Part shown: positions 1-18,339 of the stretch, in pieces
How positions within the stretch are numbered: the first letter of the stretch is position 1
Layout: each line of letters begins with the position of its first letter
From: a virus
Reading direction: 5' to 3' (one strand)
Virus genome (UHGV): UHGV-0075702
Length of the DNA: 18,339 bases
Notes under the pieces: model-generated
What the model was told of the DNA's origin: nothing
What the model saw: only the letters and a program-made list of their open reading frames with translations
Databases searched by the model: none
Made by a program: the position numbers and the translations under genes

Positions 1-719
1 TCACATCCGTGGTTACCCTCCTGCGGCGGTTCTGGTAGCCGCATCCAGTGAGTTGCTTGCTCAATACCATTACCCGGCTTAATCGTTGCATCTCCGCGCC
101 GAAAGGTGCTTCCGGTATAGCGTGCGGAGCATATTAGCGCTTCAACCAGAGAGCTATCGAAATTCACCGAAATAAGCACGTTCTGGCCCTTTTCAGGCAT
201 TCGATCACTACAGCTTATCCAACTATCCGGAGTTCCCGGAGAGTTGCCATTTACATCGAAGTTTGGCTCTGCGTCCTGAACCAGGAGGATGTAACCATTC
301 TTGGCAGTATCAAGTTCTAACGCCTCGGTGACGGTGCCGAAATAGCGATTACCTAAATCAGCATCACAAGTGCTTACATCAATGGAAACTTCCATGCCTT
401 CGATTAATTCTGGCAAGTTGTAAGTTTGGTTTACAGGTTGGCCTCCCTGAAGCATGGCGGCGCGGTGACACCAGATAATCCAGCCAAGCGCCATATCCCA
501 TGCCATGTATTCTCTATCGCCATTTTTCGCCCTGCGGCGATCTACAGATTCCCCGAAACGCTTCTCCATAAATAATTCATAGGCTGCTCGTTCATCCGAT
601 ACTGCTGCCAGTGATGCCAGTGCAATTCGTGCCAGTTCCATTTGTTCGCCACGGGTAAGCCCGTTTTCAAGCGGATTTTTAATGAATAATTCGATACGTT
701 CTTTGGTAATAGAATTCAT
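1..719 (-). CDS. Eaa-like phage protein with DUF551-type C-terminal region; 3' end cut by window edge
   Basis: Minus-strand ORF from ATG at 719..717 (MNSITKERIELF...) stays open to position 1. Translation near the window edge contains W-M-R-L-P-E-P-P, resembling the conserved W-x-P-LPEPP motif I associate with DUF551/Eaa proteins. Absent from the ORF track because no stop lies inside the window. Confidence 0.55.
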   Translation of the reverse strand, partial: MNSITKERIELFIKNPLENGLTRGEQMELARIALASLAAVSDERAAYELFMEKRFGESVDRRRAKNGDREYMAWDMALGWIIWCHRAAMLQGGQPVNQTYNLPELIEGMEVSIDVSTCDADLGNRYFGTVTEALELDTAKNGYILLVQDAEPNFDVNGNSPGTPDSWISCSDRMPEKGQNVLISVNFDSSLVEALICSARYTGSTFRRGDATIKPGNGIEQATHWMRLPEPPQEGNHGC

Positions 720-720
720 G

Positions 721-912
721 CTATTTCACCTTAATCTCAACATTTCGTAGCTTTAGCTCTACTGGCAGGTCTGACTTTCCGGTTAATGCTAATGCGAGAT
801 TTTCTGGAGTAATGAGAGCCGTTATTGTTTTCCCCATCGACAGACGAATAATCATTCGTATCTCGCGATCGTCACATGCTCCCGGTCGAACAATTGAGAT
901 TTGTCCGTTCAT
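721..912 (-). CDS. small hypothetical protein (63 aa)
   Basis: Internal ATG of track ORF 721..993, preceded by AGGAGAG. Its ATG sits 1 nt after the TGA stop of the upstream Ea22-like gene, suggesting translational coupling. No recognisable family. Confidence 0.4.
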   Translation of the reverse strand: MNGQISIVRPGACDDREIRMIIRLSMGKTITALITPENLALALTGKSDLPVELKLRNVEIKVK

Positions 913-913
913 C

Positions 914-1504
914 TCACTCTCCTTTGATGCGAATGCCAGCGGCGCGTGGCACATTAACTTCCACGATGCGCACAGTTGGTTTGTACATCTCAATCGCTGT
1001 CAGCCAGTCAGCGCCAGTCATGCGCTTTTCCGCATCGCCATTAGTCCACTGAACCGGTACACCAATAGCCTTCATCGCGATTTCTATTTCCCCGGCAATG
1101 GCGCTTTTTCCGCAACCAGTAAAACCAGAAACAACGACAAGAACTTCACCTTTGGCTGGTTTTATTTCCCGTGCTTCCAGTTCTGCAATACGCTTACTCC
1201 CATCCGAGATAACACCTTCGTAATACTCGCGTTGCTCGTTGAGTTTTGATTTTGCTTCCTCAAGCTCAACACGCAGCTTCCCTACCGTTAGCGCAATATC
1301 CTCGTTCTCCTGGTCGCGGCGTTTGATGTATTGCTGGTTTCTTTCCCGTTCATCCAGTAGTGCCAGCACTGTGGCGGGAGTGCAATGCTTCATAAAGTCG
1401 TTCAGCGCAGTGATTCGCTGGTCGAACGGCATAACCGGTTCCTCTCCAGCGATTTTTGCGTTCGCTGCCGCTTCTCGCAGCGCCTGTTTGTCAATCTCGC
1501 TCAT
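914..1504 (-). CDS. Ead/Ea22-like early-left protein (coiled-coil rich)
   Basis: 196-aa ORF with AGGAGG RBS 5 nt before the ATG. Charged, heptad-like sequence and position match recalled Ea22-like proteins of lambdoid phages. Confidence 0.6.
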   Translation of the reverse strand: MSEIDKQALREAAANAKIAGEEPVMPFDQRITALNDFMKHCTPATVLALLDERERNQQYIKRRDQENEDIALTVGKLRVELEEAKSKLNEQREYYEGVISDGSKRIAELEAREIKPAKGEVLVVVSGFTGCGKSAIAGEIEIAMKAIGVPVQWTNGDAEKRMTGADWLTAIEMYKPTVRIVEVNVPRAAGIRIKGE

Positions 1505-1745
1505 TGGTTGCCTCCTGTTTTTCTGCCTTCAACACCATGCGAGAACCATCATCCAGCTCCCACGCGATCTCACCACCTTCAGCCATGACCAGTTGCCACA
1601 CCAATTGAGCAGCCTCATTGGTAACATCACGACCTGGATCATTGCCAACGCGCATACGCCCACCTTCAACATCGCGCATTTTTGCCAGCATGATAGTTTT
1701 TGATAGCGGTGAAAAACCAAGCTGTAGTCGTGCTGAATTACTCAC
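1491..1745 (-). CDS. hypothetical protein (84 aa)
   Basis: GTG start at 1745 with strong AAGGAGG RBS 6 nt upstream, overlapping the TGA of the upstream gene (GTGA). The track ORF 1491..1766 starts at an upstream GTG without an RBS. Confidence 0.45.
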
Positions 1746-1927
1746 TGGTTGCCTCCTTTGCGCCACATCGCATTCAGATATTTGTTTTGATTCACTGAAG
1801 GAAAAGAATTTCTCTTAAGCAATTCCTCTCTCGATGGCATTGGCTTTACGCGTTGGCGAATAATCATTTCTGCCGGAAGAATACCGGGATTGTATGCAAG
1901 TCCTCTCATGGTAAATTCCTCAGTCAT
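1742..1927 (-). CDS. hypothetical protein (61 aa)
   Basis: Internal ATG of track ORF 1742..2062, forming an ATGA start/stop overlap with the upstream 98-aa gene. Part of a chain of coupled small genes. Confidence 0.4.
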
Positions 1928-2216
1928 TACTGATAGCGCCATAGCGTGAGCGGTAATTACGCAGGCGCGGGTCGATATATTCAGGGAAGTGGGTATATGT
2001 GGCTTTGCGGAATGGTCGGATTGATGTCTGGTAAATTCGCTCTCGTTCTTCTTTCTCTGCAAGCCATATACAGTGGCGAAATTCTTTTTCCTCTTTCGTT
2101 TCCTGCGGTAGTGACATTATCCGATCGTAGTTTCTTCTGAATTTATCCAGCACCTCCGATACGGAATTGCCGGAACAGCGGCGCGGGTCATCCGCACCAT
2201 ACAGAGGCGCTGGCAT
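1920..2216 (-). CDS. hypothetical protein (98 aa) directly downstream of ssb; possibly an anti-RecBCD (Abc-like) function by position only
   Basis: ORF with AAGGA RBS. Abc-like role is suggested only by its place after erf-ssb; no sequence recognition. Confidence 0.45.
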
Positions 2217-2239
2217 AATGGAATCCTTATTTTGCTAAT

Positions 2240-2623
2240 TTAGAAGGGAATTGAATCGTCGTATTCAGGAAGATTTTGATGATTGTTACTTTGTTGCTGT
2301 TGGCTGTTTCCTGAAGTTGCAAATCCAATCTTTGCATTCAGTAATTCAAGAGTGATTGATTGACCATTTTGCCCCTGATAAACATCAACCCTGATGTTTT
2401 CTCCGGTAATTTCCACAATTCCACCTTCAACCAGAACGCTACGATAGTAATCCGCTTGCGCTCCCGGCTTGGCAAATACAACGGCGCTGTAGTTTGTCCA
2501 TTCTTTCTTTTTTGTCTGGCGATCGTAATACTGAACGCCAGCACGGATGTTGAATCCGATATTTTCCCCGGCCTGAAACTCTCTTGCGGGTTTGTTTAGT
2601 CTTACTGTAATCGAATGTGCCAT
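2240..2623 (-). CDS. ssb: single-stranded DNA-binding protein (SSB)
   Basis: Internal ATG (MAHSITVRLNK...) overlaps the erf stop (TAATG). Acidic C-terminal tail ...LPEYDDSIPF matches the SSB D-D-D-I-P-F tail. Confidence 0.8.
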   Translation of the reverse strand: MAHSITVRLNKPAREFQAGENIGFNIRAGVQYYDRQTKKKEWTNYSAVVFAKPGAQADYYRSVLVEGGIVEITGENIRVDVYQGQNGQSITLELLNAKIGFATSGNSQQQQSNNHQNLPEYDDSIPF

Positions 2624-3228
2624 TAAGCAGTTGCCCCTTCTAATTCGTCTCGTCTGATGTTGTAAACGTCCTGCGCTTTGTGCTGCTCCGGCGTCCCTTC
2701 GAGCATCTTCCACGCTTTGGCGAACGCCTGTTTAAGCTCTTCTACGGTGTTTTTCTGCATTGCTGCGTCAGTGAATGCTTTTAGAACCTGTTCAGGTGTA
2801 AGTGATGGTTTTGATTGCTTTGCTGCTGCGTTCTGCTGATGTTTATGCTCGTCTGTATCTGCATCTTTCGCATCATCAATGCCGAACAAACCATTGAGGC
2901 AATACTTGCGCGCATAAGAACTTGTAGCTCCAGTAACTTGTGCAGAATCCATTCCTTTCTTGCTTTCTTCCTCTCTTGCGAGAGCGGTTGCCGTATGGCG
3001 GTTTTCGCCATCGGTAATAGTTGCCGTGGCTTTCACATAATACCGATCACCAATCAACACAACTTCATCGCTGATTGATAAAAACAGGCCATTCAGTAAC
3101 GGCTTAACGCCTTCAAGAATGTCTTCGCAGCTTCTGTATTTATATTTACCGAATGAGTTGTACTGATTCTTTGGCGCGTTCAGATTCTCCTGAATAGCTG
3201 CCAGTCTTGCATAAAATTCTTTGCTCAT
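2623..3228 (-). CDS. erf: ERF-family single-strand annealing recombinase (P22 Erf-like)
   Basis: Translation MSKEFYARLAAIQENLNAPKNQYNSFGKYKYRSCEDILEGVKPLL... closely matches my recollection of P22 Erf. Start chosen at the internal ATG (3228), 11 nt after the stop of the upstream small ORF. Confidence 0.8.
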   Translation of the reverse strand: MSKEFYARLAAIQENLNAPKNQYNSFGKYKYRSCEDILEGVKPLLNGLFLSISDEVVLIGDRYYVKATATITDGENRHTATALAREEESKKGMDSAQVTGATSSYARKYCLNGLFGIDDAKDADTDEHKHQQNAAAKQSKPSLTPEQVLKAFTDAAMQKNTVEELKQAFAKAWKMLEGTPEQHKAQDVYNIRRDELEGATA

Positions 3229-3238
3229 ATGTTTGTTC

Positions 3239-3409
3239 TCAGAATGGACATGGCCCAAGGAAATAACGCTGATTTAATACTTCAGTCTTTGCCGCATTTA
3301 AAAATACGCGAACACCTTCACGATCTCCCTTCTGGCGATACATTAACGCCTGCTGCGTGTACATGCGTCTCTGTAACTTGCTCTCCTTCACTGTGGTTGC
3401 AAGTGACAT
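3239..3409 (-). CDS. small ORF (56 aa, MSLATTVKESKLQRR...)
   Basis: Not in ORF track (under 60 aa). AGGAGA RBS 7 nt before the ATG; stops 11 nt before erf. Overlaps the next feature in another frame, so only one may be real. Confidence 0.35.
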   Translation of the reverse strand: MSLATTVKESKLQRRMYTQQALMYRQKGDREGVRVFLNAAKTEVLNQRYFLGPCPF

Positions 3410-3488
3410 GAATATCTCCTTCGTTACCGATTAATTCTTTCATCTGACGAATGAATTCTTCGTCTGACCAGCTATCTGTAAAACTCAT
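3318..3488 (-). CDS. small ORF in the arf position (56 aa, MSFTDSWSDEEFIRQMKEL...)
   Basis: ATG overlaps the kil stop (ATGA). The first ~27 residues look protein-like; the tail looks less so. Overlaps feature 3239..3409 by about 90 nt. Confidence 0.3.
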   Translation of the reverse strand: MSFTDSWSDEEFIRQMKELIGNEGDIHVTCNHSEGEQVTETHVHAAGVNVSPEGRS

Positions 3489-3637
3489 TTCCTGCGATAC
3501 CACGGAAGGTTGATAGCTGATTTCATCGCTTTATTTGCTTCAAGCCACATTTTGGAATCACCAATAAATCTGGCTATTACTGCTTTGTTTTGTGCTGCAC
3601 GAAGCATCTGGTGATTGATGGCTATTTCATTGCGCAT
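3485..3637 (-). CDS. kil: Kil-like host cell-division inhibitor (50 aa)
   Basis: Not in ORF track. Translation MRNEIAINHQMLRAAQNKAVIARFIGDSKMWLEANKAMKSAINLPWYRRK; the FIGD-xKM core and the position between cIII and erf fit recalled Kil proteins. Start overlaps the cIII 3' end. Confidence 0.5.
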   Translation of the reverse strand: MRNEIAINHQMLRAAQNKAVIARFIGDSKMWLEANKAMKSAINLPWYRRK

Positions 3638-3753
3638 AATAAGACCTCAACTCTTTTCCATCCGTCACGTAATTTACGGGTGATTCGTTCAAGTAAAGAT
3701 TCATTTAGTTGGAAGGCACCCATGCGAGCGCCTCCCGCGATTGCGTAAATCAT
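3622..3753 (-). CDS. cIII: CIII protein (FtsH inhibitor that stabilises CII), 43 aa
   Basis: Not in ORF track. Translation MIYAIAGGARMGAFQLNESLLERITRKLRDGWKRVEVLLCAMK contains ESLLERITRKLRDGWKR, which matches the lambda CIII central helix as I recall it. AAGGAA RBS present. Confidence 0.8.
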   Translation of the reverse strand: MIYAIAGGARMGAFQLNESLLERITRKLRDGWKRVEVLLCAMK

Positions 3754-3777
3754 GGGTGGTTCCTTATGTTGGTTTTA

Positions 3778-4745
3778 TTAGTAGGTTATTTTTGTTGCGA
3801 ATACTTCGCCTTTTACGATGGCTGTTATGATATTTTTAGCAACATCTTCTGATGCGCCAACCTTGATAAGGTCAGCAAGTATTTTGTTATTTACTTCTTT
3901 CCGGTGAGCTTTATCCTTTGCTCTACGCTCTTCTTCTTCCTTGATTCTTTTTTCTTCTGCTATTCTGGCTTGCTCTTTTGCTTCAGCCTCGCGCCGGATT
4001 CGTTCAGTCTCCTCCTGTGCTTTTCGGCGTTCTGCTTCAATTGCCGCCTGCTTTTCTCTTTCAGCTCGTTCTGCTGCCTCTTTTGCTTCGCGCTGTGCTC
4101 GTTGCTCGGCTTCAATGCGTTCACGCTCTGCACGTTCCGCTGCGGCCTTAGCTTCTGCTTCTCGCCTTGCTGCTGCTTCAATTTCGGCTTTTGCCTTTGC
4201 TTCGGCTTCTGCTCTGGCTTTCTCTTCAGCTTCTCTTTTTAAGCGTTCTTCATGCTCTCGCTTTTCCTGCTCCGCTTTGAGTCTTGCCTCTTCTCTTTGG
4301 CGGTCAAATTCGCGATCCATCAAAATCGCTATTTCATGGTCAGACTCAATTTGCTTTGCGAGAGCTTCAGCTGCTGCCTTAGCTTCTTCTTCGGCTTTAA
4401 TCCGCGCCTGTTCCTCCTCATAATCAGTAAGAGGCTGGCGAGCCTTGCTTTCAGTTCATCAAGGCGATCGCGCACTGTCTTGCGGTTGGCATCAATTAGC
4501 TTTGGAATTTCCTTCAGTTCAGCAACAAGGTCTTTGCCAAGACCATCGAGATATGTTTTCGTCTGCGCAACTTTATACGCCAGAGAAGCGATCTCCTTTC
4601 TGCCCTTTGCCGTTGTGATATCAGGCACAAAGGACATAACTTCACGTTCAACCTTTTGGAGAATTTCTTCAATCTGGTCGGCAGACTGAAATACAGTCAT
4701 TGCATTTGCTTTTTCAATAACAACTAAATCTGTTACTTCACTCAT
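3778..4745 (-). pseudogene. frameshift-interrupted gene: N-terminal domain (4329..4745) plus Ala/Glu/Arg/Lys-rich TolA-like repeat and C-terminal domain (3778..4323); pseudogene, sequencing error or frameshifting not distinguishable
   Basis: Two track ORFs abut. The downstream frame stays open upstream to about 4455 and reads as plausible protein (LTDYEEEQARIKAEEEAKAAAEALAKQIESDHE...), while the tail of the upstream frame (RLASLLLIMRRNRRGLKPKKK...) looks like out-of-frame junk. GGAGG RBS before the ATG at 4745. Confidence 0.5.
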
Positions 4746-4759
4746 ATATATCCTCCGTC

Positions 4760-4786
4760 AAAAAAATTGCCCTCACACTGGAGGGC
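4760..4786 (-). terminator. intrinsic terminator-like hairpin inside the pL operon
   Basis: On the minus strand, GCCCTC-cagtgt-GAGGGC followed by AA and a run of 7 T, ending about 15 nt upstream of the ATG at 4745. Confidence 0.55.
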
Positions 4787-4879
4787 AAAGAAGATTTCCA
4801 ATAATCAGAACAAGTCGGCTCCTGTTTAGTTACGAGCGACATTGCTCACATAGCAGACTCGCAAATCTGCTATAGGTGC

Positions 4880-5038
4880 TTATTCGCATCGCATGACAAC
4901 ATCAAATTTTTCGAGATTACTTTGTCGCAACAATCCTTCTTCGACGCGGTCAGCTTTTCTATAATTATCAAATTCGAAATGTTTAATTACTTCTTTCGTT
5001 TCTCGCTCTATAACTTCAACGATGTATTTCTTATTCAT
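4880..5038 (-). CDS. small ORF (52 aa, MNKKYIVEVIERETKEV...)
   Basis: Not in ORF track. ATG overlaps the TAA of the upstream 89-aa gene (TAATG). No family recognised. Confidence 0.3.
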   Translation of the reverse strand: MNKKYIVEVIERETKEVIKHFEFDNYRKADRVEEGLLRQSNLEKFDVVMRCE

Positions 5039-5307
5039 TACTCATCACCTATGGCTTTTTTGATAGCTTCGCGAGCCTTATTAACAGCTCCATACCATTC
5101 TGGATATGTTGTCGTTGTTCTATTTTCGGCTTGCTTAAGTAATAACTGAAGTGCTTCAAGTAAATCCGGTGCAGCCATAGCTAATCTTCCATTTGCTACG
5201 GCCTCTTCTGTTTCTTTACCGGATAGGGCCATTCCCGGGTGTGAAAATAAAATTAAGCCTGCAAAATTGGCTTCTCGCCAATTTTTCCTAGTACCTTTAA
5301 ATTCCAT
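5038..5307 (-). CDS. hypothetical protein (89 aa)
   Basis: Track ORF with weak RBS. No family recognised. Confidence 0.4.
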   Translation of the reverse strand: MEFKGTRKNWREANFAGLILFSHPGMALSGKETEEAVANGRLAMAAPDLLEALQLLLKQAENRTTTTYPEWYGAVNKAREAIKKAIGDE

Positions 5308-5346
5308 GTTAGTCTCTGTTGTTTATGCCAAAAATAAAGGCCACCA

Positions 5347-5547
5347 TTAGGCAGCCTTGTTGTTCTGTTTACCAAGTTCTCTGGCAATCATTGCCGTCGT
5401 TCGTATTGCCCATTTATCGACATATTTCCCATCTTCCATTACAGGAAACATTTCTTCAGGCTTAACCATGCATTCCGATTGCAGCTTGCATCCATTGCAT
5501 CGCTTGAATTGTCCACACCATTGATTTGTATCAATAGTCGTAGTCAT
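5347..5547 (-). CDS. small Cys-rich protein (66 aa, C-x5-C-x2-C-x5-C); possibly Ral-like by position and size only
   Basis: Track ORF with four cysteines at residues 11, 17, 20 and 26. Sits where lambda carries ral downstream of N. Its ATG overlaps the end of the acidic mini-ORF. Confidence 0.45.
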   Translation of the reverse strand: MTTTIDTNQWCGQFKRCNGCKLQSECMVKPEEMFPVMEDGKYVDKWAIRTTAMIARELGKQNNKAA

Positions 5548-5617
5548 ACGGATAGTCCTGGTACTGTTCCATCACATCCTGCGGATGCTCTTCGAACTCT
5601 TCAAATTCTTCTTCCAT
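5531..5617 (-). CDS. tiny acidic ORF (28 aa, MEEEFEEFEEHPQDVMEQYQDYPYDYDY)
   Basis: Not in ORF track. GGTGA Shine-Dalgarno 4 nt before the ATG, immediately after the N stop. Expression is unverified. Confidence 0.25.
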   Translation of the reverse strand: MEEEFEEFEEHPQDVMEQYQDYPYDYDY

Positions 5618-5625
5618 ATCTCACC

Positions 5626-5961
5626 TCAAATAAGTGGTTTGCTGCCTAATTTCATTTTCTGGCGACCAACACAAGTCACACCCATTTCACTGCGTGGCTT
5701 GCGGTAGTAAATACGGTTCTGTTTACTCTCGACTTCTTCTGCCTTCTTGCAGCGAAGGCTTCCGAGTGATATTGCTTTTTCAGAAAGGCTTAAACGCTTT
5801 CTCGGGGCTTCCTGAACAGGTTCCTCACTGTCTGTACTGAAGATCGAATCGATGATGTTGCAGATGGCATCACGCTCGATAGCCAGCTTTCTGCGCCGCT
5901 CATGACGGCGAGTTTTGGCATTTCCTGCAAATGTTGATTTCCCGTACACGATTACCGTCAT
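5626..5961 (-). CDS. N: N-type transcription antitermination protein
   Basis: C-terminus ...GVTCVGRQKMKLGSKPLI resembles lambda N (...GITCSGRQKIKGKSIPLI from memory), with an Arg-rich N-terminus (AKTRRHERRRK). Start taken at the internal ATG with GAGGAAAA RBS. nut-like sites lie upstream. Confidence 0.75.
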   Translation of the reverse strand: MTVIVYGKSTFAGNAKTRRHERRRKLAIERDAICNIIDSIFSTDSEEPVQEAPRKRLSLSEKAISLGSLRCKKAEEVESKQNRIYYRKPRSEMGVTCVGRQKMKLGSKPLI

Positions 5962-6080
5962 GATATTTTCCTCATGTGAAATGGCTTTGGTGGTGATGCG
6001 CCAGATGCTGATCTTCTGGTTGCTGTCGTTGCAGCTGCAATTCACATCACCGCCAAACCCATCTCGTTTGGTATCTGTTT

Positions 6081-6116
6081 GCGCTTTGTCAGCGCCCCAT
6101 CGAAGTTAAAGAGCCT
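6081..6116 (-). promoter_or_regulatory. nutL candidate (boxA plus boxB hairpin)
   Basis: Minus strand reads aGGCTCTTTAAC (boxA-like; consensus CGCTCTTTA), a 9-nt spacer, then GCGCT-GACAA-AGCGC (5-bp stem, 5-nt loop, same architecture as lambda boxB). The same GACAA loop occurs in the nutR candidate. Confidence 0.5.
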
Positions 6117-6149
6117 GCCAATCTGTTCCGTTTGGCTTCCAGCGTCCTG

Positions 6150-6200
6150 CTGATGTGATGATAATGAACCAATAGTTCGATATTATCAAGAACTATTGGT
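6150..6200 (-). promoter_or_regulatory. pL/OL candidate region
   Basis: 10-bp inverted repeat CCAATAGTTC-N11-GAACTATTGG (6166..6196) overlapping a minus-strand TTGATA-N17-CATTAT promoter-like pair. A GTACGAAA motif is shared with the OR region. Confidence 0.3.
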
Positions 6201-6370
6201 ACGAAATTTTTGTGATTTATTAATGCAGCGAGATATGATTTTGATATATAAGGAAATTTATTTTTGTAAATGCTGCAGATTGGTCTGTAGTTGGAGGGAG
6301 TATTGCTGGTGAGTTGGTTCGCGGTTTACCACATTTGCGGCTATTAAATATGGGAGGGCGAACGTGAGGC

Positions 6371-6396
6371 AAAGAAAACCCGGCGCTGAGGCCGGG
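6371..6396 (-). terminator. intrinsic terminator closing the cI-peptidase transcription unit
   Basis: Minus strand: CCCGGC-ctcagc-GCCGGG followed by TTTTCTTT, about 15-30 nt after the stops at 6411/6427. Confidence 0.6.
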
Positions 6397-6410
6397 TTGT
6401 GAGGAATTAA

Positions 6411-6590
6411 TTACAGAGCAAAGAGATCATGCATTAGGTTGCTGTTCATCTGGTGGTTGAATTGATACGGCTCCAATTCCTTCTTGATCTCGTTCAGGTG
6501 TTGTTCCGCTTTTTTTGCCAGATCGTGACCTTCTTGGATCTGGCTTTCCAACATCTTGTTGAGAATTTCCATCTCCGGTTGCAGATTCTT
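6411..6590 (-). CDS. alternative-frame small ORF (59 aa, MPKNLQPEMEILNKMLESQIQEGHDLAKKAEQHLNEIKKELEPYQ...) overlapping the 3' end of the peptidase ORF
   Basis: Part of track ORF 6411..6686. GAGG 9 nt before the ATG; helical-looking sequence with E. coli-preferred codons (ctg, gcg, ccg, aac, atc), whereas the overlapping peptidase frame uses rarer codons. Only one of the two frames is likely coding here. Confidence 0.25.
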   Translation of the reverse strand, partial: KNLQPEMEILNKMLESQIQEGHDLAKKAEQHLNEIKKELEPYQFNHQMNSNLMHDLFAL

Positions 6591-7428
6591 CGGCATTAGC
6601 TTTTTCCTCTTTTTGTAGATACGTTGTACAATCAATAACCCTCGGCTTTCCAAATGTTGGAATGTCACCATTATGAATTTTGTCACAGAAAAGATTATAG
6701 AGTATTTCTGTTATACCTTTAGGATGCTCAACACACTTGAAAAGTTCCTTGGCTTCTTTTCTGTCGATAACAAATCCATGTGAAGGATATGAGGCTATTA
6801 GTTTGCCTAACGCCCCTTCTTTTAGGCTGCTTGGTTTGTCTGCTAATCGTTGGCCATAAGTGATAGCTATACTCATTGCGCGCTGATGTTCACCAAGCTT
6901 TATTGGATCTATCTGTGCGGCCATAGGTGCTATCAACGCTTCTGTAAGTCTGGTCGCGATATCAGCAGACATTTTGGTACTTATCTGATTTTCGTATCTT
7001 ATCTTAACAAGGTGTGAGTTAAACGCTGAAATAGAGCGTTCCTTTAGAGCATCAAGAGCTGTCATGATAGCTAAACCAGAACTCATCTCACCTATTTCAT
7101 CGTTTTTTTTCAGTTGGATATCTAATGGCCCAAGCTCCCCCATGTCACCAATAACAAGTTTATTGGCTGCTATAGCTATTAGTGTACCAGCACTTTTGCA
7201 TGGTCCAACAACTAAAAGTGTTACCGTTTCATAATGGTGCTGTAGAGCTCTACCTATACGATAACCTGCATTTGGATCACCGCCATAAGTAGCAACACAG
7301 AAGATAACATTCTCTTTTAATCCATGTTGTGACTTACGTTTCTTGATTTCATTGGTGAGATCAAGATAACCATCACGATGAATATCGCCTGTATACACAT
7401 AAACATCATGATTTTCAATAGAATTCAT
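6427..7428 (-). CDS. Clp-fold serine peptidase (SDH / SppA-S49-like) at the position lambda uses for rexAB
   Basis: The segment VIFCVATYGGDPNAGYRIGRALQ...LLVVGPCKSAGTLIAIAANKLVIGDMGELGPLDIQ follows the pattern I recall for SDH-family/S49 proteases (...SPGG...ALR...MSGGTLIALAADEIVM...LGPVDPQ). GGGAG RBS. The body from about 6600 to 7428 is visibly AT-rich. The last ~85 codons are low-complexity, so the 3' end is uncertain. Confidence 0.65.
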   Translation of the reverse strand: MNSIENHDVYVYTGDIHRDGYLDLTNEIKKRKSQHGLKENVIFCVATYGGDPNAGYRIGRALQHHYETVTLLVVGPCKSAGTLIAIAANKLVIGDMGELGPLDIQLKKNDEIGEMSSGLAIMTALDALKERSISAFNSHLVKIRYENQISTKMSADIATRLTEALIAPMAAQIDPIKLGEHQRAMSIAITYGQRLADKPSSLKEGALGKLIASYPSHGFVIDRKEAKELFKCVEHPKGITEILYNLFCDKIHNGDIPTFGKPRVIDCTTYLQKEEKANAEESATGDGNSQQDVGKPDPRRSRSGKKSGTTPERDQEGIGAVSIQPPDEQQPNA

Positions 7429-7594
7429 TCGTTAAACTCCCTGCTGTGGTTACGATGAATGTATTCATGTTGAAGCTAAGCCATAGCGGCTTGTCATCAT
7501 CACCAATCTGGCGGAATTGACTGTTCATAAATCACAATTGGACTCACCCAAACGTCTCTTCAGGCCACTGGTTACCAGCTATGTGACGATGAAG

Positions 7595-8302
7595 TCACGA
7601 ACTTTTCAGCCACTCCCTTGCCTCGATGTCATCCAGATGGCGAGATTGCTTCAGAATACCAGCCACATACTCCACCTTTGCTACTTGATGATAAGGCAAC
7701 GTTATTGGCCTGTGGTCCTGGTTGATGCTTGTAAATTGGTATTCTCCGTCTCTGTCATAGCCAAGAACTTTGATCATGTTGTGTCCTTCAACAGTTCTGA
7801 CAAACACCTCATCACCCGGGAATACTTTGGTGTTAGGCTCAATGAGTACATATTCTCCTGATTTTATTCTGGGCCACATGCTGTCTCCTTTCACACGAAG
7901 ACCAAAGGCATCTGGATCATCGCTATAAATCTTGAGCCACCCATCGCGCTCTTCGGTCATCTCGATGGCACCATCAACACCAAGAATTGCCTCACCAACC
8001 ACGCGCACTAACCCTTTTTTTAATTTGCCAACAAATGAAAGAGTATCTTCATCATTCGCTCCATTTAACGAAGTGCCGTGCTGAAGCCAAACAACATCAA
8101 CGTTTAGAAATTTCGCAAGCGCATTCATTTTTTCCTGACGCGGTAAAGACTCAGCATTAAACCATTTGCTAACGCCTTTGGACGAAAGAGAAAGGGCACG
8201 GGCTATGGCCATCCCCCTACCATGTTCATCAAGACCAGCTTCTTTACAGGCTTGCGCTAGCCGCTGGGCGAATTCTTTGCGCACTTTTTCATTCTGAACC
8301 AT
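7595..8302 (-). CDS. cI: CI-type prophage repressor (N-terminal HTH plus C-terminal S24/LexA-like autocleavage domain)
   Basis: 235-aa ORF with an HTH-like N-terminal region and a C-terminal region containing G-D-S-M (LRVKGDSMWPRIKSGEYVLIEP), typical of the S24 Ser-Lys dyad. Divergent from cro across a 78-bp operator region. Confidence 0.9.
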   Translation of the reverse strand: MVQNEKVRKEFAQRLAQACKEAGLDEHGRGMAIARALSLSSKGVSKWFNAESLPRQEKMNALAKFLNVDVVWLQHGTSLNGANDEDTLSFVGKLKKGLVRVVGEAILGVDGAIEMTEERDGWLKIYSDDPDAFGLRVKGDSMWPRIKSGEYVLIEPNTKVFPGDEVFVRTVEGHNMIKVLGYDRDGEYQFTSINQDHRPITLPYHQVAKVEYVAGILKQSRHLDDIEAREWLKSS

Positions 8303-8380
8303 GAGTACGATACTAAAGCACTTGCAAAAACTTTCAGTTCAATCATAATGCGTACTGAAAGTACGAAAAAGGATATTCCT
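8303..8380. promoter_or_regulatory. OR region with divergent pRM/pR candidates and operator dyads
   Basis: 78 bp between the cI and cro start codons. Contains inverted repeat ACTTTCAGT-N15-ACTGAAAGT, a small dyad AGTAcgaTACT, and a plus-strand TTGCAA-N16/17-CATAAT (pR-like) about 30 nt before the cro ATG. A TAGTAT hexamer 7 nt before the cI ATG would fit a leaderless pRM transcript. Confidence 0.55.
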
Positions 8381-8608
8381 ATGCAAAATCTTGATGAGCC
8401 GATTAAAGGTGTCGGCATCCCTGAAGTTGCGAAGGCTTGTGGAGTTAGCGAAAGGGCTGTCTATAAGTGGCTTAAAAACGGCTTCCTCCCTAAGACTGAG
8501 TTTTTTGGGAAAACGAAATATGCATCAAAAATCGAAGAGATTTCTGGTGGCAAATATCAAGCAAGCGAAATGCTTGAAATAAGCAAAAAGAACCTTCTGG
8601 CTGCATAA
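8381..8608 (+). CDS. cro: Cro-like HTH repressor (75 aa)
   Basis: Start at the internal ATG with AAGGA RBS. Contains an HTH-like stretch (GIPEVAKACGVSERAVYKWLKNG). First gene rightward of the operator region, divergent from cI. Confidence 0.7.
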   Translation: MQNLDEPIKGVGIPEVAKACGVSERAVYKWLKNGFLPKTEFFGKTKYASKIEEISGGKYQASEMLEISKKNLLAA

Positions 8609-8615
8609 GTAACAT

Positions 8616-8650
8616 CGCTCTTTATCAATCTGCACCGCCGACAACGCGGT
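8616..8650 (+). promoter_or_regulatory. nutR candidate (boxA plus boxB hairpin)
   Basis: CGCTCTTTA (boxA consensus) 8 nt after the cro stop, followed 9 nt later by ACCGC-CGACAAC-GCGGT. The hairpin loop shares GACAA with the nutL candidate. Confidence 0.5.
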
Positions 8651-8662
8651 AACTAATTAAGC

Positions 8663-8680
8663 ACTCATCGAAAGATGAGT
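8663..8680 (+). terminator. tR1-position hairpin (7-bp stem, GAAA loop)
   Basis: ACTCATC-GAAA-GATGAGT followed by AT-rich ATTAGTGATTATTTA. There is no clean U-tract, so it could be a Rho-dependent site or merely a structure. Confidence 0.3.
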
Positions 8681-8714
8681 ATTAGTGATTATTTACCTAT
8701 GGAAATAGTAAGAA

Positions 8715-9011
8715 ATGGAACAAACAAGTTACAGCAAACTATCACAGCGCGACGTTGATCGCGCAGAAACAGATTTACTTATCAACCTGTCAGCGATTAC
8801 CCAGCGCGGTCTGGCAAAGATGATTGGCTGTCATGAATCGAAGATAAGCAGAACGGACTGGCGGTTTATTGCTTCGGTTCTGTGTGCTTTCGGAATGGCA
8901 TCGGACATCAGTCCGATTAGCAGGGCTTTTAAGTATGCGCTTGATGGAATCACAAAGAAAAAATCCCCGGCCGCCACCGAGGATTTTAAGCAAATTGATA
9001 TGCAATTCTGA
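8715..9011 (+). CDS. cII: CII transcriptional activator
   Basis: C-terminus ...[18 protein letters not shown] resembles lambda CII ...KKRPAATERSEQIQMEF (from memory), with an HTH-like centre ([16 protein letters not shown]). Confidence 0.85.
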
Positions 9012-9043
9012 GGGAATTACTGGATCAATCCACAGGAGTCATT

Positions 9044-9190
9044 ATGACAAAACAACTCAGTCCTTACCAGGACAAAATTCACAAACACATACTACGTGAT
9101 CGCTTCCTGTCCAGCTTCAAGCAGCCTGGTCGATTCCGGGCTGAGTTGGAAAAGGTGAAGCTGATGCAGAAGGAGAAAGGTCATGAGTAA
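9044..9190 (+). CDS. small ORF between cII and O (48 aa)
   Basis: Not in ORF track. AGGAG RBS 5 nt before the ATG; its stop overlaps the O-like start. Small ORFs at this position occur in other lambdoid phages as I recall. Confidence 0.35.
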
Positions 9191-10082
9191 CATATCTAAT
9201 CTAGCCGAAGCCAGAGAGGCCAGAAGGCTACAACAACCGCATCAAAGCAGCGGTAAGGGGTATGCCTTGCTGCACCGTAAAATTATGGATGTGCCGTTTT
9301 ACAAGGACGCAGAAGCTGCACATCTGTGGGTTCACTTAATCCTCAAAGCAAAGCATACGCCTGAGTATGTAATGACTGACGCAGGAGAAATTCTGGTAGG
9401 CAGAGGGAAGCTACTTGGCGGTAGAAACTCTCTGGCGTTTGAAACAGGACTCAAACCAGATCGCGTTCAGTACCTGCTTAGAAAGTTCAAAAAACTCGGC
9501 ATGATTGACTGGGTTTCACACGGTAAATTCTCAGTTTTCTCGGTAGAGAAATATGACGATTATCAGTCAAATTTTGTACCAGTAGATTACCAGCAAATTA
9601 CCACCTCAAAGCCAGCAATACCAATGCCTGTAAGCAATGCTGTACCAGCAGATTACCAGCAAATTACCACAGATAAAGAATATAGTAATATTATCTCTAA
9701 TACTGACGTATTAGAGAGTGCCACAGCAGACAAAAAGTCTGACAAGAAAAAACCTTCCGTCAGCTGTCAGGATGTTGTCGATGCTTACCACGAAATCCTT
9801 CCTGAAGCGCCAAGAATCCGCGCACTGAATGACAAGCGTAAAAACCAGATCCGAACGTTCTGGCGCAAAGCCGGAGTGATAACCCGCCAGCTTGACGGGC
9901 ATGGGTTCACGATGCAGGACTGGAGAAATTATTTGAGCTACGTAGGCGAAAATTGTCGATGGATGTTCGAAGAGCGTCCAAACCATCAACGCGGAACTGT
10001 CTGGCACAAAAAGGGATTTGATTACCTGCTTAACGATAATACCTACCTGAAAGTTCGTGAGGGTGAACACGATGACCGATAA
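9183..10082 (+). CDS. replication initiator (lambda O / P22 gp18-like) with internal origin repeats
   Basis: 299-aa ORF upstream of and coupled to a DnaB-type helicase. N-terminal winged-helix-like region, a duplicated linker peptide ([13 protein letters not shown] / [13 protein letters not shown]) encoded by the iteron-like DNA repeats, then a C-terminal domain. Confidence 0.7.
9576..9715. repeat. ori candidate: two 30-bp direct repeats (iteron-like, each with 2 copies of ATTACCA) followed by an AT-rich tract
   Basis: tgtaccagtagattaccagcaaattaccac (9576..9605) and tgtaccagcagattaccagcaaattaccac (9641..9670) differ at 1 position. Downstream lies an AT-rich stretch (agataaagaatatagtaatattatctctaatactg). 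Layout parallels lambda ori inside O. Confidence 0.45.
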
Positions 10083-11508
10083 TTTTTATGCGCCGCCCCA
10101 TAGCATCGAGGCAGAGCAGGCGGTGATTGGTGGATTGCTTCTGGATGATGACAGCAGTGAGCGCGTCCAGAAAGTTCTGGCAATGCTGAAGCCTGATTCA
10201 TTTTACAGCCGACCACACAAAATCCTTTTCGAAGAAATAACCAGAATGCACCGTGAGCAAAAGCCAGTAGATGGCCTGACGCTTTTCGATGAACTGGAGC
10301 GTAAATCGTTAACGGCGTCTGTTGGCGGTTTTGCTTATATCGCTGAGATCGCAAAGAACACGCCAAGCGCAGCAAACATCGTTGCCTATGCAATGCAGGT
10401 TCGTGAAACCGCAATGGAACGCTACGCCATCAACCGCATGACTGAAGCGACGGAATTGCTCTATTCCCGCAACGGAATGACTGCAACGCAGAAGTACGAA
10501 GCTATTCAGGCAATTTTCACGCAACTGACAGACCATGCAAAAACCGGATCGCGTCGCGGCCTTCGCTCATTTGGTGAGGTCATGGAAGACTGGGTTAGCG
10601 ACCTTGAGAAGCGATTTGACCCGTCAGGCGAACAACGAGGAATGAGCACAGGGATCCCATCGCTGGACAGGATGCTGTCACCGAAAGGTCTGGTGAAAGG
10701 CTCTCTGTTTGTCATTGGCGCTCGCCCTAAGATGGGGAAAACGACGCTATACAGCCAGATGGCAATCAACTGCGCAGTGTATGAGAAAAAGCCCGCTCTG
10801 ATGTTCAGCCTTGAAATGCCAGGTGATCAGATACTGGAAAAACTGGTAGGGCAGAAGTCTGGTGTTAACCCGAATATTTTTTACCTTCCGGCGACAAATG
10901 ACGCCGATGACGGCTATCAGGGTGATTACGATGGTGACTTCAACAGGGCGATCGAAACAGCCAATCGCTTGAGTGAAATCGACATGCTTTACATCGACGA
11001 CACGCCGGGATTATCTCTGGCTCAAATCGTCAGCGAAAGCCGTCGAATCAAGCGAGAAAAAGGATGTGTTGGCATGATTCTGGTCGATTACCTGACACTA
11101 ATGACCGCTGAGAAGGCCGATCGCAACGACCTTGCTTACGGCATGATCACCAAAGGACTGAAGAACCTTGCCAAAGAGCTTGATTGCGTTGTTGTGCTTC
11201 TGACGCAGCTTAACCGCGCACTGGAAAGCCGAACCAATAAACGCCCATTACCAAGTGACTCGCGCGATACAGGGCAGATTGAACAGGATTGCGATTATTG
11301 GGTGGGGATCCATCGTGAAGGTGCTTTTGATGACAGTGTTCCACCTGGTGAAACCGAACTAATCCTTCGTCTCAACCGTCATGGCAATACCGGCACGGTG
11401 TATTGCATTCAGGCAAATGGCGCTATTTATGACACAGACCAACAGTCTGCTGAAATGCGCCGCCGTGAACGCGAGGAGCCGCAGTCCAAGAAGAAAGGAG
11501 GATTCTGA
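10072..11508 (+). CDS. DnaB-family replicative DNA helicase (P22 gp12-type)
   Basis: Start at the internal ATG overlapping the O-like stop. DnaB N-terminal signature (SIEAEQAVIGGLLLD), Walker A (GARPKMGKTT) and downstream helicase motifs (ILVDYLTLM, VVLLTQLNR). Confidence 0.9.
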   Translation: MTDNFYAPPHSIEAEQAVIGGLLLDDDSSERVQKVLAMLKPDSFYSRPHKILFEEITRMHREQKPVDGLTLFDELERKSLTASVGGFAYIAEIAKNTPSAANIVAYAMQVRETAMERYAINRMTEATELLYSRNGMTATQKYEAIQAIFTQLTDHAKTGSRRGLRSFGEVMEDWVSDLEKRFDPSGEQRGMSTGIPSLDRMLSPKGLVKGSLFVIGARPKMGKTTLYSQMAINCAVYEKKPALMFSLEMPGDQILEKLVGQKSGVNPNIFYLPATNDADDGYQGDYDGDFNRAIETANRLSEIDMLYIDDTPGLSLAQIVSESRRIKREKGCVGMILVDYLTLMTAEKADRNDLAYGMITKGLKNLAKELDCVVVLLTQLNRALESRTNKRPLPSDSRDTGQIEQDCDYWVGIHREGAFDDSVPPGETELILRLNRHGNTGTVYCIQANGAIYDTDQQSAEMRRREREEPQSKKKGGF

Positions 11509-11591
11509 TGACCATCTACATCACTGAGCTAATAACAGGCCTGCTGGTAATCGCAGGCTTTTTTATTTGGGGGAGAGTAAATCGTGGCTGA
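11508..11591 (+). CDS. tiny hydrophobic ORF (27 aa, MTIYITELITGLLVIAGFFIWGRVNRG)
   Basis: Not in ORF track. ATG overlaps the helicase TGA (TGATG). Single predicted TM-like segment. Expression unverified. Confidence 0.25.
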   Translation: MTIYITELITGLLVIAGFFIWGRVNRG

Positions 11592-11910
11592 CGGGCAAAT
11601 TCCAATCATCATTCTTGCCGGAGCTTCGCTGGTTGCTGGCTTTATCCTGCTGAAAAAGCATAAAGACCGTGATCAAAAAGTCAAAGTTCTCTATGGGTAT
11701 CCAGCGAACAGCACAACATGGCTGACCATTTACCACTACCGAAAATCAGGCCGCTGGGTATTCGAATGGGATGATCTGTTCGCTGAAAAGCGACCAAAGT
11801 CATGGGGAGACATCAGCGAATGCATGATGTTTGAAGAAAGAAAATCCGGCGCAACCCGAGAAGAGTTTAACGAAGCGTGGAGGCGATTAAGTGAGAGAGG
11901 GTATCAATGA
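11584..11910 (+). CDS. small membrane-anchored protein (108 aa) at the ren-equivalent position
   Basis: GTG start with GGGGGAGAG RBS 6 nt upstream. N-terminal hydrophobic helix (IPIIILAGASLVAGFILL) followed by a charged soluble domain. No family recognised; not lambda Ren. Confidence 0.5.
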   Translation: MADGQIPIIILAGASLVAGFILLKKHKDRDQKVKVLYGYPANSTTWLTIYHYRKSGRWVFEWDDLFAEKRPKSWGDISECMMFEERKSGATREEFNEAWRRLSERGYQ

Positions 11911-12123
11911 GCAGAATTAAATCTGGTTATCCAGGGAATGGGGAATACCCGAAGCCATATTTACCTGTAACAGTGACCACTTAATCTAAGCATCCACATC
12001 ATTTCAAGCATAGTGGTACAGCTTATTGGAGTGGCAAGCGGTGGATAGGTATTGATGGGTTCAAAATTGGGTATGCAAAGGTAATTAAATGGGAATTTAA
12101 CATCGCACACTGGAGTTCATCCC

Positions 12124-12564
12124 ATGAGGAAACTAACGTTTGAACTAAGAAGCCACGTCCATCAGCAGAACGCCATTCAAGCCATCCAGCAAATCCTTCC
12201 AGACCCAACCAAACCAATCGTAGTAACCATTCAGGAGCGCAACCGCAGCTTAGACCAAAATCGGAAGCTTTGGGCTTGTCTTGGTGACGTTTCGCGTCAG
12301 GTTGAATGGCATGGTCGCTGGCTGGATGCAGAAAGCTGGAAGTGTGTGTTTACCGCAGCATTAAAGCAGCAGGACGTTGTTCCTAACCTTGCCGGGAATG
12401 GCTTTGTGGTAATAGGCCAGTCAACCAGCAGAATGCGTGTAAGCGAATTTGCGGAGCTATTAGAGCTTATACAGGCATTCGGTACAGAGCGTGGCGTTAA
12501 GTGGTCAGACGAAGCGCGACTGGCTCTGGAGTGGAAAGCGAGATGGGGAGATCGGGCTGCATGA
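12124..12564 (+). CDS. ninB: NinB (Orf family recombination protein)
   Basis: 146-aa translation is near-identical to lambda NinB as I recall it (MRKLTFELRSHVHQQNAIQAIQQILPDPTKPIVVTIQERNRSLDQNRKLWACLGDVSRQVEWHGRWLDAESWKCVF...). Confidence 0.9.
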   Translation: MRKLTFELRSHVHQQNAIQAIQQILPDPTKPIVVTIQERNRSLDQNRKLWACLGDVSRQVEWHGRWLDAESWKCVFTAALKQQDVVPNLAGNGFVVIGQSTSRMRVSEFAELLELIQAFGTERGVKWSDEARLALEWKARWGDRAA

Positions 12565-13088
12565 CTATCAAATCAAATACGCCGGCACACGACAAGGACT
12601 GCTGGCAAACGCCGCTTTGGCTTTTTGATGCACTGGATATTGAGTTTGGATTCTGGCTGGATTCGGCAGCGAGCGACAAAAACGCTCTGTGTGCTCACTG
12701 GCTAACTGAGGCCGACGACGCGCTCAATTCTGAGTGGGTAAGCCACGGTGCAATCTGGAATAACCCACCGTACAGCAATATCAGGCCGTGGGTGGAAAAA
12801 GCCGCTGAGCAGTGCATACAACAGCGACAGACGGTAGTGATGCTTGTGCCAGAGGATATGTCTGTCGGATGGTTCAGCAAGGCTCTGGAGAGTGTTGACG
12901 AAGTTCGCATTATCACTGATGGACGGATTAATTTTATCGAACCATCGACAGGGCTGGAGAAGAAGGGAAACAGCAAAGGCTCCATGCTGCTGATTTGGCG
13001 ACCGTTCATCAGTCCTCGACGGATGTTTACTACCGTATCCAAAGCGGCATTGATGGCGATCGGGCAGGGCGTCAGGAGGGCGGCATGA
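12561..13088 (+). CDS. phage Dam-like DNA N6-adenine methyltransferase
   Basis: Internal ATG overlapping the ninB stop (ATGA). Contains N-P-P-Y (WNNPPYSN), the catalytic motif IV of N6-adenine methyltransferases; size (~175 aa) fits small phage Dam enzymes. Confidence 0.8.
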
Positions 13089-13261
13089 GGCGACAGCGAC
13101 GAAGTATCACCGACATAATCTGCGAAAACTGCAAATACCTTCCAACGAAACGCTCCAGAAATAAACGCAAGCCAATCCCAAAAGAATCTGACGTAAAAAC
13201 CTTCAATTACACGGCTCACCTGTGGGATATCAGGTGGCTTAGACATCGTGCGAGGAAATGA
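13085..13261 (+). CDS. ninE: NinE
   Basis: [58 protein letters not shown] matches lambda NinE from memory. ATGA overlap with the methylase stop. Confidence 0.8.
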
Positions 13262-13623
13262 CAATGGATTATTCACAGTTAAGTGATTTTGAAATTAACG
13301 TGGCGGTATTCGAAGCTATTCATAACGGATCACCGGATTACAAAGAAGGTGAGAATGGCGATATGGTGTTTGTCTCATTTGAGGGAGACATTGTAAACGG
13401 AGACGCAGTTGAAGTAGAAGTTGAGCGCGGTTCCTTTAACCCATGCGCAAACCCAGCAGACGCATGGCCGATTATTGAAAAATACAGGATTAGCATTATC
13501 AATCTCGATGAAGACGAGTGGGGTGCACGCGGTGTGGCCTACTGTAAATCTAAGCGAGCTATACATGAAAATCCCCTCCGCGCCGCCATGATTGTCTTTC
13601 TCATGATGCAGAGAATCCAATAA
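13258..13623 (+). CDS. nin-region hypothetical protein (possibly NinX/DUF2591-like)
   Basis: 121-aa ORF with ATGA coupling to ninE. Family assignment is a weak recollection. Confidence 0.55.
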
Positions 13624-13796
13624 TGCTTAGCCCATCCCAATCCATTCAATACCAGAAAGAAAGCGTCGAGCGAGCTTTAACGTGCGCTAACTGCGGTCAT
13701 AAACTGCATGTGCTGGAAGTTCACGTGTGTGAGCACTGCTGTGCAGAGTTAATGGCAGACCCTAACGGACAAATGCTGGAGGAAGATGATGAGTGA
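13623..13796 (+). CDS. ninF: NinF
   Basis: Not in ORF track (57 aa). Translation [57 protein letters not shown] matches lambda NinF from memory. TAATG overlap with the upstream gene. Confidence 0.75.
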   Translation: MLSPSQSIQYQKESVERALTCANCGHKLHVLEVHVCEHCCAELMADPNGQMLEEDDE

Positions 13797-14091
13797 GTTA
13801 CGCGCAGGTGGCATCGCAATAGTCATTTTTTCAGAAAACAAACCCGAAATTGGCAGATGCGTTGAGTTAATCGAAAAAGTAACAAACGGATATGTATTTA
13901 ATTTTCCTGGTGCAGGTAAGCATAGTTGGCGTGATGACACCCCTGGGTGGTTAGTTAAAGGCGATGTATCGATTTATACAAACGAGCCTTCAGGTGGTTT
14001 CTCTTATTTTTACAGTGATGAACTCATGCCAATCGACGGAGAAGACTTCTCTCACGAAGATGAGCAACAGAAGGAGCTGGCAAATGGCTAA
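13786..14091 (+). CDS. hypothetical protein (101 aa)
   Basis: Track ORF overlapping the ninF 3' end; its stop overlaps the next start (ATGGCTAA). No family recognised. Confidence 0.5.
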   Translation: MMSELRAGGIAIVIFSENKPEIGRCVELIEKVTNGYVFNFPGAGKHSWRDDTPGWLVKGDVSIYTNEPSGGFSYFYSDELMPIDGEDFSHEDEQQKELANG

Positions 14092-14374
14092 CCTACGCAA
14101 AGAAGCACGCGGCAGAGAATGCCAGGTACGTATTTACGGCGTATGCAATGGCAACCCTGAAACTACAGTTCTGGCGCATTACCGGATGGCTGGAATTTGC
14201 GGAACTGGAATGAAGCCTGACGACCTGATCGGCGCATGGGCTTGTAGCGCGTGTCACGATGAAATCGACCGACGCACCCATAACCTCGACAACAAAGACG
14301 CCAGACTTTACCACCTGGAAGGCGTGATCAGGACGCAGGCGATACTGCTGAAGGAGGGGAAGATTAAGCCATGA
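14084..14374 (+). CDS. DUF1364-family protein (YbcO-like putative nuclease, Cys4)
   Basis: Internal ATG (MANLRKEARGRECQVRIYGVCNGNPETTVLAHYR...CSACHDEIDRR...). Four conserved Cys in two pairs, immediately upstream of rusA as in the DLP12 ybcO-rusA arrangement I recall. Confidence 0.65.
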   Translation: MANLRKEARGRECQVRIYGVCNGNPETTVLAHYRMAGICGTGMKPDDLIGAWACSACHDEIDRRTHNLDNKDARLYHLEGVIRTQAILLKEGKIKP

Positions 14375-14733
14375 ACGAATATCAGTTTGTGCTTCCATAC
14401 CCGCCGTCGGTGAACACCTACTGGCGAAGACGGGGAAGCCAATACTACATCAGCGATAAAGGCCAGAAATACCGAAAAGACGTTCAGCAAATCATCCGCC
14501 AACTCAAGTTAGACATTTTCACCAAATCACGACTCCGCATCAAAGTCATCGCAGACGTTCCAGACTCCCGCCGCCGCGACCTCGACAACATCCTGAAAGG
14601 TTTACTCGACTCCCTTATCCACGCCGGATTTGCGGAAGACGACGAGCAATTCGATGACATTCGCGTAATTCGTGGTGTGAAAGTACCAGGCGGACGGCCT
14701 GGAATAAAAATCACCGAACTGGAGAACGCATGA
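14371..14733 (+). CDS. rusA: RusA Holliday-junction resolvase
   Basis: 120 aa with DVPDSRRRDLDNILKGLLDSL, matching the RusA acidic catalytic core (E. coli RusA ...[20 protein letters not shown]... from memory). Confidence 0.9.
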   Translation: MNEYQFVLPYPPSVNTYWRRRGSQYYISDKGQKYRKDVQQIIRQLKLDIFTKSRLRIKVIADVPDSRRRDLDNILKGLLDSLIHAGFAEDDEQFDDIRVIRGVKVPGGRPGIKITELENA

Positions 14734-14918
14734 ACGCCACAATTCAAACGATACCAGAGCTTCTTATCCAGACACGAGGCAATCAGACCGAAGTGGCGAG
14801 GATGCTTTCCTGCGCAAGAGGAACGGTGCTCAAGTACAACCGAGACAGCAAAGGTGAGCGTCACGTAATAGTTAACGGCGTCCTGATGGTCAAACAGGGC
14901 AAGAGGGGAAGACGATGA
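14730..14918 (+). CDS. ninH: NinH
   Basis: 62 aa; TIPELLIQTRGNQTEVARMLSCARGTVLKY...HVIVNGVLMV resembles lambda NinH (TIPDMLVEAYGNQTEVARRLKCSRGTVRKY...). ATGA-coupled on both sides. Confidence 0.7.
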   Translation: MNATIQTIPELLIQTRGNQTEVARMLSCARGTVLKYNRDSKGERHVIVNGVLMVKQGKRGRR

Positions 14919-15538
14919 GACTCGAAAGCGTAGCTAAATTTCATTCGCCAAAAAGCCCGATGATGAGCGACTCACCACGGGCTACGGCTTCTGACTCTCT
15001 TTCCGGTACTGATGTGATGGCTGCTATGGGGATGGCGCAATCACAAGCCGGATTCGGAATGGCTGCATTCTGTGGTAAGCACGAACTCAGCCAGAACGAC
15101 AAACAAAAGGCTATCAACTATCTGATGCAATTTGCACACAAGGTATCTGGGAAATACCGTGGTGTGGCAAAGCTCGAAGGAAATACTAAGGCAAAGGTGC
15201 TGCAAGTGCTCGCAACATTCGCTTATGCGGATTATTGCCGTAGTGCCGCGACGCCGGGCGCAAGATGCAGAGATTGCCACGGAACAGGCCGTGCGGTTGA
15301 TATAGCAAAAACAGAGCAGTGGGGGAGAGTTGTTGAGAAAGAGTGCGGAAGATGCAAAGGAGTCGGCTATTCCAGGATGCCAGCAAGCGCCGCATATCGC
15401 GCTGTAACGATGCTAATCCCAAACCTTACTCAACCCACCTGGTCACGCACTGTTAAGCCGCTGTATGACGCTCTGGTGGTGCAATGCCACAAAGAAGAGT
15501 CAATCGCAGACAACATTTTGAATGCGGTCACACGTTAG
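14915..15538 (+). CDS. Q: Q late-gene antiterminator (lambda Q type)
   Basis: 207 aa beginning MRLESVAKFHSPKSPMMSDSPRATASD..., with the zinc-binding segment CRDCHGTGR...CGRCKG. To my recollection it is identical or nearly so to lambda Q. Confidence 0.9.
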   Translation: MRLESVAKFHSPKSPMMSDSPRATASDSLSGTDVMAAMGMAQSQAGFGMAAFCGKHELSQNDKQKAINYLMQFAHKVSGKYRGVAKLEGNTKAKVLQVLATFAYADYCRSAATPGARCRDCHGTGRAVDIAKTEQWGRVVEKECGRCKGVGYSRMPASAAYRAVTMLIPNLTQPTWSRTVKPLYDALVVQCHKEESIADNILNAVTR

Positions 15539-15580
15539 CAGCATGATTGCCACGGATGGCAACATATTAACGGCATGATA

Positions 15581-15625
15581 TTGACTTTTTGAATAAAGTT
15601 GGGTAAATTTGACCCAACGATGGAT
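15581..15625 (+). promoter_or_regulatory. late promoter pR' with overlapping qut site
   Basis: TTGACT (15581..15586), 17-bp spacer, TAAATT (15604..15609). The stretch TTGACTttttgaataaagttgggTAAATTtgacccaacgatgg is nearly the same as lambda pR'/qut as I remember it. Confidence 0.65.
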
Positions 15626-15645
15626 AAATGCACTCGTTAAATAAA

Positions 15646-15680
15646 GCCCTGAGTTAATAGCTCGGGGCTTTTTGCGTTTT
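15646..15680 (+). terminator. intrinsic terminator shortly downstream of pR' (tR'-like)
   Basis: GCCCTGAG-ttaatag-CTCGGGGC (8-bp stem with one G-U) followed by TTTTTgcgTTTT, about 40-60 nt after the predicted start. Confidence 0.6.
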
Positions 15681-15816
15681 AAGCACGGCCTTTCTGAAAG
15701 CACATCAAACCAAATACCAGACAGACAAAAATAATCACCTTATCCGCTGTGGCTACGGTGCGGTGTGCTTTGCATAAAAGAAAACCAGCTCAATGGCTGG
15801 CTTCGTGAAAGCGGGT

Positions 15817-15851
15817 GGCAGGAGGTTGCGCTAACAACCTCCTGCCGTTTT
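15817..15851 (+). terminator. perfect 12-bp hairpin plus short T-run in the late leader
   Basis: GGCAGGAGGTTG-cgctaa-CAACCTCCTGCC followed by GTTTTG. The surrounding leader matches the lambda sequence upstream of S from memory. Confidence 0.5.
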
Positions 15852-15951
15852 GCTCGTGCATATCGGTCACGAACAAATCTGATTACTAAACACAGTAGCC
15901 TGGATTTGTTCTATCAGTAATCGACCTTATTCCTAATTAAATAGAGCAAAT

Positions 15952-15967
15952 CCCCTCAATGAAGGGG
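15952..15967 (+). promoter_or_regulatory. sdi-like stem-loop occluding the holin translation-initiation region
   Basis: CCCCT-caatga-AGGGG sits 7 nt upstream of a dual-start motif ATG-tac-cgt-ATG (M-Y-R-M). Layout parallels the lambda S sdi structure. Confidence 0.4.
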
Positions 15968-15973
15968 TAGAGC

Positions 15974-16177
15974 ATGTACCGTATGGACAAAATCAGAGAA
16001 TGGTTCAGTTACAGCTTCGGAGGACTGACTGCGATGGGTGGCATTCTCTCCCTGAATGACTGGGCTGTCATCATTGGTATTCTTTGTACTGTCGGCACAT
16101 TTGGCATCAACTGGTACTACAAGCGCAAAGAGCGCGAGGACAGATTGAATGGCAATGTCACCGGCACTACGAAATAG
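15974..16177 (+). CDS. class II (2-TMD) holin, probable pinholin with antiholin/holin dual start
   Basis: 67 aa with two hydrophobic segments ([17 protein letters not shown]; [20 protein letters not shown]), a charged C-terminus, and M1-Y-R-M4 dual start. Followed by a SAR endolysin as in phage 21. Confidence 0.8.
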
Positions 16178-16652
16178 CGTAATAGCGGCGATAAGTGGCG
16201 GGGCTATTGCTATAGCATCTGTGTTAATCACTGGACCAAGTGGTAACGATGGTCTGGAAGGTGTCAGCTACATACCATACAAAGATATTGTTGGTGTATG
16301 GACTGTATGTCACGGGCATACAGGAAAAGACATCATGCTCGGTAAAACGTATACCAAAGCAGAATGCAAAGCCCTCCTGAATAAAGACCTTGCCACGGTC
16401 GCCAGACAAATTAACCCGTACATCAAAGTCGATATGCCGGAAACAACGCGCGGCGCTCTTTACTCGTTCGTCTACAACGTGGGTGCTGGCAATTTCAGAA
16501 CATCGACGCTTCTTCGCAAAATAAACCAGGGCGATATCAAAGGCGCATGTGATCAGCTACGTCGCTGGACATATGCTGGCGGTAAGCAATGGAAAGGTCT
16601 CATGACTCGTCGTGAGATTGAGCGTGAAATCTGTTTGTGGGGTCAGCAATGA
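16149..16652 (+). CDS. SAR endolysin (T4-lysozyme/GH24-like, phage 21 R-type)
   Basis: N-terminal signal-anchor-release domain rich in Gly/Ala ([19 protein letters not shown]) followed by a lysozyme domain (...[27 protein letters not shown]...). Resembles phage 21 R21 as I recall. Start overlaps the holin 3' end. Confidence 0.9.
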
Positions 16653-17092
16653 ACAGAGTAACCGCGATTATCTCCGCTCTGGTTATCTGCATCATCGTCT
16701 GCCTGTCATGGGCTGTTAATCATTACCGTGATAACGCCATCGCCTACAAAGAGCAGCGCGATAAGGCCGCATCCATCATCGCTGACATGCAGAAGCGTCA
16801 ACGTGATGTAGCAGAACTCGACGCCAGATACACAAAGGAGCTTGCTGATGCTAACGCGACTATCGAAAGTCTTCGTGCTGATGTTTCTGCTGGTCGTAAG
16901 TGGCTGCACGTCAAAGCAGTCTGTCCGGACATGCATAAAACCACCGCCGCCTCCGGCGTGGATGATGGCGCCAGCCCCAGACTTACTGACACCGCTCAAC
17001 GGGATTATTTCGTTCTCAGAGAGCGCATCGAAACCATAACTAACCAATTGAATGGCCTGCAAGAGTATGTGAGATCACAGTGTTCATATTAG
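16649..17092 (+). CDS. Rz: Rz i-spanin
   Basis: Internal ATG overlapping the endolysin stop (ATGA). N-terminus [31 protein letters not shown] closely resembles lambda Rz. Confidence 0.8.
16842..17039 (+). CDS. Rz1: Rz1 o-spanin (lipoprotein) embedded in the +1 frame of Rz
   Basis: Signal peptide with lipobox (LLVVSGC) followed by a proline-rich segment ([10 protein letters not shown]), wholly inside Rz. Confidence 0.7.
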
Positions 17093-17130
17093 AAAAGTCT
17101 TATCATAAGATTTTTGTATATGGATGCATT

Positions 17131-17505
17131 ATGTCTCAATACGCGCGCGCCGCTTTAATCGCTTATCATTTGGTTGCTGATAGCTCAATGCCTCCTCGTG
17201 ATGCATGGGATGCAGCTGTCGCAGAGGTTACAGAAAGCGAATCGTCAAGAAAGAAGATATGCCCAAGGACAACATTTCTCGCCCTGGCGGATAGCGGTTA
17301 CCTCAAGAATGTAAAACCACTGCATGGGGAGAAAAAGGGCGGTAAGTTGTACCAAAGGGCAATTGAAGTTGCGAATCTGATTCTTGATTTACCCGGAATC
17401 AGTAAAGCTGAATTGGTTGATAAAACTGGTTACAAAGACAGGCAAGGGTCTTATGACCTGATTCTCGCTCTGTATCATCATGAGCAACTCCAGCGACCGG
17501 AATAA
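17131..17505 (+). CDS. hypothetical protein (124 aa from ATG 17131; GTG 17080 alternative) in the moron position after Rz
   Basis: Track ORF 17080..17505. No family recognised. Sits where lambda carries bor. Confidence 0.5.
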   Translation: MSQYARAALIAYHLVADSSMPPRDAWDAAVAEVTESESSRKKICPRTTFLALADSGYLKNVKPLHGEKKGGKLYQRAIEVANLILDLPGISKAELVDKTGYKDRQGSYDLILALYHHEQLQRPE

Positions 17506-17622
17506 TTATCCCAGCATCAGTGTCAAAAATAGGCAGTGATACGCTATTTTCCTGAAAATACTTTACTAACATTTTATGAGAATTATCCTAGTAAAGTGTT
17601 TATTTAAAAGGAGTTTGGGTTT

Positions 17623-17826
17623 ATGAAAATTCTCTGGGTCATCAGTCTTTTGTGTAGTGCTATTGGATTTATTGAAGGAATCCTCGGGGCTTTCGGTGCT
17701 CAGAGTGCTCCACAACAGGCTGCAGGTGCAGCAATGGGAGTAGCATGGGCAGTTATTCCATATTGTATTTGTCGTGCTATCCAACAATTGCGCCCTCGAG
17801 AAGTCATTATTAAAAAGGAAGAATGA
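17623..17826 (+). CDS. small two-TM membrane protein (67 aa)
   Basis: AAAGGAG RBS 8 nt upstream. Two hydrophobic segments (ILWVISLLCSAIGFIEGILGAF; AAMGVAWAVIPYCICRAI) and a basic C-terminus. Preceded by an AT-rich promoter-like tract and followed by a terminator hairpin. Confidence 0.55.
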   Translation: MKILWVISLLCSAIGFIEGILGAFGAQSAPQQAAGAAMGVAWAVIPYCICRAIQQLRPREVIIKKEE

Positions 17827-17857
17827 CCAGATCTTATCCGGTGTTTTTTCTGTCTAA

Positions 17858-17880
17858 GCCTCGCGTCGCGGGGCTTTTTA
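17858..17880 (+). terminator. intrinsic terminator after the small membrane-protein gene
   Basis: GCCTCGC-gtc-GCGGGGC (7-bp stem, one G-U) followed by TTTTTA, ending 12 nt before the HNH ATG. Confidence 0.5.
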
Positions 17881-17891
17881 TTGGAGCCAGC

Positions 17892-18242
17892 ATGCCACCA
17901 CGAACCCCAAAAGCCTGCCGCGTTCGCGGCTGCCGCCCAACCACGACTGACCCGTCAGGCTACTGCGAAAGCCACAAAAGCGAAGGCTGGAAACAATACA
18001 AGCCAGGCCAGTCCCGTCACCAGCGCGGCTACGGTTCGAAGTGGGATGTTATCCGCGCGCGCGTGCTGAAGCGTGACAAGGGCCTGTGCCAGTTGTGCCT
18101 GCGTGCTGGTGTGGTGCGCGAGGCGAAAACCGTTGACCACATCATTCCTAAAGCGCATGGCGGCACAGATTCAGACAGCAATCTGCAGAGCCTGTGCTGG
18201 CCGTGTCATAAGGCGAAGACGGCCCGTGAACGACTGAAGTAA
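17892..18242 (+). CDS. HNH endonuclease (terminase-associated type)
   Basis: Internal ATG with GGAG RBS 5 nt upstream. Zinc-finger and HNH features: CRVRGC...C, DHIIPKAHGG, NLQSLCWPCH. HNH genes next to cos and terminase are typical of HK97-like packaging modules. Confidence 0.8.
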   Translation: MPPRTPKACRVRGCRPTTTDPSGYCESHKSEGWKQYKPGQSRHQRGYGSKWDVIRARVLKRDKGLCQLCLRAGVVREAKTVDHIIPKAHGGTDSDSNLQSLCWPCHKAKTARERLK

Positions 18243-18259
18243 GAACCAGTTCCCACTGC

Positions 18260-18339
18260 CAGAGGGGAGGGGCGGGTCAAATCTCTGTGACCTGACGTCT
18301 TCCGGACTGCCCGCCCCATCGTTTTTTTATACCCGCGAA
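18260..18339. other. GC-rich dyad element after the HNH gene; cos-site candidate
   Basis: GGGGCGGG ... (33 bp) ... CCCGCCCC inverted repeat followed by ATCGTTTTTTTAT, at the expected cos location. The window ends here, so the context is incomplete. Confidence 0.25.

Follow-up and report, generated by a model that had tools for sequence, protein, structure and literature searches.

The window, an 18,339-nt stretch of the viral genome UHGV-0075702, carries two minus-strand open reading frames whose coordinates agreed with those in the initial annotation. The upstream ORF (4329..4745) starts with an ATG at 4745 and encodes 138 amino acids before a TAG stop at 4331..4329, and the downstream ORF (3778..4323) encodes 181 amino acids from a TTG, contains an ATG at 4320 and represents the 3′ part of the native frame. 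That frame, which is −1 relative to the upstream ORF, occupies 3778..4455 (minus strand) and specifies hinge residues 101 to 106, an E/A/R/K helix of about 190 residues, a small C-terminal domain and the natural stop. On its 5′ side it is closed by a TGA TGA pair at 4461..4456, so any frame change must fall 3′ of there, and both frames are open across 4455..4329. The upstream ORF comprises the native N-terminal helical domain (residues 1 to 100), followed by 38 out-of-frame basic residues encoded at 4329..4445 (minus strand; RLASLLLIMRRNRRGLKPKKKLRQQLKLSQSKLSLTMK and the stop). This tail contains 13 K/R and no D/E, has a pI of 12 and is not conserved as protein; the first stop of the window copy is at codon 139.

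Upstream of the gene, on the same strand, a ribosome-binding site (GGAGGA, 4751..4756) lies 5 nt from the ATG at 4745, and a terminator-like hairpin followed by a T-run (4767..4788) is located just before it. The hairpin is the counterpart of Sf6 tL2A, and by this landmark the gene belongs to the early-left (pL) operon, which is under N antitermination. The gene order in the window, as in L006, is N and ral and, further along, the split gene, cIII, kil, Erf and Abc2.

The two ORFs are one gene lacking a single C

The initial annotation had proposed that a −1 frame change splits one gene; comparison with homologues supported this: the window gene measures 968 nt versus 969 nt in Sf6, CUVET21-PYO5 and NT1F10, with a lone gap at codon 100. 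Intact homologues consist of one ORF of 969 nt and 322 amino acids (Sf6 gene 33, RefSeq "TolA"/hypothetical, PHROG 1376), such single-ORF forms being found in E. coli, Enterobacter, Cronobacter, Salmonella, phi80 and D3, and none is arranged as two genes with the window's boundaries. In a DNA alignment with four homologues, minus-strand G4448 C4447 A4446 (the lesion codon, Ala100, at 4446..4448) stands where these read GCC followed by A, which places the missing C at codon 100, by 4447; past this codon the native frame is the −1 one. Consistently, among the E. coli genome matches listed, a 106-nt query around the lesion always aligned to 107 nt, and restoring one base yielded an end-to-end match to the family profile (583 bits, positions 1 to 322).

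The overlap had been described as plausible protein in the downstream frame and junk in the upstream one, a reading borne out by the family HMM, against which the −1 frame of the overlap scored 61.1 bits (E = 2.5e-20) and the 0-frame tail −2.4 bits (E = 0.51). The 138-aa ORF matched HMM positions 1 to 102 (220 bits) and PHROG 1376 positions 1 to 106 (E = 3.6e-45) and equalled Sf6 gp33 exactly through residues 1 to 99, while the −1 frame matched HMM positions 100 to 322 (340 bits) and the downstream part PHROG 1376 positions 182 to 362. In a set of 18 homologues, the most divergent at 69% identity, R103, P105 and T107 were invariant and L106 nearly so. Eight of the 12 polymorphic sites in the overlap fell at native third codon positions, as did 65 of 123 variable sites in the whole gene, the substitutions being biased to synonymous ones. 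The T at 4441 is such a synonymous variant, and it must be shared by H61, the one genome at 99.1% identity, since this genome differs from the window over the stretch only by keeping the C. Judged from these sequence patterns, the native frame is under purifying selection and the lesion is disabling relative to the intact orthologues.

The deletion removed one C from a CC pair in non-homopolymer, non-repetitive sequence, 5′ of the Ala/Glu/Lys/Arg tract and outside it. Slippage in the repeat tract was rejected as its cause on account of this position. The DNA at 3900..4300 had been called highly repetitive, which proved overstated, as it is weakly repetitive, with three low-scoring Tandem Repeats Finder arrays in 4151..4278; the accompanying expectation of length variation did hold, homologues ranging from 245 to 333 aa with the variation inside the central helix region, although every variant stays in frame and the lesion itself lies elsewhere. 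In all likelihood, dC100 is an ordinary error of replication or repair, located at a non-repetitive spot and of recent origin.

The split gene belongs to the Sf6 gene 33 family

The split gene is orthologous to Sf6 gene 33 (PHROG 1376, 322 aa) and homologous over its full length to phi80 agt. The window copy and Sf6 gene 33 (protein AAQ12223.1; RefSeq WP_000005785.1 and relatives) share about 98.8% DNA identity across 1.1 kb, and within the gene they differ by the missing base, one synonymous change and two amino acid polymorphisms. With the C put back, A247T and D270E are the sole differences between Sf6 gp33 and the window protein, and D270E is present also in two intact proteins (P0010 and P0016). 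Full-length 322-aa homologues with 76 to 80% identity occur in Enterobacter, Citrobacter, Cronobacter and Salmonella. Phages phi80, D3 and phiLM21, together with one Klebsiella and one Vibrio phage, carry a family member adjoining their recombination module. Among the features that define PHROG 1376, the conserved N-terminal helical domain of about 105 residues, the central helix with the C-terminal segment and the operon location are present in the window, and the uninterrupted ORF is absent. PHROG 17211 and PHROG 21365 together make up another frameshifted PHROG 1376 allele, each being one half of it.

The AlphaFold model (pTM 0.28) contains a long helix over residues 107 to 295 with pLDDT > 90 for most of its length, a segment in which E, A, R, K or Q make up 81% of the residues of the window protein. 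In the family this central E/A/R/K helix is variable in length, and the C-terminal segment, which ends in ITY, is conserved. The repeat had been termed TolA-like, a description that did not survive further analysis. Both E. coli TolA and the window protein have a long Ala/Glu/Lys/Arg-rich helical region, but TolA has an N-terminal transmembrane anchor and a tol-pal context, whereas the window protein has no membrane anchor (maximum Kyte-Doolittle(19) of 1.03, at residue 293) and its gene lies in a phage operon. A Pfam-A scan of the intact protein returned no family at E ≤ 1, and hence no TolA domain, and an NCBIfam scan gave neither a TolA model match nor any significant family. The resemblance to TolA is one of amino acid composition only, and "cell envelope biogenesis protein TolA," as RefSeq calls many of the homologues, is a compositional misnomer for the family.

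Searches for a function gave little. No significant family was obtained for the intact protein with PADLOC, a profile search against PDB sequences produced zero matches, and the best Foldseek hit of the AlphaFold model against the PDB (E = 1.9) was meaningless because one long helix dominates the model. Literature searches on Sf6 gene 33 and the phi80 "modifier of Gam" yielded nothing usable, and the Sf6 gp33/Agt family goes unmentioned in a survey of lambdoid Rec modules from 2025 (PMC12315714).

Predicted consequences of the frameshift

Given the strong RBS at 4751..4756, efficient translation of the N-terminal fragment is expected. Ribosomes starting at 4745 would read 100 native residues and 38 out-of-frame ones before stopping at the TAG at 4331..4329, and the truncated product would keep the N-terminal helical domain and lose the invariant hinge (R103, P105, L106, T107), the E/A/R/K helix and the C-terminal domain. 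No comparable RBS was seen on direct reading of the sequence before the ATG at 4320, located 8 nt past the TAG stop, and the remaining 225 native codons, having no RBS of their own, would probably be expressed only weakly, by re-initiation at this ATG. As polarity in the operon is suppressed by N antitermination, the frameshift should have little effect on downstream cIII, kil and erf. The dC100 copy is predicted to have lost its function, and the retained N-terminal domain may keep some activity.

The gene is recurrently disrupted in E. coli prophages

Roughly 1,200 E. coli records contain this gene. Among 81 complete E. coli-type copies, 55 were intact ORFs and 26 were disrupted by seven distinct disabling lesions, the disrupted-copy counts referring to contigs picked by a 29-nt pattern, which are not phylogenetically independent samples. 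At least five lesions are independent and primary (Q20*, dC100, +T112, dCA217 and dA299), and they are spread over codons 20 to 299, Q20* being the commonest, with secondary lesions stacked on it. The +T allele at codon 112 (CUS-3/UTI89) gives products of 116 and 214 aa (CUS-3 ORFs ECRS218_0048/0049). Its 116-aa product was found on 305 contigs, at least 12 complete E. coli genome records carry the allele (UTI89, NU14, IHE3034 and APEC O18 among them), and PGAP tags UTI89_RS13095 (+T) as "frameshifted" (pseudogene). The allele with a 2-nt deletion at codon 217 (bR_120_Kylling, ACNJZ8_RS11615) is likewise a "frameshifted" pseudogene in PGAP. Like the dC100 of the window, the +T112 and codon-217 alleles are small indels in the same gene, but they are different, independent lesions. 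A hot spot at the domain junction, suggested by the window and CUS-3 alleles lying 12 codons apart, was rejected as a candidate, as lesions also occur at codons 20, 157, 217, 265 and 299. The recurrence of at least five independent primary knock-outs indicates that the gene is dispensable.

Neighboring genes in the same loci were intact, namely, Erf in 43/43, Rad52-like in 23/23 and Kil in 79/79 copies. The cIII control returned eight "disrupted" calls; these are free of stops and each terminates at residue 35, and they look like an allelic C terminus and not damage.

The mutation could be real and yet non-neutral, loss or splitting of the gene being selected in lysogens, if the full-length protein were costly or triggered host defence, or if the N domain alone were the useful part; this would account for the recurrence of independent knock-outs. 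For such selection speak the at least five primary lesions and the 26/81 disrupted copies, against none in Erf, Rad52-like and Kil of the same loci; a rough test assuming equal per-nucleotide rates gave P of about 0.003 (seven lesions) or 0.015 (five primary lesions) for their concentration in this gene. In addition, the +T allele is widespread, and the lesions at codons 100 and 112 spare the N domain exactly. This sparing is no rule, however, since the lesions are scattered and Q20* destroys the N domain too. The secondary lesions on Q20* fit neutral decay, full length is conserved across genera with substitutions biased to synonymous sites, the copies are phylogenetically non-independent, and the exposure estimate behind the test is crude. 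We consider it unlikely, though the best of the alternatives, that selection favored the loss, and equally doubtful that recurrent inactivation of this Agt-like gene, with about 30% of the sampled E. coli prophage copies disrupted and recombinase, kil and cIII intact, is driven by selection and not neutral. If it were, the full-length protein would possibly be sensed by, or interfere with, a host system tied to RecBCD or anti-RecBCD activity, and window-like alleles with a well-expressed N-terminal domain might be separation-of-function variants and not nulls.

The dC100 allele is rare

The deletion was present in 0 of the 461 complete E. coli genomes that carry the stretch. One IMG/VR contig had the deletion pattern and 72 had the intact pattern, and the corresponding figures for metagenome contigs were 0 and 18. 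In the genome-contig collection, both patterns were absent, indicating that the prophage is lacking there and leaving the negative for the deletion without weight. The 138-aa product formed a singleton cluster, on 4 to 7 contigs, compared with 471 member sequences in the intact cluster. A single narrow prophage lineage carries the dC100 allele.

The identical allele was recovered in IMG/VR UViG_3300029107_000049, in ENA ERZ28566405 scaffold_61 (56.9 kb; SAMEA2579912) and in Logan ERR11473943, which come from different pipelines and accessions and are 100% identical to the window over the shared core; the three represent one identical phage genotype and say nothing on evolutionary persistence. 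The initial annotation had listed a sequencing or assembly indel in repetitive DNA among its explanations, in which case the organism's gene would be intact. Single-base indels are the classic artefact type, this one comes without other damage in the gene, and the allele is known from metagenome or run assemblies and was found in no isolate genome; the source samples of the three assemblies, moreover, are possibly not independent. Against an artefact, the deletion is common to the outputs of three pipelines and affects a CC dinucleotide that lies neither in a homopolymer nor in repetitive sequence, for which reasons an error is improbable, and inherited frameshift and nonsense alleles of the same gene are common in finished genomes. 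We put very little weight on an artefact and regard the dC100 allele as, in all likelihood, real, rare and recent.

Recoding is not supported

Unconventional recoding, the third explanation offered initially, would yield the full-length protein by programmed or leaky −1 frameshifting or by transcriptional slippage. In E. coli the tetramer A_AAG is shift-prone, and −1 shifts of the dnaX type are stimulated by SD-like elements lying upstream. Such a motif is present at 4395..4417 (minus strand), inside the dual-open zone, with a correctly phased 0-frame A_AAG at 4398..4395 and, at a plausible spacing of 14 nt upstream, GGAGG at 4417..4413. We judged this motif incidental because in intact homologues, which need no shift, these bases simply encode protein (EEE...IKA), so that the motif was not selected for shifting. 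As the initial annotation had noted, the overlap (4455..4329) contains no canonical X_XXY_YYZ heptamer, the lone A_AAG being the only candidate, and it has no homopolymer of 4 or more and so no substrate for transcriptional slippage. The 87 nt 3′ of A_AAG folded no better than shuffled sequence (−17.8 kcal/mol versus a shuffle mean of −20.5; z = +0.89), with 166 of 200 shuffled sequences folding at least as well. Furthermore, a shift at 4398 would swap 17 residues, including the invariant R103, P105, T107, E110, E112, Q113 and R115, the 0-frame tail is not conserved, and the allele is rare and recent. Programmed recoding is thus not supported, and we dismiss it as the least probable of the explanations, with next to no chance of being correct.

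Overall interpretation and comparison with known systems

Of the three explanations offered initially, a recently inactivated gene is the one we favor: the locus very probably holds a conserved accessory gene of the lambdoid early-left (pL) operon that was recently pseudogenised, or at any rate split, through the loss of one C. In our assessment, the window copy is an ordinary pseudogene. For annotation, the two ORFs should be recorded as one frameshifted pseudogene and not as two hypothetical proteins. A minor biological point is that the gene, though widespread and located next to the recombination modules of phages from several bacterial genera, is unusually often disrupted in E. coli prophages.

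The arrangement in the window resembles the frameshift sites of dnaX, IS element orfAB and the phage tail-assembly G/GT genes in having overlapping 0 and −1 ORFs. Unlike those programmed −1 sites, it has neither a heptamer nor an RNA structure, and neither the arrangement nor the 0-frame extension is conserved.

The closest relative, Sf6 gene 33, has the same placing as the window gene, with the order tL2A terminator, gene, cIII, kil and recombinase in both, but is a single 322-aa ORF, whereas the window copy is two ORFs (138 and 181 aa), one C short at codon 100. More distantly, phi80 Agt (AFV29176.1) shows 51% identity over 322 aa to the window family (E = 1e-64) and has the three-part architecture in common with it. 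Its GenBank record carries the label "anti-toxin for Gam; Mog (modifier of Gam)," where Gam is the RecBCD inhibitor GamL, and by analogy the window gene may have had a comparable role. The natural knock-outs described here could serve to test this sole functional hint, i.e., phi80 Agt as a modifier of GamL. Like the window gene, agt heads the recombination module in the pL operon; directly downstream of it phi80 carries GamL-RecT-Exo, a place taken in the window phage by cIII, kil, Erf and an Abc2-type anti-RecBCD gene.

Two overlapping reading frames in the gene

Six-frame and codon-by-codon translation of the minus strand placed an upstream ORF of 138 aa, starting with ATG, at 4745..4329, and a downstream ORF of 181 aa, with a TTG start and an ATG at 4320, at 4323..3778 in the −1 frame of the former, in agreement with the two offset ORFs of the initial annotation. 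The −1 frame is closed on its 5′ side by TGA TGA at 4461..4456 and runs open from 4455 until its stop at 3778; since the 0 frame extends to 4329, both frames are open over 4455..4329. There, translation gives ARLASLLLIMRRNRRGLKPKKKLRQQLKLSQSKLSLTMK in the 0 frame and KARQPLTDYEEEQARIKAEEEAKAAAEALAKQIESDHEI in the −1 frame. When the overlap was compared with a family HMM made from 18 homologues, the −1 frame scored 61.1 bits (E = 2.5e-20), while the 0-frame tail scored −2.4 bits (E = 0.51), which bears out the view that the downstream frame is protein-like in the overlap and the upstream frame junk.

Antisense ORFs of 112 to 160 aa are present opposite the gene on the plus strand (3904..4242, 3941..4423, and 4252..4689). 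Given their low-complexity, Ser/Ala/Phe/Leu/Cys-rich translations, they resemble shadow ORFs of the E/A/K/R-rich coding strand, not genes.

A single-base deletion in the Ala100 codon

The gene is 968 nt long in the window, and its alignment with four intact homologues showed a single gap, one C missing from the Ala100 codon (minus-strand G4448 C4447 A4446, 4446..4448), which converts GAA CTG AAA GCC AAG GCG CGC into GAA CTG AAA GCA AGG CTC GC. In the native frame, the T at 4441 turns GCG into GCT and is silent. Over a 106-nt query, H61, the only complete genome with 99.1% identity, differs solely by retaining the C, and it must therefore share this T. With the C restored in silico, placed as in the homologues to yield A100, the protein matched the family profile from end to end (583 bits) and differed from Sf6 gp33 only by A247T and D270E. 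Residues just past the lesion (R103, P105, L106, T107, E110, E112, Q113, and R115) are invariant or near-invariant in homologues down to 69% identity, and 8 of the 12 polymorphic sites in the overlap are at native third codon positions. We conclude that the gene is a frameshifted pseudogene of a known, uncharacterised phage accessory gene and that the deletion is recent, as the initial annotation had proposed among other readings, and lineage-restricted; the repeat tract is not its cause, and the novelty of the lesion is low.

The deletion allele in sequence collections

A sequencing or assembly indel had also been considered. Among complete E. coli genomes with the 106-nt stretch, the deletion was found in 0 and the intact form in 461, and every hit among those listed spans 107 nt against the 106-nt query. 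The corresponding counts were 1 and 72 for IMG/VR viral contigs and 0 and 18 for metagenome contigs; the genome_contigs scan, in which both patterns were absent, carries no weight. In an exact-sequence look-up, 4 to 7 JGI, ENA, and Logan contigs carried the 138-aa product, and no NCBI isolate did; the cluster of the intact protein has 471 member sequences. Three carriers were retrieved (IMG/VR UViG_3300029107_000049; ENA ERZ28566405 scaffold_61, 56.9 kb, sample SAMEA2579912; and Logan ERR11473943_74610), all 100% identical to the window over the shared core, with mismatches only at the extreme edges of aligned blocks. Since three assembly pipelines reproduced the allele and the missing C belonged to a CC dinucleotide, not a homopolymer, we take the allele as probably real, judging from assemblies of a single phage genotype; an artifact is thus improbable.

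Two sister contigs (L006 and L005) equal the window except for small mismatch clusters at its edges, 1..33 and 16316..16322, and L006 diverges completely beyond its cluster, towards AntA and integrase. Such mismatches resemble mosaic joints or strain-level variation within a single prophage.

Programmed recoding, the remaining explanation, was rejected: the overlap contains no X_XXY_YYZ heptamer, as noted initially, and no homopolymer of ≥4 nt; the RNA 3′ of its only shift-prone element, a 0-frame A_AAG at 4398 (minus strand) with GGAGG 14 nt upstream, showed no folding advantage over shuffled sequence (z = +0.89); and homologues in different genera are single ORFs. Intact homologues code through the same bases as ordinary sequence (GAG GAG GAA ... 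ATT AAA GCC), so the element is not selected for shifting, and a shift at 4398 would still replace 17 residues, invariant ones among them.

Protein architecture and predicted products

An AlphaFold2 model built from an 18-sequence alignment (mean pLDDT, 78.9; pTM, 0.28) showed residues 12-103 as helical with modest confidence, a break at Q104-P105-L106, a single continuous helix over residues 107-295 (pLDDT of >90 over most of its length), and a short C-terminal helix at residues 300-311. E, A, R, K, or Q make up 81% of residues 107-295, and natural length variants of 245 to 333 aa are all in frame and all map to this long helix. The repeat tract is thus variable, as suggested initially, but its DNA is not highly repetitive, Tandem Repeats Finder yielding weak arrays only, within 4151..4278.

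The deletion lies at the end of the N-terminal helical domain, immediately before the hinge. Given a GGAGGA ribosome-binding site upstream of the ATG at 4745, ribosomes starting there are predicted to produce the N-terminal domain with a 38-residue basic tail (pI 12). The ATG at 4320 lies 8 nt past the TAG with no ribosome-binding site before it, so the C-terminal part would be made only by re-initiation at that codon.

Recurrent disruption in E. coli prophages

An independent second frameshift was found in CUS-3 (L003:1555-2524) and UTI89 (L008:636-1605), where a T inserted at codon 112 (+T), 12 codons downstream of the window lesion, splits the gene into 116 + 214 aa. At least 12 records of complete E. 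coli genomes, UTI89, NU14, IHE3034, UM146, and APEC O18 among them, carry this allele at 100% identity; its 116-aa product occurs in 305 contigs, PGAP labels it "frameshifted," and its two halves correspond exactly to PHROGs 17211 (116 aa) and 21365 (214 aa). The copy of bR_120_Kylling, with a 2-nt deletion at codon 217, is likewise flagged.

Among 81 complete copies in the fetched loci, 55 were intact and 26 disrupted by seven distinct disabling lesions, the loci (L011-L104 and L032) having been selected by a 29-nt pattern and the copies not being phylogenetically independent. Five lesions were classed as primary, namely, Q20* (C58T; 14 copies), dC at codon 100 (4 copies; the window lineage), +T at codon 112 (6 copies; the CUS-3 type), a 2-nt deletion (CA) at codon 217 (1 copy), and dA at codon 299 (1 copy). 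A 14-nt deletion of codons 157-161 (6 copies, every one) and dA at codon 265 (1 copy) were on a Q20* background, and P0019, a homologue protein from a further contig set, loses the native frame at the A-run of the codon-265 lesion. Complete control genes in the same loci were all intact (Erf, 43/43; Rad52-like recombinase, 23/23; Kil, 79/79), a comparison complicated by mosaic boundaries. At equal per-nucleotide rates, a crude exposure-weighted estimate that treats nonindependent copies gave P ~0.003 for all seven lesions falling in the gene and P ~0.015 for the five primary ones. That loss of the gene is selected in E. coli prophages appears improbable, since the lesions are scattered and secondary hits pile up on Q20*; neutral decay of a dispensable gene fits better than a selected split. 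The frequent independent knock-outs are only a mildly interesting by-product.

Genomic setting and comparison with known systems

The window corresponds to a lambdoid prophage's early region, encoding integrase-proximal accessory genes, Abc2, Erf, kil, cIII, the gene studied, ral, N, cI, cro, cII, O, DnaB-like P, Q, endolysin, and HNH endonuclease. Several neighbours deserve mention. Homologues of cIII (3622..3753) in eight loci (L016, L023, L071, L074, L079, L095, L099, and L104) align over residues 1-35 of 43 only; no stop codon was found in this allele, which looks like a divergent C-terminus or mosaic joint, not damage. The mechanical Erf ORF (2623..3258, minus strand) has a TTG start and 211 aa; homologues are annotated with 201 aa (MSKEFYARL...) from an ATG 30 nt downstream, which makes 3228 the probable true start. 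A 333-aa ORF (6427..7428, minus strand) between cI (7595..8302) and N (5626..6045), where lambda has rexAB, matches a PHROG of unknown function (21683) and has weak SDH_protease and head-maturation-protease similarity; it could be a moron or defence gene expressed in the lysogen. The HNH gene (PHROG 144; 17823..18242, plus strand) lies at the right window end, past the lysis genes; in HK97-like cos phages its usual place is just before the terminase genes.

Matches to the DNA of 3700..4800, for the most part with 95-99% identity, came from 1198 records of complete E. coli genomes and from 115 phage records. A single 969-nt, 322-aa CDS, flanked by the tL2A terminator and cIII-kil-recombinase, fills the interval in Sf6, where it is gene 33, and in E. 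coli CUVET21-PYO5 and NT1F10; the tL2A annotated in Sf6 corresponds to a terminator-like hairpin (8 bp, 5 GC pairs, then T7) directly upstream of the gene at 4767..4788 (minus strand). PHROGs assigned the gene to phrog_1376, a family of unknown function, and scans of its protein with Pfam, NCBIfam, and PADLOC gave no significant match, nor was a solved or predicted structural relative found. RefSeq names for the intact protein are "cell envelope biogenesis protein TolA," "coiled-coil domain-containing protein," and "hypothetical protein." The TolA identity was rejected, because the protein, unlike E. coli TolA, has neither membrane anchor nor TolA domain and its gene lies in a phage operon.

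The N-terminal domain is present in 157 phage records, with hosts including Escherichia, Pseudomonas, Vibrio, Klebsiella, Erwinia, Shewanella, Acinetobacter, and Sinorhizobium. The family goes unmentioned in a 2025 survey of lambdoid Rec modules (PMC12315714). In all cases examined (five phages tabulated), a recombination module directly adjoins the gene: GamL-RecT-Exo in phi80, GamL-Bet-exonuclease in Klebsiella ST15-VIM1phi2.1, Erf-like plus exonuclease in Pseudomonas D3, Erf-like plus YqaJ exonuclease and NinB in Sinorhizobium phiLM21, and Erf plus SSB in Vibrio phiV039C. Our best guess, which is no more than a lead, is that the product serves the recombination or anti-RecBCD module as an accessory factor. 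The phi80 homologue, 51% identical across all 322 residues, is labelled "agt, anti-toxin for Gam; Mog (modifier of Gam)" in the phage's GenBank record, where gamL is labelled "toxic without Mog."

Follow-up and report, generated by a model that had tools for sequence, protein, structure and literature searches.

Gene organization between cI and N

The window, the whole stretch of 18,339 nucleotides analysed here from virus genome UHGV-0075702, carries a gene for an SDH-like ClpP-fold serine peptidase downstream of the cI repressor gene and co-oriented with it (Table 1). The preliminary description had reported a 333-codon gene on the strand of cI, starting 166 bp past the cI stop; the coordinates and shared strand of the two genes give a gap of exactly this length, with the correction that the feature lies on the minus strand. 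The AT-rich body was likewise confirmed, with 39.8% GC in the peptidase gene and 39.9% in the cargo cassette that contains it, against 46.0% in cI, 47.4% in N and 46.7% over the whole window. The cI protein differs by 1 amino acid from that of the Stx2a phage Stx2_EH0505, and its C-terminal half is common to the cI of H-19B. The genes neighbouring the peptidase gene in the window (N, cI, cro, cII, O and a helicase gene) are early, regulatory or replication genes, and no head module was found near it.

Table 1. Features of the cI-to-N region and putative catalytic codons of the peptidase gene.
Feature	Position	Strand	Sequence or basis
Antiterminator N, first gene of the pL operon	5626..6045	minus	Pfam N_peptide, 1.4e-25; PHROG 271
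nutL	6080..6114	minus	boxA-like GCTCTTTAA at 6114..6106; boxB hairpin GCGCT-GACAA-AGCGC at 6094..6080
pL region	6154..6200	minus	-35 TTGATA at 6189..6184; -10 CATTAT at 6166..6161 (promoter scan and sequence reading)
Intrinsic-terminator-like hairpin and T-run	6377..6398	minus	AACCCGGCC-TCAGCG-CCGGGTT, then TTCTTTG
Cargo cassette (leader, peptidase gene and 27 bp)	6400..7542	minus	blastn breakpoints
SDH-like ClpP-fold serine peptidase gene	6427..7428	minus	ATG start, 333 aa and stop
His217 codon, candidate general base	6778..6780	minus	YPSHGFVID motif; 342/342 conserved
Asp103 codon, candidate triad acid	7120..7122	minus	GELGPLDxQ motif; 342/342 conserved
Ser79 codon, putative nucleophile	7192..7194	minus	CKSAGT motif; aligned with catalytic Ser of ClpP and 1510-N
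Cassette leader	7429..7542	minus	sequence reading
Frame segment just 3' of the cI stop, right edge of the cargo slot	7543..7594	minus	conserved
cI repressor gene	7595..8302	minus, as the peptidase gene	Pfam HTH_3 and Peptidase_S24 (autocleavage)

On the far side of the peptidase gene, a hairpin (6398..6377) begins 28 bp past the stop codon, in a position matching that of lambda tIMM. The window segment that includes it (6353..6399) is common to H-19B, mEp506 and Stx2_EH0505 despite their differing cargo. The terminator closes the cI-cargo transcription unit and belongs to the conserved immunity-operon frame. A terminator before pL had been correctly reported, but because it is common to phages with other cargo, its attribution to the peptidase gene as that gene's own was wrong. 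Beyond it lie pL, whose start region CATCAGCAGGACGC we take to be the same as that of lambda, and nutL, which we assigned by comparison with the lambdoid nut-site consensus. A perfect 11-bp inverted repeat (ACCAATAGTTC / GAACTATTGGT, 6169..6200) flanks the -35 hexamer of pL and is a likely candidate for an OL operator; OR and the pL region have no k-mers of 9 or more bases in common, just a loose AACTnTnnGT resemblance.

A cargo slot with fixed breakpoints

The edges of the cassette were defined by comparison with other phages. Using blastn, Stx2_EH0505 matched the window at 5625-6399 and 7543-8800 and not in the interior, which places the swap breakpoints at 6399/6400 and 7542/7543. The frame segment between the cI stop and the cassette was 95-98% identical in H-19B, mEp506 and Stx2_EH0505, all of which carry other cargo. 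It holds a small GTGAC-N6-GTCAC hairpin that is not followed by a T-run, and no terminator-like site was found within it. Conversely, an E. coli prophage whose annotated repressor is a different protein (WP_182913400.1) matched window positions 6363-7574 at 99.8% identity, and in E. coli the same cassette follows three or more types of repressor.

The order of the slot is cI, cargo, terminator, pL, nutL and N. In lambda, rexA-rexB follow cI in its orientation and stop at a terminator ahead of OL, pL and N; the switch can do without them. The slot corresponds to the position of rexAB and is a demonstrable hot spot of cargo swapping. The peptidase gene has the attributes of immunity-region cargo: it follows cI in the same orientation with no terminator found between the two genes, a terminator precedes pL, and the segment is swappable. 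It occupies the same genomic niche as rexA-rexB without any relation in sequence or fold; Rex is a two-protein system of sensor and membrane channel, whereas the product here is predicted to be one soluble peptidase in which no sensor domain was recognised.

Survey of homologous prophages bore out the description of the cI-adjacent slot as a hot spot, since sister phages with the same frame hold known or candidate defence genes there. The slot of H-19B contains PD-Lambda-2_A/B-like HigB/HigA genes (2.5e-42, 5e-50) and a PD-T4-9_C-like gene; that of Stx2a phages, a DUF3024 gene (PADLOC PDC-S43, 7e-42) and an NYN gene; that of O111 prophages, DUF3024 and a Ser/Thr kinase (Stk); and that of mEp506, HicABC. 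Among these alternative occupants, several are toxin-antitoxin systems or match PADLOC models for defence genes, known or candidate. The cargo of H-19B, the Stx phages and mEp506 is interchangeable with the peptidase gene between conserved flanks, though the proteins are unrelated.

Leader and expression

The peptidase start is preceded by a Shine-Dalgarno sequence (GGGAG, 7441..7437). The leader is kept among E. coli cassettes and not in the Klebsiella phage, and its predicted RNA folding was not significant (z = -1.25). A 37-codon ORF (7415..7528) overlaps the peptidase start codon; as a gene it was unconvincing, since it varies by non-synonymous changes among E. coli cassettes and the Klebsiella phage lacks it, having an unrelated ORF of 71 codons. 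The promoter scan returned no site scoring at least 9/12 on the minus strand of 7429..7594, and no terminator was found in the leader (7429..7542). In the lysogen, transcription from pRM/pRE would take in the peptidase gene together with cI, on the pattern of rexAB in lambda, although rexB can also be read there from a promoter of its own, pLIT, for which no counterpart was found. A classical moron, with its own promoter, gene and terminator, was rejected: no promoter site was found at that score, and the terminator, common to phages with other cargo, is not part of the swapped segment.

A peripheral SDH-like peptidase

That the gene is real and not a chance ORF was established by a match to PHROG 21683 over the full length of the protein (E = 8e-185), more than 1500 homologues, and a dN/dS of 0.04 to 0.17 in the core, compared to 0.2-1.4 in the tail. 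The folded core spans approximately residues 1-283, and residues 284-333 form a disordered tail rich in Gly, Gln, Pro and charged residues. PHROG 21683 is a separate family of unknown function. Among curated families, Pfam PF01972 (SDH_protease) and NCBIfam NF047768 (Clp_like_SDH) ranked highest for the query and for 56/56 aligned relatives, all of which matched PF01972 at E ≤1e-3 (best 8.8e-10). For the query itself, PF01972 scored 29.6 bits against a gathering threshold of 31.3 and aligned at residues 44-108 only (profile positions 97-161 of 286), NF047768 scored 36.7 bits against an equivalog cut-off of 250 and aligned at residues 43-114 only, and Pfam CLP_protease was under threshold (19.0 versus 20.2). 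Because the PF01972 match covers 65/286 positions below gathering and NF047768 falls far under its cut-off, the protein is, by its sequence, a distinct peripheral SDH-like subfamily of ~330 aa whose C-terminal half is helical and whose tail is disordered.

The ClpP-type alpha/beta fold (MEROPS clan SK) was recovered. Profile search of solved structures gave weak but consistent matches to 1510-N and ClpP, the top structural matches in BFVD were giant-virus 'serine dehydrogenase proteinases', and PGAP names the E. coli copies as SDH-type serine proteinases. A plain sequence search of solved structures returned a lone match, a spurious repeat protein. No membrane anchor or signal peptide was found, the sole hydrophobic 19-mer being the core strand around Ser79. 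We infer a soluble serine peptidase of the cytoplasm that has the ClpP/SppA/NfeD fold and belongs to the peripheral SDH-like family.

Both peptide motifs quoted in the preliminary description are present in the translation, and its putative catalytic Ser in KSAG was upheld: Ser79 (CKSAG) aligns with the nucleophiles of ClpP (AASMG) and 1510-N (AASAG), and the oxyanion-region loop TYGGDP aligns with SPGG. Ser79 opens the helix that follows the central strand, and the GG loop precedes it. Ser79, Gly49 and Gly50 are conserved in 341/342 relatives, and Gln105 and Ser117 are invariant in the 342-sequence set along with Asp103 and His217. The catalytic residues are likely Ser79, Asp103 and His217. 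The catalytic triad of PF01972 has the order Ser, Asp, His, and the candidate residues of the peptidase occur in that order along its sequence.

Two other catalytic arrangements were rejected. First, a Ser-Lys dyad of the SppA/S49 type lacks a conserved general-base Lys here: Lys108 is invariant in the 56 closer relatives but among the 342 sequences drops under the conservation cut-off of 93%, which no Lys other than Lys78 passes. SppA (S49) and NfeD 1510-N have a conserved Lys, whereas the peptidase has no such Lys, membrane anchor or N-terminal signal. Of the Lys or His partner anticipated for the nucleophile, it was the His, His217, that held family-wide as candidate general base. Of the original SDH/S49-like label, the SDH part agrees with PF01972 as the best curated family, through a partial, sub-threshold match, and the catalytic partner is not a Lys of the SppA type. 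Second, for a triad of the ClpP/S14 type, Asp103, 24 residues past Ser79, stands at the position of the ClpP His, which is 25 past its Ser. ClpP also works with a Clp ATPase, whereas no ClpX-like or other ATPase gene adjoined the peptidase gene at the inspected loci.

Distribution and genomic neighbours

The family comprises 1350 clusters at 50% identity (E below 1e-30) and spans many phyla with uniform architecture. In E. coli the gene is rare and patchy, occurring as a single copy in 49 of 5426 complete genomes (0.9%). Throughout Enterobacterales, Bartonella and two phage records it was always prophage-borne, at cargo sites. In rac-like elements of Klebsiella and in elements of Serratia and Bartonella, homologues come directly after a co-oriented repressor, and these repressors are of unrelated types. 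Other homologues occupy cargo sites or the edges of prophages, and in a Klebsiella phage and three other loci the peptidase gene adjoins an XRE/ImmA pair. Many family members have no repressor nearby. In 13-14 species of Nostocales the gene is chromosomal and its surroundings are conserved (lysS ... M48 peptidase, DinG-like helicase), and Mannheimia has a stand-alone chromosomal copy between housekeeping genes. Outside Enterobacterales the immediate neighbours are mostly ordinary genes.

Clustering the neighbours at 78 loci revealed no conserved partner gene; the recurring clusters were repressors, IS1 transposases and the Nostocales syntenic genes. Defence genes were direct neighbours at some loci, including BstA, type IV and type II restriction enzymes, PD-Lambda-1 and PDC-S02. 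For the peptidase itself, PADLOC-DB v2.0.0 returned zero families at E ≤1. Literature searches on the family or its RefSeq accessions, with partial coverage of E. coli prophage defence, found nothing relevant, and Clp, SDH and S49 proteins go unmentioned in the DefensePredictor, P2/P4 hot-spot and domain-centric discovery papers. One apparent 'SppA' match in the literature was false, being the plasmid name pRSF-SP^PAM. The very large size of the family weighs against a defence role, and its synteny in Nostocales and its context in Mannheimia fit a general cellular protease as well as they fit a defence gene.

Candidate functions

The gene is a real, lysogen-positioned accessory peptidase, and a defence role is plausible. 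The best explanation in our view, to which we give a probability of roughly 0.4, is that it is accessory immunity-operon cargo of a lambdoid prophage, its most likely role, as read from position, being that of a single-gene defence or exclusion factor against superinfecting phage. As a stand-alone peptidase in a swappable post-repressor slot that holds anti-phage genes in relatives, it is a good candidate for a new kind of defence gene. In the lysogen the peptidase would be kept harmless, possibly by its own tail or by its oligomeric state; SppA of B. subtilis binds its own C-terminus and trims it. When a phage infects, the peptidase would stop its growth by cutting either a phage protein or a host protein that is essential. 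Lit of prophage e14, a prophage-encoded single protease gene, serves as our working model: its product responds to a phage peptide by cutting a host protein, and the infection is aborted. Lit is a zinc metalloprotease with no homology to the peptidase.

The cI-to-pL slot displays genes that a prophage wants expressed in the lysogen and swaps them at fixed breakpoints, and its alternative cargo is mostly defence-related or toxin-antitoxin. The peptidase in it is conserved, appears active from its residues, and has no entry found in the PADLOC defence catalogue or the literature. If it is a defence gene, it would bring an effector fold new to the field and, with a single gene, a simple system for study; if not, it would be a widespread uncharacterised cytoplasmic protease worth carrying for phages. 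A bolder proposal, which we consider possible yet doubtful, is that ~330-aa SDH-like peptidases at large are an unrecognised, widespread single-gene anti-phage family, the first to have a ClpP-fold effector. Their triad (Ser79-Asp103-His217) would be rearranged and their disordered tail autoinhibitory, and temperate phages would deploy them from the repressor operon to exclude competitors.

The defence or exclusion reading has to be weighed against a cytoplasmic protease of lysogenic conversion or housekeeping, engaged in quality control, peptide turnover or processing of host proteins and carried by temperate phages of Enterobacterales as fitness cargo. We hold this to be a serious contender that probably falls short. 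Its appeal comes from the phylum-wide family with uniform architecture and strong purifying selection, from the conserved chromosomal synteny in Nostocales and the stand-alone copy in Mannheimia, and from housekeeping neighbours in most phyla and the lack of a PADLOC match. It accounts poorly for a gene present in 0.9% of E. coli genomes, confined to prophage cargo sites throughout Enterobacterales, Bartonella and the two phage records, and placed in a slot otherwise occupied by defence and toxin-antitoxin genes.

An improbable alternative is a protease of the lysis-lysogeny switch, acting on cI, CII, CIII, N or an antirepressor to stabilise lysogeny or to allow RecA-independent induction, much as ImmA/IrrE cleaves ImmR. 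The repeated placement directly 3' of a co-oriented repressor in distant taxa and the adjoining XRE/ImmA pairs suggest such a link. However, phages with the same cI, operators and pL lack the peptidase and carry unrelated cargo, the cI of the window already carries an S24 autocleavage domain, and a repressor is absent near many family members. The linked repressors are themselves unrelated (S24 cI; short CI without S24; XRE with ImmA), which favours a shared transcriptional niche over a shared substrate.

Much less probable still is a catalytically dead or non-expressed remnant, either a pseudo-protease scaffold or silent cargo. The sub-threshold matches to curated peptidase models and the failure to find an own promoter would fit this, but Ser79, the oxyanion-region GG, Asp103, Gln105, Ser117 and His217 are conserved across 342 sequences, the core is under the constraint given above (dN/dS 0.04-0.17), and the ORF is intact with a good Shine-Dalgarno sequence. 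Lastly, a displaced head-maturation protease, S49 or ClpP-related, that would process the prohead or scaffold, suggested by weak local matches (PHROG 1684, 3.9e-7, residues 39-99; NCBIfam head-maturation model NF045542, 34.4 bits), is effectively refuted, in agreement with the preliminary description, as the NF045542 score falls far short of the 120 required, the top PHROG match is to a different family, the neighbours in the window are not head genes, and the repressor-adjacent position is conserved across phage types.

Organization of the immunity region

The preliminary description had placed an AT-rich ORF immediately after cI on the same strand, and this was borne out: the two are separated by 166 bp, GC content is 39.8% in the peptidase gene vs 46-47% in cI, N and the whole window, and the peptide motifs it quoted are present in the translation. 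Its only omission in describing the feature was that everything lies on the minus strand. Beyond the terminator comes what looks like a lambdoid left operon, with a pL-like promoter whose start region, CATCAGCAGGACGC, resembles that of lambda pL, followed by nut-type elements (boxA-like GCTCTTTAA and the boxB hairpin GCGCT-GACAA-AGCGC), N and ral. A sequence scan of the interval between cI and the peptidase gene detected neither a terminator nor a sigma-70-like site of at least 9/12, so read-through from the cI promoters would be the simplest route of expression. On both sides of the pL-like -35 hexamer lies the inverted repeat ACCAATAGTTC ... GAACTATTGGT, a probable OL operator that has no 9-mer in common with the OR region, only a loose AACTnTnnGT resemblance to OR palindromes. 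A leader ORF extends 14 nt across the start codon of the peptidase gene. Diverged cassettes of E. coli keep it with altered residues, and an unrelated 71-codon ORF holds the same overlapping position in a Klebsiella phage.

Features of the immunity region and of compared loci (window coordinates unless a locus is named)
Feature	Position	Strand	Remarks
PHROG 1376, C-terminal half	3778..4323	-	
PHROG 1376, N-terminal half	4329..4745	-	
N antiterminator	5626..6045	-	Pfam N_peptide, 1.4e-25; then ral
pL-like promoter	6189..6161	-	TTGATA-17-CATTAT; promoter scan
Candidate OL operator	6169..6200		Perfect 11-bp inverted repeat
Terminator-like hairpin and T-run	6398..6377	-	28 bp past peptidase stop
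Cargo segment	6400..7542		
Peptidase ORF	6427..7428	-	333 codons
Leader ORF	7415..7528	-	37 codons
cI-type repressor	7595..8302	-	HTH_3 and Peptidase_S24 domains; directly upstream of peptidase ORF
OR palindrome, example	~8351-8365		CGTACTGAAAGTACG
H-19B (L005, AF034975), N-cI stretch	1575..2917		
E. coli APEC O78 (L087), second allele	4129..6260		
Serratia (L095, L096), YoaK ORF	4732..4854		32-40 aa; PF28021 match
Bartonella (L098), repressor-peptidase locus	1078..5984		
Nostocales loci			L049, L053, L059, L064, L066, L067, L069-L071, L073, L075, L076, L081, L082

The peptidase gene occupies an exchangeable cargo slot

Comparison with related phages delimited the exchanged segment. The cI of the Stx2a-converting phage Stx2_EH0505 differs by one residue, and both the OR side and the pL/N/terminator side of this phage are as in the window; it aligns to window 7543-8800 and 5625-6399 but not to the interior, where it encodes an NYN-domain protein and a DUF3024 protein that matches the PADLOC candidate PDC-S43 at 7e-42. 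H-19B and mEp506 have in common with the window the C-terminal (S24) half of cI, 51 bp past its stop, and the terminator (6353-6399). In H-19B, the ~1.9 kb between N and cI is without GenBank annotation; it encodes a HigB/HigA-like pair whose members match PD-Lambda-2_A (2.5e-42) and PD-Lambda-2_B (5e-50), and a 93-aa ORF there resembles PD-T4-9_C. The mEp506 slot contains HicABC. Five further E. coli prophages, sampled via the conserved flank, held DUF3024 with two hypothetical proteins (two prophages), DUF3024 with a hypothetical protein and a Ser/Thr kinase (one), a 299-aa hypothetical protein (one) or a 341-aa hypothetical protein (one). The kinase resembles Stk of 933W, whose gene excludes HK97.

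These comparisons set the cargo boundaries and show that cargo is exchanged here at a hot spot with many defence and toxin-antitoxin genes; the preliminary description had taken it for a hot spot of abortive-infection and exclusion genes. They also assign the terminator to the conserved frame as the counterpart of lambda tIMM; the site before pL noted earlier does exist, but it is not the cargo's own. The peptidase gene is dispensable, horizontally exchanged cargo in the predicted repressor transcription unit. Compared over 7543..8302 with H-19B and Stx2_EH0505, cI itself is mosaic: likeness to H-19B-type cI stops at ~8048, and the N-terminal DNA-binding half and OR are of the Stx2a-converting phage type.

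A conserved family with a predicted Ser-Asp-His active site

The ORF is a genuine gene under selection. PHROG 21683, listed as of unknown function, matches it end to end (8e-185); a word-indexed search returned 1574 homologues, and an exhaustive profile search 1350 clusters (50% identity) at E < 1e-30, nearly all single-domain proteins of 300-360 aa. In comparisons with copies from E. coli, from the Klebsiella phage and of the second allele, dN/dS was 0.04-0.17 in the core (codons 1-283) and 0.2-1.4, near-neutral, in the last 50 codons.

Alignments with HMMER and hhalign support the Clp-fold signature noted previously: Ser79 (CKSAG) is matched to the catalytic Ser of both 1510-N and ClpP, and TYGGDP is paired with the SPGG loop. 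Profile scores were weak. Pfam SDH_protease (PF01972) fell short of its gathering score (29.6 vs 31.3 bits) and covered residues 44-108 only, though it matched 56 of 56 aligned relatives; CLP_protease and NfeD1b_N scored lower, and NCBIfam Clp_like_SDH gave 36.7 against a cut-off of 250. Invariant or near-invariant among 342 family members are Gly49, Gly50, Cys77, Lys78, Ser79, Gly81, Thr82, Gly100, Pro101, Asp103, Gln105, Ser117, His217, Asp222 and Glu225. Lys108 and His181 are kept in close relatives and are not universal. The conserved residues suggest an active peptidase with a Ser79-Asp103-His217 arrangement, not an SppA-type Ser-Lys dyad; Ser-Asp-His is the order from which the SDH family takes its name. 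Asp103 lies 24 residues past Ser79, whereas in ClpP a His lies 25 residues past the Ser. As the sequence has neither a signal peptide nor a membrane anchor, the protein is probably cytoplasmic. It is a conserved ClpP-fold serine peptidase of a peripheral SDH-like family, probably soluble and active.

A pseudo-enzyme is essentially excluded. So is a prohead protease: the surrounding genes (erf, ssb, ral, N, cI, cro, cII, O, a DnaB-like helicase, a methyltransferase, Q and endolysin) are largely early or regulatory and include no head genes, and the NCBIfam head-maturation model scored 34.4 vs a cut-off of 120.

Distribution and genomic contexts

The gene was present in 49 of 5426 complete E. 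coli genomes, always single-copy and chromosomal. Twenty-eight copies have at least 90% DNA identity and always lie between a cI-type repressor and N. The repressors of these prophages represent at least three protein accessions (WP_021572762.1, WP_182913400.1 and WP_182410984.1, annotated as helix-turn-helix, LexA-family or S24 regulators) and the left arms differ; the cassette common across different repressors is window 6363-7574 (99.8%). The other 21 copies are a second allele (~70%) at a prophage end, adjoining dinI and a truncated S24 gene. In E. coli APEC O78 this allele (~59% amino-acid identity) lies next to prfC; it is flanked by a dinI-like gene and by a truncated invertase accompanied by an S24 pseudogene, a site other than the cI-N slot.

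Elsewhere, the family gene directly follows a short CI repressor in Klebsiella rac-like prophages, an S24 cI and the tiny YoaK ORF in Serratia prophages, and, by 78 bp, the second of two HTH+S24 repressor genes in Bartonella. The Bartonella surroundings are non-phage (Na/H exchanger, MFS transporter), and this locus may be what is left of a prophage, or else a repressor and a peptidase gene that form a pair on their own. The gene adjoins an XRE/ImmA pair in a Klebsiella phage, follows the integrase at the genome end of a Burkholderia P2-like phage, and lies at a prophage edge in Malonomonas. Neighbour clustering across 78 loci found no conserved partner gene; recurrent neighbours were S24 repressors (~10 loci), XRE+ImmA pairs (3), IS1 transposases, integrases and the Nostocales syntenic genes described below. 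The majority of 89 immediate neighbours were ordinary genes, and a few matched defence models (BstA, type IV and type II restriction enzymes, PD-Lambda-1, PDC-S02, RmrA, SduA).

Possible functions

We favour, at a probability of roughly 40%, a single-gene superinfection defence or exclusion factor, because of the niche, the company in the slot, the rarity and mobility in Enterobacterales, and the repeated linkage to unrelated repressor types, which points to expression in the lysogen rather than to a specific repressor substrate. By analogy with Lit, a latent protease would cleave a phage or host protein upon infection. The disordered, fast-evolving tail may be an autoinhibitory or self-processed element, comparable to the SppA C-terminus (PDB entry 4kwb).

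The main rival, in which the gene is fitness cargo that encodes a general cellular peptidase, appears somewhat unlikely. It draws on how widely the family is spread (Proteobacteria, Cyanobacteria, Acidobacteriota, Bacteroidota, Planctomycetota, Chlorobiota, Firmicutes and Saccharimonadia) and on contexts that are syntenic or of a housekeeping kind. The Mannheimia gene is flanked by hrpA and a cation-efflux gene. In 13-14 Nostocales species the family gene lies within a syntenic chromosomal block, where one flank comprises lysS with two conserved genes and the opposite flank an M48 peptidase and a DinG-like helicase. Just upstream of the Nostocales gene are small variable inserts: a transposase-like gene, and a small pair of genes that on inspection of the sequence are putatively toxin-antitoxin. 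A part in the lysis-lysogeny switch is improbable, since the gene is missing from sister phages that have the same switch.

The family itself is not new, as it has a PGAP name ('SDH family Clp fold serine proteinase') and a PHROGs listing. In PADLOC and in the literature covered, which does not include Brenes & Laub 2025, we found no report of its systematic placement in cargo slots linked to repressors, of where exactly the swap boundaries lie, of how the Ser, Asp and His are conserved, or of its candidacy as a defence gene. The gene adds a further example of immunity-region cargo.

Elsewhere in the window, two ORFs correspond to the halves of the single PHROG 1376, so this gene is frameshifted or interrupted here; intact copies in other prophages carry a TolA-like annotation. 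The extreme AT skew of 3778..4745 (~-0.6) reflects a repetitive product rich in Lys, Glu and Gln.

Follow-up and report, generated by a model that had tools for sequence, protein, structure and literature searches.

The locus described here raises a simple question: does the 3' end of a phage peptidase gene encode one protein or two? The window, that is the whole stretch of DNA analysed, comprises 18,339 nucleotides of the virus genome UHGV-0075702. It contains a gene for a putative SDH-family ClpP/SppA-fold serine peptidase, read in frame A (6427..7428; 333 codons, TGA at 6429-6427). All feature coordinates given for the peptidase region refer to the minus strand. A sequence-only reading of the window had drawn attention to two open frames at the 3' end of this gene and had envisaged a frameshift in the peptidase, a fused or overprinted small gene, or a recombination junction. 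The two frames are indeed present. The second one, +1 relative to A, spans 6411..6686 and contains a 61-codon gene, hereafter B (6411..6596; MPKNLQPEMEILNKMLESQIQEGHDLAKKAEQHLNEIKKELEPYQFNHQMNSNLMHDLFAL), delimited by its translation and by selection, with an ATG at 6596-6594 and a TAA at 6413-6411. Codons 1-56 of B lie over codons 278-333 and the stop codon of A. The resulting dual-coding overlap of 170 nt (6427..6596) is defined by the coordinates and by a switch in codon-position phase. As judged from the pattern of sequence conservation, B is probably a real, independently initiated and selected coding gene that overlaps a maintained peptidase tail.

RefSeq annotates the peptidase at full length as 'SDH family Clp fold serine proteinase'. 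Its score against PF01972 (29.6 bits) is slightly below the cut-off of 31.3, and its score against NF047768 is 36.7 for a cut-off of 250. Precomputed Pfam assignments nevertheless place PF01972 on most of its homologues, and phrog_21683 matches it at 8e-185. Models of head-maturation proteases give weak matches. According to Foldseek, the closest solved folds are those of SppA (3rst, 4kwb), NfeD 1510-N (3bpp, 3viv, 6m4b) and ClpP, with E values from 3e-5 to 6e-4. In an alignment of 30 peptidase sequences, K78 and S79 of the motif CKSAGT are invariant. The protein combines a ClpP/crotonase-like fold with a conserved nucleophile serine. It is soluble, with no membrane anchor or transmembrane domain. 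Its folded catalytic domain, delineated by AlphaFold2 and by pN/pS, corresponds to codons 1-274 (6607..7428). Most of this domain is predicted with pLDDT values of 73-96; residues 101-120 dip to about 50.

The rest of the protein is different. Codons 275-333 (6427..6606) encode a polar C-terminal tail that is predicted to be disordered (pLDDT 26-32). Its onset at residue 275, where pLDDT is about 30, coincides with the start of the overlap. A tail of about 85 codons rich in rare codons had been proposed from the sequence. The rare codons are confirmed (23%, including 6 GGA, 2 CGA and 2 TCA), but the tail is shorter, about 59 codons, and residues 249-274 belong to the conserved frame-A folded domain. 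Codon adaptation and GC3 were computed for each frame, rare-codon and CAI-like values being based on approximate E. coli codon frequencies. Codon usage is far better in B (GC3 0.63, 1.7% rare codons, CAI-like index 0.68) than in the A tail (GC3 0.15, CAI-like index 0.53). AlphaFold2 predicts B as a single helix covering residues 3-60, with a mean pLDDT of 86. The E. coli-preferred codons noticed earlier are borne out, and the helical character agrees with the prediction. The sequence of B follows a 3-4 heptad pattern and ends in a conserved hydrophobic motif, [DE]-x-[FYL]-x-[LFM]. It has no cysteine, signal peptide or lipobox. The B start is preceded by a Shine-Dalgarno-like GAGGA (6605..6609), which reads GAGGA-N8-ATG. 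The GAGG core at 6609-6606 lies exactly 9 nt from the ATG, in agreement with the earlier description.

An open frame does not by itself prove coding here. When the A-tail peptide was fixed and its codons were resampled, B was open in 40-100% of the trials. This openness is unremarkable because polar tails lack NTN codons. We therefore dropped B's open frame as an argument, since it is expected from composition, and the weight rests on the substitution pattern. For dN/dS, 49 gapless codons from 17 homologues were used. For pooled pN/pS, six roughly independent pairs were drawn from homologues ranging from 100% down to 57% peptidase identity. As the frames overlap, the dN/dS estimates are mutually non-independent, and with this proviso pairwise values for unsaturated pairs are 0.04-0.23 for B versus 0.9-2.9 for frame A. 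Pooled pN/pS amounts to 0.21 in B (P=2.8e-17). The corresponding values are 0.06 in the peptidase body, 1.06 in the A tail and 1.51 in frame C. The amino-acid sequence of the A tail thus appears to be without constraint. The codon-position pattern switches accordingly. In the body, the fastest position is A3 (0.53-0.57). In the tail, it is A1, which is B3 (0.42-0.51), and A3 becomes the slowest. The proteins encoded by B in the homologues have 61 residues and are 72-93% identical.

The initiation signals of B are also conserved. Sixteen of the 17 homologues retain the ATG, although the overlying A residues vary (N/D/H, then A/V/D/G). In the remaining one, L105, the start codon lies two codons further downstream, where a GGAG of its own precedes it. 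A Shine-Dalgarno-like element (GAGGA, GGGGA, GGAG or AAGGA) is found about 6-10 nt 5' of the ATG in almost all 17 homologues, those of L103 and L104 being weaker. Same-strand overlap, purifying selection, a conserved start and a maintained host frame are all observed, as in known out-of-frame embedded pairs. Among the explanations first considered, that of an overprinted small gene therefore stands, with strong purifying selection and a conserved ribosome-binding site and start codon.

Other explanations have to be weighed. A programmed +1 frameshift from A to B near codon 275 would give the peptidase a helical C-terminal domain, and B would not be independent. The B frame is indeed open 5' of its ATG, up to 6686, and an A7 run (6510..6516) within the overlap looks slippery. 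Internal Shine-Dalgarno-like elements can stimulate frameshifting, as in prfB, and the element in front of B might act in this way. However, the A7 run is not conserved (L002 and L003 read AAGAAAA) and a shift there would go from B to A, not from A to B, so it was rejected as a frameshift site. The segment preceding the B ATG (6613..6636), which links the folded domain to the ribosome-binding site of B, is hypervariable and carries a 3-nt indel among close relatives. It offers no conserved shift site, and the alignment of homologues contains no conserved slippery sequence in the required direction at the frame junction. The open stretch upstream of B is not conserved either (-199 to -349 nt). 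A fusion would need neither a conserved ATG nor the relocated start of L105, and would not require frame A to be open. Finally, in relatives where the two genes overlap by 4 to 14 nt, the small gene has its own start. We consider frameshifting improbable. A frameshift mutation in the peptidase, as envisaged at first, does not fit either, since 28 complete E. coli genomes have the full frame of 333 or 334 residues uninterrupted, as do viral and metagenomic loci with identities as low as 57%.

A second alternative is recombination: the change in composition near 6600 would be a mosaic boundary, the peptidase gene having acquired a foreign 3' segment at this point. The shift exists as described from the sequence, and is modest: GC is 0.39 in the body and rises to 0.44-0.45 over the overlap. 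The same 24-nt linker with its indel could be a scar of such an event, and the immunity regions of lambdoid phages are mosaic (PMC8585504). Yet body and overlap co-vary across homologues, from 100% down to 57% identity, and the divergence of the tail is below that of the body, without discontinuity. The GC and codon shift is accounted for by dual coding and the GC3 of B. A clear mosaic boundary is seen elsewhere, just past a terminator common to numerous unrelated lambdoid and Stx phages. There is little reason, in our view, to retain a junction at 6600.

A further alternative would be that the peptidase frame alone codes and that the polar codons of its disordered tail leave B open by accident. 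The resampling result described above is compatible with it, and RefSeq and nearly all gene callers give the peptidase alone. In contrast, a pN/pS of 1.06 for the A tail with A3 as the slowest position is the opposite of what A-only coding should produce, and B has a low pN/pS (0.21, P=3e-17). The retention of the B ATG and Shine-Dalgarno element under changing A residues also argues against this explanation. So do the higher identity in the B frame than in A in four other clades, and the tail-less relatives that carry an ORF of like size and nature as a separate downstream gene. It had been suggested that homologues conserving the full frame, tail included, and not the alternative one would tell against a second gene. 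The outcome is mixed: the full 333-residue frame does stay open in homologues, yet conservation is higher in the alternative frame than in the tail. Single coding is therefore very improbable. An indel error in sequencing or assembly, or a pseudogene whose true end lies elsewhere, is almost certainly not the explanation. The region does contain the A7 homopolymer, and one metagenomic variant (P0008) reads as a B-to-A chimera from that point on. Yet the 28 E. coli genomes, which represent three levels of divergence, and dozens of viral and metagenomic contigs assembled independently show the same frame structure, and the 16-nt spacing of the two stops is preserved in nearly all of them.

With B taken as an overprinted gene, the status of the A tail has to be considered. 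Frame A is open over the B overlap in all homologues. When the B peptide was fixed and codons were drawn from the usage of the peptidase body, A was open by chance in 0-0.001 of the trials for the close clade and in 0.02-0.075 for the distant clade. Under the strictest null, where B's own codons were permuted, A was open in 0.10-0.62 of the trials per sequence. T-ending B codons are never found before AA, AG or GA (0 of 50), a context that makes up about 42% of positions overall. T at the third position has a frequency of 0.15 in B versus 0.40 in the peptidase body. These data suggest that the openness of frame A is selected, less firmly than the sequence of B, and the support is weaker under the codon-permutation null. 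The polar, disordered composition of the A tail can be explained because the codons of B dictate it, the second codon position of A being the first of B. The tail may be without function of its own, since it is absent from relatives in which the two genes are separate.

The arrangement extends far beyond the close homologues. A scan of genome contigs gave distant relatives only; it was unsuited to dN/dS and was used for the family-wide picture. Among about 75 distant loci, almost all have an ORF of 50-75 residues where the peptidase gene ends, in the +1 frame with few exceptions. The extent of overlap varies from 4 nt, for essentially separate genes, up to full embedding, and the small gene is separate and downstream in relatives with peptidases of 261-300 residues. 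In Proteobacteria and Acidobacteria, related peptidases have clade-specific small genes at the same site. In the beta-proteobacterial, acidobacterial, xanthomonad and Cellvibrio clades, identity is 0.37-0.73 in the B frame versus 0.21-0.44 in A, with B3 as the fastest position; the beta-clade figures are slightly diluted by one wrong anchor (L022). The small ORFs form clade-specific protein families. An all-against-all phmmer comparison linked B to the small ORFs of enterobacteria, of Aeromonadaceae and, weakly, of Bartonella, and gave no link to those of other clades. Their position and size, and only these, suggest a common ancestry of all the small genes.

B itself has almost wholly escaped annotation. 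It has no significant family match in Pfam, PHROGs, NCBIfam or PADLOC, and matches to MSP7_C and xseB were judged to be noise. A Foldseek search of the B model against the PDB gave no match, as expected for a single helix. A B profile compared with 1.84 billion representative proteins retrieved four matches only. Of the few calls of B that exist, at least one results from a contig end that truncates the peptidase.

The peptidase and B are located between a repressor gene and N. Directly upstream and co-directional is a CI/LexA-type repressor (7595..8302), recognized by its HTH_3 and Peptidase_S24 domains. An intrinsic terminator, a hairpin followed by a T-run (6377..6398), starts 12 nt past the B stop and ends the repressor-peptidase/B unit. 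The terminator segment is common to 109 phage records and to most of 890 E. coli records. The neighbours are the repressor, N, Ral and Erf, none of them head genes. The order repressor then peptidase recurs in prophages of E. coli, Klebsiella (Rac-like) and Bartonella; the peptidases are present in many other bacteria, and one homologue, from Neisseria, lies outside a prophage context.

From these data, a working scheme can be drawn. Both genes would be carried by the repressor transcript, ending at the terminator, and expression in lysogens is therefore expected. Ribosomes starting at the peptidase ATG (7428) would read frame A to the TGA at 6427 and add a 59-residue disordered tail to the catalytic domain. 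Other ribosomes, as the conserved signals suggest, would initiate separately at the 6596 ATG and produce the 61-residue helical B protein. In the ancestral state, the peptidase gene was presumably followed by a translationally coupled small gene, as is still the case in some relatives. In most lineages, the peptidase frame would later have been extended across the small gene.

Abortive-infection genes are known to accumulate in the cI-N slot (PMC8585504). Like rexAB and bstA (PMC8585504), peptidase/B lies directly 3' of the repressor in the same orientation, presumably shares its promoter, and is followed by an intrinsic terminator before pL/N. It has no sequence similarity to RexA, RexB or BstA. 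The component models of PADLOC-DB v2 gave no match for the peptidase or for B at E values up to 1. Because the peptidase has no PADLOC match, a role in defence is suggested by position only. Literature searches on the SDH/Clp-fold family, on PF01972 and on SppA/ClpP-like proteins in phage defence gave no account of the peptidase/B module.

The closest architectural parallel is that of the lambda spanin genes Rz/Rz1, which occur as embedded, overlapped and separated pairs (PMC6139136). In both cases, a small +1-frame gene is located within the 3' part of a larger gene on the same strand of a lambdoid phage, all three architectures exist among relatives, and the embedded gene is routinely missed by gene callers. 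One frame of the shared DNA has few structural requirements, and embedding plausibly arose via loss of the upstream gene's stop codon. The two systems are not homologous, however. The locus has neither an o-spanin with a lipobox cysteine nor an i-spanin with an N-terminal transmembrane domain, and it is part of the immunity region and of the repressor transcript rather than of a lysis cassette. Moreover, unlike in Rz/Rz1, the embedded B is structured and constrained and the host frame A is disordered and unconstrained.

The nested lambda genes C and Nu3, reportedly described by Shaw and Murialdo in 1980 (cited in PMC8508860), offer another comparison. gpC is an S49 peptidase, and in both systems the gene of a phage serine peptidase of the ClpP/SppA clan has a smaller coding unit nested in its 3' third. 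Nu3 is in frame with C and is encoded in the late head-assembly cluster. In contrast, B is out of frame, has only 61 residues, and follows a repressor gene instead of sitting in the head-protease gene of a morphogenesis cluster. As to the peptidase fold, the nearest enzymes include NfeD (1510-N), with stomatin as partner, and self-processing SppA. Their targets are C-terminal: a segment of an operon-encoded partner, or the enzyme's own end. By analogy only, B can be compared with such a partner, being helical, encoded in the operon and conserved in its hydrophobic C-terminus. It does not, however, belong to the SPFH proteins, and the peptidase here is soluble, with no membrane anchor.

Tentatively, B might be a dedicated partner of the peptidase, as a regulator, a pseudo-substrate or a substrate, the pair being prophage cargo expressed during lysogeny and plausibly involved in phage exclusion. 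More speculatively still, the two genes could form an ancient, obligatory two-component module, missed by annotation, that acts from the prophage repressor transcript as a new exclusion or abortive-infection system. B, in this view a small coiled-coil protein, could bind a ClpP/SppA-like ring through its hydrophobic C-terminus, serving as a gate or pseudo-substrate, and infection would free the peptidase. Alternatively, since the fold is common to head-maturation proteases, the pair could work as a decoy protease and scaffold that sabotages the capsid assembly of incoming phages. If there is such a module, the overlap would enforce co-inheritance and a fixed expression ratio.

The occupant of the rexAB/bstA slot in these prophages now has two testable components, and single-base knockouts of one product that are synonymous in the other are available. 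The switch in codon-position phase provides a way to expose embedded genes that gene callers suppress. B would represent a protein family overlooked by annotation. The "disordered C-terminal tail" that sets the annotated length of this peptidase family would be largely the shadow of another gene, a clear case in which the disordered frame is the overprinted one.

A second reading frame over the 3' end of the peptidase gene (6427..7428, minus strand, 333 codons; frame A) had been noticed in the sequence-only reading. It is present as described, at +1 relative to frame A. The feature is real and, of the three readings then proposed (a peptidase frameshift, a fused or overprinted small gene, a recombination junction), the overprinted small gene is correct. 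This gene, B, has 61 codons (6411..6596, minus strand). Its internal ATG is at 6596-6594, with a GAGG at 6609-6606, 9 nt upstream. The difference in codon usage is also observed. Rare codons make up 23% of the frame A tail and GC3 is 0.15, versus 1.7% and 0.63 in B, and a CAI-like index is 0.53 versus 0.68, the rare-codon and CAI-like figures being relative to an approximate table of E. coli codon frequencies. GC increases from 0.39 in the body to 0.44-0.45 in the overlap. The low-complexity tail is present as a disordered segment, but its length is ca 59 codons (275-333) in the AlphaFold prediction, not ca 85; pLDDT is 26-32 from residue 275, which coincides with the ribosome-binding site and ATG of B (codon 278).

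The window is from a lambdoid (P22-like) prophage, of which it comprises the early/immunity region. Ea22, Erf, Ral, the N antiterminator (5626..6045) and a CI/LexA-type repressor (7595..8302) are on the minus strand; Cro, CII, a DnaB-type helicase and Q are on the plus strand beyond the repressor. The N ORF is called from a GTG at 6045. Its Pfam N_peptide match begins only at residue 29 (MTVIVYGK…GNAKTRRHERRRKLAIE), a sequence that we take to resemble a P22-type arginine-rich motif, and the real start is probably an ATG near 5961. Next downstream of the repressor is the peptidase gene, which is followed by an intrinsic terminator (6398..6377, minus strand). A 53-nt segment including this terminator (6356..6408) shows 90-99% identity to segments in 109 phage records, among them H-19B, BP-4795 and many Stx1a/Stx2a phages without the peptidase. 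It also matches 890 E. coli records, most of which apparently have just this segment in common. Because similarity among peptidase-carrying prophages stops just beyond the terminator, 6356..6408 acts as a mosaic joint. A recombination junction near the peptidase 3' end is unnecessary; the mosaic boundary sits downstream of the terminator.

All enterobacterial-type loci examined have an open +1 frame across the tail, with a recognisably conserved peptide (...EMExLN...LEPYQ...). The B stop is 16 nt past the frame A stop in nearly all of them, and the +2 frame is closed within 2-15 codons. The alignments reveal conserved start signals for B. Its ATG is retained in 16 of 17 homologues, with variable overlying frame A residues (N/D/H then A/V/D/G), and an SD-like GAGGA, GGGGA, AAGGA or GGAG is found ca 6-10 nt 5' of it in almost all. 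Two loci (L103 and L104) have weaker SD-like signals, and in L105 the start is shifted two codons downstream, with its own GGAG. The B frame 5' of the ATG is open over variable lengths without conservation; therefore the gene is the 61-codon ORF, not a 91-codon GTG ORF. B would initiate independently at 6596. A programmed frameshift from A into B lacks a conserved shift site, and could do without both the conserved ATG and an open frame A.

A 24-nt stretch separating the folded domain from the ribosome-binding site of B (6613..6636, minus strand) shows near-total difference and a 3-nt indel between genes otherwise 96-99% identical; it could be a hypervariable linker or else a small patch of gene conversion. 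In a 55-aa chimera (P0008), encoded on one ENA metagenomic contig, B residues 1-28 are followed by the frame A tail (…DLAK|SGTTPERDQ…). It maps to a minus-strand A7 run (6510..6516), where we infer a shortening from A7 to A5. This change is a sequencing error or, if natural, a variant that would cut short the tail of the peptidase. L100 (IMGVR_UViG_2907888185_000007, ca 2780..2930) carries a single nonsense codon in the peptidase body (…VKIR*ENQ…) with the B ORF wholly intact; the gene may recently have become a pseudogene, or B may persist there without the peptidase.

Openness of B is no proof of coding, because polar tails without NTN codons leave it open: with the A-tail peptide held and synonymous codons resampled, B was open in 40-100% of trials. 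What decides the matter is the pattern of substitutions. Homologue DNA, with peptidase identities between 100% and 57%, was collected from viral, metagenomic and genome collections. An alignment of 17 sequences over 49 gapless codons gave Nei-Gojobori dN/dS of 0.04-0.23 for B (unsaturated pairs), 0.9-2.9 for frame A and ca 1 for frame C. In six roughly independent pairs, pN/pS was 0.21 for B, 1.06 for the A tail, 1.51 for C and 0.06 for the peptidase body, the deficit of non-synonymous changes in B being significant at P=2.8e-17. In the body A3 is the fastest codon position (0.53-0.57 differences per site); in the tail it is A1, equivalent to B3 (0.42-0.51), and A3 is the slowest. Judged from these substitutions, coding in frame A alone cannot yield such a pattern, even with relaxed constraint, and a B frame open by chance is contradicted by the substitution phase. 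At the level of sequence evolution, the data establish dual coding and selection on the sequence of B.

The peptidase frame, too, is real through the tail. The gene is found in 28 complete E. coli genomes, at ca 99.9%, 96% and 90.6% DNA identity, and is annotated in RefSeq as a 333/334-aa protein in each genome inspected. Homologues down to ca 45% identity, in many genera, have 320-340 aa and a polar C-terminal tail. A sequencing frameshift in the peptidase is therefore excluded, and many independent assemblies exclude sequencing error.

With the B peptide fixed and gene-body codon usage, 2-7 stops are expected in frame A, which was stop-free in 0-0.001 of trials for the close clade and 0.02-0.075 for the distant clade. 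Under the strictest null, permuting B's own codons, it was open with a per-sequence probability of 0.10-0.62. Of 50 T-ending B codons in 12 sequences, not one is followed by an AA, AG or GA codon, as ca 42% of positions are. The T3 fraction is 0.15 in B versus 0.40 in the body, and synonymous divergence is lower (pS 0.41 versus 0.63). These codon patterns indicate that frame A is not entirely a passenger: its stop-free state is maintained, its amino-acid sequence being free to change. The tail owes its polar composition directly to the codons of B, the second codon position of A being the first of B. Relatives without the tail exist, although frame A is kept open here.

We surveyed representative genomes for distant loci, 80 in all. 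Almost all evaluable ones have, at the peptidase 3' end, an ORF of 50-75 aa with an ATG start, nearly always in the +1 frame and with an overlap of anything from 4 nt to full embedding. Where the overlap is small, the peptidase has just 261-300 aa and the tail is absent (L028 from Acinetobacter, L030, L033, L040). The small ORFs fall into clade-specific families. The beta-proteobacterial motif, HQMP..VQ.ALRQAS (longer form M..THQMP..VQ.ALRQAS..S.E.AR), is found at ca 3780..3900 in each of L031, L032, L034, L035, L038, L068, L022, L023 and L027, and has no sequence relationship to the LEPYQ type of enterobacteria. Acidobacterial proteins carry FWxxPELxEL(xRR), with members from nearly separate to deeply overlapped, and xanthomonad ones QMDKAYxFAR(M). 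In the beta-proteobacterial, acidobacterial, xanthomonad and Cellvibrio clades, identity is higher in the B frame (0.37-0.73) than in the A frame (0.21-0.44, about that of the non-coding frame), and B3 is again the fastest position. The same three architectures, embedded, overlapped and separated, are known for Rz/Rz1 spanins (PMC6139136), an analogy suggesting that the tail arose by the peptidase frame extending over a pre-existing downstream gene.

B is predicted to form one continuous helix (residues 3-60, mean pLDDT 86). On inspection of the sequence, its hydrophobic residues (5, 9, 12, 16, 20, 27, 30, 34, 37, 41, 44) show a 3-4 heptad spacing, interrupted once, at G23. Its C-terminus, outside the overlap, is conserved in character ([DE]-x-[FYL]-x-[LFM]). 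The peptidase fold resembles SppA, the stomatin-specific NfeD protease 1510-N and ClpP, and its CKSAGT motif has invariant K78 and S79. The parallels of NfeD/stomatin and of SppA C-termini seated in SppA active sites (PDB 4kwb) suggest that B may be a partner of the peptidase, as regulator, pseudo-substrate or substrate.

The lysogen would express both products from the repressor transcript. The module accompanies prophage repressors in E. coli, Klebsiella Rac-like and Bartonella prophages (L001-L004 from E. coli; L128-L132 from Klebsiella and Bartonella). It is co-directional with and directly 3' of CI/LexA-type repressors in unrelated prophages (lambdoid, Rac-like with YdaS/YdaT, Bartonella), and in E. 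coli the same module is flanked by differing repressor alleles. This recurrence could reflect a functional tie to the repressor or merely a favoured cargo slot. The equivalent slot holds rexAB in phage lambda and bstA in BTP1 (PMC8585504), and the analogy with its other occupants suggests that the peptidase and B may act in phage exclusion.

B is essentially unannotated. Its profile gave 4 matches among 1.84 billion representative proteins; one 61-aa call was traced to a contig start that truncates the peptidase ORF. In the sole phage record containing B, the locus is labelled just 'SppA protein'. PADLOC has no model for the peptidase or B, and our literature search found no paper describing the module. 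The peptidase/B locus adds a new, well-supported case to the known genes embedded out of frame in another gene.

What the first reader, a model, noticed from the sequence alone, without database searches (positions are those of the whole stretch)
11508..11910. Two small membrane proteins translationally coupled to the replicative helicase, at the ren-equivalent locus
The helicase stop overlaps the ATG of a 27-codon hydrophobic ORF (TGATG), whose end overlaps a GTG-initiated 108-aa protein with an N-terminal TM helix and a charged soluble domain. Neither resembles lambda Ren. In lambda, ren at this position is tied to the Rex exclusion phenotype, so a membrane-anchored replacement is a plausible exclusion or defence-related gene.
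Basis: partly seen in the sequence, partly recalled or inferred. Interest (0 to 1): 0.5.

Follow-up and report, generated by a model that had tools for sequence, protein, structure and literature searches.

The report
Lambdoid tR2/ninA module plus Sf6 gp46
The two small ORFs exist as described, but the first is the long-known ninA mini-ORF that wraps the tR2 terminator of lambda-like phages, and the second is a copy of Shigella phage Sf6 gene 46, an uncharacterised accessory gene that sits alongside Ren in some phages rather than replacing it.

Summary
The ORF geometry is confirmed: helicase stop TGA 11506-11508 overlaps ATG 11508, the 27-codon ORF runs 11508-11591, and a GTG-started 108-codon ORF runs 11584-11910. 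Both are already annotated, at 97% nucleotide identity, in phage Sf6 as genes 45 and 46.

**27-codon ORF.** It is ninA. It contains the tR2 intrinsic terminator (hairpin 11537-11560 plus U-tract) and equals the Sf6 "boundary sequence" bsq6. Lambda carries the same element directly after ren, so it is not a ren substitute. Its hydrophobic residues come from the hairpin and U-tract codons. It does seem to be translated:
- every one of at least five upstream gene-end types carries a Shine-Dalgarno core 6-8 nt before its ATG;
- codons 2-11 show an excess of synonymous changes;
- a published reporter study found the start site active.

**108-aa protein.** It belongs to a small phage-only family (phrog_5903). 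It has an N-terminal membrane anchor and a roughly 75-aa domain with no sequence or fold match of known function. Relatives in virulent phages lack the anchor. It occurs behind intact ren in two phages. It has no promoter-like site of its own and no defence-family match.

Verdict: ordinary and already catalogued; function of the 108-aa protein unknown.

The parts
10057..11508 (+). DnaB-like replicative helicase. PGAP starts the homologous gene at the position equal to 10072. The last codons, KKKGGF*, carry the SD for ninA.
   Evidence: Pfam DnaB and DnaB_C, E 3e-31 and 7e-60. The HK620 helicase ORF read from the homologous GTG start is near-identical in translation. PGAP annotation.
11496..11501 (+). 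Shine-Dalgarno AGGAGG, 6 nt before the ninA ATG
   Evidence: Read from the sequence. An SD core at spacing 6-8 is present in all upstream contexts of 133 copies; about 4% per context is expected by chance.
11508..11591 (+). ninA mini-ORF (27 codons). It equals Sf6 gene 45 / boundary sequence bsq6 and HK620 ninA.
   Evidence: Megablast to Sf6, HK620, lambda and 314 phage records. Annotations. phrog_5907, E 2e-17. Identical core in lambda after ren.
11537..11568 (+). tR2 intrinsic terminator: stem-loop 11537-11560 and U-tract TTTTTTATTT. In this window the stem base is C to T, giving a G.U pair and a longer U run.
   Evidence: Terminator scan. Folds. Annotated as tR2 in Sf6 and HK620. Alternative stems with compensatory changes in L040 and L070.
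11569..11577 (+). SD GGGGGAGAG serving the gene after tR2 (here the 108-aa gene; in lambda, ninB)
   Evidence: Sequence. Conserved in front of at least 6 different downstream genes.
11584..11910 (+). 108-aa protein. It equals Sf6 gp46, WP_000796283.1 and phrog_5903.
   Evidence: 96% amino-acid identity to Sf6 gp46 and to the phage Oslo homologue. phrog_5903, E 2.4e-73. 58 homologous clusters. AlphaFold2 mean pLDDT 85.8.
11599..11652 (+). N-terminal hydrophobic anchor (residues 6-23), followed by KKHKDRDQK. Inferred topology: N-terminus out, C-terminus in.
   Evidence: Kyte-Doolittle 2.28. Helix 5-27 in the model. Hydrophobic but not sequence-conserved in the alignment. Topology inferred from the positive-inside rule.
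11674..11907 (+). Conserved soluble domain (residues 31-108), with motifs YGYP, TWLTIYH, FEWDDLF and RP
   Evidence: Invariant columns. Strands 32-39, 46-52, 57-63 and 81-84 and helix 92-104. Present without an anchor in Goslar and IME207.
11907..11984 (+). 25-codon stump of a 78-codon gene (phrog_29435), ATGA-coupled to the 108-aa gene and cut by a TAA at codon 26
12124..12564 (+). ninB, the gene that directly follows tR2 in lambda
   Evidence: Pfam NinB, E 2e-54; lambda layout

Best explanation
The interval is the start of the nin region of an Sf6/HK620-like lambdoid prophage.

**The first 84 bp: the tR2 module**
It consists, in order, of:
- an SD and an ATG fused to the stop codon of whatever gene lies upstream;
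- a 29-nt spacer;
- the tR2 hairpin and U-tract;
- an SD (GGGGGAGAG);
- the start codon of whatever gene follows.

tR2 stops pR transcripts that are not modified by the phage N protein (inferred from lambda biology; an N gene lies at 5626-6045 on the minus strand). The mini-ORF ninA spans the module and is probably translated. I read it mainly as a translational bridge. It would pass ribosomes from the replication gene across the terminator to the next start codon on read-through transcripts. This is inferred. Its hydrophobic sequence follows from the terminator codons (CUG CUG GUA AUC GCA GGC UUU UUU AUU).

**The 108-aa ORF**
It is a real delayed-early accessory gene of the Sf6 gp46 family. 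It has a single-pass anchor (N-terminus out, C-terminus in) that holds a roughly 75-aa cytoplasmic alpha/beta domain at the inner membrane.

My best guess at function, at low confidence, is that the domain binds a cytoplasmic host or phage partner during lytic development. The partner may be connected with DNA replication, because homologues are often found in the replication/early-gene region. I do not think it is a Ren substitute or a defence gene expressed from the prophage.
For: **Identity**
- 97% nucleotide identity to Sf6 genes 44-46, where ninA, tR2 and bsq6 are annotated. HK620 carries the ninA and tR2 annotations.
- The lambda element after ren is identical in its core.

**Terminator**
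- Terminator scan and folds.
- Three different stems, each followed by a U-tract: GGCCTGC/GCAGGCC, GGGGCTA/TAGCCCC and GGCCAC/GTGGCC.
- It is the only strong + strand terminator-like site between pR and Q.

**Peptide sequence after the U-tract is not conserved**
- Leu13 to Gln in the hairpin loop (seven loci), a +1 T frameshift, a premature stop and a 1-nt deletion.

**Translation of ninA**
- SD core in all upstream contexts.
- 9 of 14 distinct substitutions in codons 2-11 are synonymous, against 27-30% expected (P 0.003-0.008).
- Li et al. 2015 (PMC4824070) found the lambda NinA start "not weak" in a reporter, lowering tR2 efficiency by only about 10%. They also found that tR2 needs about 30 bp from the upstream stop. 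They cite Kroger and Hobom 1982 and the lambda ribosome-profiling study for NinA.

**The 108-aa protein**
- Conserved family.
- Confident structure model.
- Anchor-free homologues in virulent phages.
- Neighbours are lambda-P-like, DnaB, primase-helicase or DNA polymerase A genes.
- Found behind five kinds of upstream gene end, including intact ren.
Against: - No experiment on this sequence. The bridge role of ninA is an inference.
- The synonymous excess rests on 14 substitution types.
- A minus-strand frame (11516-11605) shares its wobble positions with ninA. It could in principle mimic the codon periodicity, although its start lies in the variable flank.
- Proximity to replication genes may reflect only shared early timing. 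One homologue (L161) sits among small ORFs with no replication gene within the 3.5 kb fetched on either side, and in L127 the next replication-type gene is one ORF away.
- A natural in-frame ninA-gp46 fusion exists in 23 contigs. This fits the idea that the two products work together in the membrane.
Confidence: 0.75

Rival explanations
1. NinA is a functional 25-27-residue membrane peptide in its own right. It may work together with the membrane-anchored 108-aa protein or with other small membrane proteins encoded in the slot after tR2.
For: - Selected SD and ATG, and an excess of synonymous changes in codons 2-11.
- The ORF stays open through three different hairpin versions.
- An in-frame ninA-gp46 fusion caused by a 1-nt deletion persists in 23 contigs.
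- HK620 has a 68-aa ORF in the same slot whose sequence shows two long hydrophobic stretches (phrog_1165).
Against: - The hydrophobic core coincides exactly with the hairpin and U-tract, and it changes with the stem.
- Leu13 to Gln, frameshifts and a stop after the U-tract are tolerated.
- The C-terminus varies with the downstream junction.
- ninA occurs in about a third of complete E. coli genomes whatever gene follows it.
- The fusion is a homopolymer slip, and the 108-aa gene keeps its own SD and GTG.
Confidence: 0.12
2. The 27-codon ORF is not translated at all. It is an accidental open frame over a conserved terminator and recombination linker.
For: - A 27-codon open frame is not rare by chance.
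- PGAP does not call it.
- Conservation is at the nucleotide level across mosaic flanks.
- Frameshifted variants exist.
Against: - An SD core at the right spacing in every upstream gene-end type examined.
- Substitutions by codon position 3:1:2 are 9:4:1, with a synonymous excess.
- Reporter evidence for an active start (PMC4824070).
- Stop-start overlaps at both ends in most variants.
Confidence: 0.1
3. One reading: the 108-aa membrane protein is an exclusion or defence gene that takes the place of ren.
For: - It is a membrane-anchored small protein of unknown function in a variable prophage slot.
- No housekeeping function was found for it.
Against: - It co-occurs with intact ren.
- Lambda ninA/tR2 follows ren.
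- No PADLOC match.
- No promoter-like site of its own, and a position behind tR2.
- Soluble homologues in the virulent phages Goslar and IME207 and in DNA-polymerase-A phages.
Confidence: 0.08

Closest known systems
Lambda tR2 / ninA (Kroger and Hobom 1982 'chain of interlinked genes'); Sf6 gene 45 with boundary sequence bsq6; HK620 and P22 ninA
   Same: - Same sequence: lambda core identical, Sf6 97%.
- Same hairpin and U-tract.
- Same stop-start overlaps.
- Same place at the end of the replication module.
- phrog_5907 match.
   Different: - This window has C to T at the stem base (L18F, a G.U pair and a longer U run).
- The upstream gene is a DnaB-type helicase rather than ren.
- The downstream junction is the GTAAATCGTGGCTGA type rather than lambda's GGGAAGTCATGA.
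Shigella phage Sf6 gene 46 protein (AAQ12235.1); Salmonella phage Oslo AMBK_59; E. coli WP_000796283.1; phrog_5903
   Same: - 96% amino-acid identity to the Sf6 and Oslo proteins.
- Same length, same GTG start and same slot after tR2.
   Different: - A few substitutions, for example G4 where most copies have W.
- The gene downstream differs from Sf6 gene 47.
Lambda Ren
   Same: A small, non-essential protein encoded on the pR operon after the replication genes.
   Different: - No sequence similarity.
- ren lies upstream of tR2, whereas this gene lies downstream.
- Both occur together in L017 and L051.
- Ren has no hydrophobic anchor.
Pfam DUF1660 (prophage protein) / phrog_2670
   Same: One distant, Cys/His-bearing family member (P0076) gives sub-threshold hits (Pfam E 0.0025, 18.8 bits against a cutoff of 21.4).
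   Different: - Below threshold.
- The window protein itself gives no hit and lacks the Cys/His pairs.
- DUF1660 also has no known function.

Membership tests
Lambdoid tR2 / ninA boundary module | Nucleotide homology to the lambda tR2 region | tested here: met
   21-nt core identical in lambda; alignment with lambda and Sf6; 314 phage records match.
Lambdoid tR2 / ninA boundary module | GC-rich hairpin followed by a U-tract on the pR-transcribed strand | tested here: met
   Stem-loop 11537-11560 plus TTTTTTATTT; folding energy -14.6 kcal/mol.
Lambdoid tR2 / ninA boundary module | Starts at the stop codon of the last gene before the nin region and ends at the start of the next gene | tested here: met
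   TGATG at 11506-11510 and the GTG/TGA overlap at 11584-11591; the same layout in 133 copies.
Lambdoid tR2 / ninA boundary module | Terminates transcription and is overridden by N | not testable with these tools
   Only the presence of an N-family gene (5626-6045, minus strand; Pfam N_peptide) and published lambda data (PMC4824070).
NinA protein family (phrog_5907) | Profile match over the full length | tested here: met
   E 2.2e-17 over residues 1-26 of 27.
Sf6 gp46 family (phrog_5903) | Full-length profile match and the conserved motifs YGYP, TWLTxYH, FEWDDLF and RP | tested here: met
   E 2.4e-73 over residues 1-108; invariant columns.
Lambda Ren | Sequence similarity to Ren | tested here: not met
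   Best BLASTP segment is 19 aa with E 0.03 in a single pairwise comparison.
Lambda Ren | Located between P and tR2, occupying that slot exclusively | tested here: not met
   The gene lies after tR2, and it co-occurs with intact ren in L017 and L051.
Lambda Ren | Protects the phage from Rex exclusion | not testable with these tools
   Needs an experiment.
Known anti-phage defence systems (PADLOC-DB 2.0) | Match to any defence-protein model | tested here: not met
   No family at E up to 1 for either ORF.
Single-pass inner-membrane protein | Hydrophobic helix of about 19 residues with flanking positive charges | tested here: met
   Kyte-Doolittle 2.28 from residue 5; helix 5-27; KKHKDRDQK follows. 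Actual insertion and topology were not tested.

The most novel reading that the evidence does not exclude
NinA is a genuinely functional micro membrane protein found across lambdoid phages. The interchangeable small hydrophobic-segment proteins encoded right after it would be its partners. These are the gp46 family here and the 68-aa phrog_1165 protein in HK620. Together they would form a membrane module that acts in lytic development, for example in exclusion or in tethering replication to the membrane. The naturally occurring in-frame NinA-gp46 fusion would then be a 'Rosetta stone' for that partnership.
Probability: 0.07. Interest if true: 0.55.

Novelty: already known. Interest (0 to 1): 0.15.

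Why it matters
It matters little as a discovery. Both ORFs were annotated in Sf6 and its relatives about twenty years ago, and tR2 is textbook lambda biology.

Two points are of modest value:
- The ninA/tR2 module is a clear case of one short sequence carrying several functions at once: a stop, a start, a terminator and the next gene's ribosome-binding site. The comparative data here (an SD kept in every upstream gene-end type examined, and a synonymous excess in codons 2-11) add support to the view that the mini-ORF is really translated.
- The gp46 family is a small, phage-only family. It has a confidently predicted fold without known relatives, and both anchored and soluble versions exist. 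That makes it a reasonable target for a function screen.

Tried and rejected
**Searches on the two ORFs that found nothing useful**
- Pfam, NCBIfam and PADLOC: no hits. A scan of all 30 aligned homologues gave only weak matches to short single-pass membrane-protein families such as FixQ, probably through the hydrophobic segment.
- Profile search of PDB sequences: nothing.
- Exhaustive HMM search of 1.8 billion representatives: only 36 small stand-alone proteins, none with an informative extra domain.

**Leads that did not hold**
- The 34-aa hydrophobic variant ORF in L012 and L087 first looked like evidence for selection on a peptide without a terminator. It turned out to be an HNH-AP2 homing endonuclease gene inserted inside the element, with tR2 intact after it.
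- The 133-137-aa "fused" proteins first looked like a two-helix ancestral form. In the variant examined (P0006) the fusion comes from a 1-nt deletion in the G5 run; the junctions of the others were not examined.
- I considered a clamp-binding or SSB-tail-like reading of WDDLF and dropped it, because the motif lies in the folded core of the model.

**Not available**
- The lambda ribosome-profiling paper (PMC3718152) could not be read.
Full report
**1. Observation**

- A DnaB-type helicase (Pfam DnaB and DnaB_C) ends with TGA at 11506-11508.
- The A of that stop is the A of ATG 11508-11510. That ATG opens a 27-codon ORF, MTIYITELITGLLVIAGFFIWGRVNRG, ending with TGA at 11589-11591.
- GTG at 11584 opens a 108-codon ORF that ends at 11910.
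- Both ORFs have a 19-residue window above the usual hydropathy threshold for a membrane helix (1.99 and 2.28).
- Neither resembles lambda Ren.

**2. Both ORFs are already in the databases**

- Megablast of 11400-12000 finds Shigella phage Sf6 at 97% identity over 505 nt. Another 312 phage records share the first 192 nt, that is, the helicase end plus the small ORF.
- In Sf6 the small ORF is "gene 45, similar to phage 21 NinA". It is overlaid by two further annotations: "bsq6; boundary sequence" and "terminator, homology to phage lambda; tR2". The 108-codon ORF is "gene 46 protein".
- HK620 annotates the same ORF as ninA, with tR2 inside it.
- Salmonella phage Oslo has the 108-aa gene after a different replication gene, a primase/helicase.
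- PGAP calls the 108-aa protein WP_000796283.1 (hypothetical) with the same GTG start, and it does not call ninA.
- The ninA element occurs in 1773 of 5426 complete E. coli genomes. The full arrangement of ninA, the 108-aa gene and ninB occurs in 25.

**3. This is not the ren locus**

- Lambda carries the same element directly after ren: ATGACCATCTACATTACTGAGCTAATAACAGGCCTGCTGGTAATCGCAGGCCTTTTTATTTGGGGGAGAGGGAAGTCATGA. Its ATG overlaps the ren stop (ATGA), and its stop overlaps the ninB start (ATGA).
- Two IMG/VR phages (L017, L051) have intact ren, then ninA/tR2, then the 108-aa gene in series.
- So neither ORF replaces ren. The 108-aa gene occupies the slot between tR2 and ninB, which is empty in lambda.

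**4. Anatomy of the 84-nt module**

I extracted copies from IMG/VR loci and the other fetched records with three patterns: 115, a set anchored on the 3' side and 133.

*Layout*
- The element always begins exactly at the stop codon of the upstream gene.
- Five upstream gene-end types are distinguishable by their C-terminal residues: ren (GVKR*), HK022-type DnaB (GGF*), P22-type DnaB (GADV*), a primase/helicase (TEY*) and an ExxQ* family. Their relatedness was judged only from these last residues and 20-nt ends; the ExxQ* gene was not identified.
- The element ends with the SD GGGGGAGAG and the start codon of at least six different downstream genes.
- Inside it lies the hairpin AGGCCTGC-TGGTAATC-GCAGGCTT (11537-11560) followed by TTTTTTATTT.

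*Evidence that the terminator structure is what is conserved here*
- Two rarer versions replace the stem with GGGGCTA/TAGCCCC (L040, L044, L074, L082) or GGCCAC/GTGGCC (L070). Each keeps the U-tract and folds well, with z-scores of -4.4 and -3.2.
- Within the canonical version, changes are confined to three kinds of site: the loop (CTG to CAG, Leu13 to Gln, seven loci), G.U-compatible stem positions, and the stem base.
- After the U-tract there are a +1 T frameshift (L047), a premature stop (L099), a 1-nt deletion (L021) and many different C-termini.
- The hydrophobic residues GLLVIAGFFIW are the hairpin and U-tract read as codons. So the hydrophobicity is explained without invoking a membrane function.
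- This is the only strong + strand terminator-like site between the pR region and the Q gene. An N-family antiterminator gene is present at 5626-6045 on the minus strand.

**5. ninA nevertheless seems to be translated**

- Every upstream gene end carries GGAG, AGGAGG or GGGG at 6-8 nt before the ATG. A random 20-mer does so about 4% of the time. In this window the SD is AGGAGG at 11496-11501.
- In codons 2-11, 9 of 14 distinct substitution types are synonymous, against 27-30% expected (P = 0.003-0.008). Substitutions by codon position 3:1:2 are 9:4:1, and the five amino-acid changes are conservative.
- Li et al. 2015 (PMC4824070) put the natural lambda sequence in front of tR2. They concluded that the NinA initiation site is "not weak" and that it lowers termination by only about 10%. 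They also found that tR2 needs roughly 30 bp of distance from an upstream stop codon to work fully. That figure matches the 29-nt spacer here.
- For NinA they cite Kroger and Hobom 1982 and the lambda ribosome-profiling study. I could not read the latter.

*Caveats*
- The substitution sample is small.
- A minus-strand frame (11516-11605) shares wobble positions with ninA, but its start lies in the variable flank.

*My reading.* This part is inferred. ninA is a short translated bridge. It lets ribosomes leaving the replication gene cross the roughly 75-nt terminator gap on read-through transcripts. It delivers them to the next start codon.

**6. Two apparent exceptions, both explained**

- L012 and L087 seemed to encode a different 34-aa hydrophobic peptide without a terminator. 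In fact an HNH_3-AP2 homing endonuclease gene is inserted inside the element. The insertion lies between CTAATAGCAGG and GCCTGCTGG, and tR2 reappears intact after it.
- Proteins of 133-137 aa that join NinA to the 108-aa protein were examined in one case, P0006. There the fusion arises from a single-base deletion in the G5 run. This variant is found in 23 contigs, in the loci examined after a DnaB-type helicase with two different 3' ends, so it is a real and tolerated variant. It keeps the SD and GTG of the 108-aa gene.

**7. The 108-aa protein**

*Family*
- The word-indexed search found 58 clusters. An exhaustive HMM search of 1.8 billion representatives found 36, all stand-alone proteins of 73-133 aa apart from one 3904-aa protein matched only in short repeated stretches.
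- The core is strongly conserved: YGYP, TWLTIYH, R53, FEWDDLF and RP. The N-terminal segment is conserved only in being hydrophobic.

*Structure*
- AlphaFold2 with the family alignment gives mean pLDDT 85.8. The model has helix 5-27, strands 32-39, 46-52, 57-63 and 81-84, and helix 92-104.
- The anchor is followed by KKHKDRDQK. By the positive-inside rule this suggests the N-terminus is outside and the domain is cytoplasmic (inferred).

*Anchor-free relatives*
- Homologues in the virulent phages Goslar (106 aa) and IME207 (87 aa), and many metagenomic members, have no anchor.
- Some distant members carry C/H..H plus CxxC pairs, which suggests a lost zinc knuckle. One gives a sub-threshold DUF1660 hit.

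*No functional lead*

*Genomic neighbourhood*
- In lambdoid phages the gene lies between the replication genes and ninB/Q, either directly after the replication gene or a few small ORFs further on.
- In other phages it follows DNA polymerase A, directly or after an intervening HNH endonuclease gene, or sits between primase/helicase and helicase genes.
- One homologue sits among small ORFs with no replication gene within the 3.5 kb fetched on either side.

*Expression*
- There is no + strand promoter-like site near the gene, and it lies behind tR2. I therefore infer that its expression depends on N and occurs during lytic growth.

*Conclusion*
- I conclude that it is a delayed-early accessory protein acting in the cytoplasm at the membrane.
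- I hold only weakly to the idea that it has a partner related to replication.
- Nothing supports the exclusion or defence idea, but it is not formally excluded.

**8. Verdict**

- The ren-replacement idea is refuted by the co-occurrence with ren.
- The first "membrane protein" is the ninA/tR2 module.
- The second is Sf6 gp46, whose function remains unknown.

Noticed in passing
L012 6334-7079 (also L087 and L139): An HNH_3 + AP2 homing endonuclease gene (L012 6416-7027) is inserted inside the conserved ninA/tR2 element. It lies between CTAATAGCAGG and GCCTGCTGGTAATCGC, and the terminator is intact after it. The highly conserved boundary sequence may therefore serve as a homing site.
   Followed up: partly
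window 11907-12143: A 78-codon gene (phrog_29435, intact in L157 1899-2135) is ATGA-coupled to the 108-aa gene. In this window it is cut by a TAA at codon 26 (11982-11984; AAA or CAA in relatives). In E. coli AVS0578, HNH endonuclease genes lie just after this region, in front of ninB.
   Followed up: partly
window 6427-7428 (- strand): A 333-aa ORF directly downstream of the CI repressor gene (7595-8302, minus strand) and upstream of N. This is the slot where lambda has rexAB. It gives weak Pfam hits to ClpP-like/SDH-type serine proteases, matches phrog_21683 (unknown function) and has no PADLOC hit. It is a better candidate for a lysogen-expressed exclusion gene than the finding under review.
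   Followed up: partly
L002 (HK620) 1685-1891: An unannotated 68-aa GTG-started ORF with two long hydrophobic stretches (phrog_1165) fills the gap between ninA/tR2 and ninB in HK620. It begins with the same GTGGCTGA junction as the 108-aa gene. Related starts (GTGGCTGAGTT, GTGGTTGAGTT) occur in many IMG/VR loci. The slot after tR2 repeatedly holds small ORFs with hydrophobic segments.
   Followed up: partly
L157-L159 1501-1902 (P0006); other fused proteins P0001, P0002, P0004, P0011: A natural in-frame fusion of ninA to the 108-aa ORF, caused in P0006 by a 1-nt deletion in the G5 run just after the tR2 U-tract. The P0006 form is found in 23 contigs from independent samples, behind two different helicase 3' ends.
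   Followed up: yes
L040, L044, L074, L082 and L070 (element copies listed): Alternative tR2 versions with entirely different, compensating stems (GGGGCTA/TAGCCCC and GGCCAC/GTGGCC) sit behind the same 5' 32 nt. In L070 the ninA frame runs on into a 109-aa ORF.
   Followed up: partly
P0071, P0072, P0073, P0076, P0080, P0081, P0085: Distant members of the 108-aa family carry a C/H-x-x-H pair and a CxxC pair flanking the first strands. This is probably a zinc knuckle that the window protein has lost. P0076 gives a sub-threshold Pfam DUF1660 hit.
   Followed up: partly
window 8960-8987 (- strand): A strong 12-bp terminator-like hairpin on the minus strand inside the cII gene (8715-9011). Its position fits the oop RNA terminator of lambdoid phages.
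   Followed up: no

Follow-up and report, generated by a model that had tools for sequence, protein, structure and literature searches.

What occupies the interval between the lysis genes and the HNH endonuclease gene of this virus genome (UHGV-0075702; the 18,339 nucleotides analysed are referred to here as the window), and has it been acquired as one unit or as two? From our point of view, the account that is moderately probable when taken as a whole has three parts, namely that (i) the window stems from an SfI/HK97-type lambdoid prophage in which positions 17093-17882 represent a cargo slot of variable content, flanked by the lysis cassette and the HNH-terminase packaging module; (ii) the slot holds two accessory genes that move independently, ORF-A and ORF-B (Table 1); and (iii) ORF-B represents a complete moron cassette, in which a gene of 67 codons follows a weak predicted sigma-70-type promoter and a strong ribosome-binding site and is itself followed by an intrinsic terminator.

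Table 1. Features of the interval between Rz and the HNH gene, in positions of the window
Feature	Position	Strand	Description
Linker, Rz stop to ORF-A start	17093..17130	+	38 nt, 23.7% GC, AT-rich
ORF-A	17131..17505	+	ATG to stop, 124 aa; RefSeq calls the identical 375-nt CDS
SfI-group-specific spacer	17506..17561	+	from ORF-A to the left edge of the ORF-B cassette
Promoter-like element of ORF-B	17562..17589	+	-35-like TTTACT at 17562-17567, -10-like TATCCT at 17584-17589
Shine-Dalgarno sequence of ORF-B	17607..17613	+	AAAGGAG, 9 nt before the ATG
ORF-B	17623..17826	+	67 aa, predicted two-helix membrane hairpin
Weak hairpin with GTTTTTT	17826..17842	+	just past the ORF-B stop; -3.3 kcal/mol, z = -0.2
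Intrinsic terminator of the ORF-B cassette	17856..17882	+	9-bp stem AAGCCTCGC/GCGGGGCTT, 3-nt loop, T run
HNH endonuclease gene	17892..18242	+	PF01844, E 8.5e-17; phrog_144

Across the locus, the window is 98.4% identical to Shigella phage SfI. The holin (PF16080, E 4e-21, 15974-16177) overlaps the start of the endolysin, Rz (PF03245, E 5e-40) has its stop at 17092, and an Rz1-type frame with a VVSGC lipobox is embedded in Rz at 16842-17039. The HNH gene lies outside the insert as its right-hand neighbour and opens the packaging module, which in relatives (L002) continues with a P27-family TerS and TerL. That lambdoid phages have a slot for cargo behind Rz is textbook knowledge, and the lambda gene bor/iss, a prophage-expressed lysogenic-conversion gene, shares with ORF-B this position downstream of Rz/Rz1. 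In other E. coli prophages, the Rz-to-HNH interval contains iss/bor on the minus strand (L071), two different hypothetical genes (L073) or nothing at all (L072); the iss/bor case, in exactly this interval, is that of an O157:H7 prophage whose HNH-terminase module is shared with the window, in agreement with the initial annotation, which had placed the two plus-strand genes at lambda's bor site. The likeness to bor/iss is one of position, as the latter is encoded on the opposite strand and specifies an outer-membrane lipoprotein, whereas ORF-B lies on the plus strand and is predicted to form an inner-membrane hairpin. The linker after Rz is conserved along with the opening codons of the cargo gene, and in E. 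coli UPEC85 a 131-aa gene unrelated to ORF-A retains the linker, the ATG and the residues MSQYA. No known RNA families or tRNAs were found in the spacers.

The two genes had both been regarded as members of unrecognised families, which is true of ORF-B in that no Pfam or NCBIfam model covers it, and not of ORF-A, a full-length Pfam DUF6979 (PF22399) at 97.7 bits against a cut-off of 27, with residues 1-120 aligned to profile positions 1-126 of 127. A mechanically called frame for ORF-A starts with GTG at 17080 and overlaps the Rz stop. The protein is soluble and all-alpha; neither a structural relative of it nor a solved structure for DUF6979 was found, PADLOC v2 at E<=1 yielded no matching family and NCBIfam nothing meaningful. 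With dN/dS values of 0.15-0.40 for ORF-A and 0.04-0.34 for ORF-B, dS being saturated among distant copies of either, the low ratios indicate that both are real genes, and that ORF-B is under purifying selection. ORF-A is a separate cargo gene appended to the end of the lysis operon: as the promoter scan gave no promoter-like site for it, it would most likely be made as the final gene of the Q-dependent late lysis transcript.

Could ORF-A and ORF-B nevertheless form one two-gene system, either of toxin and partner or of sensor and effector, that was acquired as a whole? Both the window and SfI, as well as 51-52 E. coli genomes, indeed have them side by side on one strand. DUF6979, however, lies upstream of ORF-B in only 19 of 81 ORF-B loci, exclusively within the SfI-like group, and ORF-B follows DUF6979 in only 18 of 60 DUF6979 loci, which contradicts the idea that the pair is always gained or lost together. 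About 197 E. coli genomes carry DUF6979 but not ORF-B, and the other downstream neighbours of DUF6979 are a minus-strand 60-aa gene with lambda-type terminases, a P22-type terminase, or HNH directly. The HNH module is found in 1099 of 5426 E. coli genomes, only 51 of which also contain ORF-B, in line with a slot of variable content. Moreover, ORF-A diverges past position 17457 from the common E. coli allele, the terminator of which is missing here, and this homology break marks the junction between the two genes as recombinational. Taken together, we regard a joint system as very improbable and keep to two genes that move separately. In one locus (L185), DUF6979 precedes HNH and ORF-B is missing, but the sequence diverges downstream and thus offers no clean empty site; the gain of ORF-B hence seems to have replaced, by recombination, the 3' end of DUF6979 together with its terminator, rather than to have been a simple insertion.

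The spacer between the two genes (17506-17622; 117 bp, 30.8% GC) had been described as AT-rich with TTTACT...TATCCT-like hexamers, and its length, its composition and the hexamers were confirmed. The promoter-like site lies between the genes and would serve ORF-B only, so that the picture of a single insert bounded by promoter and terminator applies to ORF-B alone; likewise, the classification as a promoter-gene-terminator moron stands for ORF-B, on comparative evidence, and falls for the two-gene interval as a whole. In the spacer, the SfI-group-specific part has no homology to the equivalent regions of three other loci (L013, L014 and L020). To the right of it, four loci whose flank sequences have diverged were aligned with MAFFT, and homology there starts at the -35 block CTTTACTA and stops past the T run of the terminator, with the blocks CTTTACTA and GAATTATCCTA invariant and the 16 nucleotides between the hexamers variable in sequence. 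The hexamer pair is present in 78 of 103 related loci (44 distinct sequences), a count that was made with a fixed-spacing pattern and in which the hexamer conservation is therefore partly a matter of construction, whereas the MAFFT alignment is independent of it. These loci represent at least 18 upstream and at least 21 downstream flank classes, and among the 44 variants TTTACT occurs in 40 and TATCCT in 34. Since synonymous sites of the coding region are saturated, the invariant non-coding blocks are under constraint, and the fact that the hexamers travel with ORF-B across unrelated flanks argues for ORF-B being a genuine moron. The expected transcription start of the element would be near position 17596.

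It is also conceivable that the upstream blocks are a regulator-binding site or an mRNA leader element, and that ORF-B is made only by late read-through, i.e., that it is mobile cargo and not a prophage-expressed moron. Of the 12 positions of the sigma-70 consensus the element matches no more than 8, and as the promoter scan had a threshold of 9 it did not list the site. In addition, variants in tail operons keep only the -10-like block, as a short TTAGGA-N4-TCCTAA palindrome and without a terminator, and this palindrome might bind a regulator instead of acting as a -10 element. Against this speak the two blocks of hexamer size at a fixed distance of 16 nt with a variable spacer, positioned 30-33 nt before the ATG, as well as the 7 of 44 variants that read TATCAT and thereby come nearer to TATAAT; a paired terminator would, furthermore, serve no purpose inside a read-through operon. 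We consequently hold this explanation to be unlikely and a predicted promoter of ORF-B to be the better reading. A second exact TTTACT-N16-TATCCT occurs in the window at 3890-3917, for which the chance expectation is only 0.04; it was treated as a chance occurrence, as it lies inside a minus-strand coding region and has no plus-strand gene downstream.

At the other end of the cassette, the intrinsic terminator that had been noted 12 nt before the HNH start is strong: its stem (17856-17876) has a folding energy of -13.7 kcal/mol with z = -3.1 against shuffles, and some 12 nt separate its end from the HNH ATG. Most related cassettes have a homologous CCTCGC-loop-GCGGGG hairpin with a T run after the gene, the loops being variable, and homology to HNH modules that do not contain ORF-B begins at 17865-17892. 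The alignments thus place the boundaries of the ORF-B cassette at about 17561-17882, with the terminator as the right edge. The weaker hairpin directly behind the ORF-B stop was also considered as a terminator, and is probably not significant since it is no better than shuffled sequence. The strong AAAGGAG ribosome-binding site ascribed to ORF-B was located as well, and the cassettes have its GGAG in common.

It is chiefly through morons that temperate phages alter their hosts, although a function has been assigned to few moron products. According to the definition of Hendrix and Juhala, they are extra DNA of deviant composition with a promoter and a terminator of its own and with expression from the repressed prophage (restated in PMC3594210). 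The ORF-B cassette is extra DNA, has its own terminator and deviates in composition (GC3 of 0.28 for ORF-B compared to 0.53 for Rz and 0.67 for HNH); in the place of a promoter it has the conserved hexamer pair, yet one that scores as low as stated above. A repressed prophage would make ORF-B from this predicted promoter, and during lytic growth the Q-modified polymerase would pass the terminator and continue into HNH.

What kind of protein would such a prophage make? ORF-B, which neither SfI GenBank record annotates, has hydropathy peaks at residues 3-26 and 33-54 (approximate values), and its AlphaFold2 model (pLDDT 85) is a hairpin with helices at 2-25 and 29-55, both of which agree with the two transmembrane segments proposed earlier. 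The positive-inside rule, together with the cytoplasmic zinc ribbons that are fused to either end of relatives, suggests that ORF-B would insert into the inner membrane with both termini inside (N-in/C-in). As read from the sequence, the helices contain small-xxx-small patterns (G15xxxG19 and G35xxxG39xxxA43), and the C-terminal tail, RPREVIIKKEE, is charged. Helix 1 was rejected as a signal peptide, as position -3 relative to the putative cleavage site at A26 is mostly taken by F or M, and the protein was rejected as a lipoprotein, as it has no lipobox, Leu precedes Cys11 and Cys11 is not conserved.

The protein matches phrog_12304 (E 5.5e-44), and the searches reveal a large and widespread family that has so far no Pfam or NCBIfam model, with 45 close clusters and at least 1105 representative clusters at E<=1e-3 (clusters being defined at 50% identity) in Proteobacteria, Bacteroidota, Spirochaetota, Acidobacteriota, Chloroflexota and SAR324. 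Its core motif, SAPQ[QE]AAGAA...AVIPYCxARA, is nearly invariant, fusions to cytoplasmic zinc ribbons are frequent and one member is fused to a kinase. A Pfam scan at E<=1 gave a single sub-threshold match, to T4SS_pilin (PF18895; 13.8 bits against a cut-off of 26.6), and none to YebO; among 109 relatives T4SS_pilin was seen in 11, with a best E of 2e-4. A pilin was rejected on this score, the plasmid collection moreover containing no ORF-B match and the predicted topology being opposite to that of VirB2-type pilins. Neither NCBIfam nor PADLOC v2 (E<=1) matched ORF-B, PADLOC models being matched only by genes next to distant relatives, PDB sequence searches with single sequences and family profiles found nothing, and a literature search retrieved no paper on DUF6979, the RefSeq protein accessions or the ORF-B motif strings.

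Given its size and position, one could speculate that ORF-B is a lysis accessory, such as a second holin, an antiholin-like protein or a timing modulator, that is expressed late with the lysis cassette. The protein is small, with two transmembrane helices, small-xxx-small patterns and a charged tail; in most IMG/VR loci its gene directly follows the spanin genes, and Q-antiterminated transcription would include it. The class II holins or pinholins (phage 21 S) resemble it in length (about 70 residues), in their two transmembrane helices, N-in/C-in topology (predicted in the case of ORF-B) and charged C-terminal tail, and in being encoded close to lysis genes. They differ in that ORF-B has no match to a holin family in Pfam (E<=1) or PHROGs (E<=0.1), has transcription signals of its own, namely the promoter-like element and the terminator, and also occurs far from lysis genes, that is in tail operons, beside icd and in non-phage chromosomal contexts. 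The position paired with the endolysin is moreover held by the separate PF16080 holin, while ORF-B comes after the spanins and DUF6979, and where relatives do accompany lysis genes, these belong to unrelated cassettes (SAR lysozyme, GH24 or CHAP). Only one of 109 superfamily members matches Phage_holin_3_6 (E 0.004). The profile searches hence found no homology to a spanin or holin accessory protein, which the initial annotation had named as a result that would speak against its proposal, and a role in lysis appears improbable to us, slightly more so than the following alternative.

Small hydrophobic hairpins with glycine- and alanine-rich faces often oligomerise and depolarise membranes, and ORF-B could accordingly be a small membrane-damaging toxin, either an abortive-infection effector or of the addiction type, the level of which is limited by a promoter of little strength or by an antisense RNA that went unseen. 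The 8/12 match of the promoter-like site would suit such a protein, as would the retention of ORF-B alone beside icd at what seems to be a degraded prophage site. However, an antitoxin partner is not apparent, since no neighbour is universal in the family and the neighbours differ in every context, and the promoter scan gave no minus-strand promoter-like site in or near ORF-B. The conservation across phyla, the zinc ribbons and the kinase fusion also fit a structural or interaction module better, and a toxin is thus rather unlikely.

The leading proposal for ORF-B, and at the same time the weakest step of our account, is a function in superinfection exclusion or a defence-type function at the inner membrane, which we put forward tentatively and by analogy. 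The positions that the family takes in phages away from lysis genes are recognised moron or cargo sites. Relatives lie between the tail chaperone and the tape measure (L017-19), after tail protein K (L027/28), directly after SLT-type tape measures in Morganella, Yersinia, Xenorhabdus and phage Edno5 and, alone, beside icd; that tape-measure genes are neighbours time and again suggests exclusion when the DNA is injected. The closest parallel is the HK97 gene 15 moron, reportedly the subject of work by Juhala et al. in 2000 and by Cumby et al. in 2012. Like ORF-B, it encodes a small inner-membrane protein, combines a promoter (predicted in ORF-B) and a terminator with deviant composition, is variably present among related lambdoid phages and has relatives outside prophages. 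Some ORF-B relatives even occupy the identical position, as the gap between chaperone and tape measure is that of HK97 gene 15, the product of which is a YebO-like superinfection-exclusion protein (PMC3594210). The two proteins are nevertheless not related in sequence (no YebO match up to E = 1), ORF-B has two transmembrane helices and here lies at the lysis/packaging junction instead of in a tail operon; nor is ORF-B homologous to SieA, to Imm or to any model of PADLOC. By this analogy, ORF-B would act in the membrane; its most likely role would be superinfection exclusion or a defence-type function, exerted by interfering with the entry of incoming phage DNA in the manner of HK97 gp15.

A broader and still more speculative possibility is that ORF-B is the phage-borne member of an undescribed, widespread family of two-helix membrane proteins that act on a conserved inner-membrane process, and which enterobacterial and Pseudomonas temperate phages would have repeatedly captured, along with a promoter and a terminator that are portable, as superinfection-exclusion or membrane-level defence factors of a new class, preferring tape-measure and tail-tip genes or the lysis/packaging junction. 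Against our leading account speak distant members in ordinary chromosomal contexts without phage genes among the neighbours scanned, for instance between speA/speB and a PEBP gene in Xenorhabdus; in its favour are the defence-island neighbours of distant members, which for one ORF-B relative is PDC-S52, although they amount to a handful of loci.

In kind, neither the ORF-B cassette nor the DUF6979 cargo is surprising. The former has mapped boundaries, is ready for experiments and is present in the serotype-converting SfI as well as in about 1% of complete E. coli genomes (51/5426), and its protein defines a family that is large and strikingly conserved in its membrane motif, and for which a profile can be built from the present alignments. 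For DUF6979, the present study adds its role as phage cargo, in the gap between lysis and terminase genes and in that between Q and the holin, and the defence-gene neighbours of distant members, which in a handful of loci adjoin the defence-island genes ThsB, bSEFIR, PbeA and PDC-S52; this link to both phage lysis modules and defence islands makes it a candidate defence or counter-defence protein.

The window represents a lambdoid prophage of mosaic structure. Its interval 17000-17900 shares 98.4% identity with the right end of SfI, a serotype-converting phage of Shigella flexneri, and 99.6% with several E. coli chromosomes. The slot between Rz and the HNH endonuclease gene holds both genes that the initial annotation had placed there, namely one for a 124-aa protein (ORF-A) and one for a 67-aa membrane protein (ORF-B), and both are under purifying selection. 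The regulatory elements proposed for ORF-B were also recovered, i.e. its AAAGGAG ribosome-binding site, a 117-bp spacer (30.8% GC), the hexamers TTTACT and TATCCT with 16 nt between them, and a terminator whose end lies about 12 nt 5' of the HNH start. In related genomes, HNH is followed by the genes of a P27-family small terminase and the large terminase.

Features from the lysis cassette to the HNH gene (window coordinates)
Feature	Position	Family
Holin	15974-16177	PF16080
Lysozyme	16149-16652	PF00959
Rz, with embedded Rz1-type ORF	16649-17092	PF03245
ORF-A	17131-17505	DUF6979
Promoter-like element of ORF-B	17562-17589	
ORF-B	17623-17826	phrog_12304
Terminator of ORF-B	17856-17882	
HNH endonuclease	17892-18242	

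The lysis cassette (15974-16652) resembles a pair of pinholin and signal-anchor-release endolysin, as the holin, an HP1-family protein of 67 aa, is encoded by a gene overlapping the lysozyme start with its 3' end, and the lysozyme has a hydrophobic, Gly/Ala-rich N terminus. The SfI record, linearised with its end at cos, terminates 75 nt past the HNH stop; a cohesive-end site is hence expected near position 18317, within the terminal stretch 18243-18339, and the window appears to extend across it.

Morons are a well-known kind of element, and the Rz-to-HNH slot is textbook. What is new is that the ORF-B cassette represents a widely disseminated, probable moron with a promoter-like element, that the encoded protein is a member of a large conserved family for which Pfam and NCBIfam have no model, and that its gene is missing from the annotation of both SfI reference records, in which the tblastn match (37695-37895 in NC_027339.1/JX509734.1) has no feature beneath it. 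RefSeq E. coli genomes annotate ORF-B as a hypothetical protein.

A moron is defined as added DNA of deviant composition with its own promoter and terminator (PMC3594210), and, judged from its sequence, the ORF-B cassette with its promoter-like element is probably one. The HNH-terminase module occurs in 1099 of 5426 E. coli genomes, only 51 of which carry ORF-B; in modules lacking it, homology to the window begins at 17865-17892, and the slot contains iss/bor, other small genes, or nothing. The GC3 of ORF-B is 0.28 compared to 0.53-0.67 for the neighbouring genes. Its terminator (-13.7 kcal/mol, z = -3.1) has a counterpart in related cassettes, which carry a homologous CCTCGC-loop-GCGGGG hairpin 3' of the gene. 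At one comparison locus (L020), the cassette lies between two imperfect direct repeats (about 50 nt), GCGCATCGCACGCGCACATCAAAGAAAGTCTTTCTGCTGTGAGCCTGG (~4860-4920) and GTGCATCGTACGTGCAGATCGAAGAAGGTCTTTCAGATGTGAGCCTGG (~5255-5310), which may be a trace of its acquisition. In E. coli O39:NM F8704-2 (L005 3320-4700), an IS3-family element lies at the ORF-B 3' end before HNH; homology to the window stops there at about 17821, and RefSeq no longer calls the gene.

One rival explanation is that ORF-B is expressed through read-through only, and the hexamers indeed match the consensus at 8 of 12 positions and are absent from the promoter-scan list. The comparative evidence for a promoter is strong. 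When the window was aligned by MAFFT to three loci of diverged flank sequence, similarity was absent upstream of CTTTACTA and ended past the terminator, while the blocks CTTTACTA and GAATTATCCTA were invariant around a variable spacer. Since synonymous sites of ORF-B are saturated between copies, these non-coding blocks are under constraint. The hexamer pair lies 30-33 nt from the ORF-B ATG in 78 of the 103 loci with full flanks, a count that is partly circular because the search pattern fixed the spacing, so that the alignment provides the independent evidence. The hexamer-bearing cassettes comprise 44 distinct sequences (TTTACT in 40, TATCCT in 34, TATCAT in 7) in at least 18 upstream and at least 21 downstream flank classes. 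Pointing away from a promoter, variants in tail operons keep the -10-like block alone, as a short palindrome. A second exact TTTACT-N16-TATCCT at 3890-3917 (+; 0.04 expected by chance) is probably a chance match; it lies inside a minus-strand coding region with many repeated acidic and alanine codons, and no plus-strand gene is located downstream.

Among Pfam, PHROG, PADLOC and NCBIfam, the sole match to ORF-B is phrog_12304, an entry without assigned function; no Pfam model covers the family, T4SS_pilin matches being sub-threshold in 11 of 109 members. The protein has hydrophobic segments at residues 3-26 and 33-54 and a charged C-terminal tail, and its predicted structure is a hairpin made up of two helices, 2-25 and 29-55 (pLDDT 85). 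Both termini are predicted to be cytoplasmic by the positive-inside rule, with which the zinc ribbons at either end of relatives agree (Zn_ribbon_3 in 11/109, DZR in 10/109; P0094-P0200, family alignment A4). One of the 109 is a fusion with a protein kinase domain. Across Enterobacterales, there are close homologues (54-96% identity) that share an invariant core, SAPQQAAGAAMGxAWAVIPYC. When 1.84 billion representative proteins were searched with a profile, 1105 matched at E<=1e-3 and 154 at E<=1e-10, with a SAPQQAAGAA...AVIPYC-type motif in every match inspected. A reference-genome scan found members in Pseudomonas, Xanthomonadales, Alpha- and Betaproteobacteria, and also in Bacteroidota, Spirochaetota, Acidobacteriota, Chloroflexota and others; some genes of the family, in distant taxa, lie at ordinary chromosomal sites.

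In IMG/VR, the cassette lies mostly between spanin genes and terminase, a position at which a lysis accessory protein could be imagined as a rival reading of ORF-B, and there it accompanies varied lysis cassettes and packaging modules of both the lambda and the HNH/P27 type. Elsewhere, family genes lie between tail chaperone and tape measure (Pantoea, the position of HK97 gene 15), 3' of tail protein K (Buttiauxella, Pseudomonas), immediately 3' of SLT-type tape measures (Morganella, Yersinia, Xenorhabdus, Edwardsiella phage Edno5) or alone beside icd (Ewingella). In Morganella, Pantoea and Buttiauxella, a secreted-protein or lipoprotein gene follows the homologue, in the former two overlapping its stop in ATGA, and in Xenorhabdus a secreted DUF4431 protein, kin of the Morganella partner, is encoded upstream (these partner genes: L006 5216-5560; L017 5252-5779; L024 5210-5731; L027 3791-4126; L043 3928-4956); the window contains no such partner gene.

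The cassette is portable, its gene under selection and its product a predicted two-helix hairpin, for which a membrane toxin or abortive-infection effector would be a further rival. From our point of view, a weak constitutive promoter would allow low-level ORF-B expression from the repressed prophage, in which late-promoter transcripts would halt at tR', and after induction Q-modified polymerase would pass the cassette terminator into the HNH and terminase genes. The protein would be inserted in the inner membrane and might, as a tentative suggestion, block DNA entry by superinfecting phage; we favour such interference because of the analogy to HK97 gp15 and because family genes are found time and again next to tape-measure and tail-tip genes.

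A two-gene system of ORF-A and ORF-B, which are adjacent in the window, is the least likely alternative. The pair is not always gained or lost together: DUF6979 precedes ORF-B in only 19 of 81 loci, ORF-B follows DUF6979 in 18 of 60, and both genes therefore represent independent cargo. DUF6979 is present and ORF-B absent in about 197 E. coli genomes. Both families have a common neighbour type in distant bacteria, as PDC-S52 (Pfam DUF6988) adjoins an ORF-B relative in Dokdonella and a DUF6979 gene in Massilia (L026 5521-6261; L060 3198-3845).

ORF-A is a full-length DUF6979 member (E 7e-28), also in phrog_5039, with a confident seven-helix AlphaFold2 model (pLDDT 92.5; 40 input sequences) and the family's invariant W26, K42, C44, P45 and G56 within the motif S-R-K-K-G-C-P. 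Only 38 nt separate it from Rz, the promoter scan found no plus-strand promoter-like site in this linker, and we infer late expression together with the lysis operon. DUF6979 also occurs in a Leclercia prophage, where it fills the gap between lysis and terminase genes, between Q and holin genes adjoining a colicin-immunity gene, and in distant taxa beside Thoeris ThsB, bSEFIR, a restriction system, PbeA or PDC-S52 (a candidate defence gene); from these distant neighbours alone, the protein may be involved in phage-host conflict.

Most E. coli prophages have, at the end of ORF-A, a terminator of the form GGCCTCGC-TTTTA-GCGGGGC plus T run, which in the window is replaced together with the last ~16 codons (homology break at 17457). 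This usual terminator (GGCCTCGC-TTTTA-GCGGGGC-TTTTT; L003/L004 ~3010-3045) closely resembles that of ORF-B (GCCTCGC-GTC-GCGGGGC-TTTTT, 17856-17880), and the similarity could mark a recombination site. In E. coli UPEC85 (L154 1594-2027, corresponding to window 17093-17150), the place of DUF6979 is taken by an unrelated gene for a 131-aa protein, with the 38-nt linker, the ATG and the five N-terminal residues MSQYA retained, which suggests that recombination swaps cargo genes at a fixed start inside a common translation-initiation region.
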